NCBI GenBank assembly: GCA_020353515.1
Contig: CP070695.1
Span: 2,279,155-2,343,154, forward strand
Source of the DNA: Candidatus Heimdallarchaeota archaeon
GTDB taxonomy: Archaea; Asgardarchaeota; Heimdallarchaeia; Hodarchaeales; Hodarchaeaceae
DNA length: 64,000 bases
Direction: 5' to 3'
Below the pieces are notes generated by a model, which worked only from the letters and a program-made list of their open reading frames with translations, was not told the DNA's origin and ran no database searches. Numbering within the stretch: position 1 is the stretch's first letter; each line of letters opens with the position of its first letter. A program made the translations under genes and the position numbers. Positions 1-64,000 of the stretch are shown here, one piece after another.

Positions 1-1647
1 AAACGAAAAAGGAAGGAATGGGAAGAAGTCTACAGTAAAACTGTAAAAAAGCATCCAGAGCGGTTACAGAAGTTTATGACAACTTCTAGTAAACCTATTA
101 GTCAAATATATGATCCTACAGATCTTCCTGCGAACTGGGACTATCAAGACGCCTTAGGATATCCAAGCATGTTTCCTTTCACACGCGGTGTTCAACCTAC
201 AATGTATCGTGGCCGATTATGGACCATGCGTCAGTTTGCAGGATTTGGGGGTGCTGAAGAGACTAATCAGCGGTTTAAGTTCCTTTTAGAACACGGAATG
301 ACAGGCTTAAGCGTTGCTTTTCATCTTCCTACGATATATGGACGTGAATCAGAGCACCCTATGTCTCTTGGAGAGGTTGGAAAATTAGGTGTAGCTATTG
401 ATACGTTAAAAGACATGGAAATCTTATTTGACGGAATTCCTCTTGATAAGGTTACTACCTCAATGACAATTAATGCACCTGCTTCTATTCTACTTGCAAT
501 GTACATCGCAGTCGCAGAGAAACAGGGGGTAAGTTCCGATCAAATTGGTGGAACCATCCAAAATGACATCCTTAAGGAATTTATTGCTCAAAAATCGTAT
601 ATCTTTCCCCCAAAACCATCAATGCGAATTATTGTGGATATTATCAAATACTGCTCTGAACATGTTCCACGCTGGAATACTATCTCTATTTCAGGATATC
701 ATATCCGAGAAGCAGGATCCACTGCGGTTCAAGAACTGGCTTTCACTTTAGCTGATGGATTAGAATATGTGAGATGGGCTGTGGAAGCTGGGATGGATGT
801 TGATGACTTTGCACCCCGATTATCATTCTTTTTTAATTCGCATAATGACTTATTTGAAGAGATAGCTAAGTATCGGGCTGCCCGACGTATTTGGGCTCGT
901 CACATCCGTCAATATCAACCGAAAAACCCTCGTTCCATGTGGCTACGATTTCATACTCAAACTGCAGGATGTTCCTTAACAGCTCAACAGCCCTATAATA
1001 ATGTCGTACGAACTACAGTCCAAGCGTTAGCAGCGATATTAGGTGGAACACAATCCCTTCACACCAATTCATTAGATGAAGCATTAGCTTTACCTAGTGA
1101 GGAGGCAGTTGAGATTGCATTGCGGACTCAACAGATACTGGCCCATGAAAGCGGGGTAACAAATACAATTGATCCATTAGCAGGGAGCTATTTTATAGAA
1201 GCGTTAACAAATGAAATGGAAGAACAGACCGAGGAATATTTTTCCAAGGTTGAACAGTTGGGAGGAGTTATTCCCGCAATAGAAAAAGGATTTTTCCAGC
1301 AAGAAATAGCGAATGCGGCATATCAATATCAAAAGGAAATTGAAGGAAACCAGCGAGTAATAGTTGGAATTAATGATTTTAGTTCCGATGAGGAAATCGA
1401 AGTTCCACTCCTTCAAATCGGAGAAGAGATAGCTGAACGACAGATAGCACGCTTACATCAAACGAAAAAGGAACGAGACAATGAGGCAGTAGGAGAAGCG
1501 CTAGCAGAGGTACGTCAGGCTGCTGAAGGTACCGATAATTTAATGCCCCCTATTCTGAAAGCTGTGAAAGCCTATGCCTCTGTTGGTGAAATTTGTGACG
1601 TCTTACGAGAAGTCTTTGGAGAATGGAGAGGAGATCAATTGATCTGA
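1..1647 (+). CDS. B12-dependent acyl-CoA mutase large subunit (methylmalonyl/isobutyryl-CoA mutase family), 5'-partial
   Basis: Motifs [45 protein letters not shown] and GGTQSLHTN. The frame is open from base 1 (KRKRKEWEE...), so the true start lies upstream of the window. Confidence 0.95.
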
Positions 1648-1663
1648 ATGAACTTCCCAGTAG

Positions 1664-2077
1664 GTGAATAGAGTGACACGAAAAATTAGAGTCTTATTAG
1701 CAAAACCTGGATTAGATGGCCACGATCGCGGTGTGAAAGTTGTCGCACGGGCATTGAGAGATGCGGGAATGGAAGTAATCTATACTGGATTGCATAAGAG
1801 CCCAGAACAGATAGTAGAAGCAGCTTTACAAGAAGATGTTGATGTTATTGGATTATCTAGCCTAAGTGGATCTCATATGGCTCTATTTCCGCGAATTATC
1901 GAATTACTTGAAGAGAACGACATGATCAACGATACCCTTGTAGTCGCTGGCGGGATCATCCCTGATGTTGACGTTCCTAAGTTAAATGAAATTGGAATAA
2001 ATGGAATTTTTGGTCCTGGAACTGATACCACGGGCATAGTAAAATTCATCAAGTCAAATCTCAAGCGATCGTTGTGA
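1664..2077 (+). CDS. Cobalamin-binding small subunit of acyl-CoA mutase
   Basis: [11 protein letters not shown]12-binding motif, SSLSGSH, GGIIP; adjacent to the large subunit. Confidence 0.95.
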
Positions 2078-2119
2078 AAGTAAACCTTCTTAGACTTCTA
2101 AAGGATAGAAAGTTATAAA
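1955..2119 (+). repeat. Left copy of a degenerate ~165-bp direct repeat (3' end of mutase small subunit plus downstream intergenic DNA)
   Basis: Aligns by eye with 9814-9979: aaattcatcaagtcaaatctcaagcgatcgttgtga vs aattttatcaagtcgactcttaagcgctctttgtga, and agacttctaaaggatagaaag vs agacttcttaagggttgaagg. Confidence 0.85.
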
Positions 2120-2408
2120 GATCATAATTTTTGTCTATAAACAGTTAAGTAACCGTACCACAATTAATAAAAGGGTAAATTGGATTTGATAGTCTTGCTA
2201 AAGTTCTTCTAAGGATAAGTAAGAAGAATTACCCTTCATGGTCAATCAGGTTGTTCTAATCAAATACTATTAGCAATTAATAGTACTTTAGAGCCGCATT
2301 AGCAAAATTAAAAAAGGATATTTTCTAGAAAAAAACTACATTTCTTCTAAATATCAAAATATTAAAGGAAATCATTCTATTTTCATGAAAAACGGATAGG
2401 GCGACAAA

Positions 2409-5249
2409 ATGGGACGAGGTTCCAACTTCAGGGGAAAACCAAGATTATTATTTCAAATTATCAGAATCAATCTTAAGAAATCACTCATTACGCTAATTGG
2501 AATGACAATTGCACTTGCAGTGATAGCTGGAAGCTTAATTTATTTAGAATCAACTGAAGTGGATTATTATTTAAAAGTTTTAGAAGATCCTTCCTATGAA
2601 AAACATTTGTCTTATCGTATTTATGATTATAAAAAGGAAAATCGGTCTGTAGAAGACATTACTAGGATTCACAGTACTCTTAATGGTAAAATTGCTAAAT
2701 TTAACGGGTCTGGTATTTTTATTCAGTCATCCTATCCATTTCTGTGTAGAATGTCTAGAAGCACATTATTACTGAACACAAGTCAAAGTTATCGGTATAT
2801 TGGGCTTCTCCTAGACGAATCAGTGATAGAAGATTGTATAAATGGCAGTCAAAACCCAAAAAACCAAGATGAGATGTTGGTTTTTATTCCAAGTGATGCT
2901 TCGACTGAACTAACTATAAACCAAACTATAAAACTCCCAATAATCTATAAACATAAAAGAAAAGAACTATACTATAATCTCAGTTTGAATATTTCGGGGG
3001 TCTTAACACCTACAAGTTTACGTCCTTCCTCTCCTCTATCAAACATAGTTAGTCTAAGTCAAATTCAATTCATAATGAACCTGAACCAGTATTTATCAGT
3101 CCTAAACACACTAAGAAACCTTTCTAGTAGGACTGTTTCCAATACAATGGAGTTCAATTATCAATTTAATTTTTCTATGTTGAACCACCAGAATGCCCAT
3201 CGAATAGCCCATGATTTGGTCAATATGCGAAAAGCTTGTTGGGATTGGAGAATTTATCAGGACTATACTCGATATGAGATCTCTCTCCCTTCTTCATCAG
3301 GAACATTACTCTATACTCTTCGAGGAGCAGTCGATGACTTTGATGCTTTTTTTTCGAGTTTTATAATTTATTGTATACCAGCTTTTATTGTCACTTTCCT
3401 GTTTGTGCAGTTTTCACTAGGTATAATCAATGAAGGTCGAAGAAAAGCTCTGGTCATGTATAAAATGCGAGGAATTTCCAAAAGATTCATATTTACTGTG
3501 TTATGTGGTGAAACATTTATTCTCGCACTTATTGCATCGGGTTTAGGGGTAATTCTAGGAATTCCCATTCATATCTTGATCTCTACAACAAGTGATTATC
3601 TCAGTTTTGATCTTTCAAAATGGCCAAATCTTACAATTATTTCTCAAGCTACCATTATATCTGTGATTGAATTCAGCTTATGTTTGACTTTCCTGTTGAA
3701 TTTTCGGACAATACTTCATCTCACTAAGGTAAATATCGTCATTTTGGAAGAGGAGGCAAGTAAAAAGAAGAAACGGAAAAGAGGCACGATTCGTCAAAAC
3801 ATTGATGTTTTTTTGTTATTACAAGGAATAATCGGAATTTTTATCTTGAATCTGTTTTTAAGAATCATAACTGAAGTTGATCAGGGTGATGCTGGGCTCT
3901 TAATGGCAATAATTTTTCCACTTGCTCTTTTAAGTCCGTTTTGTTTGTTGATTGGCTTTATTTTTTCATTTAATAGGTTAATGCCAATCATATTTGATAA
4001 ATTAGGGGGAATATTATGGAAGAGGGATTTTAAATTATTTGCTATGGCTGTTCGTAATTTATTTGTGAACATGAAAATGACGTCTCGGACAACACTGCTA
4101 ACAGCTGTAACAATCAGTTTTTTAATGATTCTATCTTCACTACCTATCTCTTTTAATCAACAAAGAATTAACACGGCATATTATAGGGCTGGAAGTGATC
4201 TTACTATTCGAACATATTCATTGAATGAAAGTGTGAAGGGAAATCTCTCAGCAGAATTAAACGAGGTTCCTGGGTTAACCACAACATTTATTTCAATTAA
4301 AAGATTTTATCTAGAGAATAAAGAGCCTGATATTGAAGTTATGGCAATCGAAGCCAATTTCGATGAGGTTGCGTTTTGGAAAGGAAACTATGCAAAACAT
4401 CCTCTTAGTGATCTTGTTCACACACTTTATAGCTCTAAAGCACAATTCCCAATAATTTTAGATTCTAGGTCAATGAAAATTGAAAACTTAACTATTCATA
4501 GCAATTATATTCAAAATTTTGATTTTACAATTTCATTTAATTTTACCATCGTCGAGACTACCGATTTTTGGCCTGGATTAATTGAAAGACATAAAGATGA
4601 GCAGAGATTTCTCATCATAAAACGTTCAATGTTTAATAATTTGATTAATTATTCTACTAGTAGTACATACATACATAGTAGTACATATCTGTGGGGTAAA
4701 GTAGATCCTAGTACGGACGCGAATGAAGTTATTTTACAGGTTAAAAATATAACATCAAAATATGAACTCGATATAAGGTATTTTGCACTTACAGCTAATA
4801 AATTAGAAATAGATCCTGATTCTCTTGAAGCTACATTCCTTTGGGGCGTCACTAATTTCAATTTTCTTGTTTCTCTCTTAGCATTATTGCTCCTATTATT
4901 TTTATCTTCAATCGCACGAATGACCAACCAATTAAAAGAAATCGGATTAAGTAGAGCATTAGGTATGAAATTCCGTCAGGTTTTTTTCTTAATGGTTATT
5001 GAACCACTTCTATTAGTCTTGATAAGTGGGATACCAGGAGGACTAATCGGTTTAGGATTGTTAATGCTTTTCATCAATCTTGGTCAAGGCCCTCCATTAA
5101 GTTCTGATCCACCGTTCATTTTAACGATTGATATACCATCTATACTCCTTATCTATGGTTCAATACTAATCACAGCAATCATAGCTGGTTTAATTACTTC
5201 GTACCGAGTAACTAGAGCTGATGTATCGAAGATACTAAAAGTGGAGTGA
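2409..5249 (+). CDS. FtsX/MacB-like ABC transporter permease (copy 1)
   Basis: Two FtsX-type TM blocks (YKMRGIS..., KEIGLSRALGM...), each preceded by a large extracytoplasmic domain; ends ADVSKILKVE. Confidence 0.9.
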   Translation: MGRGSNFRGKPRLLFQIIRINLKKSLITLIGMTIALAVIAGSLIYLESTEVDYYLKVLEDPSYEKHLSYRIYDYKKENRSVEDITRIHSTLNGKIAKFNGSGIFIQSSYPFLCRMSRSTLLLNTSQSYRYIGLLLDESVIEDCINGSQNPKNQDEMLVFIPSDASTELTINQTIKLPIIYKHKRKELYYNLSLNISGVLTPTSLRPSSPLSNIVSLSQIQFIMNLNQYLSVLNTLRNLSSRTVSNTMEFNYQFNFSMLNHQNAHRIAHDLVNMRKACWDWRIYQDYTRYEISLPSSSGTLLYTLRGAVDDFDAFFSSFIIYCIPAFIVTFLFVQFSLGIINEGRRKALVMYKMRGISKRFIFTVLCGETFILALIASGLGVILGIPIHILISTTSDYLSFDLSKWPNLTIISQATIISVIEFSLCLTFLLNFRTILHLTKVNIVILEEEASKKKKRKRGTIRQNIDVFLLLQGIIGIFILNLFLRIITEVDQGDAGLLMAIIFPLALLSPFCLLIGFIFSFNRLMPIIFDKLGGILWKRDFKLFAMAVRNLFVNMKMTSRTTLLTAVTISFLMILSSLPISFNQQRINTAYYRAGSDLTIRTYSLNESVKGNLSAELNEVPGLTTTFISIKRFYLENKEPDIEVMAIEANFDEVAFWKGNYAKHPLSDLVHTLYSSKAQFPIILDSRSMKIENLTIHSNYIQNFDFTISFNFTIVETTDFWPGLIERHKDEQRFLIIKRSMFNNLINYSTSSTYIHSSTYLWGKVDPSTDANEVILQVKNITSKYELDIRYFALTANKLEIDPDSLEATFLWGVTNFNFLVSLLALLLLLFLSSIARMTNQLKEIGLSRALGMKFRQVFFLMVIEPLLLVLISGIPGGLIGLGLLMLFINLGQGPPLSSDPPFILTIDIPSILLIYGSILITAIIAGLITSYRVTRADVSKILKVE

Positions 5250-5380
5250 GTGGAATGTTTTTAGAATGTAAAGACCTTATCAAAATCTATCCTTCTCCTG
5301 TTGAGGGATTGATGTTTCCAGCATTACGAGGATTGGATCTAAAGGATTCATTTAATTCTTATGAAATACGGATGGGGTGA
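5246..5380 (+). pseudogene. Truncated 5' fragment of the ABC ATPase gene at the tandem-duplication junction
   Basis: Translates MSGMFLECKDLIKIYPSPVEGLMFPALRGLDL, nearly identical to the N-terminus of 8189..9082, then runs into a copy of the permease upstream region. Confidence 0.9.
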
Positions 5381-5384
5381 CAAA

Positions 5385-8192
5385 ATGGGACGAGGTCACA
5401 GTATCAGGGGAAAAATAAGATTATTACTTCTAGTTCTTCGCATCAATCTCAAGAAATCATTCATTACACTTCTTGGAATGACAATTGCGCTGGCAATAAT
5501 AGCTGCAAGTCTAATCTTTTTAGAGTCAAACGAAATAAATTATTATTTAGAAGTTTTAGAAGACCCTGATCTTGGAAAACCGTTTGAATTCCGGATTTAT
5601 GAAGACACGAGGGGAAATTACTCTATCAAAGACATTACTATGGCTCATGGCCTTGTTAATGAGAAATTTGCTGAATATAATTTAAGAGATTTCTTTATTC
5701 AATCGAAATATCCATTCCTGTTTAGAAAAAATAGAAAAACACTATTTCGAAACACAACAGAAACCTATTATTACTTTGGACTCCCTATGAATGAGTCTAT
5801 CATCAAAGATTGTGTGAATGGAAGCGACATCCCTAGGGCACAAAATGAAATTTTGGTATTTATTCCCAATCATATTCCGATTGAGTTAAATATAAATGAA
5901 ACCGTTAATCTCTCACTCTCTTATAAGTACAAAAATAATGAACAGTTTCATAATCTTAGTCTGAAAATCTCAGGAATATTAACTGAAACAAGCATACGTT
6001 CTTCCTCTCAATTATGGGATATGGTGAATCTATATCATCGAAGCCAATTCATCATGAACGTTGATCAGTACTTATTAGTTCTAAACACATTAAAAACTCT
6101 TTCAGATGAGTCTATTTCAAATTCCTTTTATTTATATTACCAGTTAGATGATTCTACTGTTAATACTCAAAATGCACGCCAAATAATTTATGGATTAGTT
6201 GAATTTGGTGGAAAAGACTGGGATTTTAGTGCTCAGATTAATTCAAAGATGTTTGATATCTATTATGGATCTGCATGGAAATGGTTTAACACAATTTCAA
6301 TGAGAATTGGCGAATTTAGATACTTGTTTTTCTTTTTTACCATCTTTTGTTTACCTGCTTTTATTATTACCTTCCTGTTAGTGAATTTTTCTCTTGGTAT
6401 CATCAATGAAGGCAGAAGAAAAACCCTAGCTTTGTATAAAATGAGAGGGATTTCGAAAGTATTCCTTTTCACTGTTTTATGTGTTGAAACAATGACACTA
6501 GCACTTATTGCTTCGGTATTGGGGGTAATTCTGAGTATACCAGTTTATTTTTTGATTTCAGCTACGACTGGTTATTTAAGCTTTGATTTAACAAAGTGGC
6601 CAGATGTAACTATAATCTCTCGAACCACTATTATTTCGGTGATTGGATTTAGTTTGTGTTTCACTTTTCTGTTACATCTTCGGACAATAATTAAACTTAC
6701 TAATGCAGGCATAGTTTTCTTGGTAGAAGAGGCCAGTAAAAAGAAAAAGCGTAAAAGGGGGGCAATTCAACAAAATATTGACGTTTTTCTACTACTTCAA
6801 GGAATACTCGGTATCTTCTTCCTCAATTTATTCATGAGAATCTTGATTGAAGCTGGTCAGCTGGAAAGTGGCTTAATTATTTTCATGTTACTAATTAGCA
6901 TTCTTGTCTTTTTAAGCCCTTTATCTCTTCTGGTTGGTTTTATTCTCGCATTTAATAGATTAATGCCAGTAATTTTAGATAAATTAGGGGGAATATTATG
7001 GAAAAGAGATTATAAATTGTTCGTTATGGCAACACGAAATTTATTTGTTAATATAAAATTTACTACCCGAACAACATTGCTGATAGCTATTAGTATCAGT
7101 TTTCTAATGGTTATGTCTTCATTACCCGTCTCTATGAATCAGTATAACATTGATTCGACCTACTATAAAGCTGGGAGTGATCTCGTCATTCGGGCAGGGG
7201 ATTTCTTGGGGGAAAGAGCTTTAAGGAATCTTTCAACAGGATTGAATAATCTTCCTGGTTTTACTACTACAATTGTTTCATTTACAGATTATAGAACTAG
7301 TAATAAAGAATTTATAGGAATTGAAGATAATTTTCATGAAGTAGCTTTTTGGAAAACACACTATGCAAAAAAACCTCTCAGCAGCCTTGTATCAGTACTC
7401 TATAACTCTAAAGCCCAAGTTCCAGTAATTATTGACTCCTTTTCAGCTAAACTTGAAGAATTAAATGTTAATGAAACCTATCCTCTTAAAATAGGTTCAG
7501 ACGATCCCCTGAACTTAACCATTGTGGAAAAAACAGATTATTGGCCTGTATTAATTCGAAGAGTTCAAAATAAGGAGAGATTTTTCATAATGAAGCGTTC
7601 AACGTATAGCGAATTGATCAGCGATGGTGATTCCTATATCTGGTGTAAAATTGATCCGATTACCAATGAAGCTATTGAACAGGCTAAAAATATGACACAA
7701 GAAGTAGGAGTTGATATTAATGATTTTTATTTTACTGCAGAGAGAGTAAAACTCGATCCAGATTCTCTCAAATCAATTTTTCCTTGGATTATCACAAATT
7801 TTAATTTTCTTGTTATGCTTATAGGATTATTATTACTTTTGGTTTTATTTACAATGACACGTGTTACCAACCAATTAAAAGAAATCGGATTAAGCAGGGC
7901 ATTAGGGATGAAATTTCGACAGGTTTTTATTCTAATGTTTCTTGAATCCTTTCTATTAATCCTGATAAGTGGGTTACCAGGAGGACTAATTGGTTTAGGA
8001 TTATTAATGATTTTAATTAACTATGGTCAAGGCCCTCCATTCAGTTATGGACCCCCATTTATCTTAATGATTGATATTCCATCTTTATTATTTATTTTCG
8101 GTTCGATCATAATTATTACAATATTTTTAGGATTCATTGCGTCGTACAGAGTAACCAGAGCTGATGTATCTAAAATTCTTAAAGTGGAATGA
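5385..8192 (+). CDS. FtsX/MacB-like ABC transporter permease (copy 2)
   Basis: Full-length paralogue of 2409..5249; start placed at MGRG by comparison with copy 1. Confidence 0.9.
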   Translation: MGRGHSIRGKIRLLLLVLRINLKKSFITLLGMTIALAIIAASLIFLESNEINYYLEVLEDPDLGKPFEFRIYEDTRGNYSIKDITMAHGLVNEKFAEYNLRDFFIQSKYPFLFRKNRKTLFRNTTETYYYFGLPMNESIIKDCVNGSDIPRAQNEILVFIPNHIPIELNINETVNLSLSYKYKNNEQFHNLSLKISGILTETSIRSSSQLWDMVNLYHRSQFIMNVDQYLLVLNTLKTLSDESISNSFYLYYQLDDSTVNTQNARQIIYGLVEFGGKDWDFSAQINSKMFDIYYGSAWKWFNTISMRIGEFRYLFFFFTIFCLPAFIITFLLVNFSLGIINEGRRKTLALYKMRGISKVFLFTVLCVETMTLALIASVLGVILSIPVYFLISATTGYLSFDLTKWPDVTIISRTTIISVIGFSLCFTFLLHLRTIIKLTNAGIVFLVEEASKKKKRKRGAIQQNIDVFLLLQGILGIFFLNLFMRILIEAGQLESGLIIFMLLISILVFLSPLSLLVGFILAFNRLMPVILDKLGGILWKRDYKLFVMATRNLFVNIKFTTRTTLLIAISISFLMVMSSLPVSMNQYNIDSTYYKAGSDLVIRAGDFLGERALRNLSTGLNNLPGFTTTIVSFTDYRTSNKEFIGIEDNFHEVAFWKTHYAKKPLSSLVSVLYNSKAQVPVIIDSFSAKLEELNVNETYPLKIGSDDPLNLTIVEKTDYWPVLIRRVQNKERFFIMKRSTYSELISDGDSYIWCKIDPITNEAIEQAKNMTQEVGVDINDFYFTAERVKLDPDSLKSIFPWIITNFNFLVMLIGLLLLLVLFTMTRVTNQLKEIGLSRALGMKFRQVFILMFLESFLLILISGLPGGLIGLGLLMILINYGQGPPFSYGPPFILMIDIPSLLFIFGSIIIITIFLGFIASYRVTRADVSKILKVE

Positions 8193-9082
8193 GTATAATG
8201 TTGTTAGAATGTAGAGACTTAATCAAAATTTATCCTTCCCCTGTGGAAGGATTGATGTTTCCCGCATTACGAGGTCTGGATCTTCAGATACCACCTGCTG
8301 AATTAATATCAATAATTGGTCCTTCAGGAGCAGGAAAATCCACCCTTTTGCGACTCATTTGTACATTTGATCACCCCAGCTCAGGAGAAATCTGGTTTGA
8401 TGGAAAATTGGTAAATACTTTCACAAATGCCGAATTGGAAGAGTTTCGTCTGAATAAGGTTGGTGTTATGTATCAAGCCCCTGAAGACAATCTTATCTGG
8501 GATTTGAACACAATTCAGAACGTTATGCTCCCAATGCGGTATTCAGGCAAATTTAGAGGGAATGAAAAAGCAAGGGCGGAGGAATTATTAGAAAAAGTTG
8601 GATTAAAAGGGAAGACTCATCGCAAACCGTCTCAACTTTCTGGTGGTGAGCAACAACGTGTCTCGATTGCTATTGCATTAGCAAATGAGCCCAAGCTCCT
8701 TCTTGCTGATGAACCTACTGGGGAGTTAGATAGTGTTACTACAGCAGTGATTATTGATTATTTGAAGCAACTAAATAAGGATGATGGATTAACAATTCTC
8801 GTAGTGACGCATGATAAACGCTTTGCAAAAATGACGGATAAGACATATAGAATTTTGGATGGAAGGTTAACCACATATCATATTAGATCTGAAGAATCTG
8901 TTGAGGTTGATCTCGAGGAAGAAGTCGTGATTGTTGACTCCCAAGGTACTCTGAGACTCCCTCGCGAGGTGTCTCATCAGTTTAAGGATTTAAAAGCAGT
9001 TAAGATCCAAGTCAAGAATGGAAAAATCGAATTGGTTCCTTTCAAAGATAAAATGAAGAGTAAGGAGGGGGAACAAAAATGA
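8189..9082 (+). CDS. ABC transporter ATP-binding protein (LolD-like) with C-terminal AbrB-like domain
   Basis: GPSGAGKS, LSGGEQQRV, LLADEPTG, VVTHD; C-terminal VIVDSQGTLRLP. Confidence 0.93.
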   Translation: MSIMLLECRDLIKIYPSPVEGLMFPALRGLDLQIPPAELISIIGPSGAGKSTLLRLICTFDHPSSGEIWFDGKLVNTFTNAELEEFRLNKVGVMYQAPEDNLIWDLNTIQNVMLPMRYSGKFRGNEKARAEELLEKVGLKGKTHRKPSQLSGGEQQRVSIAIALANEPKLLLADEPTGELDSVTTAVIIDYLKQLNKDDGLTILVVTHDKRFAKMTDKTYRILDGRLTTYHIRSEESVEVDLEEEVVIVDSQGTLRLPREVSHQFKDLKAVKIQVKNGKIELVPFKDKMKSKEGEQK

Positions 9083-9759
9083 CTGTGAAACAAGTCCTTT
9101 ATGATTTGCAACAGGTTCATAGATGGTATGAAAGCAGTGTGGAGGTCGTGAAAGCGGTTGATGGGGTCGATCTTCAGATTTTTAAGGGTGATTTCATTGC
9201 AGTTTTTGGTCCTTCTGGTTCTGGTAAAACAACATTCCTTAATCTTTTAGCAGGACTTGATAAGGCCACAGGGGGGTCAATAGTGTTTAATGACGTAAAC
9301 TTGAATGATTTGAGTGATTCAGCGATATGTGATCTTAGAAGACACGAAATAGGAATTATCTTTCAGTTTTATAACATGCATCCTTCCTTAACTACTCAGG
9401 AAAATGTGGAATATCCTATGTTGATCGCAGGGATTCCTGCAAGTCAAAGGAGTCAAAGAGCGACAGAATTACTGAAAGAGATCGGTCTTCTTGACAAAAA
9501 GGATAACTTTCCTGCTGAATTATCAGGGGGAGAAAAGCAACGAGTAGGAATCGCTCGTGCCTTAACAAATGAACCTCAGGTGATTATTGCTGATGAGCCA
9601 ACGGGGGATCTCGATTCTGAAAATGCTGAAGAGATAATTAACTTGTTGTTATCAGTGAATAAACAGGGCACAACGATTGTAATGGTTACTCATGATGAAT
9701 CCCTCTTAACAGAAGATATGAGAATTTTACACTTGATTGATGGGAAAATATTTGGATAA
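9079..9759 (+). CDS. ABC transporter ATP-binding protein (LolD-like)
   Basis: GPSGSGKT, LSGGEKQRV, IIADEPTG, MVTHD. Confidence 0.95.
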   Translation: MTVKQVLYDLQQVHRWYESSVEVVKAVDGVDLQIFKGDFIAVFGPSGSGKTTFLNLLAGLDKATGGSIVFNDVNLNDLSDSAICDLRRHEIGIIFQFYNMHPSLTTQENVEYPMLIAGIPASQRSQRATELLKEIGLLDKKDNFPAELSGGEKQRVGIARALTNEPQVIIADEPTGDLDSENAEEIINLLLSVNKQGTTIVMVTHDESLLTEDMRILHLIDGKIFG

Positions 9760-9813
9760 AACCTAATATTAGTTCTCTACATCACTATCAATATTTAGGC
9801 GCTCTCTATTACT

Positions 9814-9979
9814 ATCATCTCTGATTTAGATGTCCTGACGTTGAATGAAATTGGATCAGGGAGATCAACAATCCTGTTAATGAAATCGATATCATATGGT
9901 AAATTTTATCAAGTCGACTCTTAAGCGCTCTTTGTGAGAGAACCCATCACAAGACTTCTTAAGGGTTGAAGGCTAGAAA
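9814..9979 (+). repeat. Right, decayed copy of the mutase small-subunit 3' end plus intergenic DNA
   Basis: Residual translation IISDLDVLTLNEIG...VNFIKSTLKRSL* vs [14 protein letters not shown]...[12 protein letters not shown] in the intact gene. Confidence 0.85.
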
Positions 9980-9980
9980 T

Positions 9981-10127
9981 ATGACGACGTATTTGTGTCA
10001 AAAATGCCATCAGGAGATTGATCCTGCGGAATTAGAAACTTTGCCTGGGATTCGATGCATTATATGCGGTCATCGAATATTATTGAAAAAACGTCCCCCC
10101 ATCATCAAACGGTTGAAAACTGATTAA
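9981..10127 (+). CDS. rpo12: DNA-directed RNA polymerase subunit P (Rpo12); not in ORF track
   Basis: MTTYLCQKCHQEIDPAELETLPGIRCIICGHRILLKKRPPIIKRLKTD: zinc ribbon with the RCxxCGxRILxKxR signature. Confidence 0.95.
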   Translation: MTTYLCQKCHQEIDPAELETLPGIRCIICGHRILLKKRPPIIKRLKTD

Positions 10128-10251
10128 AATAAGCCAAAGGACGATTTCCACAATTCTCTGTTATTCGATAGGTTTATATTTTGTTAAGGATAAAGATAGA
10201 TCAGCTAATAAATTATTCAGCTAACTAAAAATCTGAGGTTAATAGTTCAAA

Positions 10252-10563
10252 ATGGGTAGTATATGCAAGACCTGCGGTCTGCCAGAAGAGTTATGCGCTT
10301 GCTCTGATATCGCACGAGAAGAACAAACGTCAATTAGGGTTTATATTGAGAAACGAAAATGGGGACGCGAGGTAACGGTCATTGATGGACTGTCTAAAGA
10401 TATTGATCTACGAAGCTTGTCCAAACGTCTGAAGAAGAGTTTGGCCACAGGTGGAACAACAAAAGATGGCCGAATTGAACTTCAGGGTAATTTCCTTCGT
10501 TTAATTTCACCAATTCTTATCGATGAAGGATTTCCTGAAACGTCTATTGAGATACGCGGCTGA
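10252..10563 (+). CDS. Translation initiation factor SUI1/aIF1
   Basis: CKTCGLPEELCAC N-terminus, VTVIDG, GGTTKDGRIELQG. Confidence 0.95.
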   Translation: MGSICKTCGLPEELCACSDIAREEQTSIRVYIEKRKWGREVTVIDGLSKDIDLRSLSKRLKKSLATGGTTKDGRIELQGNFLRLISPILIDEGFPETSIEIRG

Positions 10564-10695
10564 CTCTTGTAATCAAACCGATAGAGTCCAAATATTCCCT
10601 AGATTGAGGGTGTCTCCTCCTATCAAGGGTAGATACCGTACTTTCCTTCTACATTAGATTGTACTTAAGAGAACCCTTACTTCAGAAATTAACAC

Positions 10696-11007
10696 TTAAT
10701 CTTGCGGTGTTTCAATTGCTTCAACAAATCGGCGGCCGCTGACCACTTGATCGATTGAGTGAATGGAGCCATGTAATTCGGTTATAGTTTTTGAGATGAG
10801 GTTGAAATCCATATTAGAACCTTCAAGTACGACCTTGAGATTCTCTGTTTTTGCATCTATTTCAACAAGGGTACAGTTTACAGCAGCTACTCCAGCAACC
10901 TGTTCTAAAGCAGTAGCAAAAGAAACTATGGATGGATCATGGAGTTTTAACACATCCAACACAAGGCGTCTAACCCCCCCCTTTTTTATATCCTGTTTTT
11001 CAGTCAT
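10696..11007 (-). CDS. DUF211 family protein
   Basis: RRLVLDVLKLHDPSI and GSIHSIDQVVSG motifs. Confidence 0.85.
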   Translation of the reverse strand: MTEKQDIKKGGVRRLVLDVLKLHDPSIVSFATALEQVAGVAAVNCTLVEIDAKTENLKVVLEGSNMDFNLISKTITELHGSIHSIDQVVSGRRFVEAIETPQD

Positions 11008-11118
11008 CTGTAGATTGATCTCCATAAAATCTAAATATGCTAATAAAATCTCATGTTTTGCTATCTACAAAAGATTTTTAATATCTTGGGCGATGAAATT
11101 CAATGGTGACACGATTGA

Positions 11119-11436
11119 ATGTCTGACCTTTCTAAGTTTATTCAAAAGAAGGGAGAGAAAAAACCTCCATCAGCGTCGAAACCTCAGAAAAGGAAACCTA
11201 GAATTATCGAGCGAGAAAAAACACCTTATTCGTTAGAACAACTAAGTAAAGAACAACTAATTGAATTATTAGAACCTCTGATGGGAGAGATCCCAGGTTT
11301 TGCTGCCAACTTAGCCTGGACTCGTCAAAAAATCCTCCCTAAAAACCCTAAAATTCACCCAGAAGAGCTAGCTCAAGAATTGTCAATTCCCTTACTCGAA
11401 GCGTATGTAATCTTAGCCCAATTACAAACATATTAA
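11119..11436 (+). CDS. Hypothetical protein, possible C-terminal HTH
   Basis: Clean ORF; PEELAQELSIP resembles a helix-turn-helix. Confidence 0.6.
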   Translation: MSDLSKFIQKKGEKKPPSASKPQKRKPRIIEREKTPYSLEQLSKEQLIELLEPLMGEIPGFAANLAWTRQKILPKNPKIHPEELAQELSIPLLEAYVILAQLQTY

Positions 11437-12659
11437 GACTCTGTATCGTCAGTTTCTTGAAACATAAGCCCAGCAATTTCTTGATACGAATCAAGTTTAT
11501 TTAATGCATTAGTACAGCCTTTGGATAGAGGAATATTCTGATTCTCATCAGCCATCTTTTTTGCTTCCAGTAGTTTATCTCGTGCTTCAGCAAAATGGTC
11601 TATGGCTTCTGGGCTCATATTATCATATTCAGTAACAGCACGACAGAAAAGTTGCATTGCTTGAAAATATTTGATTTGAGGTTCAAAAGTCTGTTTTAGG
11701 GCATCACTAGGTAATTTTTCAAGGACTTTTTGTAATGTTTGGTTTGCATAGGAAAATTGAAGAGCAGCTTGTTCGTTATTGTCTTGTATCATGAAGGCTT
11801 TCGCTGTAGCTTCATAGTACGAGGAATATTGGATTTGTTCTTGGAGTTCATATTCGACTTTTTTCTGAATCTTATTAAGTGAATGGTAAAGTTGAGCTGA
11901 CTTCTGATAATTAGCTTTTGCACCGTCAAATTGATCTACCTCAGATTTCGCTAGTCCTTGAGTAAATATTAGTTCCGCTTGGTGTTCTAATTTTTCTAGA
12001 GTGAATAACATAATCTCCCTTTGGGTTTGATCAAGGAGGGTTTCTATGTTGGAATACCCAAGAAAGTGTGCTTTTTTTAGATTTCTTAAGGCTAGGTAAA
12101 GATCATCAATATTTTTGGAGCTTTTTCCCCGTAATCGGTACAGGTGGCCTGTTATATGGAAGATAATTCCTAGAGAATTGAAATAATGGTCATAATCATT
12201 TTTATTCTGCTCTACCACCAATTCATTGTTATATCGGTTAATTGTTTCAACATATAAGACATCTGCTTGGACTATATCATTTTCTGCTTCTGCTATCCGA
12301 GCTCGAGTTTCTTGTATTCGAGCATCAACACGTAAAACAAGGCGATCAATATCATATTGCAGTTGTGAATATAAATCGGGATATTGGGTTTGCGTTTCTA
12401 AGATTCCAGTTTGCAATTTTTGATACGAAGAGAGCGCTTTCTTGATCCTATCACTAAAAAGCATAAACTCAGAATTGTAGAACAGACGGAGATGTTGGAG
12501 AAGGCGAAGATAGAAATCTTTTTCGGGAAAATCCGTTGCTACTAATGCTTCACCTAGGTTATCACATAGACCGACTGTTTCCACAGTCTCATCTGCTGAA
12601 ATGCAGTATTTTTGAGTCAGAATCTTTTTAACTTGTGCTATTATGTTCTCATCGGCCAT
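11433..12659 (-). CDS. Hypothetical all-helical TPR-like protein
   Basis: Repeated A..Y..SA / A..F..A helical patterns. Confidence 0.6.
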   Translation of the reverse strand: MADENIIAQVKKILTQKYCISADETVETVGLCDNLGEALVATDFPEKDFYLRLLQHLRLFYNSEFMLFSDRIKKALSSYQKLQTGILETQTQYPDLYSQLQYDIDRLVLRVDARIQETRARIAEAENDIVQADVLYVETINRYNNELVVEQNKNDYDHYFNSLGIIFHITGHLYRLRGKSSKNIDDLYLALRNLKKAHFLGYSNIETLLDQTQREIMLFTLEKLEHQAELIFTQGLAKSEVDQFDGAKANYQKSAQLYHSLNKIQKKVEYELQEQIQYSSYYEATAKAFMIQDNNEQAALQFSYANQTLQKVLEKLPSDALKQTFEPQIKYFQAMQLFCRAVTEYDNMSPEAIDHFAEARDKLLEAKKMADENQNIPLSKGCTNALNKLDSYQEIAGLMFQETDDTES

Positions 12660-12823
12660 GTGATAATCCTCTGAAATGTTTAGTGATTTTGATCGAATCT
12701 TATTTCTCATTGTTACACTTTAGATCTGTATAAATCAGGTTCGAAACATCGTTTATTTATTTGTTTTTGAAAACGACGAATATAACGTAGAAATAGTGCT
12801 CTGATAGAAAATTGGTGAGGATT

Positions 12824-13843
12824 ATGTCTGATTGGACCTCTGAAGAGGGAATTACGGAAGAAGAGAAGTTTTACTTCTATCGCAAGGCTGGACAGATCGG
12901 GTATGAAGTTTTAAATCAAGTGAAAGATATAATCAAACCTGAGGTACCCATTATTCAGATTTGTGAAACTGCAGAGAAGTTGATATTAGAAAAAGGGGCG
13001 GATGGATTTGGTTTTCCAACAAACGTATCAATCAACAATATTGCGGCTCACTATTCCAGTCCTCATGGTGATGAGAATGTGATTCCTAATGAGGGAAGTA
13101 TCAAATTAGATATCGGTGTTCATTGTAATGGATATATTGCAGATACTGCAGTGACAATTATTCTCTCTCCTGATCTTAATAATTTGAAGACTGCTGCAGA
13201 AGAGGGATTTAAAGCAGCTATGGAAATTATTCAAGCAGGAACATTGCCTTCGTTGGTAGGAAAACGAATTGAAGAAACGATTACTGGATATGGTTATCGG
13301 CCAATTCGGGAATTGACTGGTCATAAGCTTGGAAGATACGAATTACATGGCGATAAGCGGTTACCAAATATAAGTTCTCCCTATGACCCTGCAGAGGGAG
13401 CATTGGAGGTTGGAGAAGCCTACGCGTTAGAAACTTTTGCATCAACTGGGACTGGGAGTATTCATGAGGTAGTTGGCACGAAGTATATTTACATGCTGCT
13501 TCCAAGACGCATACCGTTACGTAATCCAGTGTCAAGGAAGATCTACTCAACAACCTATAAAAAATACAAAACCTTACCTTTTGCTGAACGCTGGTTATCC
13601 TCATATGATCAGTTTAACCCTGCGCGTGTTCGGTTTGCAATGCGTGAACTTCTAAATGGGGGAGGTATTATTCCTTATCCTCCTTTAGCAGATGAAAAAG
13701 GGAGTTTTGTTACCCAATATGAACACACATTTATTATTACTAAGGAAGACGGTGTGATCATTACTACTCAACCACCTTTTGATTTTGAAATGCCCGAGAG
13801 TCTTCAAGAAAAAACAGATACAGACGTTGAGGAAGAGGAATAA
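12824..13843 (+). CDS. map: Methionine aminopeptidase type II
   Basis: FPTNVSINNIAAHY, KLDIGVH..GYIADTA, LTGH, ETFASTG, QYEHT, plus the type II insert. Confidence 0.96.
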   Translation: MSDWTSEEGITEEEKFYFYRKAGQIGYEVLNQVKDIIKPEVPIIQICETAEKLILEKGADGFGFPTNVSINNIAAHYSSPHGDENVIPNEGSIKLDIGVHCNGYIADTAVTIILSPDLNNLKTAAEEGFKAAMEIIQAGTLPSLVGKRIEETITGYGYRPIRELTGHKLGRYELHGDKRLPNISSPYDPAEGALEVGEAYALETFASTGTGSIHEVVGTKYIYMLLPRRIPLRNPVSRKIYSTTYKKYKTLPFAERWLSSYDQFNPARVRFAMRELLNGGGIIPYPPLADEKGSFVTQYEHTFIITKEDGVIITTQPPFDFEMPESLQEKTDTDVEEEE

Positions 13844-13947
13844 ACTCATAAGGTAGAACAAGTCTACTAATTGCTAGATGTAATTTGTTAATGAACACTA
13901 AAATTGTCATAAAATACTTTTGTAGGTATATGTTTGTTTAATCTAAT

Positions 13948-15909
13948 GTGGTTGAATTGCCCTCTCCATCCAAGTTCAAGAAATTTCTTATTACTCTTCG
14001 CAAAAAAGAGCTCATTGACGAAAACCAATATGTTGAGGCACTTGAAGGTTTGAAGGGTTCTTTCAAAACTGATGGAGATCAATTGATACCTCTCCTAGAC
14101 ATGTATGGACTTAAACAAATCGATGACGGGTTGCAACGTCTTAATCAATCGTTGACAGAGATTGATACTGAGATTAAAAAAACCATTCAAGCCTGGGAGA
14201 CAAAAGCATTATCTAAGAACGAAACAAAAAAAATACTGACTGAATTTGTTTCAGAACAGAATAAACTGATAAAAAGACAAAAAAAGCTGCAATTACACAT
14301 TCAAGACAAAATTTCGCGTTTGAAATCCTTGGAAAAAGGATCTAATATTGAGATGGGGAATTTTGTTATCTCACTTCTACAAACTACTGATATAGAAGAG
14401 ATAAGAACCCTTCTTAATGAGTTCATGATCATCTGGTCAAAATATTCAAGGGGGGTAGAGGAACAAAGACCTCATAAACTTGATGAGGTAGAATTGGACA
14501 TTTTAAGAACTTTAATGATCCCAATACCTGAAAGTGAACGAATAATCTTTAATTTAGACGAAGTTATTCAACCTCAGGATTTTCAGGACTCACTCCTCCC
14601 TCAAAAAATTCCAGAGGAAATTCCTAAGGAACATCAGGTTGAAGAGCTTGACTCTGTTAAGGAACAGAAAATACCCTCTACATGGGATCTAGTTGGACTT
14701 GTAGCATTTGACACGAACAAAACCCCTATAGGATTGTTTCGTCCACCTATTATGGTAAATAAGTCAGTATTTTTACCTATTATTAGAGAAAAACCATTGT
14801 CAATGTCTGTGTTAAAGAAAGGATATCAAGATTTCTTCAATCAGGTTGGCTTAGATCTAAACGTGACCACAACCCAACAAATTCGAAACGAAATAGCTAA
14901 GAGGTTAGAAATCCCAGAAGAACTAGCTCTGCAACCATCACTTTTTAATCAATGGATGAGCGAGCTTGGCTTTGAAGTAGTACCTGCTAAACCCCAGTTG
15001 ACTAAAGCCTGGTTTGCCGAGACAGAGTCAATTGATCAATCTTCAGAGGTTCCAGTAGTAAAAAAAGCAGACTTGAAAAAAATCAGTATTCCTGCGTGGA
15101 TTCCTGCGAGAGGAGAGAAAGTTGCTCAACAAATCCACCTCGGTAAGCAAGTAGTTGGGATGGCTGGATCTAATTTTGGCTTAATTGTTGGAATTATGCA
15201 TGAAACGCCTTTCGGTCAAGTTCTAGTCGTTGAACGGAAAGTTCCTCCCTCCTATTTAGTGGATCTTTTTTTAAAGGGATTAGGAAAGGAATCTTTAGCT
15301 GAGCTACGATTTACTATTACACAAGAGCTTCAGATAGGAGAAGGAGAAGTTTTTTCTTCAGAAAACTTATGGCTTATGAGTAATAAGGAACGTCTCCTAA
15401 TCTCCCCCCATGAGATACTAGCTTCGTATTATACAGTTCTACCTGCCGCAGCATTCAATTTTACAGACAAGATCCATGCAAAGGTTGGAGTATACTTTCA
15501 TTCTGTTCCAGAAACTTTCCGATATCTGATTGGTAAACCATTAATTAAAAATGAAGATGAAACTGGGTTAATATATGGTTTTTCCGTAAATGAGGGGGAA
15601 TTAGCCATCGTTTGGTCTTCTAAAGAACCTATTGAGATTATTAAACAACTGGGAAAGAAATCTTCAGAACAATATGTCAACCGTTTACGACGACGGATTT
15701 CTCTTGCTTTAGATACTTCCTACGAAAAAAGTATATGGCCAAGCAATTTAGCGCGGTATTTTCTGAACTTCATATGGATGGAAGAACAACTAACTTTAGA
15801 AAAGACGCTTACCATAATTAAGGAACGATTTTTCTTACAAGAAGTTTTATTTTCTGAAATTGAGGAAATTTCAAAAGATGGTCTGAAATGCAGAGGTTTA
15901 ACTGGCTAA
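13948..15909 (+). CDS. Hypothetical protein: N-terminal coiled coil plus three PRC-barrel-like repeats
   Basis: Three segments starting DLVGLVAFDTNKTPIG, HLGKQVVGMAGSNFG and YLIGKPLIKNEDETG. Confidence 0.6.
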   Translation: MVELPSPSKFKKFLITLRKKELIDENQYVEALEGLKGSFKTDGDQLIPLLDMYGLKQIDDGLQRLNQSLTEIDTEIKKTIQAWETKALSKNETKKILTEFVSEQNKLIKRQKKLQLHIQDKISRLKSLEKGSNIEMGNFVISLLQTTDIEEIRTLLNEFMIIWSKYSRGVEEQRPHKLDEVELDILRTLMIPIPESERIIFNLDEVIQPQDFQDSLLPQKIPEEIPKEHQVEELDSVKEQKIPSTWDLVGLVAFDTNKTPIGLFRPPIMVNKSVFLPIIREKPLSMSVLKKGYQDFFNQVGLDLNVTTTQQIRNEIAKRLEIPEELALQPSLFNQWMSELGFEVVPAKPQLTKAWFAETESIDQSSEVPVVKKADLKKISIPAWIPARGEKVAQQIHLGKQVVGMAGSNFGLIVGIMHETPFGQVLVVERKVPPSYLVDLFLKGLGKESLAELRFTITQELQIGEGEVFSSENLWLMSNKERLLISPHEILASYYTVLPAAAFNFTDKIHAKVGVYFHSVPETFRYLIGKPLIKNEDETGLIYGFSVNEGELAIVWSSKEPIEIIKQLGKKSSEQYVNRLRRRISLALDTSYEKSIWPSNLARYFLNFIWMEEQLTLEKTLTIIKERFFLQEVLFSEIEEISKDGLKCRGLTG

Positions 15910-16172
15910 AAGTGGATGATGAGGATACCTTAGTAACAGTCAATGTCAAAACTCTTCGAAATGAAGATCAGTTCATTATCGATTCCGGAAAACTTATTGT
16001 AACGGTAAAGGAACCTCCTATAAAGGGAAAAGCAAATAAAAAGCTCCTTAAAATATTTCGGAAAAAATTCCGAACAGAAGTAACACTAGAATCTGGTCAA
16101 TTAAGCTCTACAAAAGTTTTTCGGCTCAGAAATACGTCATCAAAACAAATATTGGAGATTCTAGGAGAATAA
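15888..16172 (+). CDS. DUF167/YggU family protein
   Basis: VKEPPIKGKANKKL and SGQLSSTK motifs. Confidence 0.85.
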   Translation: MQRFNWLKVDDEDTLVTVNVKTLRNEDQFIIDSGKLIVTVKEPPIKGKANKKLLKIFRKKFRTEVTLESGQLSSTKVFRLRNTSSKQILEILGE

Positions 16173-16202
16173 AAAGAATAAAGAGAGAGAGGGAGATACA
16201 TT

Positions 16203-18236
16203 CTAGAATTTGATTTCTCCCATCATTTTCCTGCGTGCAATGAGCTCTTCAACGACTTCTGGGTTTGCTAAAGTCATGACATTACCGATATCTTTCTTTT
16301 CTGCAACAGCTTTCAAGACTCGGCGCATAATTTTCCCTGAGCGTGTCTTAGGAACCGCTTCAGCAAACATGATGATCTCGGGATAGACAGCTGGCCCTGC
16401 CACTGATCGAACGTGCTTTTGAATATCCTTTTTCAAGTCATCAGATGGCTCCACATCACTCATCAAGGTGATATATGCGAAGATAGTCGACCCCTTGACT
16501 GGATGAGGATAGGGGATAACTGCGCTTTCAGCTACTTTGGGGTGGGAATTAACAGCGGCTTCAACCTCTGCAGAACCAAGACGGTGGCCTGAAACTTTAA
16601 TAACATCATCCGACCGACCGAGAATAAAGTAGTACCCCTCTTCGTCAATCAGTGCATAATCTCCAGTGAAGTAATGACCTTCAAATTGAGCGAGATAGGT
16701 ATTTACAAATCGTTCATGGTCACCCCAGACTGTTCTCATGAGGCCTGGCCAAGATTTATCATACGCGAAAAAGGCTTGGGTGTTTGGTTTTGTTATTTTT
16801 TGTCCATCATCATCGAATAGAACAGGATTGACCCCAAAGAATGGGTAAGTACAACTCCCAGGTTTCATGGGGGTAACAGCACCGAGATTTACCATCATAT
16901 ATGAACCAGTCTCAGTTTGCCAGTAACTATCAACGATTGGACGACCATTGGGTTTTTCTTCAGTTGTTCCATTCCCTACAACTTCCCAGTACCATCGCCA
17001 TTCTGGCCAATTGCATACTTCTCCAACTGTTCCCAGCATCTTTAATTTAGATAAATCCCATTTAGTTACGTGATCATCTCCAAACTTCATTAATGCTCGA
17101 ATTGCAGTTGGAGCAGTATAGAAATGTGTCACACCAAACTTTTCACAGATTTCCCAAAATCTACCTTGATGTGGGTATGTAGGAACACCTTCATACATGA
17201 TGGAGATAGCTCCTAACGCTAATGGTGAATAAATTATTTGTGTATGACCAGTTATCCAACCAATGTCAGCAGTGCAATACCAAACATCTCGTGTGGCTGG
17301 GGTTGCTCCTTTTAGATCAAGTAAGCATGAATAGTCCCAGACATAATAATTTGTTGATACTCCAAAAATTAAATAACCAGCTGTTGTGTGAACCACACCT
17401 TTTGGTTTTCCTGTTGTTCCACTTGTGTAAAGTATAAAAAGTGGGTCTTCTGCGTCCATTACTTCATAATCGCATTCTGAGGATTGCTCCTCCATTAGTG
17501 CTAAGAAATCTACATCCTTCTTGTATTCATAAACATCGCCCCCAGTAAGTTTGATTACTGCGACTTTTTCGATTGAATCACAGGTCTCAATAACACCCCG
17601 AAGGTTGTCTTTCATTGGTCGGTTTTTTCCTGCCCGACGAACTTCGTCCGCCACGACTAAAATCTTACATTCAGAATCGTCAATTCTATCTTTTACTGAT
17701 TCAGCAGAAAATCCACCAAATACAATGGAATGAATAGCACCAATACGGGCACATGCTAACATAACGATAGCGAGAGTATCAGTCATGGGTAGCCAAATAC
17801 AGACACGATCTCCTTTTTTGATCCCTAAAGATTTCAATGCATTCGCTGCTTTATTGACTTCTACTAGGAGTGATTTGTAAGTATATTTTTTTACTGTATC
17901 ATCTTCGCCCATCCAGATTAATGCTACCTCATCAGCATATCCCTTCTCAACCCATCGGTCAAGACAATTGTAAGTGGCATTAAGCTTTCCTCCAACAAAC
18001 CATTTGCCTACAAACTCATCCTGCTCTCCTGTAGGGGGAACCCAAACTTTTTCGTAAGGAGTTATCCAATCAATCTTCTTTGCTTCTTCAGCCCAGAACT
18101 CTTCCATATGGTTTACTGAATATTTCCATTTTTCAAAGTATGCATCCATATTAGCGATTCTGGCATCCTTCGCCAGCTCAGGAAGAGGATAATATTTTTT
18201 TGATTTTTCTTTCTCCGTTTCTGTCAGCTCAGACAT
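16203..18236 (-). CDS. acs: Acetyl-CoA synthetase (AMP-forming)
   Basis: LYTSGTTGKPKG, ADIGWITGH, WQTETG, PKTRSGKIMRR. Confidence 0.95.
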   Translation of the reverse strand: MSELTETEKEKSKKYYPLPELAKDARIANMDAYFEKWKYSVNHMEEFWAEEAKKIDWITPYEKVWVPPTGEQDEFVGKWFVGGKLNATYNCLDRWVEKGYADEVALIWMGEDDTVKKYTYKSLLVEVNKAANALKSLGIKKGDRVCIWLPMTDTLAIVMLACARIGAIHSIVFGGFSAESVKDRIDDSECKILVVADEVRRAGKNRPMKDNLRGVIETCDSIEKVAVIKLTGGDVYEYKKDVDFLALMEEQSSECDYEVMDAEDPLFILYTSGTTGKPKGVVHTTAGYLIFGVSTNYYVWDYSCLLDLKGATPATRDVWYCTADIGWITGHTQIIYSPLALGAISIMYEGVPTYPHQGRFWEICEKFGVTHFYTAPTAIRALMKFGDDHVTKWDLSKLKMLGTVGEVCNWPEWRWYWEVVGNGTTEEKPNGRPIVDSYWQTETGSYMMVNLGAVTPMKPGSCTYPFFGVNPVLFDDDGQKITKPNTQAFFAYDKSWPGLMRTVWGDHERFVNTYLAQFEGHYFTGDYALIDEEGYYFILGRSDDVIKVSGHRLGSAEVEAAVNSHPKVAESAVIPYPHPVKGSTIFAYITLMSDVEPSDDLKKDIQKHVRSVAGPAVYPEIIMFAEAVPKTRSGKIMRRVLKAVAEKKDIGNVMTLANPEVVEELIARRKMMGEIKF

Positions 18237-18472
18237 ATTATCGCCTAAAATTTCGTTCATTAAACATTATATAAAACTAGATTTGATTACAAAGTCAATA
18301 CTGACTTAATAATCTAATTCTAAGGCTTTTATTAAAAAAATAAGAAGTTTATTTCTCTTAATGTAATTGATTTTTAACTTATCCCTTGACTCTGGTTTTA
18401 ATTAACCAAGCTTTTGAGATGAAAGATCACTAAGAAAAAAAAAAGGAGAAAAATACGTCTTCAAAGACGCAA

Positions 18473-19753
18473 TCATGTTACTCCTGCATTTCTTCGTGCT
18501 AGATATTCTGTGATCACTGCAAGACCCGCAGCCAGAAAAGCTAGAATTCCAAGAATGGGAAATGCAACCTCATATACAAGCACACCAGCGATGAAAGGAC
18601 CCAAAGCTCCTGCGACACCATAAGCAGTAAAGACTAGTCCGTAATTCCTTCCTAGATTCTTTGTACCAAAGTAGTCATCTGTTGCAGAGGGAAATAATGC
18701 AAAATTTCCGCCAAAACAGAAACCTATGATACAAGCACCAATAATCAATAAGAAAAATTCTGTCTGTATTCCAAAGAAGAACATAGCTACTCCTAGAGTA
18801 CCAAACATTACGATCATTGTAATGATTCTACCTAGTTTATCTGAAACAGCGCCCCATACAATCCTTCCTGCAGAGTTAAATATGGATAGAAACGATCCTG
18901 TTGTCACTGCTAGGATGCTAGCTTCTTCTGCTGAGATTCCTCCTGAAATTAATTGATCCTTTGTGAATGTTGTCACATTTCCAATAGTCATTAATCCTGC
19001 TGCTGCTGCCAAAATAAACATACCCCAAAGAAGCCAGAATTGGGGAGTTTGTACCATCTCTGTTGGTTCAAAATCTCTCTTCTCTCCTATAGCTGTAATT
19101 TGGCTAGGTTTAGGAGTGTATCCCGGTGGGATCCAGCCCTTAGGAGGATTTTGAAGTATTTGAGCAGAACCTACTACGAGAACAAGGAAAAGAATTCCAA
19201 GGATCCAAAAAGCTAAACCAATGTGGCCATTTCCAACATCTTCAATCAAGAATTCTTCAATAAAAAGAAGGAAAAAAGCCCCAAGACCAAACCCTGCGAC
19301 AGCAATGCCAGTAATCAGCCCTTTTAGGTCAGGGAACCATTTAACTAATGCAGCAATCGGACATACATAAGCAAAACCTATACCTGCACCACCTATTAAA
19401 CCATAAGTTAGTGCCACCCAAAGAAATCCGAGTAATTCATTTCCACCCCCAAAAAGATCGACAAAACCTGCAAGGAACCACCCAATCCCTAGAAGGATAC
19501 CACCAATTGTAGCTACTTTTTTTGGTCCGGCCCGATCTTGCCATCTTCCAGCAAAAATCATGAAACCTGCAAAAGAAGCCAAACCAACGGTAAAGGGAAG
19601 TTGAGTTAGAAGTTTATCCCATCCGTATACTCCAGTTTCACTGACAAGAGCAGTTTGGAATTTAGACCACGCATAAATCGAACCTAAACATAGTTGGATT
19701 ATTACAGCTGGTATGATTAAGATATTGCGGTTAATTACATTTTCTTCACTCAA
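18473..19753 (-). CDS. MFS transporter, oxalate/formate antiporter (OFA) family
   Basis: LGSIYAWS, KWFPD.KG, GRIVWGAVSDKLGR, YFGTKNLGRNYG; about 12 TM segments. Confidence 0.9.
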   Translation of the reverse strand: MSEENVINRNILIIPAVIIQLCLGSIYAWSKFQTALVSETGVYGWDKLLTQLPFTVGLASFAGFMIFAGRWQDRAGPKKVATIGGILLGIGWFLAGFVDLFGGGNELLGFLWVALTYGLIGGAGIGFAYVCPIAALVKWFPDLKGLITGIAVAGFGLGAFFLLFIEEFLIEDVGNGHIGLAFWILGILFLVLVVGSAQILQNPPKGWIPPGYTPKPSQITAIGEKRDFEPTEMVQTPQFWLLWGMFILAAAAGLMTIGNVTTFTKDQLISGGISAEEASILAVTTGSFLSIFNSAGRIVWGAVSDKLGRIITMIVMFGTLGVAMFFFGIQTEFFLLIIGACIIGFCFGGNFALFPSATDDYFGTKNLGRNYGLVFTAYGVAGALGPFIAGVLVYEVAFPILGILAFLAAGLAVITEYLARRNAGVT

Positions 19754-19933
19754 ACTAAAGTCACCTATATTTTCTGAGCCAAGTTTGGAAAAAAACCAAA
19801 GCTTATAATTTCTAAGATTTGATGGAAGAAAAAACCGAGAGCTATAAAAATTTAAAGGTTAGACTTCTTATAAAGTGGCTATAAGATGGTGTTTTAAGAC
19901 TCTAAGTTTGAAACAAAACTTGGGATAATCATG

Positions 19934-20467
19934 CTAGACTAATCCCAATTTCTGAAAGTCGGAGATTAACTTCCTCCGTTCTTCCCATGCATCCCTGATG
20001 GCAGATAAATCATCTAAGATCTCATTTGTTAATCGGCTGCTGTCCGAAAGCATGCCACTTTCGATAGCATCGTCAAAACGTGTGATTTTATCATCCAAAC
20101 GACTTATGATGTTGATAATAGTCTTCTCTAACGTATAGAGATAACTTAAATCAAATTCTTTGATCACATTGGAGTCAAAGAAGGTACTAATACCATATTC
20201 CGTAAGCCGAATCAGATGTCTGATATCAGAAAAGCTAGAAACTAAACGATCCAGGTCAGACCAAGTTGTAATCATTTGACTCATTAAAGCAGCTTCTTGA
20301 ATCTTTTTAATATCATCTGAACAACTTGAGAGGCGTGATTCTAGATAGTTCCGTATTGCAGTTTCAGTTGATTGCCTATCTGACTGTTTTTCATAACGGT
20401 TATAACCAGGTATCTTTTTAGATATCGTCTTTCTTGCTTCGCTGCTTTCAGGATCCAATTTTGACAT
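19934..20467 (-). CDS. Hypothetical helical protein
   Basis: Clean ORF with KIPGY..Y...DR motif; last gene of the MoxR cluster. Confidence 0.7.
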   Translation of the reverse strand: MSKLDPESSEARKTISKKIPGYNRYEKQSDRQSTETAIRNYLESRLSSCSDDIKKIQEAALMSQMITTWSDLDRLVSSFSDIRHLIRLTEYGISTFFDSNVIKEFDLSYLYTLEKTIINIISRLDDKITRFDDAIESGMLSDSSRLTNEILDDLSAIRDAWEERRKLISDFQKLGLV

Positions 20468-20491
20468 TAAAAAGTCCCTCGAATAATAGAA

Positions 20492-21874
20492 TCAGGAAAT
20501 CTCTTCTTCCTCATCTGCAGGGGGTTCTTCTTCTTCCTCTTCTTCAGGTGTTTCGCCTGCAGCTGCCGCAACAGGTGTTGAACTCCTATCAAAATCTACT
20601 AAAGTATCAATTTGTTGAACAACTCTTTCGAAGATTTTGCCAGTTCTTCCACCAGAGAAGAAGTGGAGAATTACACTGATAAGAATAAAAAGTAATACAA
20701 CATTTAGAATTGCAATTGTTTGAAATTCAGGCTGAGTTAATTCGAGACTTTGAAGAAGCGCTGGAAAAGAAGCTCCAACTAAAGGTGTAAGAAGAATTTC
20801 AGGCGATATGATAATATAAGCCAGAATCGTAACTGCAATAATTCGAAAAATCATTGCTGGGATGAAATGTCTAAGTAATGCAGAAACATCAGGTTGAGCA
20901 GTTTTTGCAGCTAGTTTCAGATCAGTTTCAGGATCACTTTGATTTAAACTTGCTAGATATGACTGTAATCTCATCGTCGATTTGGCGTCCCGCATCACTT
21001 CTCCTTTCTTAAAGACACGTCTTTCTACCATCTCCCGTAAGTAACTCGCAGCAAGCAAACCAAACTTTTTTGATTGAACACTCTGAATAGATTGTTCTTT
21101 TCCTTTTTCTTCTTCAGACAAAGGCACAAAAGATCGAATTCTTTTCAAATGTCCTTGAATTCGTTTTTCTCGTTCTGTCATTGGTTCAATAATGTTTAAG
21201 GTATACGAAGTTTGGAATGCAATCTCTAGGAGCAGATATAACAAAAATCCAAGAGCAAAAATAGGACTAAATAGCATAGTTATGATAGTTGACGAATCAA
21301 TTCTTGTATTAACAATGATTTTTTCAGTAAATATCGCGATAATTATGATAAGTTGAAACCCAAGGAATGAATATATGGCTAATTTTGTATCCCCCTCACG
21401 AAGAAACCCAACACCAGAGAGGAGAGCTACAGGGAGAAGAATTAAAATTGTTGTTGCTCCAAAGAAATTGCCAAAATCCTCTAGAAAAGTGGCGATATCT
21501 GTTACATTAGAATGAGGCAAAAAACCATTTTCAGGATTGACAATGGCAGCGAGTATTGATTGCATTTCCCCAATTGCGACTCCATCAAAATTAGTATCCC
21601 CGAGAAAAGGGATATCTTTCTTGCTTGAAGCGATTGTAGCCACTAAGGTTAAAGCAACGCCTGCAAAAGCTCTAACAAGTTCTTGTACAAGTAACATTAC
21701 ATACTCTACAATATTGAAGACTTGTGCGAAATCAAACATCGTAGGGTCAATACTTGTGGCTAAAATGGGGTTGTCAATGGGAATAGGAATACCAATTATT
21801 AAGAGACACGAGAAAACAAATACAATGATGTAAAGAATTCGAAAAAAATGAGCTGTTGCTTGTCCTGCGGGCAT
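20492..21874 (-). CDS. Hypothetical polytopic membrane protein with acidic tail
   Basis: Several hydrophobic segments, a cytoplasmic insert and an E-rich C-terminus. Confidence 0.7.
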   Translation of the reverse strand: MPAGQATAHFFRILYIIVFVFSCLLIIGIPIPIDNPILATSIDPTMFDFAQVFNIVEYVMLLVQELVRAFAGVALTLVATIASSKKDIPFLGDTNFDGVAIGEMQSILAAIVNPENGFLPHSNVTDIATFLEDFGNFFGATTILILLPVALLSGVGFLREGDTKLAIYSFLGFQLIIIIAIFTEKIIVNTRIDSSTIITMLFSPIFALGFLLYLLLEIAFQTSYTLNIIEPMTEREKRIQGHLKRIRSFVPLSEEEKGKEQSIQSVQSKKFGLLAASYLREMVERRVFKKGEVMRDAKSTMRLQSYLASLNQSDPETDLKLAAKTAQPDVSALLRHFIPAMIFRIIAVTILAYIIISPEILLTPLVGASFPALLQSLELTQPEFQTIAILNVVLLFILISVILHFFSGGRTGKIFERVVQQIDTLVDFDRSSTPVAAAAGETPEEEEEEEPPADEEEEIS

Positions 21875-21877
21875 TTT

Positions 21878-23353
21878 TCACACAGATCCTTTTCCTGCCT
21901 GTTTTCCTTCCATATAGGTTTTAATTACATTGGGGAGCATATCATCAGGGCCAACATTAATAATTTCAACTCCTAATCCCCTTAATCTGTCCTCTACTTG
22001 TTTTCTATATCCAAGGTATTCCTCAAAAATAGCCTCTGCTATAGCTCGTTCTGTAGCTGTCAGATCACTGAGTTTTGTTTCAAAAAGTGGTCCAAAGGGT
22101 GAAATGACAGTGATGTTGTTCTTTGTGGATCGTGCTCGTTTTGCAGCTTCAGTGAAAATTTCCGAATCAGAAGATTCAAGATCTGTCAGGAAAACATAAA
22201 ATGAGGCTCTAGGTACCCTTTGCATCACAAAATCTACCGCAGCTAAAGGATCTGATCGTCCTTGAGGTTCTACAAGAGCTAAAATTTCTAATAATTGGAA
22301 AAACATTGCTTTTCCTCCTCCTGGTGGAAGAAATGAGGTTGGTCGGTCTGCAAATGTTACCAGTCCAAAGAGGTCTTGGCGTTCTTCAGCCATTTTCATG
22401 ACCAACATAACAGAGCGGATAGCAAAATCTAACTTTGTATTAAATGGAATTCCAGCTCCCATGCTACCACTGTGGTCTAGAAAGACGATCATACGAATAT
22501 TTTTCTCTGATTCAAACTCTCTAACCATGAGTTCTCCTGTACGACTGAATGCTTTCCAGTCCAGAGATTTGAAGGGAGCACCTGGATAATACCGTGCTAA
22601 AGCATGAAAATCATCTCCCATTCCTTTCTGCTTTGTTTTATGAGCCCCAAACATCTTTCCTTGTTGTCGACGTTTACTGAGCGCCTCCATTCGTCTGATA
22701 TCTTCATAAGAGGGATAACAAAGAATTTCTGTATAGAAGTGCCTAATATCCTCTTCAAAATAGAATCCCAGTCTATCATGAATGATAACCTTGACAGGAC
22801 CAATTCGATAGACCCCACGTGTACTCACTTGAACGATATATGAGAATTCCTTGGTCTCTCTCCCTCCAAGCTGAGTAATAATGAAGTTTTCACCTAAAGC
22901 AATTTCAAACATGTCAGGGATTGCGTCATATACCTCTAAAAAGTCCATCCTGCGTCGTCCTGTGTTTTCGACTTTAACAGTTACATGAACATATTCTCCA
23001 GCAAAAGCTTTCTCTCGATCCACAGTACGCGTGACTCGTATGAGAGAGGCGTTAGCTGATACACGGAAAAATGGGAGGCCAATAACGCTTGCCAATAGCA
23101 ATAATGTGCCTAGAAACATCCCGTAATCTACAATCGGAGAACTATTCAAAATCTCAAACGGTCTAAATATATCAGTAATTGATAGAGTTTGATTTCCATT
23201 AGACGGAGTTGATTCAGAGTCAGCTTCCCATCCTTGTTCACCAGAGAGAATGGGGAGCATTGTAGCGATGGTACCGACTCCTTTTGCGCTTAATCCTATA
23301 GAAATTAACAATATGCCTCCAATTGCAATGAAGGCTCCTCTAGATGAAAGCAT
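21878..23353 (-). CDS. DUF58 / vWA-domain protein
   Basis: RYYPGAPFKSLDWKAFSR, LMVREFESE, MIDAS-like DHSGSM; N-terminal TM segments. Confidence 0.9.
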   Translation of the reverse strand: MLSSRGAFIAIGGILLISIGLSAKGVGTIATMLPILSGEQGWEADSESTPSNGNQTLSITDIFRPFEILNSSPIVDYGMFLGTLLLLASVIGLPFFRVSANASLIRVTRTVDREKAFAGEYVHVTVKVENTGRRRMDFLEVYDAIPDMFEIALGENFIITQLGGRETKEFSYIVQVSTRGVYRIGPVKVIIHDRLGFYFEEDIRHFYTEILCYPSYEDIRRMEALSKRRQQGKMFGAHKTKQKGMGDDFHALARYYPGAPFKSLDWKAFSRTGELMVREFESEKNIRMIVFLDHSGSMGAGIPFNTKLDFAIRSVMLVMKMAEERQDLFGLVTFADRPTSFLPPGGGKAMFFQLLEILALVEPQGRSDPLAAVDFVMQRVPRASFYVFLTDLESSDSEIFTEAAKRARSTKNNITVISPFGPLFETKLSDLTATERAIAEAIFEEYLGYRKQVEDRLRGLGVEIINVGPDDMLPNVIKTYMEGKQAGKGSV

Positions 23354-23381
23354 TCAAATTTACACCTAATAAATGCTCTTC

Positions 23382-24449
23382 CTACTCTTCGTATACTTCT
23401 TCTTCGTAATACTCTTCGTAGACAGCTTCTTCTTCTATCGGGTCTACTGGGAGGACTAAATTATCACGAACATCTTCTGCGATACGAATCTGTGTAATAC
23501 CTTCTAATTCAGCTTCAGGCTTTAGTATAAGACGATGGTGGACAATATGAGGTATCATTAGAAGAATGTCATCTGGAATAACGAAATCACGGGCATGTAT
23601 AGCAGCTCTGGCTTTTCCTGATAGTAGAAGACTTTCACTTCCACGAGGAGAACATCCCAAGACTAAGCGGGGATCAGTTCGAGTTGAAACAGTGATATCC
23701 CGAATCATTTCCAGGATTTCGGGACAAACATACACTCTTTTAACAACATCCATCATGGCTATAATGGTTTGAGGAGAAACAACCTGATTAAGTGTTGCTG
23801 GAATTGGTTCATTCTTAAATTTAATAATACGTAATTCATCCTCAGGAGAAGAGTGGTGAACAATAACTTTGATCATAAAACGATCCAATTGAGCTTCAGG
23901 TAGGGGATACGTTCCTTCTTGTTCAACAGGGTTTGCAGTTGCCATTACAACAAATGGTTGATCGAGTTTGTGAGTCTCACCTTCGATTGACACCTGTTGT
24001 TCAGCCATAGCCTCGAGCATTGCAGATTGGGTTTTTGGGGGAGCTCGATTAATTTCGTCTGCGAGAATAACATTGCCGAAAATTGGGCCTTTCTTGAGAC
24101 GAAAGGTTCCTGTTTTAGGATTGAAAATATTGGTCCCTACAATATCCGAGGGAAGCATGTCAGGAGTGAATTGAATGCGTCTATATTCAGTCCCAAGAAC
24201 TTTAGAAAAGGTTTCTGCCATATATGTTTTCCCTATACCTGGGACACCCTCGAGATAGACATGCTTACCAGTTAACATAGCAATCCAAAGCATTTCGAAA
24301 ATTTCCGTCCTTCCGATGTATACTTTTCTGATTTGTCCCATTATTTGCTGATATGCTCGGGCTACATCATTAACTTCCAGCATCTCATAAGTTAATTCAT
24401 CACTAGTGAAATCTTTCCCTTTCAAGTCGGTTTTACTCATTTCTTTCAC
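23382..24449 (-). CDS. moxR: MoxR family AAA+ ATPase
   Basis: GVPGIGKT, RIQFTPDMLPSD, DEINRAPPKTQS, EQEGTYPLPEAQLDRF. Confidence 0.96.
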   Translation of the reverse strand: MKEMSKTDLKGKDFTSDELTYEMLEVNDVARAYQQIMGQIRKVYIGRTEIFEMLWIAMLTGKHVYLEGVPGIGKTYMAETFSKVLGTEYRRIQFTPDMLPSDIVGTNIFNPKTGTFRLKKGPIFGNVILADEINRAPPKTQSAMLEAMAEQQVSIEGETHKLDQPFVVMATANPVEQEGTYPLPEAQLDRFMIKVIVHHSSPEDELRIIKFKNEPIPATLNQVVSPQTIIAMMDVVKRVYVCPEILEMIRDITVSTRTDPRLVLGCSPRGSESLLLSGKARAAIHARDFVIPDDILLMIPHIVHHRLILKPEAELEGITQIRIAEDVRDNLVLPVDPIEEEAVYEEYYEEEVYEE

Positions 24450-24490
24450 TTCTAATTTAATTTATCAGACCAGTTAAGGTTTTAATAGAA

Positions 24491-26263
24491 TTAAGTTATC
24501 TCCACCCCAATGTTTTTCAAGAATAGATATTGATCTAAGAATTCTTGTTCAGAAATTGCAGCGCGACTATCAATAATCCGTTCAATTGCAGTTAACCCTT
24601 CAGTAATACCTTTATGGGTGAATCGTTCCGGAAATTCATTTGCTAAATAGGTAGCAGCGACTTCAGGAGTAAGTTCAACTTCTGGATTGTATCGCTTAAT
24701 CAAATTGCGTCTCAATCGTCGATAAATAAGTTCTAAACCACGTGAATACTGTTGATATTCAAGGAACCAGCGCATTTTAACTGCAAAGAAGCTCCGGCCA
24801 TAATACCGTTCAACACGAGTTAATAAGAGGGGTTTAGCTTGCGTTCTTTTGGGCATAAAACGTCTTGATAATAAAATTGCTCCAATTGGTAAGGCCCACG
24901 CAAAAAGGGGAAACATTGTGATCATATCTAGGAATTTTAGATACAAACTTAATGGAAGGGTTGGTGATAAAGGATGATTTGCGAGGTGGCCTTCATCAAA
25001 TATGATTAGTTGACTTCGTCGGTCTCTCATCATTTTTTCGACTACATTCAGAGCAAATTGACGATTATCATAGGTAGGATCATAATCATTTCTATCTGTA
25101 TCAATATACTTATTAATAAAAATAGATGGATCAGAACAAATAATAATATCTCCTCCCAGAGGAAATGGGAAATAGACGAATACTGGGAAACCAACATTTG
25201 GATTTGCCCATTCATAAGGATTAGTAGCATTCGGTCCTATTTTATTTACATCTCTCTTAGCAAGTTCAATATCTGATTCTAGCCATGCATGGGAACTACT
25301 GTATAAAACGGCTATTTGCAGACTAAAATCCATATCAGGCATATCAATACCCCATTCACTTTCAAACTCAGAGAAAGCATTCTTTGCTGAGGCGGGGAAC
25401 TCCCCCATTGGTACCCATTTTGTAACATATTCGGGATTATACTTATCATATTCATTAGATCTATTCTCGGCAATAAATTCACTTTTGGGTTTAGGATATC
25501 GTACTTTCATTGAGATGATTGAAGCAAAATTACCAATGACACCATTACCTGACAAACCAGTTGTGAAATCGGTAACCCAAGGAGCTGGCATACGATAACT
25601 GGTTCCATTTTGAGTACCTGATATAGGAGAGCTGAATATGGGGGTGAGAGGAGTATCATTATAGCTACCTTGGTCTGCAAGGAGACTCCCATTAATTGCA
25701 ATTCCCGCAATTGGAAAATTAGCAGCAGCGGTTTCATTAGCCTGAGAACTAGTATTATTAGTAGTTGTATTCATCCCAAAGGGATTATAGTCCTCTGTAT
25801 CACTACCAAACCCTAAGCCCGCCATATTTAGATCCAATTGGGACATAAATCCTAAAAAGATAGAGAAAACACTCAGTATGTCATTAGCTGTTCCAAAATC
25901 GTCGGCTATAAGAACTCGGCCGCCGTTGATAGCATAGAAGAAAATAGCTAGGGCTTCAGAAAAATCATAATGGACAGCAGGGCCAAGAATGACAAGAGAT
26001 CCGTTCTCAGTAGTAGTATTCAGACGATTGAGAATATTACTACTACCAACTATTGTTGAGACACTACCTCCATTCTCGTGTTCTTCAAACATTTGTTTGA
26101 ACTCACTTGCCCCATTCCACCCCTCATTATAGATTGAAAAGTTAGTAGTGCTTTGAGTAAGAGAGCGTGGTAATAGTCCTAACACAAAAGCAGAAACGAG
26201 GGGATAACTAATGAAGATTGCTAGGAGGATCAATGCAGATGTCGTTCGGTTTATCTCTACCAT
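24491..26263 (-). CDS. DUF4350-domain membrane protein
   Basis: FSIYNEGWNGAS, IADDFGTAN, SDPSIFIN, FDEGH; N- and C-terminal TM segments; MoxR context. Confidence 0.8.
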   Translation of the reverse strand: MVEINRTTSALILLAIFISYPLVSAFVLGLLPRSLTQSTTNFSIYNEGWNGASEFKQMFEEHENGGSVSTIVGSSNILNRLNTTTENGSLVILGPAVHYDFSEALAIFFYAINGGRVLIADDFGTANDILSVFSIFLGFMSQLDLNMAGLGFGSDTEDYNPFGMNTTTNNTSSQANETAAANFPIAGIAINGSLLADQGSYNDTPLTPIFSSPISGTQNGTSYRMPAPWVTDFTTGLSGNGVIGNFASIISMKVRYPKPKSEFIAENRSNEYDKYNPEYVTKWVPMGEFPASAKNAFSEFESEWGIDMPDMDFSLQIAVLYSSSHAWLESDIELAKRDVNKIGPNATNPYEWANPNVGFPVFVYFPFPLGGDIIICSDPSIFINKYIDTDRNDYDPTYDNRQFALNVVEKMMRDRRSQLIIFDEGHLANHPLSPTLPLSLYLKFLDMITMFPLFAWALPIGAILLSRRFMPKRTQAKPLLLTRVERYYGRSFFAVKMRWFLEYQQYSRGLELIYRRLRRNLIKRYNPEVELTPEVAATYLANEFPERFTHKGITEGLTAIERIIDSRAAISEQEFLDQYLFLKNIGVEIT

Positions 26264-26311
26264 GAGATCTCACTTAGGAATTAGTCTTTGATTGTATTTC
26301 TTTAATTTTGA

Positions 26312-26812
26312 TTAATATTCAGCAGTTTCAGGAATTCCTGCAGATGTTGCTGTTTGGAGGAATTGATGAAGTCCTGATAATCCATCTTTGAATTCTTGTG
26401 TTGTGAGAGGGGCTTGACCATATCGTGCTTTTTCAAAGGCCATTACAATCGCGTTGATAGCACTGGGATCTATATCACCACGATTCATAAGTTTCACACC
26501 TAATTGTCGTGCTGATTCGTTAGGTGCTCGGCCAACCCCAAGGAATCCCTCAGAGGCAAGTGTCATGGTTTGCCACATAAGGACTGATGCTTCTCGGAAC
26601 ATCTGTTGTCGTGCGAGTTGCCGAATTTGAACAAGCCGTTGTTCGATCTCTTGTTCAAGAATCGTCTTTTTTACGCCACCTACTCCTATTGCTTCTACAA
26701 TTTGTTTTCGGAAATAGAATAGTAGAAAGCCAACAACGATTAAAACGCCTAAACCAAATATAAAGATAAGTTCTAATTGAGCAAAGAAACCAATTCTGTT
26801 CATTCTTATCAC
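26312..26812 (-). CDS. DUF4129-domain protein
   Basis: R.PNESARQ and FEKARYG motifs; N-terminal TM. Confidence 0.8.
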   Translation of the reverse strand: MIRMNRIGFFAQLELIFIFGLGVLIVVGFLLFYFRKQIVEAIGVGGVKKTILEQEIEQRLVQIRQLARQQMFREASVLMWQTMTLASEGFLGVGRAPNESARQLGVKLMNRGDIDPSAINAIVMAFEKARYGQAPLTTQEFKDGLSGLHQFLQTATSAGIPETAEY

Positions 26813-26978
26813 AAATCTCTTTCTGTTTATATTAGATAGTAATTTTCCTGATCTATCTAGATTTCTAGAGTTATCATTTATTTTTTAACCTTTATCTCCT
26901 TTCTCATATATATTATTTCTTTAATGGATCTAATTATTATCTCGACATTATTTAATTCTTTGTAACCAAATTAAAGTT

Positions 26979-29900
26979 TTATCCACCTCGCATAGCTCTA
27001 ATTCGTTCGTACAGCGCGGCTAATCCCACTCCACCACCAAAAGCAAGTACTGGAGACGCAAGAAGCAACACAATGTTGGTAAATGGATTTGGAGGGCTAG
27101 GATGAATAATAGTAAAGGAATCCGAAATAACCTCTTGGTTATTTCCTGTTTTATCACGAATTAGAATTCTAATAGAATATACACCTTCAGGTAGCTCTGA
27201 AGTATCAAAGACGAGGGTTGCTTGAGAATTCGTTGCTGAAATGTTACTACCAGTATCTCCGTATCGAACAGTGACTAAAACGTTATCAGTTGCATTACGA
27301 AGCTCAAACGTCAGTGTATCCAAATAAATACCTGTTTCAATATCATCGTATGAAACCGTAATCATAACTTCCTCATCTACCTCTAGAAGTAGGTCATCAG
27401 TGATTTCCATGTTTGGTGCAGTATGATCAAGGTTTACATCTAAAGAGACATTCCCTTCATTCCCCGCTAAATCGCTGAAGGTTACTAGAATCGTCCAGTC
27501 CTCATATCCACTGAAAGAATCATTGCGATGAAGAAGATCAAGGTCATCAGGATTAAGGATGATACCCCAATCATATGAAAAACTATTGTCAGTGACAGTA
27601 ATGCTCTTATTCATTTCAATACTGTCCCTCTGGGAATTTACAATGAAAAGACGAGCAGAAGCATCATTAAATCCAAAATTCAAACCTGTATTAGAATTAT
27701 TAGCTTCAACGGTGCCTGAAATTATGACAAGTCCATCTGAATCAACATCTAGATATCCATTTTCGTTTTCTGTGACATATATCGTCCCTGTTGGTGCAAC
27801 TACATCAAAAACAACATCAATCCCGTATATATTCCAATTATGTGCTTCATCAGAGGCAAATATAAGAATAGTATAGGTAATATCTGAGACTGAGGCTTTC
27901 GGGGTGGCCCAATTGTAATAAAATGTGTATTGTCCCATAATTTGATTCATTGTATTATTGACGCCATTAATTTGAACTTTAACAGATCCATTGATTAAGC
28001 CATCTGAAACATCTTGGAGACTGGGATCTATAACAGTCACTCTAATTTCTGTTACATCATTGGGAAGGAGGAGAGCAACACCAGGTGAAGTTTCTGTCGG
28101 ACTAATCATTGTAATTTGAGGTGGAGTGATATCAAACACAATCCAATTAAGGTTAATGTAGTAATATTTTGATAATTCCGTACCATTGTCTAACAGATGA
28201 CAAAATTTCCAAATCCATGTGTCATTCTCCAATCCTGTAAACGAATAATCAAGAGTAAAGGAACCAGCATTAGGATCGTCAAGTACAGGTTGAGGTAGAG
28301 GAGAAATGGTATCGTTCCATGTGGTGTTTATCCATTTTCCTCCCAGTCCTCGGTCTGAGGAATCTGTAAGATTTCCCCTGATAGTAATATCACGGTTTTG
28401 TACCCCTGAAACAATGATGATCGTGTTACTCGTCAACGCTATTGTGGTGTCATTGAAGGGGAAATAAATTTCTAATTCTATTTCGTAATCCCAGTAAATG
28501 TATATTGGGGTCTGATTATAATTTACGCGATAATGAAGGAGGCCAGGATTAGTAATATTCAACCTTATGGATAATGTGTCTTTATTGTAATTATAAGGAA
28601 TTTGATAAGATATATTATAAGTTCCATCAGCATTTGGGCTTGCAATAGCAGCTATCCCTATCTCATGAGTTCCATTCCAACCAATAACACGCAAATTGTT
28701 CGTCAGTTCAGTAAACGTGGATGAAAACGGATTGATAAGAGGTTCCGAATCAATGGGTAAGCCTTGATCATCAATTAGCGTTCCTGAAATAGTCACAGAT
28801 CCACCTACAAAAACAAAACGAGAGGTTCCATTAAAGTTACTAAGAGTAAAATTACTAAGATCGATGGTGGTAACAACTCGAGTTTCATTAACCCCCTCGC
28901 GTCCTTCTCGTGGAGTAGGTGGGGTTGGGTCAAAGCCAAAAATCGTAACATTATCCCCCAGAGGTGTAGTAGCAGGTAAAGTAATAACTGCTGAAAATTC
29001 GCCTTGAGTATCAGTCATTACATTATTATCTAGGAGGACCCAATCTTGATTGGTGTGGTTCATATAAAGATATATTAGTTCATTTTGGACAGGATCTTGA
29101 GTATTGTCCTTATAGGTGCCTTCAATGGTAATTTGGGAGGTTCCTCGGTAGACTTCAAAAAGTCCAGATGTGATGTTAAATCCTGCATCTGGATGAGAAG
29201 GATCTGTCACGCCTCCACTCGGAATCCATACTCTAATTAAATCAATATTCTTAACTTCAAATACTGTTGACACATAAGAATAGTTTCCAGTAACATCAGT
29301 ACCATTCACCCAAACACCAGCTAATTTTCCTGATGGAACAGTAGAAGGATATGGTGAGGTGAAATTATAAATTCGATCCTTTAGACTTCCAAAATCTGCT
29401 GTTACGGAAAGAGTATACATAGCTTCGGGCGTCATCCCAGTTGCATTCATCTCGATATAAAAAATAACACTACTATCGACTGAATCTTGATACCATATGG
29501 GTGAAACGTCCATTTCCCAATCTGCGGGATCTGTATTGTTGATCTGGATAGAAATGTTAAGACCATCAATGTCGGGGAATACATCCCCCCCTGGATAATT
29601 TAGTTTAAGTCTGAATTCTGTCATAAGGACTTCATTATGTTGAACCAGGGTCGCATTTGGAGGATTAGTGGTAGGAATGTAGACGTATCCAGTGAAATAC
29701 TGGGGTCGGACTGTGATTCTTCTTGTGATTTCAGAATAGGAGCTATTTGAGCGGAAATCTGGTCGTACACCTTTGGAACCGACATACCATTTATCATAGG
29801 AATCATTTTCAAAATCAGCAGTTACTTTGAAATTAATATTAAGGTTCTTTGGAGTTGTGCCATAGGTAGTAGTGAAAGTTACAGCTATCCTTCCAGAACC

Positions 29901-32141
29901 ATCAGTATAATAATATCCTGATCTTAATGGATCTACCGCTCCAGCAGTATGAATAGCAAGAGTAACCCCCTGATTCTTCATCGAAGTATAATCAAGGAAA
30001 GAGATATTTACATAAACATTACTTAGAGGAGTTGCTACTTCATCGTTAACCTGGAATGTCGTAATTATTGCATCACCAGGACGAATATAGGTATCTTGTG
30101 ATTCATTCGTAAATGCAAATAAGACTGTACAGTTATTAAAGGCAGGATCAATGGTGATATCAGTCTTCTGGGTGTCACGCCAAGTTTTATTGAAATTCTG
30201 AAGAGTGTCCGCCCATCCCCAATCATTAATTGCATTTGAGTTTCCTATCCATCGTAAATTCGAATCATTTTCAAAATCAACAGTTATATCCAAGGGTACG
30301 CTTTGAATGTATTCGGTTGTTTCAAGATAAGTTGAGGTGATCTTCACAAAGATAAACCCATTCACATCTGTAAAACGATAATTACCCCAAGCAATAGTGT
30401 TATTTGAATTCAAATAGACACCAGGAATAGATGTAGCTAACTCAATTTTAACTGGTACATCGGCAAAGGTGTCAGAAGTTTGGGTCGAGAAGACTTCATA
30501 TCGGACTAACGCACTTTGGCCAGGACGTATATTAGTGGTATTTGACCAGTTATATTGGATATTACCCACCCAAAAGTCTGGATTAATACTAACATCGTCA
30601 TCAGTTGAAATGGATAGAGTGTCTCCAGTACCCCGCAAGAAACGATGAGGTAGACGATAAGTATCAGCGATGTAGGGATAGCTTGGTTTGTCAATACTCG
30701 TCAGATTCGCAGTAATATTGATATTTGAAACAATGTCTGAATATAAAATGGGATACTCAGCTGTAATATTAAATCCTATATATCCAGTGGAATTTGTGAG
30801 GTAATAGCCTGGGGTTCCACTGAATGCAAAACCCGATGCTATAGTCAATGTCACGCCTGCAGGATAACTATCTAATGTAGCGTTTACAGGAATGTCTCTA
30901 AGGTAATAATAAGGCTGGGTATCATAAGCATATTGTGCACGAACACGAACAGCTACAATAGCAGTTTCAACATTTGGAGGATCTATCTCCCAAGTGGGAG
31001 GTACCGCTTGAAGTTCAATGAAGTCTACATAATCCCATTCATTTAGGACTGTGAAATTGGCAGTTGTACTGGTAGTAGTTTCAAAGTTTTCAGTTAAAAA
31101 TTGTGTCCTTGAAAAATCTGCTGTGACATTGAAGTAGTACTGCTCCTCTGGAGTAGAATCCGAAGTATTGACAACTAATTTTAGTTGACCATCGACATTT
31201 GTAGTGTCATTTGGAGTTCCATATACAGCGTCTCTAAGCTCAAACTGAATACCAAGTGAAGCAGGATCCGTTATTTTACTGTTGTTACCCTTGAAGTGTA
31301 ATCCACTAACCGTAACAGTGACATTTGTTATACCGGTACCACCTGAGTCTGCTGTGAGCATGGTTGTTGCATTTTCTCCTTGACGAAAAGTTTCATCATT
31401 ACTAGCATCATTAGTAAAATCATCAGAGGTGAATGTTGCAACCGAACTTACTTGGAACCTGTCAGTTTTATAAATATAATAATCACTTCCGATACTTGAT
31501 TCAGATACATTTAAAGCAGGGTAATATTGAAATATTGTGACATTGTCATCAGATAGAATCCCCATGGAATTTAGAGTAGCTATATCAGGAATTGTAAAGG
31601 TTGTATTGATCCATCCTACTGTTGGATCATTAGAAAAAGCAGTCGCCCCTGTTGTTCCATTTGTTGTTGCTTTGTGATCAGCATAATATATACAATTTGC
31701 TGTATTATTACCGATAAAGTTTCCCTCTCCATCAGTTTTATTGATTTCAGTGAGTATTTGTTGAATGGTCCAACTAGTTTCTTCAAACAGAAAAAAGTAA
31801 ACATCTTGGTCAACTACACATAGGGAAGGATATTGTCTGAGATTGAACCAATTGCTGATCCAGATTGTACTTCCAGGAAAATATTGTGGTAGAGGATTTA
31901 TAATATCGTTTATGCTGCCTCGTGGAGGGTGAGTATTTCTTAAGGGTGGAATGATACCCGTTTGAGGGGTATCAATTGATGAAAGAATATTTTCTTGTAA
32001 TGGTGTAAGATCGTCAGTATATAAGGAAAATTGTGAGTTAAAAGTAAGGAATTGAAAAAAGTGTTGGGATACTAGTCCAGAAAAGGCAAAAACCATAACA
32101 ATTATTAGAAAGAGTGTTGTACCATTCCGAATTTCTTTCAC
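26979..32141 (-). CDS. Very large surface glycoprotein with Ig-like repeats
   Basis: N-terminal signal/TM, repeated TD..G motifs, D..PP Ig-like junctions, many N-x-S/T sequons and a C-terminal TM. A GTG start at 32141 is likely; the ORF is open to 32201. Confidence 0.8.
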   Translation of the reverse strand: MKEIRNGTTLFLIIVMVFAFSGLVSQHFFQFLTFNSQFSLYTDDLTPLQENILSSIDTPQTGIIPPLRNTHPPRGSINDIINPLPQYFPGSTIWISNWFNLRQYPSLCVVDQDVYFFLFEETSWTIQQILTEINKTDGEGNFIGNNTANCIYYADHKATTNGTTGATAFSNDPTVGWINTTFTIPDIATLNSMGILSDDNVTIFQYYPALNVSESSIGSDYYIYKTDRFQVSSVATFTSDDFTNDASNDETFRQGENATTMLTADSGGTGITNVTVTVSGLHFKGNNSKITDPASLGIQFELRDAVYGTPNDTTNVDGQLKLVVNTSDSTPEEQYYFNVTADFSRTQFLTENFETTTSTTANFTVLNEWDYVDFIELQAVPPTWEIDPPNVETAIVAVRVRAQYAYDTQPYYYLRDIPVNATLDSYPAGVTLTIASGFAFSGTPGYYLTNSTGYIGFNITAEYPILYSDIVSNINITANLTSIDKPSYPYIADTYRLPHRFLRGTGDTLSISTDDDVSINPDFWVGNIQYNWSNTTNIRPGQSALVRYEVFSTQTSDTFADVPVKIELATSIPGVYLNSNNTIAWGNYRFTDVNGFIFVKITSTYLETTEYIQSVPLDITVDFENDSNLRWIGNSNAINDWGWADTLQNFNKTWRDTQKTDITIDPAFNNCTVLFAFTNESQDTYIRPGDAIITTFQVNDEVATPLSNVYVNISFLDYTSMKNQGVTLAIHTAGAVDPLRSGYYYTDGSGRIAVTFTTTYGTTPKNLNINFKVTADFENDSYDKWYVGSKGVRPDFRSNSSYSEITRRITVRPQYFTGYVYIPTTNPPNATLVQHNEVLMTEFRLKLNYPGGDVFPDIDGLNISIQINNTDPADWEMDVSPIWYQDSVDSSVIFYIEMNATGMTPEAMYTLSVTADFGSLKDRIYNFTSPYPSTVPSGKLAGVWVNGTDVTGNYSYVSTVFEVKNIDLIRVWIPSGGVTDPSHPDAGFNITSGLFEVYRGTSQITIEGTYKDNTQDPVQNELIYLYMNHTNQDWVLLDNNVMTDTQGEFSAVITLPATTPLGDNVTIFGFDPTPPTPREGREGVNETRVVTTIDLSNFTLSNFNGTSRFVFVGGSVTISGTLIDDQGLPIDSEPLINPFSSTFTELTNNLRVIGWNGTHEIGIAAIASPNADGTYNISYQIPYNYNKDTLSIRLNITNPGLLHYRVNYNQTPIYIYWDYEIELEIYFPFNDTTIALTSNTIIIVSGVQNRDITIRGNLTDSSDRGLGGKWINTTWNDTISPLPQPVLDDPNAGSFTLDYSFTGLENDTWIWKFCHLLDNGTELSKYYYINLNWIVFDITPPQITMISPTETSPGVALLLPNDVTEIRVTVIDPSLQDVSDGLINGSVKVQINGVNNTMNQIMGQYTFYYNWATPKASVSDITYTILIFASDEAHNWNIYGIDVVFDVVAPTGTIYVTENENGYLDVDSDGLVIISGTVEANNSNTGLNFGFNDASARLFIVNSQRDSIEMNKSITVTDNSFSYDWGIILNPDDLDLLHRNDSFSGYEDWTILVTFSDLAGNEGNVSLDVNLDHTAPNMEITDDLLLEVDEEVMITVSYDDIETGIYLDTLTFELRNATDNVLVTVRYGDTGSNISATNSQATLVFDTSELPEGVYSIRILIRDKTGNNQEVISDSFTIIHPSPPNPFTNIVLLLASPVLAFGGGVGLAALYERIRAMRGG

Positions 32142-32471
32142 TTTTAATCCACCAAAAGGACTTATCTTTGTTATCTTGAAAACGGTCAAATTTCCATTCA
32201 TTGCGAAATTTGAAAGGCTTTAAGGTAAAGTATTAAGTAGGTTCTTTAATGTTTAACCTTCTTTATTTATGTATCCGTATAGAATCTCTAGGACGAAATA
32301 GTATTTTTTTGGTCCTGATATTTCTCTCAAGTTAATTGGGCACTTTGATTTGGTATTCTAGCATTATCAGATTATTACGGGCATTAATTCTATGTAGTTG
32401 GGTAATTTTTAGAAACAGTTTGAATTAAAGCGTTTTCCCATCAAAATTGCCTATCCAAGAGACATACAGCC

Positions 32472-32622
32472 TTTAACAAAACTTAGATAACTGAAAAATA
32501 TGATTTAGAGGAGTTCTAAAGAATAAAGTAAATTCCTCCAGGTCTTCGGTTTTAGAAAGAATTTTTGACAAAAAACAATCATAGAAAGGTTGAAATAAAA
32601 AGGTATTTAACAAAACTTAGAT
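32472..32622. repeat. 17-bp exact direct repeat TTTAACAAAACTTAGAT (32472-32488 and 32606-32622)
   Basis: Read directly in the divergent intergenic region. Confidence 0.6.
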
Positions 32623-32657
32623 GCTTATTAAATATAGAATCAGATCATTTTTCCATA

Positions 32658-33422
32658 ATGGAGTTGGCCTTCATACCATTATTCAAAGGAAGTAAAACCA
32701 AGAAAGCGCAAGAAGAATTCGATCAAGGAATGGTTTTTTATGAGACCCAGCGATATAATGAGGCCCTAGAGAGTTTTAAAAAGGCCACGAAATTATTTAC
32801 TGGTGGAGATCAGAAGAAATTAAGTCAAAGAGCTGAAGCGTACCAATTTTGCGCCAAGGGTTACATTAATATGCTAGATATGAATCTTCTAGATGCAATC
32901 AGATGTTTTGGTAAAGCAAATGTGAAGTTCTCAACAGAAGGATTTTCTGATGAAGCAAAACAAGCCAGAACTATCCAAGCTCAAACTCAAGGAGAATTTG
33001 CTAAAGTAAAAGCTAAAGAAGGGGAATTTATCGAATCCGCGCGGCTTTATGAGTCAGCAGCTGCACTCTATGAGACCACAGGACTAGAAATGGAGGCAGC
33101 TCGAGCTCGAGCCCGTTCGTTTGTTCAAAGAGCGGCAGCGATGGATTCGAACTTTGATAAGGCATATTATTTAGAGAAAGCAGTAGACGAGTTTAAGAAA
33201 GGAAGGGAAGATCCAACACGGTATGAAGCTCACGCATTATATCAACGAGCAAGAGCATTAATTAGTGCGCGAGAAAATGTTAAGGAGGTAATTGACCTCC
33301 TCGCCAAAGCTCATGAGAAATACCATAAAGTGGGAAATACAACACAAACAGAAAAAGTAAGACGATTGTTACAAGATCTAACAGAACAGGTTAAGACTCG
33401 GCCCTCTGAGTTTGGTATTTAA
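32658..33422 (+). CDS. TPR / alpha-SNAP-like helical repeat protein
   Basis: Y.EALESFKKA and ESARLYESAAALY helical repeats. Confidence 0.7.
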   Translation: MELAFIPLFKGSKTKKAQEEFDQGMVFYETQRYNEALESFKKATKLFTGGDQKKLSQRAEAYQFCAKGYINMLDMNLLDAIRCFGKANVKFSTEGFSDEAKQARTIQAQTQGEFAKVKAKEGEFIESARLYESAAALYETTGLEMEAARARARSFVQRAAAMDSNFDKAYYLEKAVDEFKKGREDPTRYEAHALYQRARALISARENVKEVIDLLAKAHEKYHKVGNTTQTEKVRRLLQDLTEQVKTRPSEFGI

Positions 33423-33474
33423 TTAGTAAGCTACAAATTTATATTAACATGAGATTTAATTAATCTTCAGTCCA

Positions 33475-33536
33475 GCCGATGATGACAGCTTAGGGAACAG
33501 AAGGCAATTAATGATGAACGATGAGCGGTCTGAGGC
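33475..33536 (+). ncRNA. C/D-box methylation guide sRNA
   Basis: ATGATGA, 12-nt guide, CAGA, spacer, ATGATGA, 12-nt guide, CTGA; GCC/GGC terminal stem; TATA-like TTTATA about 30 nt upstream. Confidence 0.88.
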
Positions 33537-33566
33537 ATTTAAGCTTTTTTTAGGATTTTAAAGCCC

Positions 33567-34310
33567 ATGACAGTAACAATTTTTCCTCTTCAAGATTTTC
33601 CTCTTATTAATCCTGGAGATGACCTCGCAGATATTTTGGTAGCCGAATTACGAAAAATATCATTAGAAAATGGCGATATCATTGTCATTGCTCATACTAT
33701 TGTTTCTAAAGCGGAAGATAAAGTATACAACCTCGATGAAGTGAATCCGAGCGCTTTCGCTCTGCAAATCGGTGAACTCCAAGAAAAGGATCCTAGAAAG
33801 ATAGAGGTTATTCTTCAAGAGAGCAGCGAGATTATTCGGATGAATGAGCATGTCTTAATAACTGCTACAAAACATGGTTTTATCTGTGCTAATAGTGGCG
33901 TAGATAAATCTAATACTCCTGGTGAGACTGTAGTTGGGCTCCCTGATGATCCTGATTTGTCAGCAAGACGAATAAAGGAGCGAATCCTCCAAGATTTAGG
34001 AAAAAATGTAGCGATCATTATTTCTGATACCTTTGGTCGTCCTCTCAGAGTGGGTACAGTCAATGTTGCCATTGGAGTTGTGGGAATAAATCCTGTTGAC
34101 GATTTAAGAGGTCATAAAGACCTTTTTGGATACGAACTAGTTTCAACTGTTGTTGCTAAAGCGGATGAAGTGGCAGCAGCAGCAGGTTTGGTAATGGGAC
34201 AAGCAGACGAGGGAACACCAGTCATCATCGTACGTGGGGTAGAATATGCGCAAGTTGATACTTCTGCCAAAATTTTGATCAGGGATCGTCACACAGATGT
34301 GTTTCGTTAA
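33567..34310 (+). CDS. cofE: Coenzyme F420-0:gamma-glutamyl ligase
   Basis: PGDDLA, IVSKAE, ANSGVDKSN, DTFGRPLR.G, DLFG, GQADEGTP. Confidence 0.93.
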   Translation: MTVTIFPLQDFPLINPGDDLADILVAELRKISLENGDIIVIAHTIVSKAEDKVYNLDEVNPSAFALQIGELQEKDPRKIEVILQESSEIIRMNEHVLITATKHGFICANSGVDKSNTPGETVVGLPDDPDLSARRIKERILQDLGKNVAIIISDTFGRPLRVGTVNVAIGVVGINPVDDLRGHKDLFGYELVSTVVAKADEVAAAAGLVMGQADEGTPVIIVRGVEYAQVDTSAKILIRDRHTDVFR

Positions 34311-34392
34311 CTGATTCTTCTGTCTTTTTTCGCTGTTACATGGAATTCAATTTAAATTCACCACAAAAACTGTTCAAATATAGTAATATTGA

Positions 34393-34494
34393 GCGCCGAT
34401 AGTCTAGTTTGGCAGGACTCCAGCCTCCCAAGCTGGTGACCCGGGTTCAAATTCAATCCTCTATTGAGAATTCCTGAAAATCCCGGTCGGCGCA
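34393..34494 (+). tRNA. tRNA-Gly(CCC) with 29-nt T-loop intron at 59/60 (34452-34480)
   Basis: Acceptor GCGCCGA/TCGGCGC; anticodon arm CCAGC-CTCCCAA-GCTGG; TTCA/TGAA central helix with AAT bulges. Confidence 0.93.
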
Positions 34495-34522
34495 TCCTCC
34501 AAGTCAAGAAACTGATGTTGCT

Positions 34523-34813
34523 ATGATAGTTCATCTCCAATTTTTAGGATCTCTACAATATGATTTAAAACAACAATCCTTACCCTTTCAGATTTCTTCA
34601 GAGAGATCCTTGCGAGAAATTGTCTCAGAAATTATACAGGATCCGCAATTCAAGGAACTAAAGAGTTTTTTTTCTGAGTCACTTGAAACTAAACGTTCTC
34701 TCTTAGTTTTCATTAATCAGCAAGAGATATCAGTATTAAACGGGATGAATACAAAGGTGAAAGGTGAGGATATCATTACTTTCATACCAGTCATTCATGG
34801 AGGAGCTTTTTGA
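34523..34813 (+). CDS. Urm1/SAMP/MoaD-type ubiquitin-like protein with GG-AF C-terminus
   Basis: Beta-grasp pattern; LVFIN...G....GEDIITFIPVIHGG followed by AF. Confidence 0.88.
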   Translation: MIVHLQFLGSLQYDLKQQSLPFQISSERSLREIVSEIIQDPQFKELKSFFSESLETKRSLLVFINQQEISVLNGMNTKVKGEDIITFIPVIHGGAF

Positions 34814-34846
34814 CAAGATAAATGGTATTTATTGAAGTGATTGAAT

Positions 34847-35773
34847 ATGACGATAAATATGAAAGGACGGTCCTTGTTAACACTTAAAGATCTTACTACC
34901 GATGAATTTCGGTTTTTACTTGATGAGACGTTGAAATTCAAAGGAAATAGGGCTCAACATGTGAAGGATCAACCACTAAGAGGAAAAACATTAGGAATGA
35001 TTTTTCAAAAACGATCTACCAGGACTCGTGTATCAACAGAAACAGCAATGGTCGAGTTAGGGGGGCATGCACTGTTTTTAGGAAAAGATGACATTCAATT
35101 AGGGGTTAATGAATCACTATTTGACACAGCGAAAGTTCTAGGTCGCATGGTATCTGGAATTCTTGCCCGTGTTTTTGATCATTCTGATGTAGAAGTGTTA
35201 GCTAAACATTCAGGAGTTCCCGTAATCAATGCGCTCTCAGATCTGTTTCATCCTCTTCAAGGACTAGCAGATGTAATGACGATCGAAGAACATCTTGGGA
35301 AATTAAAGGGGGTTAATATCGCATGGATTGGAGATGGAAATAATGTATGTCATTCTTTGATGATTTCTTCTATAAAAATGGGGATGAATATTCATATTGC
35401 AACACCGGAAGGATATGAACCAGACTCTACCGTGTTTGATTATTGTAAGAATAATGCATCATCATCAGAACAGGTTAGGTTGACTTATGATCCTATTGTA
35501 GCAGCAACAGATGCGAATGTGGTAGTAACGGACACTTTCATTTCTATGGGTCAAGAGGCTGAAAAACAAGAGAAATTAAAGAAGTTTAAGGGTTTCCAAG
35601 TTAATAACCAGTTAGTACAGCATGCTGATAAGGATTACATATTTCTACATTGTCTTCCTCGTCATGAAGAAGAGGTTACAGATGATGTAATTTATGGTGA
35701 GCATTCAGTCGTTTTCGATGAGGCTGAGAATCGATTACATACTGTGGCTGCAGTATTGAAGAATGTACTATGA
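34847..35773 (+). CDS. argF: Ornithine carbamoyltransferase
   Basis: STRTR, HPLQ, GDGNN, SMG, HCLP, EAENR. Confidence 0.95.
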   Translation: MTINMKGRSLLTLKDLTTDEFRFLLDETLKFKGNRAQHVKDQPLRGKTLGMIFQKRSTRTRVSTETAMVELGGHALFLGKDDIQLGVNESLFDTAKVLGRMVSGILARVFDHSDVEVLAKHSGVPVINALSDLFHPLQGLADVMTIEEHLGKLKGVNIAWIGDGNNVCHSLMISSIKMGMNIHIATPEGYEPDSTVFDYCKNNASSSEQVRLTYDPIVAATDANVVVTDTFISMGQEAEKQEKLKKFKGFQVNNQLVQHADKDYIFLHCLPRHEEEVTDDVIYGEHSVVFDEAENRLHTVAAVLKNVL

Positions 35774-35874
35774 GCTCCATAATACAAATCTACTTGTCTT
35801 AGGAGAAATTATTTAAATAATTGAAGTTTCTTTAAAGTCTGAAAAAAAAAGGAAGAATTGACGAGGCTATATAC

Positions 35875-36381
35875 GTGGTTATAACCCCTATTTGTAACTT
35901 TTGCGCAAAAACTGGAGTATTATGCAAAAAATGCAAACAAAAACTTCGAAAAAAGAAAATCACACAATTAGATGTCGATGTTTCAATTGCTTTCGCAAAA
36001 GCTGAACAACGATTTCCGAAACAACTTCAAAATGTAATCTTGGATTGTGCACAGAAAGTAAATGGTTCTGTTGTGTTATTAACGCGAAATGGTAATAATA
36101 TCTTGGAAAATGAAGAAATTAAACATTTCATCGAAGACGAAATCAGAAAGCCGATTGAGATTGTTGAAAGAAAGTCTGATACTAGAAAGACTTTTGCAGA
36201 TTTCTTTGCACCACTGGATATTCTCGAAATTGATCAGATTTTTGCTCCTCCTGAAGGTGATATTGAGTTAAAGATCACCTTACGCGGGGATCCAGAGATG
36301 CTGAGATATCCTTTGGATCAGCTTAAACAGATCGCTGAGATGATATCAAAGAATCCTGTACGCTTAGAAATTCAAAACTAG
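35875..36381 (+). CDS. Archaeal NusA-like KH protein with N-terminal zinc finger
   Basis: PICNFCAKTGVLCKKC N-terminus followed by a KH-like body. Confidence 0.7.
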   Translation: MVITPICNFCAKTGVLCKKCKQKLRKKKITQLDVDVSIAFAKAEQRFPKQLQNVILDCAQKVNGSVVLLTRNGNNILENEEIKHFIEDEIRKPIEIVERKSDTRKTFADFFAPLDILEIDQIFAPPEGDIELKITLRGDPEMLRYPLDQLKQIAEMISKNPVRLEIQN

Positions 36382-36394
36382 AAAAAATTATGTC

Positions 36395-37021
36395 TTATCC
36401 TCCAAGCAAAAATGTTATTATTCCCCCTATCGACACTCCAAAAAATAGCAGAATACCCTGGATAATACAGAGAACTCCAACAGCTATTGATATAATGGGG
36501 GATGAGAGGACTTCTGCAATGAGAAGGTACAGGTCTTCAATTAACTTTATTGATAGATAGAGTGCAATAAAAATTACGACAAATACAATGGCAAGTAATT
36601 GAATTGATTCAGCTCCCAGTAGAACTAATAGTCCTGCTCCTAGAAGACCAATTGCTAGGGAAATGAAAGCACCGATTCTGAAATCTTTTATTGGCCGAAG
36701 AATTAAGACTAGACTAAGGATTCCTAAACACGCAATTGTAACTAGGTCAAACGCAGGGTATTCATCAATAAATTCAGGCCCAGGATCCCCCATCGTTGAC
36801 CATAAGAGCAATCCTGCTCCTATTGAAAATAATGCAAGAATTCCTACTGGAAATCCAACTAAAGATAATTTATCAACAATACTAGACATATCATCCGAGC
36901 TTACACCTGCTAAGCGCACCAATAGCCACGATGCTGCCAGGAGGCCGCCTAGAATCAGAATAAGGAAACTCCAAAAGATGAGGTTATGTAACAAGTTATC
37001 TACAATATCGACAGCTGCCAT
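36395..37021 (-). CDS. Hypothetical membrane protein
   Basis: About six hydrophobic segments. Confidence 0.7.
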   Translation of the reverse strand: MAAVDIVDNLLHNLIFWSFLILILGGLLAASWLLVRLAGVSSDDMSSIVDKLSLVGFPVGILALFSIGAGLLLWSTMGDPGPEFIDEYPAFDLVTIACLGILSLVLILRPIKDFRIGAFISLAIGLLGAGLLVLLGAESIQLLAIVFVVIFIALYLSIKLIEDLYLLIAEVLSSPIISIAVGVLCIIQGILLFFGVSIGGIITFLLGG

Positions 37022-37197
37022 TTGAATCGATTCCTAAGTAATCAGTCATTTTTTTTCTATAAAAATAACCCAGCTCAAATAGATTAATTAATCCTTTCCT
37101 TTATTATACATTGTGTATTGGCATTTAAAATCTAAGAATATGGCTAAATATCATATACCAGCTTATTTAATTCTTGATAATAATAAATTACGGAATT

Positions 37198-38391
37198 CTA
37201 GAGTTTTGGCCAACCCATGAAATATAGTGAAAGGAGTATATTTATTCCCATTACTCCTAATGAAAAGTATCGAATCCATGGCAAGTATTCGCTGAATTTA
37301 GGTCCTAAAAAGGCAGTTAATAACTTATCTCCATCTAAGAATGGGATTGGTAATAAATTTATCATAGCAAACATGAGATTCAACATGAAGACATATAAGA
37401 TAGTATTAAGCGTCCAGTAAGGGATTAAATTTACTAGGGGAGATGGTGTAAAAAAACGAGATTTCAGGTATTCCCAGGTACGAATTCCAACAAATCCTTT
37501 GCTTGGATTATCTTCACGGGGAACAGTTTCAAGCGGGATAGGCTTTCCTCCTTTCGCAAAGTAGAAAGTGAGAGTCTGATTTGGTAAAATCGAGGAATTA
37601 GCATATTGCTGAAAATCTGCCGCTGATGAAATTGATTTTAATCCATTGGATGAATTTATTGCAATAATGGCAAATCCTGCTTTAATACCTGCTAGAGCTG
37701 CTGGATTTTCAGGAATTGTTTCTATTATTAAAGCTCCACTTGACTCTGTATGATAAAGAGGGGAAATTAATAGAGGAAATCCAAAAGGTAGAATCAGGAT
37801 CAAGATGAAAATGACTGCAACAGCCATATTTGCTAATGCACCAGCTGCCATGATTCGTACTTTAGATCGTCGAGATTTTTGATTGAAGACTTTTTCATCA
37901 GGCTCAACAAAAGCTCCGAAGAGTACTAGAAATATAAAGATCCCTGTACTTTTCAAATCAACCCCCTCAACACGAGCTGCGATCCCATGGGCGAATTCAT
38001 GAACCACGGCTCCAATCATTATAGCTACTAAGAAATATGGGAGACTTTGAAATGATATAGTTATTCCTGGAATAACAGGAGTTACAGCGATTGCAGAGCT
38101 TGTTCCATCACCAGTTGGTAGGAAAAACAGAGGAATATTGATAGTAAAGAAAGCCAAAGCGACTATAAGAATTCCTAATCCAGAAATCACTCCAATGTCC
38201 CAGAAAAATTTCCAAATAATTTGTCCTCTTCCAGCAAGTCGATCAATTAAATTATTCAACTTTTTTGTACGGTAGAATGCATACCCTAGACCGATTTCGG
38301 GATTTTTAACTTCAAACCAGTGAGTTCGAGCAATAGCATTTAAAGAAATCCAGCTAAATCCAACGATTATTAAAAAAATAAGTGGATCCAT
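37198..38391 (-). CDS. Site-2 protease (M50) with PDZ insert
   Basis: HEFAH, GAFVE, AAGALAN, PDZ-like PAALAGI, NLLPIPFLDG. Confidence 0.93.
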   Translation of the reverse strand: MDPLIFLIIVGFSWISLNAIARTHWFEVKNPEIGLGYAFYRTKKLNNLIDRLAGRGQIIWKFFWDIGVISGLGILIVALAFFTINIPLFFLPTGDGTSSAIAVTPVIPGITISFQSLPYFLVAIMIGAVVHEFAHGIAARVEGVDLKSTGIFIFLVLFGAFVEPDEKVFNQKSRRSKVRIMAAGALANMAVAVIFILILILPFGFPLLISPLYHTESSGALIIETIPENPAALAGIKAGFAIIAINSSNGLKSISSAADFQQYANSSILPNQTLTFYFAKGGKPIPLETVPREDNPSKGFVGIRTWEYLKSRFFTPSPLVNLIPYWTLNTILYVFMLNLMFAMINLLPIPFLDGDKLLTAFLGPKFSEYLPWIRYFSLGVMGINILLSLYFMGWPKL

Positions 38392-38617
38392 CTTTTTTTT
38401 TCCGTTTTACTTGGTTATGATTAAAATGAAGCACTCTGTATCCAGTCGATTCAAGCTTATGGTGCGTTTCTCAGCTTAAGGTCATATTTTTCGAATGGGG
38501 CTTAATTTTGTTTGTATAATACTTGCTAAAGGATTTTTTGTCTAAAGAAAAGATTGGTGTTTTCCATGTAACAAACCACCGATAAGCTTATAATTATCTA
38601 TCGCTAAATTAATCGTT

Positions 38618-38717
38618 GGAAGGATCCAATGATGGCTCTAGCCCTCCCGATAAGGCCCAAAAATAGTTTTATTTAAGTCTTAAATGATGAAGATCTTGAG
38701 TTCCGAGGTTTCCTTCC
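38618..38717 (+). ncRNA. C/D-box sRNA; D guide complementary to the tRNA-Leu(CAA) anticodon loop
   Basis: GGAAGGA/TCCTTCC terminal stem; ATGATGG-guide-CCGA and ATGATGA-AGATCTTGAGTT-CCGA; TATA-like TTATAA upstream. Confidence 0.8.
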
Positions 38718-38725
38718 TTCAATAA

Positions 38726-39193
38726 TCAGCTTCGACTTTTTTCGTGTTCCTCCTTCCTTAATCTGGTACTACTTTCCAATGAACCATCAGTACGAACTAC
38801 ACGGGGTACAATGATTATTGTGAGCTTTGACTTTCCTTTTGAGGTACGTAAGCGATTAATGGTATTTGCTCCAGAACAGGTTTCTTGGGACACAATTAGA
38901 GCACCTAACTTTGCATCACTGGCTAAATTTCTATCCATTCCAGGATTTTCTATACGAGTTATTTGACATTGCGTTTTCCTTTTCGAGAAGAAAGTTTCAA
39001 CTGCAATCCGACGGACTTGGAAACTTTGGATAATCTCGCTGTAATTTTTGTGGATTTTATCTAAGTAACTTGGACTAATCAATCCAACATGGACATTTTG
39101 TCCGTAGTGTGCAGCAATATCGAGAAAAAGCTTGTGTCCCATATGTAAGCGATCGAATGTTCCACCTAGTCCAACATTTTCAAATTGTCTCAA
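38726..39193 (-). CDS. coaD: Phosphopantetheine adenylyltransferase (archaeal/eukaryotic type)
   Basis: GGTFDRLHMGHK, IVSQET, IN..R...G, SST.LR. Confidence 0.88.
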   Translation of the reverse strand: MRQFENVGLGGTFDRLHMGHKLFLDIAAHYGQNVHVGLISPSYLDKIHKNYSEIIQSFQVRRIAVETFFSKRKTQCQITRIENPGMDRNLASDAKLGALIVSQETCSGANTINRLRTSKGKSKLTIIIVPRVVRTDGSLESSTRLRKEEHEKSRS

Positions 39194-39324
39194 ATTTTAA
39201 TCTCCATGAATAAGTTCATGGCTTCCTGACTTTTATGAAAGGAAAAATTTATGAATTAAATTAACATTGTTATACCAGCCATGAAGGAAAAAATTCTGCT
39301 TTTCGAGGACCAGAGGATGTATAT

Positions 39325-39552
39325 GAATCTTGGTGCAAATAAGCAGAGAAATCCAGAGCTATTTAATCCGATAAGATTAGAAGACGGGCTCTCGCACGAG
39401 ACTGGGTGTGTCACCCAACAATGAGCGTTAGGGTTAACCCTTCTAACCGACAGGATTACTGGATCGTTAAAGCCCTTCACAAGAGAACTCGGTTGAATAA
39501 GGCCTAATGGCTGAATATGTAGCTGAGAGTTAGTGTCTAGGGCTACAGATCC
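39325..39552 (-). ncRNA. Unassigned ~230-nt structured RNA
   Basis: GC-enriched intergenic block with paired ends, four nested long-range stems and several hairpins; G-U pairs favour the minus strand. Confidence 0.7.
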
Positions 39553-39640
39553 TTTCATTTAGAATTTTTAATCATTCAGAGAGAACTCATAACAAAGAGA
39601 AATAGAATAATAATCGGAGTTTTAATTCTAATTAAAAAGA

Positions 39641-39676
39641 TGTGCAGGTGTCCTGCCGATCCTGCACAAAAAAAAT
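39641..39676 (-). terminator. Hairpin with T-tracts downstream of dnaG
   Basis: TGTGCAGG/CCTGCACA 8-bp inverted repeat flanked by A-tracts on + (T-tracts on -). Confidence 0.5.
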
Positions 39677-39682
39677 TGAAAC

Positions 39683-40927
39683 TTATTCAGAAAAAGTATA
39701 GACATCTATATCTAAGGGTTTCTTTGTAACATCGTGTTGTTTAGCACCAACAATAGTTTTTATTCCTCTTTCTGATGCAACATCGAGAAGTCTTTGGGTG
39801 ATTATCCCATTGAAAATTATTGCTGTTACATCTTCTGTCTCGAGAATGATGTCACGAAGTTCACTGATAGCTATGTGTTCTTTTAAAATTTCAGATTTCG
39901 ATCCAAGTAAAATGGCTTCTTGTTCTGAGAGATTTTCAAGAAATTGGGCAAAATTACGTGGAATTTTTGACATCATGGAAGAACTCGGTTGAGACCTAAC
40001 GATGATTGGGATTTCTTTTGGTTCTGTTTCTGACCGAGACTTGTTTGAAGATTCATCTGATTCAATGTCTTCTGGGGAGATATTCATTTCTTTCATAATT
40101 TGTTCAATTGGGATTTTAGTACGTAAGGATTTTAGAAGCTCTTTGCTAGATAGTTCTTCAACTTCTCGATTCGGGGGAGCCCTGGCAACATAATCTAAGT
40201 CAGTAAGATGAATGAGCTCTCGGAGAATAAGATCACCACCATGGTCACCATCTAAAAAGGCGGTGGTTACTTTTTTTCGAGAGAGTTCAATAACATCAGG
40301 AGGCACATTAGTTCCTTGTACAGCAATCACATTTCGAAAACCATGTTTTAAAAGATTGACAACATCAGCTCGTCCTTCAACGATAATTAAATTGTCACTA
40401 TCTTGAATACCTGGACCAGCTGGTAAATCCTCTTTCCCATATTTTTGAATAATACTAATACGAGCCTCTTTTAGAACTTCATCTAAAACAGAGATGGAAT
40501 CAGGAGCTACTTCATGATCCCAAGTTTTTAGAATCTGAGATGCACGAGTAATAATCTGCCTACGTTTACTTTCACGAACATCTTCTACTTTTAATAAAGA
40601 GATCTTTCCAACACAAGGTCCAACACGATCTACAGTTTCCAAAGCAGCCGCAAGCAAAGCTGTTTCGACTCGATCGAGTGATGATGGGACGATAATGGTT
40701 CCTGTAGTTTTCCGTTGTTTTTTTTGGTATTGTAATTTTACAGCAATTCTTCCTATTCTTGATGTTTTTTGCAGTTCTCGTAAATCTAATCCCTCACCAA
40801 TTAATCCCTCGGTTTGACCGAACAATGCTCCAATAATATCTGAGCGCTCTGCCACACCGTTAATACTAAATTTTTCATGGATAAGATACTTTACAGTTGA
40901 AGTATCGATATCCTCTTCGTTTACCAT
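39683..40927 (-). CDS. dnaG: Archaeal DnaG (TOPRIM primase-like, exosome-associated)
   Basis: GALFGQTEGL, LRELQK..RIGRI, ETVDRVGPC, VEGRADV, DGDHGG. Confidence 0.96.
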   Translation of the reverse strand: MVNEEDIDTSTVKYLIHEKFSINGVAERSDIIGALFGQTEGLIGEGLDLRELQKTSRIGRIAVKLQYQKKQRKTTGTIIVPSSLDRVETALLAAALETVDRVGPCVGKISLLKVEDVRESKRRQIITRASQILKTWDHEVAPDSISVLDEVLKEARISIIQKYGKEDLPAGPGIQDSDNLIIVEGRADVVNLLKHGFRNVIAVQGTNVPPDVIELSRKKVTTAFLDGDHGGDLILRELIHLTDLDYVARAPPNREVEELSSKELLKSLRTKIPIEQIMKEMNISPEDIESDESSNKSRSETEPKEIPIIVRSQPSSSMMSKIPRNFAQFLENLSEQEAILLGSKSEILKEHIAISELRDIILETEDVTAIIFNGIITQRLLDVASERGIKTIVGAKQHDVTKKPLDIDVYTFSE

Positions 40928-41347
40928 GGTTGTTTCACCTCCAATAGTCGCTAGGTGAAACTGCATATATCATTATGATTGGTAAATTTTCTTTCATGGT
41001 GTACTACTATTTCTTAAGTGAATTAAATGTATAAGTATAATAATAATAATGGTGATATGCGGTTCCACTTGCGCAATTGTCTTTAATTTGTGTTTTAATG
41101 ATTTTTAATCAGTGTCAAGTTGATTGAAATTGCCTCATGGATCAACATCACCTTTAAGTGGTGATTTTTTTTGGAATGAAATTTGATTCTATTCCTTCTA
41201 CTACAAGTCCATAGAGGCTCTTTTAAATATGAATTTTTTTGTGAATAAACCTGCAGGACAAGGATTTATTCATTTTGCTTGCTATAGTAACACAAGAATT
41301 CCGAGAATTTTAAATTATGGGTACAAGGAAAAAATAAGCAGAAATTT

Positions 41348-41566
41348 TTATTTCTCAACCTTAACCTTTTTTAGGGCTAATTCGATATCTTTTTTTTCCA
41401 ACGTTTTTTTTCCAGCATATTTAGCGAATTCCCAGGCCAATTTGGCTATTGAAACACCGTACTCTTCCAATTCCTTTTGTAGAGCTCTTATTGCTGATTT
41501 TGAAACCCTCCCCTCTCCTCCTCTTCGAATAATTCGATCAACAGATGAAACTGGGATCTCTACCAT
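41348..41566 (-). CDS. Archaeal histone (HMf-type)
   Basis: EIP...VDRIIR..G..RVS..A...AG.KT....DIELA histone fold. Confidence 0.93.
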   Translation of the reverse strand: MVEIPVSSVDRIIRRGGEGRVSKSAIRALQKELEEYGVSIAKLAWEFAKYAGKKTLEKKDIELALKKVKVEK

Positions 41567-41830
41567 CTGAAATACCTCTAAAAAATTATATATCTGAAAA
41601 TCTTTTTTTGAATTCGGTTCCTAAAGTTTAATAACCTTTAGAAATTCTTATTTTTAATTTGGTTGTATTGTGATCTTATTTACTTATCTTAGGTTTGTGC
41701 AAGAATCAGCTGCATAAGTTTATAATGCTGATTAGGATGGAGCTTGAATCAGTTAAATTCAGACTCTTTCATCGAATACTTCTTTATATTCAGTTGAAAG
41801 ACCGAGAAAGGATAATGGAGTTGAAATTAC

Positions 41831-42349
41831 ATGGGAAAACGACCTGCATACTGCTATTCTCGTGTCGATAGACCACCATATACCCGTAAAAAATACATTA
41901 AAGGTGGCCCTGAACCCAAAATTCGTGCTTTTGATTTCGGATCACCAGGAAAAGAATTCCCGCTCGAAGTATCTTTGATCACTGATGAAAGGTGTCAAAT
42001 TTCGCATAATGCTCTTGAAGCTGCTCGTATACATGTGAATCGTTTTTTGACACGGAAAATTGGACGAGATAACTATCATTATCGTGTTTGCGTTTATCCC
42101 CACCATAGAATCCGTGAAAATAAAATGATGACTGGTGCTGGAGCAGATCGTTTACAAGATGGCATGCGAAAAGCTTTTGGCAAAATTATCAGTGTTGCAG
42201 CTAGAGTTTTTGAGGGAGATCGGATTCTATTCGTACGTACTCACCCTGAGTATTTAGCTTTAGCTAAGGATGCATTAAGACGTGGAAAAGCTAAATTTCC
42301 TGCCCCCTGTCGGATCAAGATCACGAAAGGCCAAGAATTAGTAATGTAA
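41831..42349 (+). CDS. rpl10e: 50S ribosomal protein L10e/uL16
   Basis: ALEAARI, YPHH.IRENKM.TGAGADRLQDGMR.AFGK. Confidence 0.97.
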   Translation: MGKRPAYCYSRVDRPPYTRKKYIKGGPEPKIRAFDFGSPGKEFPLEVSLITDERCQISHNALEAARIHVNRFLTRKIGRDNYHYRVCVYPHHRIRENKMMTGAGADRLQDGMRKAFGKIISVAARVFEGDRILFVRTHPEYLALAKDALRRGKAKFPAPCRIKITKGQELVM

Positions 42350-42580
42350 TAATCATTTTTTCAATCAAATTTCCACTTTTTATGTATTTGAGAGAGTTTG
42401 TGACTATTTTTGCTATTTTTGCCTCCAACAACCAAACCCTCTTGTCAAGTCACGAAAAGAAAGTTAAATCAATTGAAGTGTAATCCCTCAAGTAAAGATT
42501 ATAATTCCATAATTCTAACATCGATATCACAGAAAATCATTACTAGGTTTATTAACTTAAATTTCACTGGGAAATTTTAA

Positions 42581-42675
42581 GACAAAATGATGAAACTGAC
42601 CTAAACTGAGACGAATTCATGATCGGACACCAATTGAATTCGTTAATGATGTTCATGTACCTCACTGATTTATCC
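42581..42675 (+). ncRNA. C/D-box guide sRNA with internal hairpin between D' and C'
   Basis: ATGATGA-AACTGACCTAAA-CTGA; GACGAATTCA/TGAATTCGTT hairpin; ATGATGT-TCATGTACCTCA-CTGA. Confidence 0.85.
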
Positions 42676-42697
42676 ATCAATATTCAAAGATAGGCAA

Positions 42698-43066
42698 ATG
42701 TGGTTTCCATTGCTTGAATTAAAGCAAGTAATTATTCTACGAAAGGATTTGAATATGTCTAAGGGCAAGGCTGCAGCCCAAGCTTCACATGCAGCAGTCG
42801 CTGCCGCCATTAGATCTAAACGAGAGAAACCAAATCAATTTTTACAGTGGTGGAGCACAGGACAGAAGAAAGTTGTGTTAGCTGTAGATTCTGAAGAAAA
42901 ATTACTTGCACTTGAAAATAGATTGAAGTCTACCGGAGTCATTCTGGTAAAAATCGATGATGCTGGCAGAACTCAACTCCCTCCAGGGACAACAACAGCA
43001 TTAGGAATTGGTCCCCATGCTCAAAAAGAAGTTGAAGAAATAACTTCAAACTTGAAGTTATTTTAA
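42698..43066 (+). CDS. pth2: Peptidyl-tRNA hydrolase Pth2
   Basis: KQVIILRKDL.MSKGK.AAQ..HA, GQKKVV, DAGRTQ..PGT.T.LGIGP. Confidence 0.96.
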   Translation: MWFPLLELKQVIILRKDLNMSKGKAAAQASHAAVAAAIRSKREKPNQFLQWWSTGQKKVVLAVDSEEKLLALENRLKSTGVILVKIDDAGRTQLPPGTTTALGIGPHAQKEVEEITSNLKLF

Positions 43067-43112
43067 CGCTTTTTCACCCGTATATATTCTAAGAGCCGAC
43101 AAGTGAGTGTTA

Positions 43113-44213
43113 ATGCGTGTTTTAAAGAAAGACATGAAGAACAATCGGGTAGTTTTAAGACCTGAAAGCGCCACAGATCTTTATATTCTTTCAAATGTTA
43201 TAAGTATTGGTGATCGCGTCATCACTAAGACTAATCGAAGGGTTAGACGATCTGGAAGTGAGGGGAGGTCTGGTGATGATAGTCAACGGATCACCATGGT
43301 TATTGGGATTGAAGCAGAAGATTACGCGTTTCAAGACAGCTCTGTAAGTAATCGGTTACGAGTTAAAGGCAAAATATTCCAAGGCCCTGAACAATACGTG
43401 TCTATAGGCTCTTATCATACACTAAATCTAGAATTAACAAGCGTAATAACCATAATCAAGGCAGAATGGTCGAAATATTTTCTTGAACTGCTGAAAAAAG
43501 CTGAAGAAGCAAGTAAGAAACCAAAAATATGTCTAATCGCAGCTGATAAAGCTGAAATTTGTATTGGAATTCTTGATAATTTCAACCTCAACGTGTTAGC
43601 TCATGAAAAATCTCATATTTCTCGGAAATTATCGAAAGAAAAAGTTCGTTCAAAGCAAACCCAATCATTTTTTGACCGAATTGCGATGATCATCAGTAGA
43701 CAAGTTTTATCTGAAACAAAAAAATTTGTAATAGGTGGCCCTGGTTTTATTAAGGAGCAATTAACAACTTTTTTGAAAAACAAATTTACGAAAGAAGGTA
43801 TTACTATCATTGTAGCTGGATCTTTAAGTGGTGGGAATAGAGTTGGTTTATCTGAACTCCTACAGATGGAAGCAGTGGATAAACTTGCAGCAGATTTCCA
43901 AATTTTCGAAGAAAATAGTTTATTTGATGAATTTTTTAAAAGACTTAATCAAGGAAGCACTAATGTAACTTATGGATTTGTCGAAATTAAAAAAATTGTA
44001 AGTACTGGAGCAATAGAGACATTAATTTTACTGGATTCTCTACTAAAAGGGGGTTCTGGGATCAATCCAGATGAAGTCCAACACTTGCTTCGTGAGGTTG
44101 AGAAAACTCGTGGAAAAATCGTTATAATTTCATCGCATAGCGAAAATGCCAACCAAATCAAAACTTTTGGAGGGATCATTGGTCTTTTAAGATATGCCTT
44201 ACATTGGGACTGA
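43113..44213 (+). CDS. pelA: Pelota/Dom34 ribosome rescue factor
   Basis: PES..DL..L, RLRVKG, GSYHTL, GPGF.K, GGI.GLLRY. Confidence 0.93.
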   Translation: MRVLKKDMKNNRVVLRPESATDLYILSNVISIGDRVITKTNRRVRRSGSEGRSGDDSQRITMVIGIEAEDYAFQDSSVSNRLRVKGKIFQGPEQYVSIGSYHTLNLELTSVITIIKAEWSKYFLELLKKAEEASKKPKICLIAADKAEICIGILDNFNLNVLAHEKSHISRKLSKEKVRSKQTQSFFDRIAMIISRQVLSETKKFVIGGPGFIKEQLTTFLKNKFTKEGITIIVAGSLSGGNRVGLSELLQMEAVDKLAADFQIFEENSLFDEFFKRLNQGSTNVTYGFVEIKKIVSTGAIETLILLDSLLKGGSGINPDEVQHLLREVEKTRGKIVIISSHSENANQIKTFGGIIGLLRYALHWD

Positions 44214-44242
44214 TATTACTCTTTAATTACTCCCCAAAAAAA

Positions 44243-45286
44243 TTATAACTCCCAAAAGTCGTTAAGGATCTTTTTTGATCGTTCTATAGTAAGAATCGTT
44301 TGATTGTTAGGTTCCAAGTATTCAGATGGGTTGTTATAATCTTGATCGGGATGAATGAGGGGAGAGATGTAAGATGAAAGCAATTCTGGGAGCATTTGAA
44401 TGTTATACCCTCCCTCAAGGAAATTAGCAAAAGGAATTTTGAGTTCTGATGCAATATGATGAATTAACATTCCGATTGTTGAAAATCCTTCAGATGTTAC
44501 ACCTAATACTCCAATTGGATCTCTTTCATAACCATCAAACCCAGCTGATATTGCGAGGAAATCCGGTTTAAATTGGAAAATAATTGGATAGATTAACTGT
44601 TCAAAAACAATCTTAAGATCGGCTTCATTCGATCTATAATCCAGAGGTATTGGGATATTGTAACCCCTGCCGTCTCCCCGACCCACCTCTTCTGTGAAGC
44701 CACATCCTGGATAACCAAGCCCAGGAGCAGCATGAGTGCTGATATAGAGGATTTCTGGGGTTTCTTCAAGGATATAAGCTGTACCATTTCCAAAATGCTG
44801 GTCAAAATCTATTATCGCAATTCGTTGATACTTTTTTTGTTGGAGTGCTAATTCTGAAGCTATCGCGATGTTATTAAAGATACAGAATCCACCTGGAGAT
44901 GTTCGCGTGGCATGATGACCAGGGGGTCTAACTAAAGCAAAGATCGACATATTTCTATCACTCTCCCAAACTGCTTTCTTGCCAACTGCAACTGCTTGGC
45001 GAGCTGCTTCAAAGGTATAATTATTAGCTGCAGTATCTGCATCGAAATAAAAATGTCCCATTTGGTTCTGAGATCTCTCAATTAGTTCATAATGGTCAGT
45101 TGTGTGAGTAACAAGAATGTCCTCCTTAGATGCCGATTCATCTAAGATCTCATAGCTAATATTCTCACTAGAGGGTGAGAGGATCCATTCTTCCATAACC
45201 TCTATCCGATGTGCTGATTCTGGATGAAACATCCCGCAAGAGTGTTTTTTTGCTAGTGAGTTGGATATAAACTTCAGTTCTACCAC
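44243..45286 (-). CDS. Zn-dependent histone deacetylase family protein
   Basis: HPES..R, RPPGHHA, GFCIFNN, DFDQHFGNGT, SAGFD, LEGGY. Confidence 0.93.
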   Translation of the reverse strand: MVELKFISNSLAKKHSCGMFHPESAHRIEVMEEWILSPSSENISYEILDESASKEDILVTHTTDHYELIERSQNQMGHFYFDADTAANNYTFEAARQAVAVGKKAVWESDRNMSIFALVRPPGHHATRTSPGGFCIFNNIAIASELALQQKKYQRIAIIDFDQHFGNGTAYILEETPEILYISTHAAPGLGYPGCGFTEEVGRGDGRGYNIPIPLDYRSNEADLKIVFEQLIYPIIFQFKPDFLAISAGFDGYERDPIGVLGVTSEGFSTIGMLIHHIASELKIPFANFLEGGYNIQMLPELLSSYISPLIHPDQDYNNPSEYLEPNNQTILTIERSKKILNDFWEL

Positions 45287-45608
45287 GTTATTTCTTCCTG
45301 ACTTAGTATCAACTTGTCTATCGTCCTATATCGAATGATGAAATATTGATTAAAAGGAGATCTTTTTTATTATCATACTATTCATTATTAACAACTTGAA
45401 AATGTATTATTCGGAAGATGAGATTTTTATTTCATCCTGAAATCATCCCATAAGAGTGAATCTTAAAAGCTGATTTAAAGTATAACAGGTTACTCACCCT
45501 GCACTGATGCTATTATCTTTTCAGGGCAGCATCATATATTCCTATGGTACTTACAAAGCATATTTTTCAAAATATTGATAAATAATTGGTCTTAATGAGG
45601 AAAACCTT

Positions 45609-46094
45609 GTGTCACCAAAGAGAATTATTGTCCAACAAATATTATGTGTGAGAATCACTGATGACACTAGTAAAGCTCCTGGTTTTCAAATATCTGGTTT
45701 AAAAGATTTCGGCCAAGATGAAACAACAGCTAAAGTTGGCTTTATAATTTCAGGGATTCGTGTTGTAGCCTTCCAACAAGTTATTGGTATGGGAATTCGG
45801 ACAAGAGTCAAGTGGATACCAACTGGTTTTGAGATTCGAGAAGAAATCCATCCCCTAGATGGAGTAGTTGTTGACCTTCAACGACGTAATAATGTCATTT
45901 TTGTTGATGGAAAAGATAATTCTGCTGTTGTTATGCAGGGAGAGCCAACAATCCAAGAAAATGGTTTTATTGGTCAAATCCTTCAGGTCAAATGGCAAGA
46001 TAACGAGATCCATATTACTCCCCTCCAGAAACAATCGAGTTTTCATTGTGTTTTAAATCCAAAGAACAATAGAATTGACTGTTTAGTCAAATAA
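45609..46094 (+). CDS. Hypothetical beta-rich protein
   Basis: Clean 161-aa ORF filling the gap; no motif recognised. Confidence 0.6.
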   Translation: MSPKRIIVQQILCVRITDDTSKAPGFQISGLKDFGQDETTAKVGFIISGIRVVAFQQVIGMGIRTRVKWIPTGFEIREEIHPLDGVVVDLQRRNNVIFVDGKDNSAVVMQGEPTIQENGFIGQILQVKWQDNEIHITPLQKQSSFHCVLNPKNNRIDCLVK

Positions 46095-46148
46095 ATATTC
46101 TAAAGACGAACGTTCCCTTTCTTCTAGCGATATGCACTAAACACAAAG

Positions 46149-46517
46149 TTAAACAATTATAGAATCAATTATTGTCTCGGTTCCAGAAATAATCCTCGTG
46201 GAATAACTTTTGCAGTTTGGACATTGAAAAAATGGAGCGAGTTCATTGTGTTCTTGAGAGAAGTCTTCAATTTTACCTTCAAAAGTACAACTTTCGCACT
46301 CTAGTTCTCCAGGCGTCCAAATTATTTCTAGTTCAGATTTAGCTGTCAAATCAGAATCAGCTTTAATTAAATCAAAACAAAAACGGAATTGATCTTCTTG
46401 TACTAAGGCAAATATTCCAAATTTTAAAATAACCTTTCTTATTCTCTCTACACTCCTTTCTTGTGCAATGCTCATTGTAGTCTCAAGTACTGATTGCGCG
46501 AGAGAGAATTCATGCAT
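46149..46517 (-). CDS. hypA: Hydrogenase nickel chaperone HypA
   Basis: MHE N-terminus; CESC and CPNC pairs. Confidence 0.93.
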   Translation of the reverse strand: MHEFSLAQSVLETTMSIAQERSVERIRKVILKFGIFALVQEDQFRFCFDLIKADSDLTAKSELEIIWTPGELECESCTFEGKIEDFSQEHNELAPFFQCPNCKSYSTRIISGTETIIDSIIV

Positions 46518-46588
46518 TTTTATTCAGGAAAGGGTCCTTGGAAGAGATTAAAAAAAATTTTTGTGATGGCTTATATGAGGTACATATT

Positions 46589-47245
46589 ATGCCAGATGTT
46601 CGAAAAATCACGATTGACCAAAAGATTCAAGAAGCAAATGACCTAATAGCTGATAGAATACGGGAAAAACGACGAGAGTACAATATTCCGATGGTTGACA
46701 TTATGGGGAGTGTTGGATCAGGAAAAACCTCAATCCTTGAGTTTTTTGCTCAAAAATACCGTTCTTCTCATAAAATATTGGTAATAAATGGTGATTTAGC
46801 AACAGATATTGATGCTCAACGTATTGGTCGACATGGAAGCACATGTCTTCAGATCAATACAGGAAGGGGATGTCACCTCTTAGCTTTCCAAATTGAGAGC
46901 GCCTTTGAAGAGATTGACTTGACGAATTATGATTTTATTTTTGTAGAAAATGTTGGGAACTTAATCTGTCCTTCTGCAACAGATGTGGGAGCAGATAAAA
47001 AAATTGCTGTAACAAGTATAACAGAAGGGCCATATGTTTTTCAGAAACATCCTATAACCTTTAAAATAAGTCAATTGGCTGTATTAAATAAGATTGATCT
47101 TGCTCCTGCAATGGAACTTGATGTTGATTCAATCATTTCTCAAGCTAATGACCTATACCCTCTACTAGAAACAATTCCAACAAGTACTAAAACTGGAACA
47201 GGAATGGATGTACTGGCTAAAAGAGTCGGTTTAGAACCGAAATGA
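46589..47245 (+). CDS. hypB: Hydrogenase nickel incorporation GTPase HypB
   Basis: GSGKT, TGRGCHL, ENVGNLICP, NKID. Confidence 0.94.
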   Translation: MPDVRKITIDQKIQEANDLIADRIREKRREYNIPMVDIMGSVGSGKTSILEFFAQKYRSSHKILVINGDLATDIDAQRIGRHGSTCLQINTGRGCHLLAFQIESAFEEIDLTNYDFIFVENVGNLICPSATDVGADKKIAVTSITEGPYVFQKHPITFKISQLAVLNKIDLAPAMELDVDSIISQANDLYPLLETIPTSTKTGTGMDVLAKRVGLEPK

Positions 47246-47301
47246 ATCGTTTTGATTGAATGTAGAAAAGAGAATGAAGGAAAGAAGAGAGCTAAAAAGT
47301 A

Positions 47302-48570
47302 TTAGAAAAGACCTAAGAACTTCTTTCTACTCTTTTTTGGTTCAACTGGAAGGTTATTTTCATCTTCAATTGTAAATCGTGCTGAAGGAAATCCTCTTTT
47401 CGCTTCTTCCCTTTTTTGAGGCGAGATCACGGAGAAAGGAGAATCGAGATCAGATAATAACGACTCTAAATCACTTTTAGAATAATATAATCCATCGCTC
47501 TCTGTTAAAGGAGAGTGAACATCACTTAAAACGACAATAACACGTATTTTACTTCCCAAATCGGGGTTTATGGTTGCACCCCAGATTATTTCTGCCGAAT
47601 TGTCAATTTCTGATGCAATTTTCATTACTGCCTCTTCGGCATCTTTCAAAGCCAGACCCTCTCCTCCTGAAACACAAATTAATCCTTTTTTCGCACTGCT
47701 AATATCTAAGTCATCTAATAATGGATTTTTAAGAGATTCAAAAACTGCCTCATCAACTTTCATCTGTTGATGGTCAGATTCTCCAAGACCTATCATCGCC
47801 ATCCCTCCTTCAGTCAAAATTTTTCGAACATCAGCAAAATCAAGATTAATTAATTGGGGTTTGGTGATTAACTCTGTAATAGCTTTAACTGCTCGAAGCA
47901 GTACTTCATCTGCAATTCTAAATGCAGCCATCATGGTTATATCATCAGATATTTGGAGAAGTTTCTCGTTAGGAACAACGATGACAGTATCTGATGCTTC
48001 ATATAATTTCTTTAATCCCGTCCTAGCATTTTCATATCTTTTGACGCCTTCCATTTGAAAAGGTAATGTACAAATAGATACGGTAAGAGCTCCCTTTTCT
48101 TTTGCTTGTTTCGCAATAACATGTGCTGCGCCTGTTCCTGTCCCACCTCCTAGACCACAAGTGACAAAAACCATATTTGCATGATTTATCGTGGCTTTAA
48201 TATCATCCAGTGATTCACGAGCAGCAGTCTCCCCAATTTCTGGATTATTTCCCGCTCCAAATCCACGGGAAGTGTCTTTACCTATTAATAGCTTTTTATG
48301 AGCACGAGTTGATAATAAATGCTGAGCATCAGTGTTTACTGCAACACATTCAGCATCTACACCTGCATTCATTAAACGGTACACAGCGTTGTTACCTGCT
48401 CCACCTACTCCAACAACTTGAACTCGAGGTAACCTTTCTGTGAGTATATCAGCTATTTCATTTTCTACTTTTGGAGGAGCAGAGTAAAGAGATACAGGTT
48501 CATTTTTCGGCTCGCCTAAGTTCTTAAATGATCCTGATCCGTTTAAAGCATCTTTTAAAATCGATTCCAT
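47302..48570 (-). CDS. ftsZ: Cell division protein FtsZ
   Basis: [28 protein letters not shown]; start set at MESIL. Confidence 0.96.
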
Positions 48571-48760
48571 ATAATGGTCCTTCCTTCTATAGCTCAATAA
48601 TTTATCCGACAAAAAAGATAAAGGAGATGATGTCATTCTCATAATATGGGATGAGAGATCTTGTTTTCTATTAAAATCATAGAAATAATGATTAATTTTA
48701 TTCATAGAGGGAAGACTGCTAATGATTATTCACTCTATCATACAAGTAAAAAAACTAAAA

Positions 48761-48834
48761 TGGGTTCGGAGGGATTTGAACCCCCGATCTTGCGCGCCCC
48801 AGGCGCAGATCCTACCAAACTAGACCACGAACCC
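48761..48834 (-). tRNA. tRNA-Pro(GGG), no intron
   Basis: Acceptor GGGTTCG/CGAACCC; anticodon arm TGCGC-CTGGGGC-GCGCA. Confidence 0.95.
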
Positions 48835-49097
48835 ATTTTTTGCCTGTTGTTAGACCTTTATATCATTAAATCTCTAAAATGATGATATTCAGGCATTATT
48901 GGATGAGAAAACCCTTTTCATAATCTAGTTGTTCATTTATAGGTTATTTTTGGGCAGAAAACACCATAAAATCTAGAAATAAAAAGTTGTTCCACCACTA
49001 AGAGTGAATAATGTGGACTTTCTAGTTTGAAAAAGGATTTGAAAGGAATCATTGTCGCAACGAATAAACCATAAAAAATTGGAGATGATCAAATCCA

Positions 49098-50207
49098 TTG
49101 GAATATCAATCCAAAATATTGCCAAAAAGGGATAAATCACTTAAAAGCGCTCAAAAAATGAAATCTTTGACATTATTACCTGTAGGTTATCCTTTACGCG
49201 CCAAGAGCGAAGATATCTCACCATTTTTAACCACTGATGATCCAACTTTGTTTCAACACTATGCTCGTAGTCAGTGGACTGGATTGATCGTTAAAGAGGG
49301 GGATTTTTTATTTGACTCTTTATTATTCCCTGATTATGCTTTCCGTGCCATTATTGTAAAGCCTAATGAGTCACAAATATCTAAAAATACCGAAATTGTC
49401 CTTTTTTCAGAAGAAACACCTGATCCTCCCATTACACAGTCACAAGAACTAGTACAGCTTTCAGATATTATTGGTCAAGAACAAGCAAAAGAAAAATGTC
49501 AAGTTATTGCAAAATTCTTAAAAAATCCAGATTTAGTTCAGTCCGTCTGGGCTCCTCGTAATATTCTTTTCTGGGGACCTCCTGGGAATGGAAAAACAAT
49601 GATGGCAAGAGCTTTATCTCAAACTACAAGCTATACGATGTTTTTAATTAAAGCTAGTGACCTCTTAGGAGTTTATGCAGGCGATGGTGCTCGAAAAATC
49701 AAGAATTTATATGTTGAGGCTAGAAAAAAGGCCCCAGCAATAGTATTTATTGACGAACTCGATTCTATCGCTCTCAAACGGAGTTACCAAAGCATTAGAG
49801 GAGATGTTATTGAGCTTGTCAATGCTTTATTAGGTGAGATGGACGGTGTTGAAAAAAATCAGGGGGTTGTAACGATTGGCTCCACAAATCAACCTAAAAT
49901 TCTTGATTCTGCTATTTTAAGTCGCTTCGAGGAGTTAATTGAGTTTAAGTTACCAAACGCTGAAGAACGTAAAAAAATCCTTGAAAAGTATGCCTCCACA
50001 TCTCCTATTCAATTTAATGCAGTTCAATGGAATTTTATTGTTCAGGAAACTCAGAAATGGTCAGCAAGAGACTTGAAAGAGAAAATCATAAAGAACGCGA
50101 TTCACAATGCGATTCTACAAGAAAATTCACAAATATCTCTAGCAGACATAAAAATTATCATGCGAAAAACCACAACATTAAAAGAATCATTACCTCATTA
50201 CTCTTGA
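49098..50207 (+). CDS. AAA+ ATPase, COG1223-like
   Basis: PVGYP, YARSQW.G, WAPRNILF.GPPGNGKT, FIDELD, RGDV.E.VNALL; start position uncertain. Confidence 0.88.
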   Translation: MEYQSKILPKRDKSLKSAQKMKSLTLLPVGYPLRAKSEDISPFLTTDDPTLFQHYARSQWTGLIVKEGDFLFDSLLFPDYAFRAIIVKPNESQISKNTEIVLFSEETPDPPITQSQELVQLSDIIGQEQAKEKCQVIAKFLKNPDLVQSVWAPRNILFWGPPGNGKTMMARALSQTTSYTMFLIKASDLLGVYAGDGARKIKNLYVEARKKAPAIVFIDELDSIALKRSYQSIRGDVIELVNALLGEMDGVEKNQGVVTIGSTNQPKILDSAILSRFEELIEFKLPNAEERKKILEKYASTSPIQFNAVQWNFIVQETQKWSARDLKEKIIKNAIHNAILQENSQISLADIKIIMRKTTTLKESLPHYS

Positions 50208-50221
50208 GCTATGGCCTAACA

Positions 50222-51343
50222 ATGAAAGATCCTGACAAAGAAGACAAATTTTTCTTCCTTCTTTCGGGAGAGAATCCTGAACTGGCCGTTTTTGAGTTTA
50301 AAAGTATTATCTCAACCTTGGATATTCCATTAAATTTGAAAGTTAGCTCCGATAATAGAGTGATGAACTTACATATCCTACCTAAAAACGGTGTAAAAAA
50401 TACTTCAGAAGTTCTATCCTATCTTATGGAACGACTCACACTGGTTCATTTTTGTTGTTCTCATTTTTTTCAAGTTGAATTCAAACAAACCCCTCCTGAA
50501 TCGTTTAATGAGTTAATCTCTAACCATAAAATCACTGTAGTTCAGGATTTAACACCAAGCAAATCTTTTTCTGTTATTACAAAGAGGATTGGAGAACCTC
50601 TTGAGAGATATAAACCGCGAGCGATGTCCCTCAAACTCTCTAGATATTTAGGCGCTCAGATCATCAAACAAAATCCCACTAAACAGGTAAATCTTGATGA
50701 TCCTCAAGAAAAATTCATCGCTATCTTAAGTAAACATGGCCTTTGGTTTGGTAAACTGATTTCTTATTCTCTTAGAAAAGATGTTCAACAAAGAGCAGCT
50801 CATAAGCGTCCTTTTTTCCATCCAAGTTCAATGAATCCTCTATTACAACGTACAATGGTAAATTTAGCAGCTATTAAACCTAATGAGTGGATGTTAGATC
50901 CTTTTTGCGGAACAGGTGGAGCTCTGATTGAGGCATCAAGACTTGAAATTCGCAGTGTTGGTATTGAAATAAACCCTAAAATCTTATGGGGAGCTTACCA
51001 GAACCTTAAAGTTGATAGGATTACCAAGGATTTAGCAGATTTAATATTCGGAGATGCTATTCAACTACCTTTTAGAATGAATTCCATTTCTGCTATCGTT
51101 ACAGATCCTCCTTATGGCACTGCTTCTTCAACACGTGGTTTCGATCTTCAAGATTTGTTGTTGGACTTTTTTCGGGCAATTCGTTACATTTTAACTTCAA
51201 ACGCACGGGTTGTTATCGCTGTACCCTCTTACTTAAAAATTGAGGACAATCTTGCTCAAATCTTAGATGCTTCCTATGTGAAATTTCTTCATTATGTCCA
51301 TAGGTCTCTTACACGGAAAATTTTAGTCTTTTCCCTCCCATAA
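50222..51343 (+). CDS. tRNA m2G10 methyltransferase (THUMP plus MTase; Trm11/TrmG10)
   Basis: LSGENPELA..E, RPFFHP.SM.P, DPFCGTGG, TDPPYG, VHRSLTR. Confidence 0.9.
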   Translation: MKDPDKEDKFFFLLSGENPELAVFEFKSIISTLDIPLNLKVSSDNRVMNLHILPKNGVKNTSEVLSYLMERLTLVHFCCSHFFQVEFKQTPPESFNELISNHKITVVQDLTPSKSFSVITKRIGEPLERYKPRAMSLKLSRYLGAQIIKQNPTKQVNLDDPQEKFIAILSKHGLWFGKLISYSLRKDVQQRAAHKRPFFHPSSMNPLLQRTMVNLAAIKPNEWMLDPFCGTGGALIEASRLEIRSVGIEINPKILWGAYQNLKVDRITKDLADLIFGDAIQLPFRMNSISAIVTDPPYGTASSTRGFDLQDLLLDFFRAIRYILTSNARVVIAVPSYLKIEDNLAQILDASYVKFLHYVHRSLTRKILVFSLP

Positions 51344-51617
51344 TAAAGTGAAATTGATATGTTTGAAGGGATGATAAGATTAGAAACCTCAATGAAGGTA
51401 ATTCAATCGATGGGCTAGCTTAAATAAGAGGATTTATACATGAAACATAGTCATTTAAAAGTCTGAATAAACCCAAGTTACATAGAACTTAGATCGAAAG
51501 TGAGTGACGTTTGTTACTTTTTTCGAACAACAAGGAATAAAGGTAATAAATGTCTATGAGTTGGCCTAATCATCTACTACCGTTCAGCTCATCGTCAAGA
51601 AATGCCGGAATGTACAA

Positions 51618-53534
51618 ATGGAAAAAAATAAGAATGAATTAATTGACGTGGATATGGATTTCGAAACAACTCAAGAAATTCCGATTCCCTCAAGATTGGT
51701 TGACCAAGTAATTGGACAAGATCAACCAGTAGAGATAATCAAAAAAGCTGCGATCCAACGACGAAATGTTCTTTTAATAGGGGATCCAGGTACAGGAAAA
51801 TCTATGCTAGGGCAAGCCTTGGCTGAACTCCTACCACGAGAGGAATTAGAAGATATTTTATGTCTCCCAAATCAAAATGATTCCCATACTCCCCGTATAA
51901 TGACAGTTCCAGCAATGGAAGGACGAAAAATTGTTGATCATTATAAGCAGTTGGCTCGAAAAGCGGATCAACAACGAAGTATGTTATTACTAGGAATCCC
52001 AGCAATAATAATAATTCTAGCCATTCTTATGAGTGGGGGTGATATTAATGCAATACTTATGGGTATTTTTGTTGCATTAGTAGCTTTTTTTGTCATTGGT
52101 CAATTTAGAAGTAGAAGGGAAAATCTAGTACCAAAACTTTTAGTGGATAATTCAGAAAGCGTAAGTGCACCATTTAGTGATGCCACAGGAGCTCATGCAG
52201 GAGCTCTGTTAGGAGACGTTCGACATGATCCTTTCCAATCAGGCGGTTTAGGTACTCCTGCACACGATCGTGTTGAGGCTGGTTTAATTCACAAGTCACA
52301 CAAGGGTGTTCTTTACATAGATGAAGTAGCCACACTTAACCAAAAGACCCAACAACAACTTTTAACGGCAATGCAAGAAAGACACTTAGCCATCACAGGA
52401 CAATCTGAGCTTTCAAGTGGAGCTATGGTTCGGACTGAATCCGTTCCTTGTGATTTTGTTTTAGTAGCATCTGGAAATATTGATACTGTTAAGAGAATGC
52501 ATCCAGCTTTAAGGTCACGTATCCGTGGGTATGGTTATGAAATCGCTGTTAACCATTCAATGCCTGATACAATGGAAAATCGACGTAAATTAGTACGGTT
52601 TACAGGACAAGAAGTTGCTAAAGATGGAAAAATACCTCACTTCACACGAAGTGCGGTATTAGCCATAATTTTAGAGGCTAAAAAACGCGCAGATCGTAAA
52701 AACAGGTTATCACTCCGATTAAGAGATCTTGGTGGATTGATAAGAGCGGCTGGCGATATTGCACGCGAAGAAGGGGTTCCATTTACAGAGGTTCGTCATG
52801 TTTTAAGCGCCAGAGGCCTTGCTCGCTCTCTTGAGAATCAGATAGCTGACCGTCAAATCGAACATAAAAAAGAATATCAGGTTATTCAAACTACAGGTGG
52901 TTTAGTTGGTCGTGTTAACGGTCTTGCAGTAATCGCTGACCAAACAGGGGGAGCTCGTGGAGGCCATATAACACCAATCGAAGCACAGGTTGTTCCTGCT
53001 CAAGGAGTAGGTGGAAAAACAATAGCTACAGGGAGTCTTCGTGTAATAGCAAGAGAATCAGTTCAAAATGTCTCTGCTCTCATCAAAAAATATACAGGAA
53101 AAGATATTTCAAAGATGGATGTTCATATCCAATTCTTAGGAGTTCATGGGATTGATGGTGATAGCGCAAGCGTCACTATTGCAACTGCGATTATGAGTGA
53201 TCTACTAAATCTTCCAGTTCGGCAAGATCTGGCAATGACAGGTTCCCTTTCAGTTCGTGGTGAGGTACTTCCAGTAGGGGGAACATCTGCAAAAATTGAA
53301 GGAGCCGCTTCGGTTGGAATTAACCAGATAATAATACCTGCTGCAAACTTTGATGACGTTGTACTGGACGAAAAAATTCGAGAATCAGTTCAAGTGACTC
53401 CAGTTAAAACTATCGACGAGGTTTTAGCCATCGCGTTAATTGGTTGGGACAAAAAGAAGCACGTTTCTGCTATTACTACTTCTCAACCTAAAAGAGTTCC
53501 TTCCCCAACAAAAACTGTTGGATCACCAAGTTGA
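51618..53534 (+). CDS. lonB: ATP-dependent protease LonB
   Basis: GDPGTGKS, TM insert, GDVRHDPFQSGGL, DGDSAS with the catalytic Lys downstream. Confidence 0.96.
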   Translation: MEKNKNELIDVDMDFETTQEIPIPSRLVDQVIGQDQPVEIIKKAAIQRRNVLLIGDPGTGKSMLGQALAELLPREELEDILCLPNQNDSHTPRIMTVPAMEGRKIVDHYKQLARKADQQRSMLLLGIPAIIIILAILMSGGDINAILMGIFVALVAFFVIGQFRSRRENLVPKLLVDNSESVSAPFSDATGAHAGALLGDVRHDPFQSGGLGTPAHDRVEAGLIHKSHKGVLYIDEVATLNQKTQQQLLTAMQERHLAITGQSELSSGAMVRTESVPCDFVLVASGNIDTVKRMHPALRSRIRGYGYEIAVNHSMPDTMENRRKLVRFTGQEVAKDGKIPHFTRSAVLAIILEAKKRADRKNRLSLRLRDLGGLIRAAGDIAREEGVPFTEVRHVLSARGLARSLENQIADRQIEHKKEYQVIQTTGGLVGRVNGLAVIADQTGGARGGHITPIEAQVVPAQGVGGKTIATGSLRVIARESVQNVSALIKKYTGKDISKMDVHIQFLGVHGIDGDSASVTIATAIMSDLLNLPVRQDLAMTGSLSVRGEVLPVGGTSAKIEGAASVGINQIIIPAANFDDVVLDEKIRESVQVTPVKTIDEVLAIALIGWDKKKHVSAITTSQPKRVPSPTKTVGSPS

Positions 53535-53676
53535 TATACTCTTTTTTTGATCAGGAAGCTTTCTTTCTTGTTCAAAAAAGGTACCAATTAAGATTTTTTC
53601 CTTTTTATATTGATATTACTCAGTCTACGAAAAGCTAACTCCCAGATTCTCTTAAAAAATACTATATGAATTAATA

Positions 53677-53805
53677 CGGGCCCTGTGAGATTTGAACTCA
53701 CGACCTCTAAGGAGGAAAATCGGAAAACCGACATCTTGCTCCGGAGGCAAGCGCTCGATCTAGGAACTCACTCTAAGAGCTCTATCCAGGCTAAGCTAAG
53801 GGCCC
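53677..53805 (-). tRNA. tRNA-Arg(CCG) with two introns: 20a/21 (53758-53783) and 41/42 (53709-53736)
   Basis: Removing the 26- and 28-nt BHB-bounded segments yields a 75-nt cloverleaf with CTTGC-CTCCGGA-GCAAG. Confidence 0.9.
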
Positions 53806-53821
53806 ACAAATGCGTTATTAG

Positions 53822-53925
53822 CGGACTCGGGGGGATTTGAACCCCCGACCCTCTGCTGGCTCTTCAAAATCAAATTAAGATTAGAATAGGAGGCAGATGC
53901 TCTATCCAAGCTAAGCCACGAGTCC
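53822..53925 (-). tRNA. tRNA-Arg(CCT) with canonical 37/38 intron (53858-53886)
   Basis: 75-nt cloverleaf after removing 29 nt; TCTGC-CTCCTAA-GCAGA. Confidence 0.93.
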
Positions 53926-53947
53926 ACTTATGATTAGGCGAGTATGG

Positions 53948-54052
53948 CGGATCCGAGGGGATTTGAACCCCCGACCTGCGACTTAGAAGGCCGCCGCTCT
54001 TTCAAGGAGATATATTTTCTCATAAACTCTATCCAGGCTAAGCCACGGATCC
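53948..54052 (-). tRNA. tRNA-Arg(TCT) with D-loop intron at 20a/21 (54001-54030); CCA encoded at 53945-53947
   Basis: 75-nt cloverleaf after removing 30 nt; GCGGC-CTTCTAA-GTCGC. Confidence 0.93.
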
Positions 54053-54362
54053 AATAAAACCTTTAAATAAAGTCTTAGTACACCAACACTGAATTAAACA
54101 ATCCTAATGCCAGAAGGATTGGTATTTACAAGCAAAATTGAAAAATTATTGCTTTTTTAAGAATTCTCTTTTTCTCTTAAAAATCCCATTTTTCATAAGA
54201 TTGCTATTGTTTGCAATAATAAAAACCATTAAAATTCTTTAAAGAGAATTGAGTTACTTTGAGACGAATTGATCCAAAAATAAAACGATTACGTAAGAAA
54301 AATCAAAATTAAGAACCATGGTATGGGCTTAATCTAAATTAACGTATATTTTTGGGCATATT

Positions 54363-54596
54363 TTACTTTTTAGAACCTAAATACCAATCCAAATATTCTC
54401 TATTTCTTTTCCGTTTTTTATCCTGCTCTCCAAGGCCTTCCTCGTATTGTGCTTCCAATAACGCGTCTTTTTGTTGTTGTACCATGCGTTCATATTCCTG
54501 ACGACGGAGAGCTAGTCCGCAAACACTGCACACATAGAATGGCGGGTTCCATTTCGATATGCCACCACATTCTGGACATGATGCCAGTGCATTCAC
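54363..54596 (-). CDS. Small zinc-ribbon protein
   Basis: CPECGG...YVCSVCG followed by a helical tail ending EYLDWYL. Confidence 0.75.
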   Translation of the reverse strand: MNALASCPECGGISKWNPPFYVCSVCGLALRRQEYERMVQQQKDALLEAQYEEGLGEQDKKRKRNREYLDWYLGSKK

Positions 54597-54892
54597 CTCA
54601 ATACTAACACTTATGTCACTAACTTCTATTAAAAGGTAATTACTTAAGTGTTGAAGATTGTTTCTCTTCTCGAAATATATCTGTTAGCTCACCTTTTCTC
54701 TAACATAAGGATTGAAATTTCTTTCCATAAGTTAATGATAGTTAATACTTTTAGAGGAATTGATTAAAAATCAAGTAATATCATCTATTATCGGGAACCA
54801 TTCAGTTAGAAGGATCCATCAATTAGGTGGTAAAAATACTTGGTGGTCGAAAAAATAATATAGACCTCCAAATAGAAACCAAGTGAAATGTA

Positions 54893-56023
54893 ATGTTTAG
54901 GTTTCTTCGTGTTAATACAGATGCAATATGGGAGAATCCTGTAGTAGTTCGTCGGTTCCAGCATTATTTAGGAGTATTCCAGGGAAAGAAATCTGCAAGA
55001 TACTTGATTGTTAAAAAAACTCCTGTAAATCTCTCTGATCTAATGGATCTTTCTCTTTCAGAGATGTGGGAACATCATAAACAAACTCGAGAAAGATTCA
55101 ACAAGATTGAATCGAAGATCGAAAAAGGACAAAGTACTATTCAGGAATTAGACAATCCAGAAATTTCATTTTTAGACCTAAAGGTCAGGATTGCGAAGGA
55201 AATCATCCAGAACTGTCATTTTTGTGAACGTCGATGCCACGTTGACCGAACTAAAAAGGAATTAGGCTTTTGTCGTCTTGCAGATAAAAGTATTGTAACA
55301 TCTGCTTTTCTTCATGTTGGTGAAGAACCCCCATTAATTCCCTCTGGTACAATTTTTTTTATTGGATGCACATTTCGTTGCGCCTTCTGTCAGAATTGGT
55401 CCATTTCTCAAAAGTGGGGAAACATTGATAACTTGAACGAGGGATATTTTGTGACCCCTGTTTCATTAAGCAAAATTATGGAAAAACTTGCTAAAGAGGG
55501 AGCCAAGAATATCAACTGGGTTGGTGGGGATCCAACACCTAATATTCATACGATTCTTGAAGCTTTAACTCATTTTCAAGTAAATATTATTCAATTATGG
55601 AATTCAAATATGTTTGTTTCCTTAGAGGGGATGGAACTCTTGCTTGATGTGATGGATTTCTGGTTACCTGACCTGAAATTCTTTGAAAATGGATTTGCCT
55701 ATGAGATGACCAAAGCGAAGAGCTACAAGGAAGTTGCAACAAGAAATATCAAAAAAGCATACAACAATGGTTTTCATGAGATGATAATTCGTCATCTTAT
55801 AATGCCAGGGCGAGTAGAGGCAGATACATTACCTATTCTAGATTGGTGTGCTGGAAATGTAGAACGAGCTTTTGTTAATATTATGGCCCAATGGAGACCA
55901 GAACATAAAATCCATGGCAATCCACGATATAATACACTTGATAGACGGGTATCAAGTCAAGAAATGGATCGTGCGCGGAAATATGCGGATCAATTGGGGA
56001 TCCGTTGGCGAGAGGTGCATTGA
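54893..56023 (+). CDS. PflX-like radical SAM protein
   Basis: CHFCERRC, H.GEEP.L.PSGTIFF.GCTFRCAFCQN, VGGDPTP, IRHLIMPG. Confidence 0.92.
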   Translation: MFRFLRVNTDAIWENPVVVRRFQHYLGVFQGKKSARYLIVKKTPVNLSDLMDLSLSEMWEHHKQTRERFNKIESKIEKGQSTIQELDNPEISFLDLKVRIAKEIIQNCHFCERRCHVDRTKKELGFCRLADKSIVTSAFLHVGEEPPLIPSGTIFFIGCTFRCAFCQNWSISQKWGNIDNLNEGYFVTPVSLSKIMEKLAKEGAKNINWVGGDPTPNIHTILEALTHFQVNIIQLWNSNMFVSLEGMELLLDVMDFWLPDLKFFENGFAYEMTKAKSYKEVATRNIKKAYNNGFHEMIIRHLIMPGRVEADTLPILDWCAGNVERAFVNIMAQWRPEHKIHGNPRYNTLDRRVSSQEMDRARKYADQLGIRWREVH

Positions 56024-56224
56024 TTGGAATTTTGAAATAGTATTCTTATTATTTCGATTAAAGAGGATCAAGCTAATGAGTCTCTTCATTTTGATTGTTT
56101 GGACGAATAAACTGAATAAACTTGGATATTTTGATGAAGTCATATCGAGAATAAAAGTAATTGCTTAATCGGCCTGATTCAAATTATTCTTCCAAAGGAA
56201 AAACATTAGGGGAATGATGTGGAT

Positions 56225-57367
56225 TCACGTCTTCTTCCGCTTCCGAAAGATCACTACAAAGGTACCCATAAATATAATAAGTGGAAAGAAGCTTGGAAAT
56301 GTACCCGCTTGTGGGGGCATCGTGGATGTAGTTTCAACAGTATTTGATGTTGCAAGAGTAGTTGTTGTCGATGTTTGTTCCGTCGCTTCGACAGTGATTG
56401 CTAATTCCATTGTGTCTAGAACAGAGGAGTCATTATGTAACTCTAAGGTGACATTATAATCACCAGGAGATACAGATGTTGATACTTCTATGGTTGCATT
56501 TACCTTCTCGGAATATCCTCTTTTTTTACCCTTTAGGTCAATAATATTCTCTGGCTCAAGAGACACGGTAATACCAGTAGGTGTTTCCCCAATGGTAAGG
56601 GTTGCACATCCAGCAGCTTCACCATGATTATACACCCAAAAGGGAATTAAATTACTACTACCTTGTTCACAAGAGACTAAAACCGAATCTTTTTTGAATT
56701 CGAGATTACAGGGTTTTGGAAAAACAATAATTTCATCATTTACAGTAATATTATCCAAAGCATGGCCACCTTGGGCCACAAAGCCAAAGTAATTTGATGA
56801 TGTGATAGTTGTATCGATTGGATCTGAATATAATATTCCATCGACAAAAATGCAGAATTGTCCGTTTGTATCACGTGTCACGTCAATATGTTGCCAACCA
56901 GAAACACCAGGAGGAATCCATTCATCGACATTAGTCATTTTTTCACCTTCCCGTCTCCACAATCTATAAGAGGGGGGATCAATATATATCATGATGTCGT
57001 AACCATAAGTTTCACAGTCCGCAACTGACTCTCCAATTTCTAAATTATCAGCCAGAAGAAAGATGATCAAATGGTCACCAAACAGCCTATCGGTGGTGTT
57101 AACATACACATCAATACTCCATGTTCCGTAAATAACAGAACTAGGATGATATGCTAAGTGCCAAACTTTTTCTTCAATAGTTCGCAAACATTTGTCATCA
57201 GCAGAAAAAGTTCCATTTGACACAATCCAGCCATCATAATTCCCCCTATCAAAATTATCTGACCATATAAGTGTAGCAGAACATGGATATGGTTTAAAAT
57301 TTGGTATAGAGAGGAATATAAGAAAAACAAGGAAAAACCATGGTGTTAAAGTTTTTTTTGGTTTCAT
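56225..57367 (-). CDS. Secreted/surface protein: LamG-like and Ig-like domains, Thr-rich linker, C-terminal TM with basic tail
   Basis: Signal peptide, WSDNFD..NYDGW, WQHIDVTRD..G.F..FVDG, PSF-TM-RKRKK sorting-signal-like end. Confidence 0.8.
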   Translation of the reverse strand: MKPKKTLTPWFFLVFLIFLSIPNFKPYPCSATLIWSDNFDRGNYDGWIVSNGTFSADDKCLRTIEEKVWHLAYHPSSVIYGTWSIDVYVNTTDRLFGDHLIIFLLADNLEIGESVADCETYGYDIMIYIDPPSYRLWRREGEKMTNVDEWIPPGVSGWQHIDVTRDTNGQFCIFVDGILYSDPIDTTITSSNYFGFVAQGGHALDNITVNDEIIVFPKPCNLEFKKDSVLVSCEQGSSNLIPFWVYNHGEAAGCATLTIGETPTGITVSLEPENIIDLKGKKRGYSEKVNATIEVSTSVSPGDYNVTLELHNDSSVLDTMELAITVEATEQTSTTTTLATSNTVETTSTMPPQAGTFPSFFPLIIFMGTFVVIFRKRKKT

Positions 57368-57591
57368 AAATTCATTCTCCTTATGAAAAAAAATATTTCA
57401 AAAAAAAACAATTACAAATTGGTAGTGTATTTGCATATAAATATATTGTTGGGATTTTAAAAAAAGGATCTCCCTCTGAATATTCGAAATCGTTAGGCAA
57501 TTGGTTTCTCTGATTTTGAGATAAACGAGTAAGTTGTCTTATGTTGGATACTCTTATTAAGGTTGCTTATGATAACAGTTTTTATGATTTG

Positions 57592-57660
57592 ATCAAGCCA
57601 AGAAATGGTTCAGGCGCCTATATGTTTCAATTGGGGATTTGTTGGCGTGAGGTGCATTGA
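57592..57660 (+). repeat. Decayed copy of the PflX-like gene 3' end (55951-56023)
   Basis: atcaagccaagaaatgg...tcaattggggatttgttggcgtgaggtgcattga vs atcaagtcaagaaatgg...tcaattggggatccgttggcgagaggtgcattga. Confidence 0.9.
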
Positions 57661-57680
57661 TCCGTAACTAAAGTAAGCTA

Positions 57681-58805
57681 TCAATCCAGAGGGATAAAAG
57701 TAGTTTGCAGGTTGTCATAAGTCGGATATTCTTCAGCAATTCCTAGTATTACATCTGGAAATAGTACCCTGATTTCATCTTTCAATTCGTCCAGTATAGC
57801 CGCGTTTGTAAGAAGACGGTTCTTTGAATGGTCAATATGAATTATTTCTTCTTGGATTTCCAATTCATCAATTAATGTCCTGTGAAGTTCATCTAAATCC
57901 GTTGATGGCGATTGAATAACACCCCGCAGCAATAATCCCTTATCTGAGCCATCAGGGATTATCACATCAGAGGGAAGCTTAGTTTTCTTAGCTATTCGAT
58001 ATATACGATTTGGTAATTGTATTCTATCCTTGGTAGCTAATGAACAGAAATGTACTGGGAGAGACACATGATTTGAGGCCCAATTAACTATTTTTTCACC
58101 TAGTTCATAACTTCCTTCGACAGCTGATGGATTTTTTTCATTAGATTTGAGTCCCCGAGCTATTAAATTCCGATAATTAGTTTCACTAATTTCTAGTTCA
58201 TTTAGATTGATGAAATAGAATTGGTCTTTTGCTGGGAGAATATCCTCAAAGTAGGTAATAAGGTCACGATAGTAATTAAATCCTTTCGTTGGGATCACTG
58301 GAACTTCTATTCCAATGTCCAGATCGAATTGAGTAGCTAATTGAACTTGAACGAGATCCTTTTGAATATTTACAACATGAAATCTGATTTCATCAATAAA
58401 AGGACTCATAAGAGAAAGCTTTTCGAATGTAAGCTCTTTTCCTCTTGTGTATAGGTGAATGTGGAAGGACTCTGAGTATAACTGTTTTAAAATTCTACAA
58501 AATTCTAACGTTTGTGAAAAAGAATGTTGCTCTAGTGGATCTCCTCCAGTCATGCTGGCTCCTCTAGCCTCCATATTTGAGGCTTCGAGTGTTAAGTCCT
58601 CGACATTTTTTATCGGTCTCTCATTAGCAAACGGATCTCGAGAAGCCATTCGTTCTAAACTTAAAGGGCAGTAAAAACATTTACTGGAACAATCCGTTGC
58701 AACTAAAACAACAAGTTTTTCCCCTCCAATACATTGTTGGCATCCTCGCGAGAGAGATGATGTATAAAAGCTTCCCCAAGGCGTTTTTTTCAATTTATCA
58801 GTCAT
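57681..58805 (-). CDS. Archaeal radical SAM protein (COG2108-like)
   Basis: GCQQC..GEKLV, CSSKCFYCPLS, ANERP, TGGDPL, FINLNELE. Confidence 0.88.
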   Translation of the reverse strand: MTDKLKKTPWGSFYTSSLSRGCQQCIGGEKLVVLVATDCSSKCFYCPLSLERMASRDPFANERPIKNVEDLTLEASNMEARGASMTGGDPLEQHSFSQTLEFCRILKQLYSESFHIHLYTRGKELTFEKLSLMSPFIDEIRFHVVNIQKDLVQVQLATQFDLDIGIEVPVIPTKGFNYYRDLITYFEDILPAKDQFYFINLNELEISETNYRNLIARGLKSNEKNPSAVEGSYELGEKIVNWASNHVSLPVHFCSLATKDRIQLPNRIYRIAKKTKLPSDVIIPDGSDKGLLLRGVIQSPSTDLDELHRTLIDELEIQEEIIHIDHSKNRLLTNAAILDELKDEIRVLFPDVILGIAEEYPTYDNLQTTFIPLD

Positions 58806-58854
58806 ATAAATCCCTTCTCAGTGACTAGGAAAAACAGTTTTCCCCTGTAATGAT

Positions 58855-59154
58855 TCACTCAGAAAATTCCCAAAATAACACTTCAAAGTGATCTCCATGA
58901 GAAATAACTTTAAAGTACCCTGGGAGATCAGCTTGGCCTAAAATTTTCTTTGTATAGAATTTAATTTTTCGAGAGGGTAATCCTTCAATTTTTAAAGTCT
59001 TCCCTTCTTTTGTAGCCTTAATATTTTCTTTTTCTTGAATTAAAGCTATAATATCATCAATTAATTCGGATTTTGGAATCTTTGAGAGATCGACTTTTAC
59101 CATAAGGATTTCTCCATTTTCTGGAATTTTTTGAGTAGACACCTTTAACGTCAT
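58855..59154 (-). CDS. Ribosomal protein eL22-like
   Basis: SRKIKFYTKKILGQADL.GYFKVIS resembles eL22 SKRYLKYLTKKYLKK..LRDWLRVVA; size is consistent. Confidence 0.7.
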   Translation of the reverse strand: MTLKVSTQKIPENGEILMVKVDLSKIPKSELIDDIIALIQEKENIKATKEGKTLKIEGLPSRKIKFYTKKILGQADLPGYFKVISHGDHFEVLFWEFSE

Positions 59155-59204
59155 CGTATCAAGCCCTTCTGCTCACATCTACGTGACAACGGCAGTCTAT
59201 CTCG

Positions 59205-59603
59205 TTATGTGCAAAGATGTTCATCCAACTGATAGTGTTGGTAGTCTTGCACTATTAAATTTGCGATCACCAATAAATGGTTTCGTAGTGATGTGTGTCC
59301 GTGTTCTAACGATTCATTCAAACAATTTAATTCTTTATTTAAATAAATGTAGCAATACAATTTCCAAATGTTGGTACTGACCTCCTTTATTTCAATTGCT
59401 AGTTGTTTGAAGTCAATATTTTCTGTTGAATACCAATTATATCTATTATTTCTTGGTGAGCGTATTTTACGTGTTATTCCTGCAGCTATTCGGTCGTATT
59501 TTTGAAAGGTTTGGATTAGTGGACAGTTTATTTCCTCATGATGTTATCTTAACAATTTCATCAATTCCAAATCCTCTAATTCTGTTTCAACATAGATCGT
59601 CAA
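59205..59603 (-). pseudogene. Hypothetical ORF interrupted by one in-frame TAA (59544-59546)
   Basis: A 133-codon frame (MTIYVETELEDLELMKLLR*HHEEINCP...DEHLCT*) fills the gap between co-oriented genes. Confidence 0.6.
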
Positions 59604-59617
59604 AGATTATGATCTCA

Positions 59618-60550
59618 TTAAAATTCAGGAATCAAAGGAACCGATCGTGCATAATTTGAAGCTTGATAATAGAAGGTTACTTTTTCAATCGCGTCTACAG
59701 AGAGATTAGTTTCTTGAAATATTTCTTGAATCGAGAAACCTGATTCTAATCTTATTAAAATGCGATCGACATCTTCAGAATTCAATCCAAAAAAGAAGTT
59801 ATAGGCTGGAGGTTTTTTGAATTCCTTTGTAGTTAAATATTCTCGAAACCCAAGATGTTCAGCTAGTTGAATGACTTGAGTTCGGTAAATATTGGCCAAT
59901 GGTAAAAAATCACAAGCATGATAAGTACCAAACTTTGTAAAAAATCCTAAAAGCCATTCACTTTTGTTCGTAGAGCCAATGACGGATTTATTTTCTGTCT
60001 CTCCTAGTAAGAATGCTAATAACACACTTAAGCGAATTTGACTTTTATGATAGGCAATGGTGTTCTGAATGAAGTTCTCTCGTGGTGATGATGGTTTTTT
60101 CATGGGAGGAAAATAAGTTTTCTCTTGAATTTCTGGAGCAGCCATACTTCTCAAAAGAAAATAACTCAAATTATAATTAAGAAGAGGACTAGTGTCATAA
60201 AACATTGGCCTTCTTTCATAAAAAATTTTCCTAATCTCTTTGAGGGCTCCTTCCATGTTAATAAACACAATATTCTCCTTAGGAAGGTTAATAAATCGAT
60301 TTATTTCTGCTAAAGACATTCTTTCCTTTGGTGCCTTGTAAATAAATCGTCCTCTAGTCACTATAAGTTTAATATTCTCATTTCCTACTATTTCTTTAGC
60401 AATGTGAACATTGATTAATGATTCGATACAATCACTAAATATTACGACAAGTCCATTGATATCTCTTTGCTCTAGCTTGACACGAATAAAATCAATGATT
60501 TTTGCTTTAATATCAACTGGATCAATTCTAAGATTGTTATCAATTGTCAT
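59618..60550 (-). CDS. NAD synthetase (NadE)-like protein with degenerate PP-loop
   Basis: GSTNKSE..LGFFTKFG...D.LPL..IY.TQV..LA..LG is present; SGGxDS is replaced by SDCIES. Confidence 0.8.
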   Translation of the reverse strand: MTIDNNLRIDPVDIKAKIIDFIRVKLEQRDINGLVVIFSDCIESLINVHIAKEIVGNENIKLIVTRGRFIYKAPKERMSLAEINRFINLPKENIVFINMEGALKEIRKIFYERRPMFYDTSPLLNYNLSYFLLRSMAAPEIQEKTYFPPMKKPSSPRENFIQNTIAYHKSQIRLSVLLAFLLGETENKSVIGSTNKSEWLLGFFTKFGTYHACDFLPLANIYRTQVIQLAEHLGFREYLTTKEFKKPPAYNFFFGLNSEDVDRILIRLESGFSIQEIFQETNLSVDAIEKVTFYYQASNYARSVPLIPEF

Positions 60551-60715
60551 CCTTATTCTCCTTTATTAAATAATGTGAATTTTCCCCCTTATATTTATTT
60601 CAATCCCTGTCACATTCAAATTATATTCATCATTCTTTCAATATGAAGAGTAATAAGGAGGCGAATAATTTTTAGAAAAAAAATAAAAGTGATGTGCTCA
60701 CTATGATAAGTAACA

Positions 60716-62137
60716 ATGATTTCATCGAGGTTGTCAACAAATCGGATAAAACAGATACTACTAATTTTCTTTTTTATTGTAATATTAAGTTTTTTAATAA
60801 TTTTTTATTTACTAAATCCACGTATTGGAAAAATGGTTATTTTTTCGCTTGTTTTTATTGTCGCTTTCCTCCTTGTTGCGAAATATCATCATGAACAACT
60901 TACTATCATCTTAGTTTCTTGCTTAATCGTGTTAACTTTAGCAATTTTTTTGTTAGAAGACTTTACTTGGAATAATGTGGTTGATCACTATATAGAATGG
61001 GAAGTTCTAGCTGTAGTTTTTGGTATGTCACTCCTAGTCGAAACAATATCCGATACAGGATTGTTTGACTGGTTAATCATAAGAATCTTGAAGATTTCTA
61101 AAGGAGAGGTTTTCCCCCTGTTCGTTCTGACCTTTATATTAACGATTTTATTATCATCTGTGCTAGCCAACGTTACAGCAATGATTCTCGTTGGTTCAAT
61201 GATTATAACGACTTGTAAAGGTCTTGACTATGATCCTACTCCCTTTATACTTGGTGCTGTTCTTGCTACTGACCTTGCTGGTATGTCAACAGTAGTATCT
61301 TCTTTACCTGCAATTTTAGTAGGAGCAAAGGCGGAAATAGGTTTTATTGAATTTCTTGTAGTTTCATTACCATTTGTGGTTTTGTCTATTCCATTATGTA
61401 TTTTTTACTTGAAAAAATTCTTTCCCCCAGAGAAAATTCCACTAAAGGAAAAATCAAGTATTGACACTCAAATGATTTTATCTTTAGATCCATGGGTAGT
61501 AGTAGATGATATTACGAAATTCAGGTTAGCATTCGTCTCATTAGCAATAACAATTATCGGATTTGCTCTTGCTCAACCCATGAATATACCTATTGGGGTT
61601 GTAGCTATCTCTGGTGGAATAATTGCAATTGTACTTACAAGGCCAAATGAACATGAACTAATTGGAAAACTAAATTGGAGTGCTCTACTTCTGTTTGCAG
61701 GACTCTTTATTTTAGTTGGCACATTAGAAGAGACTGAAGTGTTAATTGACATTGCTCACTGGCTTAAAGAGATAAGTGGAGGCGATCTTTTTCTTTCTGG
61801 TATTCTTATTCTTATAATTACAGGATTTTTCAGCGGCCTCCTAGACAACATTCCTGTCACAGCAGCACTTATTCCAGTAGTAGAAGATATGAATACAGCA
61901 TATATTGATTCTAATCCTCGGTATCTCTGGTTTATCTTAGTTTTTTCTGGGGCGCTGGGAGGAGGTTGGACACCTTTTGGTTCCGCAGCAGGAATTTTGG
62001 CTGTCTCTTTTCTTGCTAAAAAACGACGTCCATTGGAGTTTAAAACGTTCGTCCTTTGTCTTCTACCCATATCTGTTGTCCTATTAATCCTTAGTGGGAT
62101 CTATCTTTCAATCCTAGCCTTAGCAGGTTTCATTTAA
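60716..62137 (+). CDS. ArsB/NhaD/SLC13 (ion transporter superfamily) permease
   Basis: TGLFDWL, SSVLANVT, SGLLDNIP, LGGGWTPFGSAAG; many TM segments. Confidence 0.85.
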   Translation: MISSRLSTNRIKQILLIFFFIVILSFLIIFYLLNPRIGKMVIFSLVFIVAFLLVAKYHHEQLTIILVSCLIVLTLAIFLLEDFTWNNVVDHYIEWEVLAVVFGMSLLVETISDTGLFDWLIIRILKISKGEVFPLFVLTFILTILLSSVLANVTAMILVGSMIITTCKGLDYDPTPFILGAVLATDLAGMSTVVSSLPAILVGAKAEIGFIEFLVVSLPFVVLSIPLCIFYLKKFFPPEKIPLKEKSSIDTQMILSLDPWVVVDDITKFRLAFVSLAITIIGFALAQPMNIPIGVVAISGGIIAIVLTRPNEHELIGKLNWSALLLFAGLFILVGTLEETEVLIDIAHWLKEISGGDLFLSGILILIITGFFSGLLDNIPVTAALIPVVEDMNTAYIDSNPRYLWFILVFSGALGGGWTPFGSAAGILAVSFLAKKRRPLEFKTFVLCLLPISVVLLILSGIYLSILALAGFI

Positions 62138-62343
62138 AATCAATAAAGAAAGTGTTGATGTTTAACTCATAATAAATAATAACACAATTTTAGAGTTGTT
62201 GCAAGATTATTGTGAATCCACTACTATCATTTGTGAAAATTTCTGGAACACTTTGAATCTAATTTTCTCTTTTTAATTAATCAACCAGAAGAATATAAGA
62301 AACTTAACTTCGTTTTCTATATCAAATTTTTTTTGGTAAAATT

Positions 62344-63158
62344 CTATTCTAATGGAGGGAAAATTAGAACGTTCGATGTTTGATTGCACAACGAGAGTAT
62401 GATTCTTTGAGCATCATTTTCAATTATTTTCAATGCTTGAAACAAAATTAGAGCATCAGCTTCCTCTGACATTAAATTGCAGAATTCCTTTAAAGCAAAT
62501 TGACCATCCATAAATTTAATTCTGATATCTTCAGTGAAACTCTTTAATTTTTCTTCAATAATTTCCATATAAGTTTTCACTCACTCAATTTTCTTTTCAG
62601 ATAGTTCTGAATAGTATAAACTGACTTCTGCATCTCTTGACATGAGCGCAAATAACCATCTAAAAAAATCTTTTCTAAATATAGATTTTCTTATAAGCAC
62701 CTTAATGTTACCAAAATTTTTTGAGTGTGTCGAACAAGATATATTGGGATAGAATTCTCCATTAAGCATTTATTTATCATATTATCTATTGTTGTGCCTA
62801 AACAAGTATTAGATTGTTTTTCCTCTGGAGCAAATAAAGTAAAAGGAACTGGAATAATAATAAAATCAATTTTACGTTGATTTAGAATCTCTTCAATGCG
62901 AAAGAATGGAGCTTTTTCTTCATCAGTTAAAAATGCAACGTCAAAAAGTTCATCTTCACCATGAAATTCCCGTTTCACTTTTTCGATTAGTATAGGAAGA
63001 GTTTCAAGTTTAATTCTAGCTTCTTTTACTTCCCCATCTTTCATGAAACTGTTTTATCAAGTGAAAAATGAATTCTTCACGGTTGAATCAACAAATCTTA
63101 GAGAATTCCTAGATTTAAAAGCAAGCTCTAAATATATGTTTGAGATTCTCTTGATCAT
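62344..63158 (-). pseudogene. Fragmented gene, possibly universal-stress-protein-like
   Basis: ORFs 62691..63044, 62581..62769 and 62344..62580 join via a frameshift near 62720 and an in-frame TGA at 62581-62583, with two more stops upstream. D.IIIP...LGTT.D....PIYLV is USP-like. Confidence 0.6.
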
Positions 63159-63276
63159 GCTTACCCAGTTTTCCCATCTTTTTCAACTTCAACAAGTGTA
63201 TTAGTAATCGCTAAGTAACGTATGTTATACTAAAAATACTAAGATTAAGCAAGCTACCCCATAAAATCGAATCAAG

Positions 63277-63813
63277 TCAATTGAGGTCAGAAAAGGAAGA
63301 ATCAGTGAGAGTATTATCGAGATAACTGAGGAGAAGTTCAAGATTGTAATTGTTTCTTTCTCCAATCAAATTTGATTCAAATGCAATGAATTTTGAGCAT
63401 TCATGATTTTGTTTTGATGGTGATAACCGATTATACGAGCATGCACGGCTAATATCTAGAACTACTGATTCAAATGGTTTAGATAATAAATCTTGGCGCA
63501 CTTGAGATTCAGAGAAAAGACCATTGGCTAATCCTGAAGAAATGATGGGCTCAGCTTTCATTATATAACCTAATAAGCAATCAACATGAGTGATATATCC
63601 TTCCTCGTTCCCAACTACAATTTTTTGTTCAAAAAGCTCCTCAATCGTAATTCTTCTCCCACAATGAGAACATATCAACCCACCTCCGTTGATAATGAGG
63701 TCATAAACCACAAATAGATCAATTTCACTTTCGTCGATGTCCAATTGCCTCATTACTCCAGTTATCAACCTGTTGGGGCTTTTTAGATTCAGGACGAACG
63801 GATAAACACTCAT
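63277..63813 (-). CDS. Hypothetical protein with CxxC...HxxC zinc motif
   Basis: CSHCGRRI...THVDCL. Confidence 0.6.
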   Translation of the reverse strand: MSVYPFVLNLKSPNRLITGVMRQLDIDESEIDLFVVYDLIINGGGLICSHCGRRITIEELFEQKIVVGNEEGYITHVDCLLGYIMKAEPIISSGLANGLFSESQVRQDLLSKPFESVVLDISRACSYNRLSPSKQNHECSKFIAFESNLIGERNNYNLELLLSYLDNTLTDSSFSDLN

Positions 63814-64000
63814 TATTTATAGTATTTTCTATCAATTTCAAAACTGAATTAATATGCCTCTTACCTTTTCATTATTTAAATTGAACTGAATAAGTTATTG
63901 GACTATTATAAGGATCTCTTGGTTAGGGTAATTGAACATTAAGTTTTCTTTAACTAGATGCATTCGCTTTCAAGTAAAAAAGTATATTTGAACTAACCAC

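What the first reader, a model, noticed from the sequence alone, without database searches (positions are those of the whole stretch)
39325..39552. Unassigned ~230-nt structured RNA between dnaG and coaD
Seen in sequence, read on the minus strand: the 5' and 3' ends pair (GGAUCU 39547-52 / AGAUUC 39325-30). A 5' domain has two hairpins (GUAGC/GCUAC and GCC-AUUA-GGC) and a possible AACUC/GAGUU pseudoknot. A long interrupted rod follows (UGUGAA-GGGC/GCUU-A-UUUGCA, AUCCAG/CUGGAU, AAUCC/GGAUU, GGUUAGAAG/CUUCUAAUC), ending in a multibranch loop with hairpins UGGGUG/CACCCA and UCUC/GAGA. Several pairs are G-U on this strand and would be A-C on the other. The layout loosely recalls 7S SRP RNA, but I see no helix-8 SRP54 motif, no RNase P GAGGAAAGUCC and no 5S signature. 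Inference: an RNA family I cannot assign, lying in a core-genome neighbourhood.
Basis: partly seen in the sequence, partly recalled or inferred. Interest (0 to 1): 0.8.

Follow-up and report, generated by a model that had tools for sequence, protein, structure and literature searches.

The report
Three-hairpin pseudouridine guide RNA, Asgard
This is a real, conserved 275-base RNA gene, read on the opposite strand from the one first proposed, and it is best explained as the Asgard-archaeal version of a known three-hairpin guide RNA (Pab40/HgcG) that marks three core sites of the large ribosomal RNA for conversion to pseudouridine.

Summary
The structured RNA is real, but it lies on the + strand (39278-39552), is about 47 nt longer than reported, and can be assigned. 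It is conserved in 21/21 relatives of the genus, with compensatory changes, and has a conserved BRE/TATA-like signal upstream on the + strand only. It folds into three box H/ACA hairpins. Each has a pocket, a K-loop or K-turn, and an ANA box 14 nt from the pocket (63/63 hairpins). Rfam's best hit is the three-hairpin guide HgcG/Pab40 (E 4.7e-5; 24.5 bits, below the 77-bit cut-off). The pockets pair best with 23S U2496, U2586 and helix-69 U1915/U1917 (E. coli numbering), the sites known or predicted for Pab40/Afu4/Pf7 motifs 1-3. Cbf5, Nop10 and L7Ae are encoded; Gar1 has only a weak hit. SRP, RNase P and 5S genes lie elsewhere. Hairpin 3 is found in 62/151 genomes of the phylum. One feature differs from Pab40: a C/D-type K-turn clamps hairpin 1 in five Asgard families. 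Expression and modification were not tested. The scan reached the same reading before on other genomes (e1-5444459, e1-5444466). Verdict: a known kind of RNA, modestly interesting.

The parts
39240..39255 (+). BRE/TATA-like archaeal promoter, about 24-35 nt before the RNA start, divergent from coaD
   Evidence: AAA..TTTTT profile conserved at a fixed distance across 21 homologues; none upstream of the minus-strand end. Function inferred.
39278..39552 (+). Whole three-hairpin box H/ACA guide RNA, 275 nt (ends inferred from conservation and promoter spacing)
39278..39359 (+). H/ACA motif 1 with its basal K-turn clamp. Lower stem 39295-39300 with 39342-39347; 5' pocket UCGAGG(A) 39303-39309; K-loop GA pairs 39316-17 and 39325-26; 3' pocket GCAA 39335-39338; ANA box (AAA) 39349-39351
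   Evidence: Pockets invariant in 21 homologues; best rRNA match is 23S U2496, score reached by 2/200 shuffles; aligns to Pab40 motif 1
39278..39288 (+). Bulged strand (C-box-like, GC-CAU-GA-AGG) of the basal K-turn; its partner strand (D-box-like, UCC-AGA-GC) is 39352-39359
   Evidence: Pairs kept in 20-21 of 21 homologues, one compensatory (helices 1-2); same motif in four other Asgard families
39367..39455 (+). H/ACA motif 2. Lower stem 39377-39383 with 39440-39446; 5' pocket GACGG 39383-39387; K-turn GA pairs 39398-99 and 39423-24; apical hairpin 39404-39416; 3' pocket AACCC 39436-39440; ACA box 39450-39452; basal stem UCC/GGA
   Evidence: best rRNA match is 23S U2586; same pockets in family f3
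39461..39552 (+). H/ACA motif 3. Lower stem 39472-39476 with 39539-39543; 5' pocket AAGAGA 39481-39486; K-turn 39495-96 and 39519-20 (degenerate here, GU for GA); 3' pocket GUUAGU 39529-39534; ACA box 39545-39547; basal stem GGAUC/GAUCC
   Evidence: pairs with helix 69 around U1915/U1917; homologues in 62/151 genomes of the phylum
38726..39193 (-). coaD-like cytidylyltransferase-family gene (neighbour on the promoter side; kept next to the RNA in all 21 homologous loci)
39683..40966 (-). dnaG (Toprim), convergent with the RNA; no dnaG match in the loci from G016 and G001 (the G001 contig ends just past the element)

Best explanation
A stand-alone sRNA gene transcribed on the + strand from its own promoter. 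The RNA folds into three box H/ACA motifs. Each binds L7Ae at its K-loop or K-turn and Cbf5-Nop10(-Gar1) at its lower stem and ANA box. The two strands of each internal loop pair with 23S rRNA on either side of a uridine and place it about 14 nt from the ANA box, where Cbf5 converts it to pseudouridine. Motif 1 targets U2496 (helix 89), motif 2 U2586 (peptidyl-transferase centre loop), and motif 3 U1917 (14-nt register) and probably U1915 (16-nt register) in helix 69 (E. coli numbering). It is the diverged Asgard orthologue of Pab40/HgcG/Pf7/Afu4, with an extra K-turn clamping motif 1. Shown here: conservation, fold, boxes, spacing, complementarity and presence of most core protein genes. Inferred: transcription, exact ends, protein binding and the modifications themselves.
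For: 97.1% of cells paired over 55 pairs; 8 pairs with changes on both sides; 0/500 shuffles as high; slid controls 27-47%. ANA at exactly 14 nt from the 3' pocket in all three motifs of all 21 homologues. Independent Rfam hit RF00064, + strand, full model, E 4.7e-5, with motif 1 and 3 pockets and K-loop aligned; its motif-2 consensus holds the same AACCC pocket. In the scan of genus 16S and 23S, U2496 and U2586 rank first and U1917 is tied first. The 2496-2586 targets are 90 nt apart, like P. abyssi 2588 and 2678. PMC2377435 gives 2588 for motif 1, 2016 for motif 3 and the 2678-equivalent as expected for motif 2 of Afu4/Pf7. PMC2584109 maps 2016 to E. coli 1915 and gives the halophile homologues of motifs 2 and 3 the sites 2586 and 1915/1917. 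Pockets stay fixed while stems change in other families. Cbf5, Nop10 and L7Ae pass their cut-offs.
Against: The Rfam score is 24.5 bits against a cut-off of 77, and the hit appeared only when a short stretch was searched (not). Taken alone, the pocket matches are weak for motif 2 (18/200 shuffles) and motif 3 (50/200), and I chose the pockets after guessing the targets by eye. Motifs 2 and 3 leave about four target bases unpaired instead of two; this is tolerated in H. volcanii sR-h45 (PMC7075261) and is not a strict rule (PMC2377435). The motif-3 K-turn reads GU instead of GA in 18/21 homologues. Gar1 is a weak hit only (E 0.02). The genome lacks its own 16S and 23S in the assembly, so targets come from relatives; the 2496 and 2586 sites come from one genus member (G005) plus other families. 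The structure was derived from these same sequences, which favours it in the pair counts.
Confidence: 0.92

Rival explanations
1. An H/ACA RNA in which only motif 1 (and perhaps 2) still guides pseudouridylation, while motif 3 acts mainly as an rRNA chaperone for helix 69 or has another target.
For: The motif-3 match ties with other sites and is reached by 50/200 shuffles. Its K-turn is degenerate in most of the genus. Four to six target bases stay unpaired.
Against: The GAGAG and GUUAGU pockets and the 14/16-nt spacing to ACA are kept across many Asgard families. The homologous motifs of Pab40 and sR-h45 modify helix 69.
Confidence: 0.15
2. A minus-strand, SRP-like rod RNA of an unknown family.
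For: The minus strand also folds better than most shuffles (z -2.59); some listed helices exist in this one sequence.
Against: Its specific pairings are not conserved (44-87%). Variants give A-C mismatches on minus. No conserved promoter on that side. A separate SRP gene exists. All H/ACA marks fall on plus.
Confidence: 0.02
3. A composite C/D-H/ACA RNA, like eukaryotic scaRNAs, in which the basal K-turn recruits Nop5-fibrillarin and also guides 2'-O-methylation.
For: C-box-like (RUGA-UGG/AGG) and D-box-like (CUGA/CAGA) sequences flank motif 1 in five Asgard families. Pab21 is a known archaeal H/ACA-C/D hybrid transcript (PMC2377435).
Against: [quoted passage not shown] There is no C'/D' pair. 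Boxes deviate from consensus in this genus. A plain L7Ae site that protects the 5' end explains the motif.
Confidence: 0.06
4. A conserved small protein-coding frame (100-aa ORF 39256-39558 on minus, or a 47-aa ORF on plus).
For: The 100-aa ORF is open in this genome.
Against: No Pfam match. Every frame holds stops in the other 20 homologues. Variation follows base pairs, not codons.
Confidence: 0.01

Closest known systems
Pab40 / HgcG (Rfam RF00064), Pf7, Pho40, Afu4: three-motif box H/ACA sRNA of Thermococcales and Archaeoglobus (PMC2377435)
   Same: Three motifs in the same order; about 275 nt; near-identical motif-1 core (CGAGGACC, AUGA, GGUGC); AACCC pocket in motif 2; GUUA pocket in motif 3; predicted targets match 2588, 2678 and 2016 of P. 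abyssi (E. coli 2496, 2586, 1915).
   Different: Scores far below the Rfam cut-off. Has a K-turn clamping motif 1, whereas the Pab40 transcript starts at the motif itself (PMC4652768). Motif 2 is a simple hairpin without Pab40's extra stem-loop. Motif 3 pairs with 1921-1926 and can reach U1917 in a 14-nt register, which Pab40 did not modify in vitro.
Haloferax volcanii sR-h45 (two hairpins; PMC7075261, PMC2584109)
   Same: The two halophile hairpins are homologues of Pf7 stems II and III and are assigned to E. coli 2586 and 1915/1917; one pocket makes both helix-69 pseudouridines with four unpaired target bases.
   Different: Lacks motif 1; its hairpins are separated by a 56-base spacer.
Yeast snR191 / human U19 (helix-69 guides; PMC2584109)
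   Same: Same sites (yeast 2258 and 2260 = E. coli 1915 and 1917).
   Different: Eukaryotic two-hairpin form with H box and no K-turn (own knowledge). Homology of the RNAs was not tested.
Archaeal SRP RNA (RF01857)
   Same: Similar length; superficial rod on the minus strand.
   Different: No match here; the SRP gene lies at C1:678584-678890.

Membership tests
Archaeal box H/ACA guide sRNA | One to three hairpins, each with lower stem, internal-loop pocket and upper stem | tested here: met
   Three hairpins; MFE equals centroid; 97% paired with covariation
Archaeal box H/ACA guide sRNA | ANA (mostly ACA) box 3' of each lower stem, 14-16 nt from the target U | tested here: met
   63/63 at 14 nt: motif 1 AAA 14, AUA 5, ACA 2; motifs 2 and 3 ACA 21 each
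Archaeal box H/ACA guide sRNA | K-turn or K-loop with tandem G-A pairs in the upper stem, 9-10 bases from the pocket | tested here: met
   Motif 1: canonical K-loop, 9 nt. Motif 2: K-turn, 10 bp once two 2-nt bulges are set aside (12 nt counted directly). Motif 3: 9 nt, but canonical GA/GA in only 3/21 of the genus
Archaeal box H/ACA guide sRNA | Bipartite pocket complementary to rRNA on both sides of a uridine | tested here: met
   U2496 4+6/7 bp (2/200 shuffles), U2586 5+5 bp (18/200), U1917 4+6 bp (50/200); ranked first or tied first. Strong for motif 1, weak alone for motifs 2 and 3
Archaeal box H/ACA guide sRNA | Core proteins Cbf5, Nop10, L7Ae and Gar1 encoded | tested here: inconclusive
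   Cbf5, Nop10 and L7Ae pass their cut-offs; Gar1 only E 0.0185, below cut-off
Archaeal box H/ACA guide sRNA | Expressed, bound by Cbf5, and guides pseudouridine formation | not testable with these tools
   No RNA holder was listed; needs experiments
Rfam RF00064 HgcG/Pab40 | Covariance-model score at or above 77 bits | tested here: not met
   24.5 bits, E 4.7e-5; other Asgard copies reach at most 51.9 bits. Not filed as a formal Rfam member; orthology is inferred
Rfam RF00064 HgcG/Pab40 | Three motifs in the same order with the same three target sites | tested here: met
   Pocket sequences align; 90-nt target spacing equals 2588 to 2678; 2016 = E. coli 1915. P. abyssi sequences themselves were not fetched (one search failed)
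Box C/D methylation guide sRNA | C/D plus C'/D' motifs with free 10-21-nt guides 5' of D and D' | tested here: not met
   Only one C/D-like K-turn; the bases 5' of the D-like box are stem and ANA box
Archaeal SRP RNA | Match to RF01857 with helix-8 SRP54 motif | tested here: not met
   The only genome hit is elsewhere; none in the window stretch
RNase P RNA / 5S rRNA | Match to RF00373 or RF00001 signatures | tested here: not met
   RNase P at C1:2633669-2634031; 5S is a permuted gene at about C1:1285100-1285260

The most novel reading that the evidence does not exclude
The Asgard form is a composite RNA: the conserved C/D-type K-turn around motif 1 recruits Nop5-fibrillarin as well as L7Ae, which would make it a prokaryotic forerunner of eukaryotic mixed C/D-H/ACA guides and the ancestral source of the eukaryotic guides for pseudouridines 2496, 2586 and 1915/1917.
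Probability: 0.06. Interest if true: 0.7.

Novelty: new variant of a known kind. Interest (0 to 1): 0.33.

Why it matters
I found no paper describing an H/ACA guide RNA from Asgard archaea (the library is incomplete), and Rfam misses these copies at its cut-off. The RNA predicts pseudouridines at sites that eukaryotes also modify: helix 69 and the 2496 site are highly conserved in eukaryotic rRNA, and 2586 is modified in fly and mouse (PMC2377435). This gives a direct test, in cultured Asgard strains, of which eukaryotic rRNA modifications were inherited with their guide. It also extends the Pab40 family from Euryarchaea to the eukaryote-related lineage. The mechanism itself is textbook, so the surprise is small.

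Tried and rejected
Rfam scan of 1.1 kb: only chance hits; the HgcG hit appeared with a 371-nt stretch. Idea that this is the missing 5S rRNA with an expansion: rejected, since the 5S gene is elsewhere and permuted. SRP paralogue, RNase P type T and U3-like readings: no signature. Protein-coding readings: stops in homologues. Sequencing runs: no RNA holder listed; this is no evidence either way. Pattern scan of genome contigs for Thermococcales Pab40 from the Rfam consensus: only chance matches, so P. abyssi numbering was checked by spacing and by papers only. A strict promoter regex found 11/21 on plus and 1/21 on minus; the position profile is the better test. An alternative motif-3 match in the L1-stalk region was dropped because it has no U at the target position. 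The full-length 23S in G001 (L051) is only 65-71% identical to the other genus 23S and was excluded as a probable contaminant. The sigma-70 scan does not apply to archaea.

Full report
Observation. The interval lies between dnaG and coaD, both on the minus strand. A DNA search finds one sharply bounded block, window 39278-39552, in 21/21 genomes of the genus at 73-89% identity, with unconserved flanks (mean pairwise identity 77%). So the element is real, and about 47 nt longer than reported. It is not coding: the 100-aa minus-strand ORF has no Pfam match, and all six frames carry stops in the 20 other homologues.

Strand. The full element folds at z -3.45 (0/200 shuffles; MFE equals centroid) on plus, against -2.59 (4/200) on minus. 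In the two helices that both readings share, variants give 10 A-C mismatches and 1 G-U on minus. Over my whole + strand structure the count is 72 G-U against 7 A-C cells, though that structure was drawn on plus. A BRE/TATA-like AAA..TTTTT profile is conserved about 24-35 nt before the + start, and nothing is conserved before the minus start. coaD, on the promoter side, stays adjacent in every locus, while no dnaG match is seen in the G016 and G001 loci.

Anatomy. On plus the RNA forms three hairpins. Each has a lower stem, an internal loop whose two strands are invariant, an upper stem with tandem G-A pairs, and then an ANA triplet. Of 1148 cells over 55 pairs, 97.1% pair; 8 pairs show changes on both sides; no shuffle of 500 reaches this; slid controls give 27-47% (relatedness and my having drawn the structure from these sequences inflate this somewhat). 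The ANA triplet lies exactly 14 nt from the start of the 3' pocket strand in all three hairpins of all 21 sequences. These are the defining features of archaeal box H/ACA motifs (PMC7075261; PMC2377435). Each ANA box sits in an internal loop closed by a short basal stem. Around motif 1 that stem continues into a K-turn made of a C-box-like 5' end and a D-box-like segment at 39352-39359.

Family. Independently of my model, cmscan gives RF00064 HgcG (Pab40) on the + strand over the full model, E 4.7e-5, 24.5 bits against a cut-off of 77. Motifs 1 and 3 align with matching pockets, and the model's motif-2 consensus contains the same AACCC pocket. SRP, RNase P and 5S genes are elsewhere. The genome encodes Cbf5, Nop10 and L7Ae above cut-off and a weak Gar1 candidate.

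Targets. The assembly lacks 16S and 23S, so I used rRNA of genus members, including one on the same contig as the homologous RNA in G016. Scanning every U in 16S and 23S: motif 1 (pockets UCGAGG and GCAA) ranks U2496 first, 27 against 18 for the next; motif 2 (GACGG and AACCC) ranks U2586 first; motif 3 (AAGAGA and GUUAGU) has helix-69 U1917 tied first. Shuffles of the rRNA reach these scores in 2, 18 and 50 of 200 trials, so only motif 1 is strong alone, and I picked the pockets after guessing the sites. The real weight comes from agreement with the literature. Pab40 motif 1 modifies P. abyssi 2588 and motif 3 modifies 2016; motif 2 of Afu4 and Pf7 is expected to act at the 2678-equivalent (PMC2377435). 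The first two targets here are 90 nt apart in four Asgard 23S sequences, as are 2588 and 2678. PMC2584109 maps 2016 to E. coli 1915 and assigns the halophile homologues of motifs 2 and 3 to 2586 and 1915/1917. The number 2586 rests on my knowledge of the GGGUU-U-AGA context, and 2496 follows by spacing. Motif 3 offers two registers: GUUA with 1911-1914 (U1915, 16 nt from ACA) and UAGU with 1913-1916 (U1917, 14 nt). Family f8, which has GUUAAU, has ACA 14 nt from GUUA instead. This resembles the dual action of H. volcanii sR-h45.

Distribution. Hairpin models find motif 2 in 14/31 genomes of family f3, where the three motifs follow in the same order with the same pockets and different stems. 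Motif 3 is found in 62/151 genomes of the phylum, in 14 families, nearly always with the motif-1 pocket upstream in the loci I read. RF00064 itself rings in 13/151, never over the cut-off. Not found in those searched for f2, f4, f6 and f7; one motif-1 hit in f5; filters were strict and genomes are incomplete. The basal K-turn is seen in f1, f8, f14, f25 and f28, and not in f3 or f9. The Pab40 transcript starts at its first motif (PMC4652768), so it has no room for this clamp.

Mechanism and verdict. Shown: conservation, + strand fold, boxes, spacing, complementarity and most of the protein machinery. Inferred: transcription, L7Ae and Cbf5 binding, and pseudouridine formation at 2496, 2586 and 1915/1917. 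The basal K-turn is most simply an extra L7Ae site that protects the 5' end; a C/D guide role is unlikely because no free guide precedes the D-like box. It works like Pab40 and meets the H/ACA class tests that sequence allows; it is not a formal RF00064 member by score. I reached this reading before opening the earlier notes; two follow-up reports on other genomes reached the same one, which is not independent evidence. New variant of a known kind; interest 0.33.

Noticed in passing
G000:C1:1285100-1285260 (L005:1385-1545, +); L193-L206, L040, L041, L048: The 5S rRNA gene is circularly permuted: 3' half first, helix I closed by a loop, then the 5' half, between strands that form a bulge-helix-bulge (CCGG/CCGG helix with AAG and AAA bulges in most relatives). 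Cutting and joining would restore CCGGAAGUUAAG. Matches in 20/21 genus genomes; permuted order read in 10 genus loci and in family f3. The scan has noted this many times; no paper found on an Asgard case.
   Followed up: partly
window 39644-39666 (minus): A hairpin GCAGG-ACA-CCTGC followed by a T run, about 20 nt after the dnaG stop, is conserved in about half of the genus; probably a dnaG terminator facing the convergent sRNA.
   Followed up: no
L009:622-713 (G009:C251:1338-1429): A second, partial copy (89% identical, 92 nt) of hairpin 3 lies about 880 nt from the full RNA, towards dnaG.
   Followed up: no
L055-L059, L062 (e.g. G010:C12:515019-515329): Isolated 300-nt matches to the 3' end of 23S rRNA (model 2721-2973), sometimes two per genome and in mid-contig, in several genus members; may be repeats or split rRNA.
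   Followed up: no
L069 (G008:C9:1695-3919): The 16S rRNA gene of G008 spans 2225 nt against about 1475 in relatives, which implies an insertion or intron of about 750 nt.
   Followed up: no
L143 (G123:C46:47545-51083): The 23S of G123 has 519 nt rather than 90 between the 2496 and 2586 sites, which implies an insertion of about 430 nt in domain V.
   Followed up: no
L001 (G000:C1:678584-678890, minus): The SRP RNA scores 74.1 bits, under the Rfam cut-off of 96.5, so it would be missed by standard annotation.
   Followed up: no
L024:1463-1499: G010 carries an insertion of about 36 nt in the linker between motifs 2 and 3, showing that the linker tolerates length change.
   Followed up: no
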